DNA of 11,047 nucleotides, from contig JBDRFG010000078.1 of NCBI GenBank assembly GCA_043819135.1, positions 1-11,047 on the forward strand, read 5' to 3'. Both the position numbers and the translations under genes were made by a program. Below the pieces are notes generated by a model. That model worked only from the letters and a program-made list of their open reading frames with translations, was not told the DNA's origin and searched no databases. Below, piece by piece: positions 1 through 11,047 of this stretch (position 1 is the first letter of the stretch; the number at the start of each line of letters is the position of its first letter). The DNA comes from Candidatus Eiseniibacteriota bacterium. Lineage in GTDB: Bacteria; Joyebacterota; Joyebacteria; Joyebacterales; Joyebacteraceae.

Positions 1-180
1 GCCCCGCCGTTCGGCATGGGTGGCTTCCTGTGGATCATGTACACCACAGATAACGGCTGCGGTCCGGGCGCTGGTGGCGACGCCGGTGTCATGATCGACG
101 ACGTGAGTTTCAGAGGCCCGTTGGCTGGAACTCCGGTCGAGGAGCAGAGCTGGGGCAGCATCAAGGCCATGTACAAGTAG
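1..180 (+). CDS. 3' end (partial) of a probable secreted/surface protein ending in a 'PVExxSWGxIKAxY' C-terminal motif
   Basis: Frame +1 is open from base 1 to TAG at 178-180 and reads APPFGMGGFLWIMYTTDNGCGPGAGGDAGVMIDDVSFRGPLAGTPVEEQSWGSIKAMYK*. Codon third positions are GC-biased. 'GVMIDDVSF' resembles the last strand of a beta-sandwich domain, and a hairpin follows the stop. Not in the ORF track because the start lies outside the window. Confidence 0.8.
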   Translation, partial: APPFGMGGFLWIMYTTDNGCGPGAGGDAGVMIDDVSFRGPLAGTPVEEQSWGSIKAMYK

Positions 181-217
181 TCCGTCCGAGATCGAGGCAC
201 TACATCTCCTCCCCTTC

Positions 218-248
218 GGAAGCCCGTCGGCATTGCCGGCGGGTTTCC
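218..248 (+). terminator. GC-rich stem-loop, probable terminator between convergent genes
   Basis: GGAAGCCCGTCGGC (218-231), loop ATT, GCCGGCGGGTTTCC (235-248): a 14-bp stem with two G-U pairs on the + transcript, 37 nt after the upstream stop. The U-tract is weak. Confidence 0.55.
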
Positions 249-261
249 ACTTGTACGGAGA

Positions 262-302
262 CGTGACACCGCAGCGCGGCCGGCGCGCCGCGCACGGTGA
301 CG
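262..302. terminator. Second stem-loop in the convergent intergenic region (possible terminator or stabiliser for the kinase transcript)
   Basis: GCGCGGC (274-280) pairs with GCCGCGC (287-293), extended by CACCG (267-271)/CGGTG (295-299) and CGT (262-264)/ACG (300-302). No U-tract. Confidence 0.3.
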
Positions 303-373
303 GGAGATGGATGTTTGGCTGAGATGTGGTTCCGGCAGGCAGGCCGCCGGACCGGTTTGTCTCTTCGAGGCGA

Positions 374-3298
374 TCAGCCCGACTGGATGGTCTCTCTGAC
401 CATCTTGAGAAGGCCCGTTAGCGAGTAGGGTTTCTGAAGGAACGGCAGGCCCTTGTCCTTGATGGTTTCCCACTGCGAGCGGTGACTGGCGTGCCCGCTG
501 CTCATGAGCACGCGGAGTCCGGGCGCCCGCCCCAGGAGTTCATCCGCGAGCTGAACACCACTCTTGTCAGGCAGAACCACGTCGCTGAACACGAGGTCGA
601 ATCTCCCTTCTTCCTGCTCGTAGATCCTCAGGGCCTCCGCGACGTTAGGGGCTTCGAATACCTCGTATCCGTTCTTGCGAAGGATCGTGGCAGCGAGGTC
701 CCGCACCGAGTCTTCGTCCTCCACGACGAGGATTCGCTCGCCCGAACCTGGCTCTCCAGGCCGCATCTTCGGAGCCGGCGACGGTCTGGAGGCGGGCGCC
801 GAGCCGGCCGCGGGGAGATAGACCTCGAACGTGGTTCCCATTCTCGGAGTGCTAAGTGTGTATATCCACCCCTTGTGCTGCTTGACTATCCCGTAGACGA
901 CGGACAGCCCAAGGCCGGTTCCCTTGCCGGGTCCCTTCGTGCTGAAGAACGGCTCGAATATCCGACCCATCGTATCCTGATCCATGCCGCTACCGGAGTC
1001 CTCCACGGAGACGCAGACGAAGTCTCCCGTCCTGGCCCCCGTGTCGTCCGCGACGTGGGTCTCGTCGAGCCGCACGTTCCTGGTTCGAATCGTCAGCGAA
1101 CCACCATCCGGCATCGCGTCCCGGGCGTTGACCGCCAGGTTCATCAGCACTTGCTGGACGCTTCCCTCATCCGCCATGGCCGGCCGCAGGTCAGGCTCGA
1201 GCACAGTATTGACCCTGATGTCCTCACCGATAAGCGGAGAGAGCATCTTGGCCATGCCTCGGGTCGTCGCGTTGACGTCGACCGGGTGCAGCTGCACAGC
1301 CTGCTCGCGTCCGAAGAGGAGCAGCTGACGTACGAGGCCGGCGCCCCTGTCGGCGGCGCTCCGTATCTTCTCGAGGTCCTCGTGCATGCGGTCCGACTCG
1401 CTCACGGACATCAGCGCCAGCTCCGTGAATCCCAGGATCGCCGTCAGGAGATTGTTGAAGTCGTGGGCGACCCCGGACGCCAACGTTCCTACCGCCTCCA
1501 TCTTCTGGGCCTGAACCAGCTGCGCTTCGACTTCCCGTGTCTGGCCCTCGGCGAGCTTCTTCTCGATCGCCGCCGCGATCATCCCGACCACCGTCTCGAA
1601 GAACAGCCTGTCGCTCTCTTCATGTATCTCTGCCGGAGTCCGGGAGGAGAGCTGCATGACGGCGAGAAGGTTGCGGCTCGCCCCGAAGACCGGATAGGCG
1701 ATGAGGGAGCGTATTCCGAAGGCGTCCAGTCTCTCGCGATGAGACTCGGAGATCGGGTGAGTCGTGACATCAGCTGCGAACACCGGCTCACCGGTCCGCG
1801 CGACATGGGCGGCCATGCACTCCTGGTCTTTGTCTATGGACTGGCTCGAGATCAGGGAACGTTGGTCGTCGCGCAGCCCGACCACGGCCGCCGGTTCAAG
1901 TATCCCATTCTTACCATCGTGGAGGCGAAGCGTCCCGGCGTCGAATCCGAGGACCTCAACCAGGCCACCGAGAACGCGAGAGCACAGATCCGACATATCG
2001 CTCGCGCGCACAGCGGCTTCGGCGATCACGCGGAACGTTCTGCGCTCACGCTCACGCGCGACCTCGGCTCGCTTCCTGTCGGTGATGTCACGCATGATCC
2101 CCTGGTAACCGAGCGTAGTCCCATCCGCGCCCTTCCTCACGGTCGACGCGAGAAGGCAATCGACCTTCCTGCCGTCCTTGTGGAGCAGCGTGATCTCGAA
2201 CCCGCGGACGAACCCCTGCTGCTCGATGACCTCCTGGAATCTCACTCGCTGTTCCGGGTCGGCGTAGAGCCCATGTACGTCCCGCTCCAAGAGCTCGTCC
2301 CGCGTGTATCCGAACAGCGACACGGCGGACGGGCTGATGTCGACCAACCTGCCGTCTCGTGACGTCATGTAGATGACGTCGATCGACTCCTCGAAGAGCG
2401 AGCGGTATCTCACTTCGCTCTCCTGCAGGGCCCGCTCGACGACATTGTGCTCGGACACGGCCTGCAGGGCCATGACGACTCCTATGGCCTTCCCGTCGTT
2501 GTCGTGTCTCAGCGCCGCGTGCACGGAGACGCTCCGCGTGGTCCCGTCCGGGCGGATGACTCTGATGTCGTAGGGGCGCGTGGAGCCCTCGCGCAGGTCA
2601 GAGGTTCTCTCGAGGATGGAATCCCGGTCCTCCTCCGACACGAACTCGTCGAGACTTCGGCCGAGGAGGCTCTTCGCCTTCACTTCGAACACGTCTGCCG
2701 CCGCCCAGTTTGCGAACACGAATCTGTGATTCGTGTCGAACGAACAGACCGGGGTTGGGAGGCATTCGACCAGCGCATGATACTGACGGTCACCCGCCGC
2801 GAGAGCGGCCTCGGCGTGTCTTTGAGCGGTGATGTCCTTGCCCGCGAGTAGTACGCCGTCGGTGCGCCCGCGTATGTCCGGGCGGACGACGGCCGACAGG
2901 ATGAGCACTCTGCGGATCGCCCCGCTTCCGCTCCTCAGCCCAACCTCGAGTTCCCTGGTGAGCTTCCCTCGGAAGGTCTGCTCGAGACGCGCGGGGCCAG
3001 CCGAGTCCTTGTCGGGCACAACGAGGTCGAGGAACCGTGTTCCCTTCAACTGGTCGGGGGAGTAGCCGAGGCACGTGGTCACGGCTTGGTTCGAATCCAG
3101 AATGACGCCCTCATGGTCAACGACGGCACAGAGCATCGGCCCGTCGTCATAGAGGACGCGATACCTGGCCTCGAGGGCGGCAAGTTCCTCGGCAACCAGA
3201 TGCGCCTTGCTCTTCAGGGCGTCGAGCTCTGAGACCTTGCGCCTGAGGGATTCCAGTTCGGCGAGCATTTCGCCCGAGGGCCAGGGACTGTCGGCCAT
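374..3298 (-). CDS. Cytoplasmic hybrid sensor histidine kinase/response regulator (3x PAS, GAF, HisKA, HATPase_c, REC; CckA-like), ~974 aa
   Basis: H-box 'LASGVAHDFNNLL', N-box 'QQVLMNLAVNARDAM', G1/F/G2 boxes 'DSGSGM...IFEPFFSTK..GKGTGLGL'. Receiver 'ILVVEDE...DLVFSDVVLP...MSSG...QKPY'. PAS-PAC modules end in 'KDIT' and 'RDIT'; GAF 'RTGEPVF...GIRSLIAYPV'. Start moved from 3409 to ATG 3298 because it has an AGAGGA RBS ~7 nt upstream and the extension is unlike protein. Confidence 0.93.
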   Translation of the reverse strand: MADSPWPSGEMLAELESLRRKVSELDALKSKAHLVAEELAALEARYRVLYDDGPMLCAVVDHEGVILDSNQAVTTCLGYSPDQLKGTRFLDLVVPDKDSAGPARLEQTFRGKLTRELEVGLRSGSGAIRRVLILSAVVRPDIRGRTDGVLLAGKDITAQRHAEAALAAGDRQYHALVECLPTPVCSFDTNHRFVFANWAAADVFEVKAKSLLGRSLDEFVSEEDRDSILERTSDLREGSTRPYDIRVIRPDGTTRSVSVHAALRHDNDGKAIGVVMALQAVSEHNVVERALQESEVRYRSLFEESIDVIYMTSRDGRLVDISPSAVSLFGYTRDELLERDVHGLYADPEQRVRFQEVIEQQGFVRGFEITLLHKDGRKVDCLLASTVRKGADGTTLGYQGIMRDITDRKRAEVARERERRTFRVIAEAAVRASDMSDLCSRVLGGLVEVLGFDAGTLRLHDGKNGILEPAAVVGLRDDQRSLISSQSIDKDQECMAAHVARTGEPVFAADVTTHPISESHRERLDAFGIRSLIAYPVFGASRNLLAVMQLSSRTPAEIHEESDRLFFETVVGMIAAAIEKKLAEGQTREVEAQLVQAQKMEAVGTLASGVAHDFNNLLTAILGFTELALMSVSESDRMHEDLEKIRSAADRGAGLVRQLLLFGREQAVQLHPVDVNATTRGMAKMLSPLIGEDIRVNTVLEPDLRPAMADEGSVQQVLMNLAVNARDAMPDGGSLTIRTRNVRLDETHVADDTGARTGDFVCVSVEDSGSGMDQDTMGRIFEPFFSTKGPGKGTGLGLSVVYGIVKQHKGWIYTLSTPRMGTTFEVYLPAAGSAPASRPSPAPKMRPGEPGSGERILVVEDEDSVRDLAATILRKNGYEVFEAPNVAEALRIYEQEEGRFDLVFSDVVLPDKSGVQLADELLGRAPGLRVLMSSGHASHRSQWETIKDKGLPFLQKPYSLTGLLKMVRETIQSG

Positions 3299-3630
3299 GG
3301 CGTGGTTCCTCTGTTGTATTTGGACGGCCGTGGATACACGTTCAGACGCCGGCCTGCTCGTTCGGCGCGTGACTGGTAGGGGGCAGCACGGACCACCCCA
3401 TGCGAGCAAATGCCCGCGCGCTGACAGGAAACAGTTGCATGGGCTGTGCCTGAAAGCACGGGTTACTCGTATCGTGTGCAGTCGCGGGACGGGCGTCCTG
3501 AGCGTTCATTTAACGATGGCCGGCGGTCCGCCCCACGCGTCGTTCCTGCGCGACTCGCCAAATGCAATCTGAAGCGGGCCTGAGTGCCGTTATCGGGCCT
3601 TGTCGAGGCCCCGCGCTGGGCCGAAACAGC

Positions 3631-3659
3631 TTGACTCGCAGATTTGCGGGTGATAGCCT
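3631..3659 (+). promoter_or_regulatory. Sigma70-type promoter with extended -10 for the 3723 gene
   Basis: TTGACT (3631-3636), 17-nt spacer, TAGCCT (3654-3659), with TG at 3651-3652 (TGn extended -10). It lies ~63 nt upstream of the ATG. Confidence 0.6.
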
Positions 3660-3722
3660 GAAGCGTCGAGGAACCGCCGGATTTGCCACCTGAGACACCT
3701 CTGGGCAGATGGAGGGAGGAGA

Positions 3723-4502
3723 ATGAGTTCGAGAAGGGAATTCCGCAACCCATGGGCAGTTGCGCCGTTTGTGGCCGTGCTCCTGGCAGTCATCTGGGTA
3801 TCCACCGCCTGCGCGGTCCCATGTCCCGAAGTCGTGTTTTTCAGGGTCGGTAGCCAGTTCGCGGCCATAGGCTGGACCATGGGCGTGGGCGAGCACGAGA
3901 TCGATGACTTCGGCGGGTACCGGCTCTGGATGCGGGAAGTTTGGAAGAATCCGGACCCCTCCCCGGAGAGCTTCTCCCTGGTTCGAGAGTACGTGCTCGG
4001 CGAGGACAACCCTGGCGCCGCCGGCTACTGGCCGTTCGGCCCGTACTACGAGCAGCCGACACGCGCCGACAGCGCGACCATATTCCAGAACTCGTTCCCT
4101 TACGAGTTCGCGGTGACGGCCTTCGACATCAACGACCCGCATGCGGTCAACCACGCCTGCATCGACAGCACGAGAACCGGCGTCATCTACCCGCGGGTTG
4201 GGACGCGCAGCGACCTCAAGGCCGTCCGGTGTATCCCGAACCCTTACCGCGCCGCGGCGGACTGGGAGTACGGTGGCCAGAGACGCGTGGCCTTCATCGG
4301 CCTTCCGGAGCGGGCGACCATCAGGATCTACACGGTAGCAGCGGACTACGTGCGGACGCTCGACCACGCGGACGCCGAGAGCGACCTTGAGTTCTGGGAT
4401 CTGAGGAACTCGGACGGCGAAGATATCGCGCCGGGCGTGTACATGTACCAAGTCGAATCTGAGGGCGAGACCATAGAGGGCAAGGTAATGATCATCAAGT
4501 AA
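3723..4502 (+). CDS. Secreted protein with a C-terminal T9SS type A / FlgD-Ig-like sorting domain, 259 aa
   Basis: Strong RBS GGAGGGAGGA. N-terminal signal peptide with basic n-region, hydrophobic 'AVAPFVAVLLAVIWV' and A-x-A 'ACA'. The central region is Fn3-like ('DFGGYRLW...YEFAVTAFD'). The C-terminus 'PNPY...FIGLP..ATIRIYTVA..YVRTL...WDLRN..G..IAPGVYMYQV......GKVMIIK' has the typical secretion-CTD pattern. Confidence 0.8.
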   Translation: MSSRREFRNPWAVAPFVAVLLAVIWVSTACAVPCPEVVFFRVGSQFAAIGWTMGVGEHEIDDFGGYRLWMREVWKNPDPSPESFSLVREYVLGEDNPGAAGYWPFGPYYEQPTRADSATIFQNSFPYEFAVTAFDINDPHAVNHACIDSTRTGVIYPRVGTRSDLKAVRCIPNPYRAAADWEYGGQRRVAFIGLPERATIRIYTVAADYVRTLDHADAESDLEFWDLRNSDGEDIAPGVYMYQVESEGETIEGKVMIIK

Positions 4503-4519
4503 GGTAGGGCCTTGGGCCT

Positions 4520-4648
4520 CGACCCGGCCATGGCTCCGCCTTGCTGAAGGCAACGGCCGCTCGATCACGAAACTCCCAGCAGCGGAAATGCAGAGGGGGC
4601 TACGAGATCGAGCGGTCTTTCGATGCACGGAGGGGGCCGCTCAGGTCG
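4520..4648 (+). other. Long imperfect palindrome / candidate structured RNA upstream of the hydratase-citrate lyase operon
   Basis: Nested complementary blocks all centred near 4585: CGACC 4520-24/GGTCG 4644-48; CGGCC 4525-29/GGCCG 4635-39; CTCCG 4534-38/CGGAG 4628-32; GGCCGCTCGATC 4555-66/GATCGAGCGGTC 4606-17; CTCCC 4573-77/GGGGG 4595-99; GCA 4579-81/TGC 4589-91. Confidence 0.45.
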
Positions 4649-4683
4649 CTCGGAGAACCGCAAAGGAATCTGGGGGAAGCAGA

Positions 4684-6501
4684 TTGGGTGCGACAATAAT
4701 AGAGAAGATCATAGGTGCGCATTCGGGCCGCGACGTGTCTCCCGGCGACACCGTTGATGTCGTCATCGATTCTCGCGTCGCGAGGGACTTCGGCGGCGCG
4801 AACGTGGTCAAGAACATGGAGGACCACGGGTTGACGGTTGACGATGCCGGAAAGACGTACTTCACGTTTGACTGCAACCCTGGGGGTTCCGACCAGAAGT
4901 ACGCGGCGAACCAGCAGATCTGTCGCGGCTTCGCGCGGGCGCGGGGAATCCCGGTCTACGACGTCAACGCCGGCATCGGGACGCACATCGCGATCGACGA
5001 CGGACTCGTCGGTCCCGGCGGCACCATAGTGTCGACCGATTCGCACGCGAACATCCTGGGCGCGATCGGCGCGTTCGGACAAGGGATGGGAGACCAGGAC
5101 ATAGCGAGCGCATGGGCGCACGGCAAGGTCTGGTTCAATGTTCCGAAGTCGATGCGCGTCTTCCTCGATGGAACTCCAGGACCCGCGGCGACGCCGAAGG
5201 ACATCGTGCTCGCGTGCCTCAGGCACTTCCACGCGAGCGGTCTCCTCGGCTTCGCGGGAGAGTACTACGGCGAGGCAGCGGACCTGCTGTCGCTCGACGG
5301 GCGGATCACCGTCGCGTCCATGGCGACGGAAATGGGTGGGATCATTACCTTCTTCCCGCCGAGCAACGATGTCATCGAGTACTGCCGCGCCGCCGGAGCC
5401 GAGTCGTTCACGCCCGCGTTCGCGGACCCGGACGCGCGCTACGACAGCGAGACGCGCGTGGACATAGACGGGCTCGCTCCCCTCATCGCACGCCCGGGGC
5501 ATCCGGATGACGTCGTGGAAGTGAGCGAGGTCGCAGGAAGGAAGATCGACTCTGCATTCATCGGCTCCTGCACGAACGGGCGATACGAGGACATGGTTGC
5601 GGCGGCCGCGATCCTGAAGAGTCGCAAGGTCGCGCCGGGCGTGGTCCTCAAGGTGGTCCCCTCGACCGACCGTATCTGGCAGCGGTGCCTGGAGGATGGG
5701 ATAATCCAGACTTTCAAGACCGCCGGCGCCCTGGTAGGCAACGCGGGCTGCGCCGGCTGCGCGGCCGGGCAGCTGGGCCAGAACGGCCCAGGGGAGGTTA
5801 CGATCAGCACCGGCAATCGCAACTACCCGGGCAAGCAGGGCAAGGGTGAGGTCTACCTGGCGTCTCCGGCGACCGCGGCCGCCTCGGCCGTGGCCGGCGA
5901 GATAGCGACCGCGGACAGCATACCCGACAAGCCCTCAGTCTTCATGCCGGACCCGGAACTAGCGGCTGCCGTGGCGTCGACGGAGGCAAGCGGCACGGCC
6001 ACTGGCGGGCGACCGACCGTCGTCAGGGGCAAGGTATGGGTCGTCGGGAAGGACAACGTCGACACCGACATGATCTTCCACAATCGACATCTGGCCATTA
6101 CCGATCTGGCGGAGATGGGTCAGCACACGTTCGGCAATCTTCCCGGCTGGGAAAGCTTCCCGACCGACGTTGCGCGCGGTGACATCGTGATAGTCGGCTC
6201 CAACTTCGGGTGCGGCAGCTCGCGCCAGCAGGCCGTGGATTGCTTCGCCAGTCTCGGCGTGTCGCTGGTCATAGCGGAGTCGTTCGGCGCTATCTACGAG
6301 CGCAACGCCATCAACGCCGGTATGCCGATAATGGCGGCGAGCCTGTCGGGCGCGGGAATAGAGAGCGGCGATGAGATCGAGGTCGACCTGACCGACGGAA
6401 CGATAACGCACCTGGCCGGCGGCAAGGTATTCGAGGGCAGGGGGTTCTCGGACGTGCAGATGGAGATATATCAGAGAGGCGGGCTCCTCGCGGCGGCTTA
6501 G
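4684..6501 (+). CDS. Aconitase-family [4Fe-4S] hydratase/isomerase, fused large (LeuC/HacA/DmdA-like) and small (LeuD/HacB-like swivel) subunits, ~605 aa; substrate unknown
   Basis: TTG start at 4684 gives MGATIIEKI, the typical LeuC/HacA N-terminus, with a GGGGGAAG RBS. Large-subunit motifs: 'TDSH', 'FIGSCTNGR', 'AGCAGC' (three cluster Cys) and 'STGNRNY'. Small-subunit motifs: 'DNVDTDMI', 'GSNFGCGSSR', 'AESFGAIYERNAINAG'. An Ala/Thr/Pro-rich linker lies at ~5905-6015. Confidence 0.9.
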   Translation: MGATIIEKIIGAHSGRDVSPGDTVDVVIDSRVARDFGGANVVKNMEDHGLTVDDAGKTYFTFDCNPGGSDQKYAANQQICRGFARARGIPVYDVNAGIGTHIAIDDGLVGPGGTIVSTDSHANILGAIGAFGQGMGDQDIASAWAHGKVWFNVPKSMRVFLDGTPGPAATPKDIVLACLRHFHASGLLGFAGEYYGEAADLLSLDGRITVASMATEMGGIITFFPPSNDVIEYCRAAGAESFTPAFADPDARYDSETRVDIDGLAPLIARPGHPDDVVEVSEVAGRKIDSAFIGSCTNGRYEDMVAAAAILKSRKVAPGVVLKVVPSTDRIWQRCLEDGIIQTFKTAGALVGNAGCAGCAAGQLGQNGPGEVTISTGNRNYPGKQGKGEVYLASPATAAASAVAGEIATADSIPDKPSVFMPDPELAAAVASTEASGTATGGRPTVVRGKVWVVGKDNVDTDMIFHNRHLAITDLAEMGQHTFGNLPGWESFPTDVARGDIVIVGSNFGCGSSRQQAVDCFASLGVSLVIAESFGAIYERNAINAGMPIMAASLSGAGIESGDEIEVDLTDGTITHLAGGKVFEGRGFSDVQMEIYQRGGLLAAA

Positions 6502-6560
6502 CCGCGGTCGGGCCGGACGCCAGAGGACCACAAGGAACGTCGTATGGAAGGAGGGACGCC

Positions 6561-7787
6561 ATGAGCGCAACCGGTCAGGCAGGCCGGAGGGGAGACAGCG
6601 TCCGCTCGGACTGCTGGGTCTCCGTCGAGCCGGCGGAGAGCGGCGGCCTGACGGTCTCCGTCGATAGCCGTGTCCAGTCGATGTACGGCGCGTCGATTAG
6701 GGCGTCCGTCGAGCAGGGGCTCGAGGCGCTTGGAGTCAAGCACGCCGCCGTGGAGATTGTGGACGCGGGTGCGGTTCCTTTTGTCATCTGGGCGAGGCTC
6801 GAGGCGGCGGTCAAGAACGCCGACCCCTCGATCACAGCGGAGCTTCTGCCGGAGGTGAAGGAGTTCACTCAGTACGGGACCACGCGTGAGCGCTTCAGAA
6901 GGTCCAGGCTCTACCTTCCCGGCGACCAGGTGAAGCTCATGCTCAACGCTGGGCTGCACGGACCCGACGGCGTCATCCTAGACCTGGAGGACAGCGTATC
7001 GCCGAGCCAGAAGGAGGCGGCGCGCTACGTCGTGAGGAACACGCTTCGATCCGTGGATTTCTTCGGCGCCGAGAGAATGGTCCGCATCAACCAGATACCG
7101 ATGGGGCTCGACGACCTTCCGTTCCTCGTTCCGAACAACGTCCACATCATACTGATACCCAAGTGCGAGAGCGCCGATGACGTCAGGGCCGTCGACGCGA
7201 AGGTACAGGAGATTCGCAAGGAGAAGGGCGTCGCGAACGAGGTCTTCCTCATGCCCATCGTCGAGAGCGCGCTCGGATGCTTCAGGGCGTACGAGATCGC
7301 GTCGGCCTCGCCGAACGTGGTGGCGCTGACAATAGGCCTCGAGGACTACACGGCCGACATCGGCACGCAACGCACCAACGAGGGGCGCGAGAGCTTCTGG
7401 GCACGCTCGCAGGTCGTGAACGCGGCGCGGGCCGCGCGCGTCCAGCCCATAGACACGGTGTTCTCGGACGTCACCGACACGGAAGGCCTCGTGGCGAGCA
7501 TTATCGAAGCTAAGGGCTTGGGTTTCGACGGCAAGGGTTGCATTCACCCAAGGCAGATCGAGACGATCCACAAGGGGTTCGCACCGAGCGAGGCTGAGGT
7601 CGCGAAGGCGACACGCATCGTGGTCGCTTTCGAGAAGGCCGAGGCGGAGGGTCTCGGGGTGGTGTCGCTCGGCAGCAAGATGATAGACCCACCGGTGGTC
7701 AAGCGCGCGCTGAGGACGGTCGAACTCGCGGTCGCATCCGGCGTCCTCTCCGAGGACTGGCGCGAGGAAGGAGGGGACGATGCCTGA
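6561..7787 (+). CDS. citE: Fused citrate lyase acyl-carrier (CitD-like, aa ~1-87) and citryl-CoA/ACP lyase beta subunit (CitE, aa ~113-408)
   Basis: RBS AAGGAGGG. The N-domain 'SDCWV...SRVQSMYGASIR...VEIVDAGA.PFVIWARLEAAV' matches the CitD pattern. The C-domain 'RRSRLYLPG...DGVILDLEDSV...VRIN...PKCE...ESALG...GLEDYTAD...DTVFSD...GFDGKGCIHPRQI...KMIDPPVV' is HpcH/CitE family. Confidence 0.9.
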   Translation: MSATGQAGRRGDSVRSDCWVSVEPAESGGLTVSVDSRVQSMYGASIRASVEQGLEALGVKHAAVEIVDAGAVPFVIWARLEAAVKNADPSITAELLPEVKEFTQYGTTRERFRRSRLYLPGDQVKLMLNAGLHGPDGVILDLEDSVSPSQKEAARYVVRNTLRSVDFFGAERMVRINQIPMGLDDLPFLVPNNVHIILIPKCESADDVRAVDAKVQEIRKEKGVANEVFLMPIVESALGCFRAYEIASASPNVVALTIGLEDYTADIGTQRTNEGRESFWARSQVVNAARAARVQPIDTVFSDVTDTEGLVASIIEAKGLGFDGKGCIHPRQIETIHKGFAPSEAEVAKATRIVVAFEKAEAEGLGVVSLGSKMIDPPVVKRALRTVELAVASGVLSEDWREEGGDDA

Positions 7788-9348
7788 GCAGAAACTCGTC
7801 AAGAACGCGGCGGGACGCATGGTCCCGACCGAAGTCAACGGCAGGGAAGCCATCCCGTACAAGGGAGTGGCGAAGCACCGCCCGACCGGGCGAAAGGCCG
7901 CTCCCGCCATCTCCACCGTCATGGACTACCCGGACAGCGGAGACAAGACCGTCCCCGACATCAAGGCGGCGCTTAAGGCAGCGGGGCTGAAGGACGGCAT
8001 GACCGTCTCGACGCACCATCACTTGAGGAACGGCGATAACGTCGCGAACGCGGTTTTCGACGCGGCCGCGGAGCTCGGCGTCAAGGACCTCATGTGGTTC
8101 CCCTCCGCCTGTTTCCCATGCCACGCGCCAATCCTCGAGCACATGAAGAGCGGCGTGGTGCACCACATCGAGGGCAGCATGAACGGCCCGCTGGGTGCCT
8201 ACTGCTCCGAGGGCAAGATGCGGGGTATGGGCGTCCTTCGCTCGCACGGCGGGCGCTATCGCGCGATACAGGACGGCGACGTGCACGTCGATATCGCCGT
8301 AATAGCGGGACCGACTGCCGACCCGTTTGGGAACGCCAACGGCCTCACCGGCCCGGCGGCCTGCGGGCTCATCGGGTTCGCGCTCGCCGACTCGGAGTAC
8401 GCCGACAGGGTCATCGTCGTCACCGACAACCTCATCGACTTCCCGTGCGTGCCCTGGCAGATACAGGGCAACAACGTCGACATCGTCACGACGATGCCGG
8501 CCATCGGTGACGCCAGCAAGATCGTCTCGGGCACGACGCAGATAACGAAGAGCCCTGACCGGCTGCGCATCGCCGAGATGACGGCCCGGTTCGTGAAGGA
8601 ATCGGGGATCATGCGCGACGGCTTTTCGTTCCAGGCAGGCGCGGGCGGCACGGCTCTCTCGTTCGCCATCTTCCTCATGGAGATGATGAGGGAGGAGGGC
8701 GTCAAGGCGCGGTTCGTGCGCGGCGGAAGCACGCAGTACTTGGTGCAGATGCTCGAAGAGGGGCTGACCGACTACATCCTCGACGGACAGACGTTCGACC
8801 TCGATGGCGTGCGGTCGATGCGCGAGAACCCGGCGCACGTCAACACGAGCCCGTTCACGAGCTACAACTATCACAGCAAGGGCAACTTCGCGTCGATGCT
8901 CGATTGCGTGGTGCTGGGAGCGACCGAGGTCGACGTCAACTTCAACGCCAACGTCGTGACGCATTCCGACGGCTACCTCCTGCACGGCATCGGCGGGTGG
9001 CAGAACTGCCTGTTCTCGAAGTGCACCATCCTGCCGATACCGGCGTTCCGCGACAGGATCCCCGTGCTGGTCGATGAGGTGACGACTCTCGTGGGGCCGG
9101 GCGAGCTCATCGACGTCATCGTGACGGAGCGCGGTATCGCCATCAACCCGCTCCGCGAGGACCTGCTCGCGGCGGTCGCGGGTTCGGACCTGCCCATCAG
9201 GCCGATCGAAGAGATCAAGGCCGAGGTGGACGACTTGGTAGGAGGCGCTCCCGAGAAGCCGAACCTGGGCGAGAAGGTGGTGGCGGCCATCGAGTGGGTC
9301 GACGGCACGGTCATAGACAGCGTGAGACAGGTGCTGCTGGAGGAGTAG
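7780..9348 (+). CDS. citF: Citrate lyase alpha subunit (citrate:acetyl-ACP/CoA transferase), 522 aa
   Basis: Motifs 'GLKDGMTVSTHHHLRNGD', 'RSHGGR', 'DPFGNANG', 'FSFQAGAGG', 'LGATEVDVNFNANV', 'PGELIDVIVTERGIAINP'. RBS GGAGGGG. Overlaps the upstream gene by 8 bp (ATGCCTGA), consistent with translational coupling. Confidence 0.93.
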   Translation: MPEQKLVKNAAGRMVPTEVNGREAIPYKGVAKHRPTGRKAAPAISTVMDYPDSGDKTVPDIKAALKAAGLKDGMTVSTHHHLRNGDNVANAVFDAAAELGVKDLMWFPSACFPCHAPILEHMKSGVVHHIEGSMNGPLGAYCSEGKMRGMGVLRSHGGRYRAIQDGDVHVDIAVIAGPTADPFGNANGLTGPAACGLIGFALADSEYADRVIVVTDNLIDFPCVPWQIQGNNVDIVTTMPAIGDASKIVSGTTQITKSPDRLRIAEMTARFVKESGIMRDGFSFQAGAGGTALSFAIFLMEMMREEGVKARFVRGGSTQYLVQMLEEGLTDYILDGQTFDLDGVRSMRENPAHVNTSPFTSYNYHSKGNFASMLDCVVLGATEVDVNFNANVVTHSDGYLLHGIGGWQNCLFSKCTILPIPAFRDRIPVLVDEVTTLVGPGELIDVIVTERGIAINPLREDLLAAVAGSDLPIRPIEEIKAEVDDLVGGAPEKPNLGEKVVAAIEWVDGTVIDSVRQVLLEE

Positions 9349-9386
9349 TGGGGTGGCTGGCGCACGCCGATAGAATCTTCACTACG

Positions 9387-9426
9387 CGAAGAGCGGGGCC
9401 TCTCGAACAGAGGCCCCGCTTCTTCG
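9387..9426. terminator. Intrinsic, probably bidirectional terminator between citF and the convergent MFS gene
   Basis: Perfect 12-bp stem AGCGGGGCCTCT (9392-9403), loop CGAAC, AGAGGCCCCGCT (9409-9420), followed by TCTT. The flanking CGAAG/CTTCG extend the stem. Confidence 0.8.
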
Positions 9427-9449
9427 TGCAGTACTGACTCGCGCTGCGA

Positions 9450-10706
9450 CTACGCGGTCTTCGGCGGCCTGATCATGAACGCGATGACGGCAGCCACCAG
9501 GCAGGCTGCGCCCGCGATGGTGAAGGCCAGCGGGAAGTTGTTCAGGTCACCGAGCTTGCCGCCCATGACCGGTCCCAGGATGCCGCCCACACCGTAGGCC
9601 AGGAAGACCCAGCCGTAGTTCTGCCCGATGTGCTTGGTCCCGAATGTGTCGGCCGTGGTGGTCGGGAATAGGGCGAAGTTACCACCGAAGTTGAAGCCCA
9701 CCAGGGTAGCGCCGAGATAGAGCAGCGCCTTGGTGCCGGCCATGTAGGGGAAGAGAATGACGAGAACTCCCTGCGTGGCGGTCATGATGACGACGGACAG
9801 CTTGCGGCCCAGCTTGTCGCTCATCGCGCCCCAGGCAATGCGTCCGATACCGTTGGCCAGAGAGAAGAACACGGCCATGGCCGTGCCGGCGACCGCCGAG
9901 GCGGCGATCGGATCCATCCCGTTTGCCTCGAGAGCCTGACTCGGGAAGAGCTTCATCAGGCCGATAGACATGAGTCCCGCGCCGGCACTGAACAGGAAGG
10001 TGAGGAAGATCATGTAGAACTGTGGGGTCTTCAGCATGGCGCCCGCGTTGAAATCCACAGTGCCGGCCGCGGGCTTGCCACCGGTCGTGGCCGAAGGAGG
10101 CGTGTAGCCGGTGGGGAGCCAGTCCTTCGGGGGAAAGACCATGACGAGCGCCCCGAGGATGGTGGCAACGGCGAAGACGACCCCGTAGATGATGAAGGTC
10201 GTCGACAGACCCATGTTCTCGATCATGTGGCCCCAGGCGCCGGCCATCTTCACCCAGATCGTCGCACCGAAGCCAAAGCCAGCAACCGCGAGACCGGTGA
10301 TAAGCCCCTTCTTGTCGGGGAACCAGCGCATGCCCACGGCGATGGGTACAACGTAGGCCAGACCGATGCCCGAGCCCCCGATGATGCCCACGAAGACGAA
10401 GATGGGCCAGAAAGAGGTGCCTCCGAACAGCCCGGCGAGCAGGTAGCCCGTGCCGAGCACGATGCCGCCGGCGATGGCGAGCTTGCGCGGTCCGACCTTG
10501 GGCATCATCCGGCCGGCGATCACCATGACGATGGCGAAGAGCGCCAGGCCCGCCGAGAAGACCATCTGTGTTTCCGTCTTGGTCCATCCGGCCTCGACGA
10601 GGGGCTTGGTAAAGACACTCCAAGCGTAGATCGCACCCAGACAGAGCTGGATGAGAATCGCGCCAACCACTACAAGCCCGCGATTCATAGTCTTCTGTTG
10701 TGCCAT
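9450..10706 (-). CDS. OFA/monocarboxylate-type MFS transporter (OxlT/YhjX-like), ~418 aa
   Basis: About 12 hydrophobic segments; motifs 'YAWSVF.KPL..AGW', 'WFPDKKGLITGLAVAGFGFG', 'NGIGRIAWGAMSDKLGRK', 'GGNFALFP...D.FG.K..G.NYG'. Start moved from 10997 to ATG 10706 (AAGGAGA RBS); the longer extension would overlap acs. Confidence 0.9.
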   Translation of the reverse strand: MAQQKTMNRGLVVVGAILIQLCLGAIYAWSVFTKPLVEAGWTKTETQMVFSAGLALFAIVMVIAGRMMPKVGPRKLAIAGGIVLGTGYLLAGLFGGTSFWPIFVFVGIIGGSGIGLAYVVPIAVGMRWFPDKKGLITGLAVAGFGFGATIWVKMAGAWGHMIENMGLSTTFIIYGVVFAVATILGALVMVFPPKDWLPTGYTPPSATTGGKPAAGTVDFNAGAMLKTPQFYMIFLTFLFSAGAGLMSIGLMKLFPSQALEANGMDPIAASAVAGTAMAVFFSLANGIGRIAWGAMSDKLGRKLSVVIMTATQGVLVILFPYMAGTKALLYLGATLVGFNFGGNFALFPTTTADTFGTKHIGQNYGWVFLAYGVGGILGPVMGGKLGDLNNFPLAFTIAGAACLVAAVIAFMIRPPKTA

Positions 10707-10772
10707 GACATCTCCTTGAGTGAGACGGTGGGACGCCGACCACGGCCGTCCGTGCGCCTCTCTGACTGAGAC

Positions 10773-10800
10773 GGGGGCGACCCGCGAGCGAGCCGCCCCC
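10773..10800 (-). other. Intercistronic stem-loop after acs (mRNA stabiliser or partial terminator)
   Basis: On the - transcript: GGGGGCGGCTCG, loop CTCG, CGGGTCGCCCCC, a 12-bp stem with two G-U pairs, 15 nt after the acs stop. No U-tract. Confidence 0.45.
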
Positions 10801-10815
10801 TCTCCTTGATAGACC

Positions 10816-11046
10816 CTAGTGGGCCTTTCCGATCTCCTCAACCGCCTCGGGGTTGGCAAGCGTCGACGTGTCGCCGACCTCCTCACCGATCGCCTTCGCG
10901 CGGATGACGCGACGCATGATCTTGCCCGAACGGGTCTTGGGAACGTCGTGAACGAACCAGATCTCGTCGGGGCGGGCGATCTTGCCAATCTCCACACCGA
11001 CGTGCTCGCGAAGCTCCTGCCTGAGCTCCTCGCTCGGCTCGACGCC
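10816..11046 (-). CDS. acs: 3' end (partial) of an AMP-forming acetate/propionate-CoA ligase (acetyl-CoA synthetase)
   Basis: Translates to GVEPSEELRQELREHVGVEIGKIARPDEIWFVHDVPKTRSGKIMRRVIRAKAIGEEVGDTSTLANPEAVEEIGKAH*. It has the A10 motif PKTRSGKIMRR with the catalytic/acetylated Lys and the Acs-typical 'GDTSTLANP' tail. Not in the ORF track because the start lies beyond the window. Confidence 0.88.
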   Translation of the reverse strand, partial: GVEPSEELRQELREHVGVEIGKIARPDEIWFVHDVPKTRSGKIMRRVIRAKAIGEEVGDTSTLANPEAVEEIGKAH

Positions 11047-11047
11047 C

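Follow-up and report, generated by a model that had tools for sequence, protein, structure and literature searches.

The HYD-citDE-citF operon, encoded in an 11,047-nucleotide window that comprises an entire contig of a genome with 92.4% completeness, has about an even chance of encoding the end of an undescribed route that shortens 2-oxoadipate by running the upper aminoadipate pathway in reverse. Going by its gene content, the module probably converts 2-oxoadipate, a lysine breakdown product, to 2-oxoglutarate and acetate. A homoisocitrate-dehydrogenase-like enzyme would form homoisocitrate from 2-oxoadipate by reductive carboxylation, a HacAB pair resembling homoaconitase would dehydrate homoisocitrate to homoaconitate and HYD would add water to the latter, giving (S)-homocitrate. 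CitF would transfer CoA from acetyl-CoA onto (S)-homocitrate, releasing acetate, and cleavage of (S)-homocitryl-CoA by the CitE domain would yield 2-oxoglutarate along with acetyl-CoA. CoA would thereby be free and catalytic, with the CitD-like domain acting as a scaffold without cofactor. A broader reading is offered tentatively: a widespread anaerobic catabolism of lysine or 2-aminoadipate may fix CO2 and dispose of NADH via reversed chain elongation through (S)-homocitrate, with HYD as an aconitase subfamily of inverted stereochemistry and a lyase carrier lacking a covalent cofactor. If true, this would constitute a new amino acid fermentation route in uncultured microbes that are abundant in sediments and digesters, correct database labels that read just citrate lyase or isopropylmalate dehydratase family, establish that a CitDEF-type complex can function without CitC, CitG and CitX, and provide a natural test of stereochemistry change in the aconitase fold. 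A literature search of open-licence papers and preprints returned nothing on the operon or the route.

The three genes are all located on the forward strand. HYD (4684-6501, TTG start codon) codes for a 605 aa fused LeuC/HacA and LeuD/HacB-type [4Fe-4S] hydro-lyase that forms its own subfamily, citDE (6561-7787) for a 408 aa protein in which a CitD-like carrier (residues ~15-88) is fused to a CitE-type acyl-CoA lyase (111-395), and citF (7780-9348) for a 522 aa CitF-type CoA transferase in a clade separate from E. coli CitF. The first two genes are separated by a 59 bp gap and the last two overlap by 8 bp, while a purine-rich ribosome-binding site is found ahead of all three. Domain matches are to Aconitase and Aconitase_C (HYD), ACP (PF06857) and HpcH_HpaI (CitDE) and CitF (third protein), and the best NCBIfam matches are to LeuC/HacA plus LeuD-type, citD, citE and citF. 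The canonical citrate lyase subunit families are all represented, each below its equivalog cut-off (citD 61.3 vs 63.5; citE 286 vs 443; citF 490 vs 501). A hairpin at 9393-9427 (core 9393-9419) lies between citF and a convergent MFS gene; with its tail, TTCTTCGT, it has a folding energy of -39.2 kcal/mol (z -8.5, equalled by 0/200 shuffles), and short T tails occur on either strand. It is likely a bidirectional terminator; a consensus terminator scan of the window did not list the hairpin at 9393-9419, and a sigma-70 promoter scan found none near the HYD start. The ORFs, domains and folding energy agree with the original prediction of three co-oriented, linked genes with a closing hairpin. Synteny of the upstream genes for a secreted-type protein and a sensor kinase is confined to close relatives, and that of the MFS and acyl-CoA ligase genes to one near-identical locus; these four were dropped as candidate module parts on account of this narrow synteny. 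In a groundwater metatranscriptome, the fraction of sequence words present was 0.06; of ten contig pieces placed, two reached 99% identity or more, and 14 of 30 bins were covered, which is uninformative on expression.

HYD shares its fold, three cluster cysteines, DSH motif and catalytic serine with the archaeal-type LeuCD/HacAB enzymes (MJ0499 and MJ1003), but differs from these in being a single chain, in two altered active-site histidine columns and in the invariant R34, K384 and HNR (466-468). The predicted structure (pLDDT 87) has M. jannaschii MJ0499/MJ1003 as its nearest solved folds, at 34-36% identity; structure model and fold search confirm the predicted fold of HYD and nothing beyond it. 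The cluster cysteines C296, C356 and C359 and S512 are kept in 67/67 HYD rows, and HYD also retains D119-S120-H121, E216 and S512-S513-R514. Roles for the Fe-S cysteines and the serine base in the aconitase superfamily are described in PMC8184944. Compared with the partner hydratases, the second hydro-lyases of the module, HYD carries R34, C64, T100-H101, K384, H466-N467-R468 and Q515 in place of H, H, H-Q, R and E. Residue 64 is Cys in 64 and Thr in three of the 67 HYD sequences, as opposed to His in all 51 partner hydratase rows, and T100-H101 aligns with H-Q in 51/51 of the latter. The conserved active-site histidines of the LeuCD/HacAB D-H and H-Q motifs, which we take to be His101 and His147 in aconitase numbering, are missing from HYD, and its active site is rewired at these two columns family-wide.

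Relatives of HYD carry the labels Eisenbacteria, Krumholzibacteriia, KSB1, Zixiibacteriota, Bacteroidales, Acidobacteriota and Thermoplasmatota. A lyase module is present in 34 of 80 HYD loci and takes the form of CitDE plus CitF (16), CitF with a citryl-CoA-lyase family protein (11) or an ATP-citrate-lyase-like pair (7), three types which are interchangeable; the remaining 46 loci have no lyase in the fetched flank, many of these flanks being short. The adjacency of hydratase and lyase is kept in relatives and is not a chance arrangement, and the functional tie proposed between the two is supported. HYD and CitF co-occur across a phylum panel. This panel consists of 25 genomes of at least 80% completeness from one family, and its members are kin. 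HYD is encoded in 21/25, CitF in 20/25 and the homoisocitrate-dehydrogenase-like enzyme in 21/25, while a second, HacA-like hydratase gene occurs in all 20 HYD-bearing relatives, directly behind the dehydrogenase gene on the same contig in 18. Genomes G010, G014, G019 and G023 contain neither HYD, CitF, the dehydrogenase nor the second hydratase.

HYD can also be exchanged. Among metagenome loci of the CitF clade, a fungal Lys4-type partner hydratase is found in 37/80, and the 27 Lys4 loci uncut by a contig end contain a PrpD-like gene in 26 cases and HYD in one (L166). No PrpD-like gene occurs in the 80 HYD loci, nor HYD in the 27 PrpD loci; PrpD is present in 1/25 panel genomes, and HYD-type and PrpD-type loci are intermingled within one CitF clade in a quick tree. 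HYD and the PrpD-like dehydratase substitute for one another, the label "PrpD-like" denoting one NCBIfam match below the cut-off (E 8.6e-28) and, for a second tested protein, none at 1e-25.

The genes and linkage of the predicted three-gene unit are real, but it is not self-contained: HYD-CitDE-CitF is half of a six-part set, completed by the dehydrogenase, the second hydratase and an HD protein, which are encoded in a second operon. The original prediction had overlooked these three proteins, as well as the loss of the ACP serine and the rewiring of the active site. In the host genome, the 5' part of the dehydrogenase gene is located at positions 1-462 of contig C123; searches of this assembly gave no second hydratase, HD protein, lysine-dehydrogenase-like gene or orthologue of the aminotransferase, and the first two are expected just beyond the cut end of C123. 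A kynurenine/aminoadipate-family aminotransferase gene precedes the dehydrogenase gene in 8/15 relatives viewed and is missing in 7/15, as well as upstream of the dehydrogenase gene in the host. An Atlas search with the HD protein gave HD-domain clusters only; this protein was rejected as a stand-in for CitG/CitX, as it is also found alongside lyases lacking a carrier domain.

The dehydrogenase motifs GAITS and Y-x-SPIV are invariant (49/49), and the latter aligns with YSSPIV of the S. pombe homoisocitrate dehydrogenase (HICDH). The four best PDB matches to its N-terminal part are HICDHs; an initial alignment of the motif against PDB entries gave weak matches only, and the enzyme reaches no NCBIfam cut-off. 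Three of three Lys4-type partners tested exceed the homoaconitase equivalog TIGR00139 (756-837 vs 530). The HacAB pair of the host's lineage, which is unassembled in the host genome itself, shares the HDN, RT[ED] and N-T-D signatures with these partners and passes a hacA-family subfamily model only. Judged from sequence, homocitrate is fairly likely to be the lyase substrate. Fungal and Thermus homoaconitases catalyse nothing but the homoaconitate-homoisocitrate conversion, and where a stereoisomer is unsuited to aconitase, an enzyme of the PrpD type is required (PMC3556520). CitE enzymes cleave (3S)-citryl-CoA and (S)-citramalyl-CoA (PMC6689899), the geometry of which corresponds to (S)-homocitrate under CIP rules, while the biosynthetic route goes through (R)-homocitrate. 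The (S) isomer is invoked here because a second hydratase is unnecessary on the (R) route, M. jannaschii HacAB performing both hydratase steps alone; whether HYD supplies this non-canonical isomer, as required by the CitE-type lyase, is evenly balanced.

The stereochemical argument is equally valid for (S)-citramalate, and (S)-citramalyl-CoA is cleaved by CitE relatives. The module may instead shorten other or several 2-oxo acids of peptide fermentation by one carbon, such as 2-oxobutyrate, with 3-methylmalate, citraconate and (S)-citramalate as intermediates, branched 2-oxo acids and longer dicarboxylic ones. The top family and structure matches of HYD are isopropylmalate/citramalate isomerases, and the aminotransferase family is broad, its archaeal members being multi-substrate according to a PDB label. 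This alternative is nevertheless unlikely, given that the dehydrogenase motif is that of HICDH, unlike the aligned isopropylmalate dehydrogenase, that the Lys4-type partner accompanies CitF so frequently, and that the methylaspartate route, the supplier of classical citramalate lyase, is absent from the host genome (no tblastn match for glutamate mutase GlmE or methylaspartate ammonia-lyase).

Among the substrate options originally put forward, hydration and cleavage of an acid other than citrate fits best, in its homocitrate form. The citrate series, running from 2-oxoglutarate via isocitrate and citrate to oxaloacetate and acetate as a redox-balanced glutamate fermentation, or in reverse to replace citrate synthase and aconitase, fits worse and is improbable. 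The dehydrogenase carries the fungal HICDH motif, with Ile where IDHs carry Asn (Ser-x-Asn), two distinct hydratases are always retained where one aconitase would be enough for citrate, and five panel genomes hold a separate citrate synthase/IDH/aconitase-type (LeuCD-type) operon besides the module. The homoaconitase scores of the partner hydratase in other lineages, the lack of malate dehydrogenase over cut-off (0/5 genomes) and of an HMGL-fold oxaloacetate decarboxylase (0/25) likewise argue against citrate. In its favour, all three lyase types next to HYD bear citrate names, citrate synthase is missing in 16/21 module-bearing genomes, and the host encodes glutamate dehydrogenase, PEPCK and malic enzyme and lacks any further gene of the IDH or aconitase families. 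Some HICDHs also accept isocitrate.

With homocitrate as substrate, the module is likely to run catabolically, since diaminopimelate genes are present while homocitrate synthase and LysX are absent. The genes dapA, dapB and dapF exceed the cut-offs in 5/5 genomes, host included, and the homocitrate-synthase family (HMGL-like fold) and LysX are found in 0/25 panel genomes, the latter at its cut-off. The forward direction, in which acetate and 2-oxoglutarate would yield 2-oxoadipate/2-aminoadipate via (S)-homocitrate in a synthase-free biosynthesis of lysine or another C6 product, is quite improbable. The lyase could replace the absent synthase, and the 2-oxoadipate/homocitrate chain is expected to be near equilibrium overall. 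Further, lysA is uncertain in the host, which is not among the 2/5 genomes with lysA-like matches over the cut-off, and a lysine-dehydrogenase/saccharopine-reductase-like gene is encoded in most relatives (20/25 at E<1e-11), as well as in all four module-less genomes. Against this direction stand the diaminopimelate genes, the missing LysX, the lack of a long aminoadipate-reductase frame (0/5 genomes, with short generic NAD-binding_4 matches only) and the four genomes, 97-100% complete or nearly so, that live without the module. No allysine dehydrogenase was identified, and a search for lysine 5,6-aminomutase (0/25) is uninformative, its controls being equally unmatched. The host genome encodes two glutamate dehydrogenases and contains no sucA or sucC match.

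In fungi and Thermus, the upper alpha-aminoadipate pathway comprises homocitrate synthase, aconitase with homoaconitase (Lys4/LysTU), HICDH (Lys12) and aminoadipate transaminase. The module resembles it in its two hydro-lyases, HICDH-like dehydrogenase and, often, an aminoadipate-transaminase-family gene, but lacks homocitrate synthase and LysX, has a lyase of an (S)-specific family in the place of the synthase, employs HYD or a PrpD-like protein rather than the TCA aconitase as second hydratase, and probably runs in reverse. In the 2-methylcitrate cycle (PrpC, PrpD, AcnB), the isomer of a (Si)-type C-C enzyme is likewise unusable by aconitase and is bridged by a dedicated dehydratase, and PrpD-like and aconitase-like solutions alternate there too; a variant of this cycle uses AcnD and PrpF. 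The module differs in its substrate and in having a lyase/transferase rather than a synthase and a dehydrogenase rather than methylisocitrate lyase.

The lyase itself resembles citrate (pro-3S)-lyase (CitDEF with CitC/G/X, EC 4.1.3.6; E. coli citCDEFXG) in its CitF-type transferase, CitE-type lyase and CitD-fold domain. The CitE part is identical to E. coli CitE at 112/293 aligned residues and CitF to its E. coli counterpart at 188/508, the separate CitF clade being placed by a quick tree with two canonical rows on long branches. The column of E. coli CitD Ser14, the AGT[LI]ES serine and presumably the cofactor attachment site, contains Ser in 6/6 canonical CitD proteins and Arg15 (codon 6603-6605, forward strand) in this CitDE, which lacks the motif serine; among 74 family members it contains Arg in 65, Lys in six, a gap in three and Ser in none. 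The adjacent Ser16, kept in 72/75 rows, could in principle carry a cofactor added by another enzyme. The predicted absence of citC, citG and citX extends from the window to the host genome (92.4% complete) and the panel, where CitG and CitX occur in 0/25 genomes and CitC is over cut-off in 0/25, with controls matched, and tblastn with the E. coli proteins gave no match in 206 fetched loci. Since these genes are missing and the serine column is Arg/Lys, the lyase probably turns over with free CoA as a catalytic component. The reading as a canonical citrate lyase of the holo-ACP type, with HYD adjacent by chance, has in its favour the presence of all three subunit families and 56 family-invariant CitE positions that match E. 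coli CitE. It is scarcely credible, being largely refuted by the lack of citC/G/X in 25/25 genomes, the lost CitD serine and the strict co-occurrence with HYD. The two-step, acetate-releasing chemistry proposed here is that of canonical citrate lyase and the ACP-type citramalate lyase, from which the module differs in its CitD-CitE fusion, the serine to Arg/Lys replacement, a genome without CitC/G/X, a CitF in its own clade and linkage to hydratases and a dehydrogenase. One ACP-type citramalate lyase operon of glutamate-fermenting clostridia adjoins glmSLE; an isolated GlmL-like domain is encoded on contig C8 of the host genome.

The fused LeuC-LeuD-type hydratase (HYD; 4684..6501, + strand), the CitD-CitE fusion (CitDE; 6561..7787, + strand) and CitF (7780..9348, + strand) constitute a real and conserved three-gene operon for which canonical citrate lyase is excluded, and which is part of an uncharacterised pathway assembled from known enzyme families. 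No description of the operon or the route was found in the result listings of literature searches. ORF and domain calls bore out the three reading frames, spacing (59 and -8 nt) and domain content of the original prediction, and the terminator proposed to close the unit was recovered as a hairpin at 9393-9419 (z -8.5). Close protein relatives bear the label Candidatus Eisenbacteria. Upstream lie a hybrid histidine kinase (PAS-PAS-PAS-GAF and receiver domain by domain call; 374-3298, - strand) and a 259 aa secreted-type protein (3723-4502, + strand). The C-terminus of the latter weakly matches a model for type IX secretion (E 1.6e-5) and has many paralogues across the genome, and in close relatives its gene keeps its syntenic place upstream of HYD. 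Convergent with citF are an L-lactate/oxalate-formate-type MFS transporter (9450-10706, - strand; NF049980 over cut-off) and, with the MFS gene behind it, the 3' end of an AMP-forming acyl-CoA ligase (10816-11046, - strand), neither of which is conserved beside the operon.

The window is an entire contig. CitC, CitG and CitX were searched for in the source genome (92.4% complete), and none was found. Among the 25 phylum panel genomes (completeness at least 80%), CitG and CitX were each found in 0/25 and CitC over its cut-off in 0/25 (five marginal matches, in frames of 164-181 aa), with E. coli positive in each control, while tblastn of the E. coli proteins against 206 fetched loci gave no match. 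The absence originally noted for the flanks alone is therefore genome-wide and common to 25/25 panel genomes. The motif AGT[LI]ES[SG]D occurs in 6/6 aligned canonical CitD proteins, and its first serine is presumably the cofactor-bearing residue. In the family of this CitDE (n=74) that column holds Arg in 65, Lys in six and a gap in three, and the only serine kept is the second of the motif, which E. coli CitD is without. PMC5534430 describes Ser25 of MdcC as the analogous cofactor serine and a partner subunit of the Mdc-type system that accepts the free CoA ester. From the absence of CitC, CitG and CitX and the loss of the serine column, we infer that the CitF transferase and CitE lyase would hand over free CoA esters.

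HYD-CitDE-CitF is half of a larger module. HYD and a 394-aa dehydrogenase are each encoded in 21 and CitF in 20 of the 25 panel genomes, all three missing from the same four; with the panel being a single family, these counts are non-independent. A second LeuC/HacA-like gene (33-37% identity) is present in 20/20 relatives having HYD. In the fetched regions the second operon reads aminotransferase, dehydrogenase, HacA, HacB and HD protein, headed by the aminotransferase in eight of the 15 genomes viewed, and in several genomes it lies ~10 kb from HYD-CitDE-CitF. In the source assembly, contig C123 ends within the dehydrogenase, exactly where HacAB and HD would come next. Between the two operons, four loci of relatives (L083, L085, L087 and L089) have a gene resembling aldehyde:ferredoxin oxidoreductase, next to ferredoxin and MobB/ThiF-like genes (in the source genome at C123, 8040-9491); it could serve allysine oxidation or reflect mere synteny.

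The dehydrogenase motifs GAITS and Y-x-SPIV are invariant in 49/49 sequences and agree with the S. pombe homoisocitrate dehydrogenase, the Asn seen there in isocitrate dehydrogenases (IDHs) being missing. The fungal-homoaconitase-like (Lys4-type) partner exceeds the curated homoaconitase cut-off in 3/3 tested, HacAB of the source lineage carries the same signatures, and the aminotransferase is nearest to kynurenine/aminoadipate and archaeal multi-substrate transaminases. At the sequence level, these features point to the homocitrate series as the probable substrate of the module. Other 2-oxo acids are possible substrates. The citrate series is weakened as a candidate by the disagreement of the dehydrogenase motifs, by the retention of two hydratases and by five of the 25 genomes holding a separate operon, in which an IDH-like gene diverges from genes for a (Si)-citrate synthase of the eukaryote type, a nickel racemase of the LarA family, malate dehydrogenase and an aconitase-family pair of the LeuCD type (L098, G018:C17, 1300-8651; alike in L099 and three more genomes). 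A classical citramalate lyase is opposed by the source genome, where neither glutamate mutase E (GlmE) nor methylaspartase was found to go with a GlmL-like domain standing alone in an 868-aa frame (G000:C8, 69555-72161, - strand).

For the homocitrate series, the catabolic direction is favoured by dapA, dapB and dapF over cut-offs in 5/5 genomes, by the absence of homocitrate synthase and LysX (the latter judged by cut-off) from 25/25 panel genomes and by a gene, in 20 of the 25, closest to saccharopine reductases and PH1688, an L-lysine dehydrogenase. Against it count a borderline lysA, the occurrence of the lysine-dehydrogenase-like gene in the four module-less genomes, the failure to find it in the source assembly, and an overall chain close to equilibrium.

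Beyond the family, HYD relatives were taken from genome_contigs (best 80 of 586): 34 of their loci show a lyase and 46 show none in view. The lyase genes are CitDE with or without CitF (16), the citryl-CoA-lyase family (11, from Thermoplasmatota, with no carrier domain, nine with CitF) and ATP-citrate-lyase-like genes (seven); HD occurs in 27 and the dehydrogenase in 13. In metagenome_contigs, the loci of CitF relatives (best 80 of 550) include CitDE (68), the dehydrogenase (42), the fused Lys4-type hydratase (37), a methylcitrate-dehydratase-like (PrpD-like) gene (27), HD (27) and HYD (three). HYD and the PrpD-like gene occur together in none of these best 80 HYD and best 80 CitF loci. In one Lys4-type operon (L166) HYD stands in the place of PrpD, and a quick tree of 24 chosen rows joins the L166 CitF and the CitF of a PrpD-type operon as sisters (SH-aLRT 98).

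Across 67 full-length sequences from the best 80 of 586 HYD loci, HYD retains the cluster cysteines, DSH, E216 and the serine base, has replaced two histidine columns invariant in the partner hydratases, and has added invariant R34, K384 and H466-N467. By motif and alignment, we take C64 of HYD to map on aconitase His101. Protonation of the leaving hydroxyl is assigned to His101 in PMC8184944. PMC3556520 describes the biosynthetic pathway as proceeding via (R)-homocitrate, and fungal and Thermus homoaconitases as catalysing the homoisocitrate half only. CitE enzymes have (3S)-citryl-CoA and (S)-citramalyl-CoA as substrates (PMC6689899). The equivalent geometry is (S)-homocitrate under CIP priorities, by a parity check not involving structure. 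Lyases of the citrate-synthase fold and ATP-citrate lyase have pro-S specificity as well, so all three lyases beside HYD would require (S)-homocitrate, the enantiomer ordinary homoaconitases do not make. This requirement may explain the rewiring of HYD and its exchange with PrpD: HYD would supply (S)-homocitrate, from either cis- or trans-homoaconitate, to the lyases, bridging the mismatch with homoaconitase, much as PrpD bridges a similar one in the methylcitrate cycle.

A two-subunit ATP-citrate-lyase-like pair (SucC-like, 429 aa; SucD-like with citryl-CoA-lyase, 715 aa) directly follows HD-HYD-HacAB in five loci (L008, L014, L026, L029 and L046), and may be a homocitrate lyase misread as a reverse-TCA marker. 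In a Krumholzibacteriia-like group (L005, L009, L011, L021, L023, L030, L032 and L067), with no lyase in view, HYD is preceded by two enoyl-CoA-hydratase-family genes and also follows an FAD/2Fe-2S amino-acid- or opine-dehydrogenase-like cluster.
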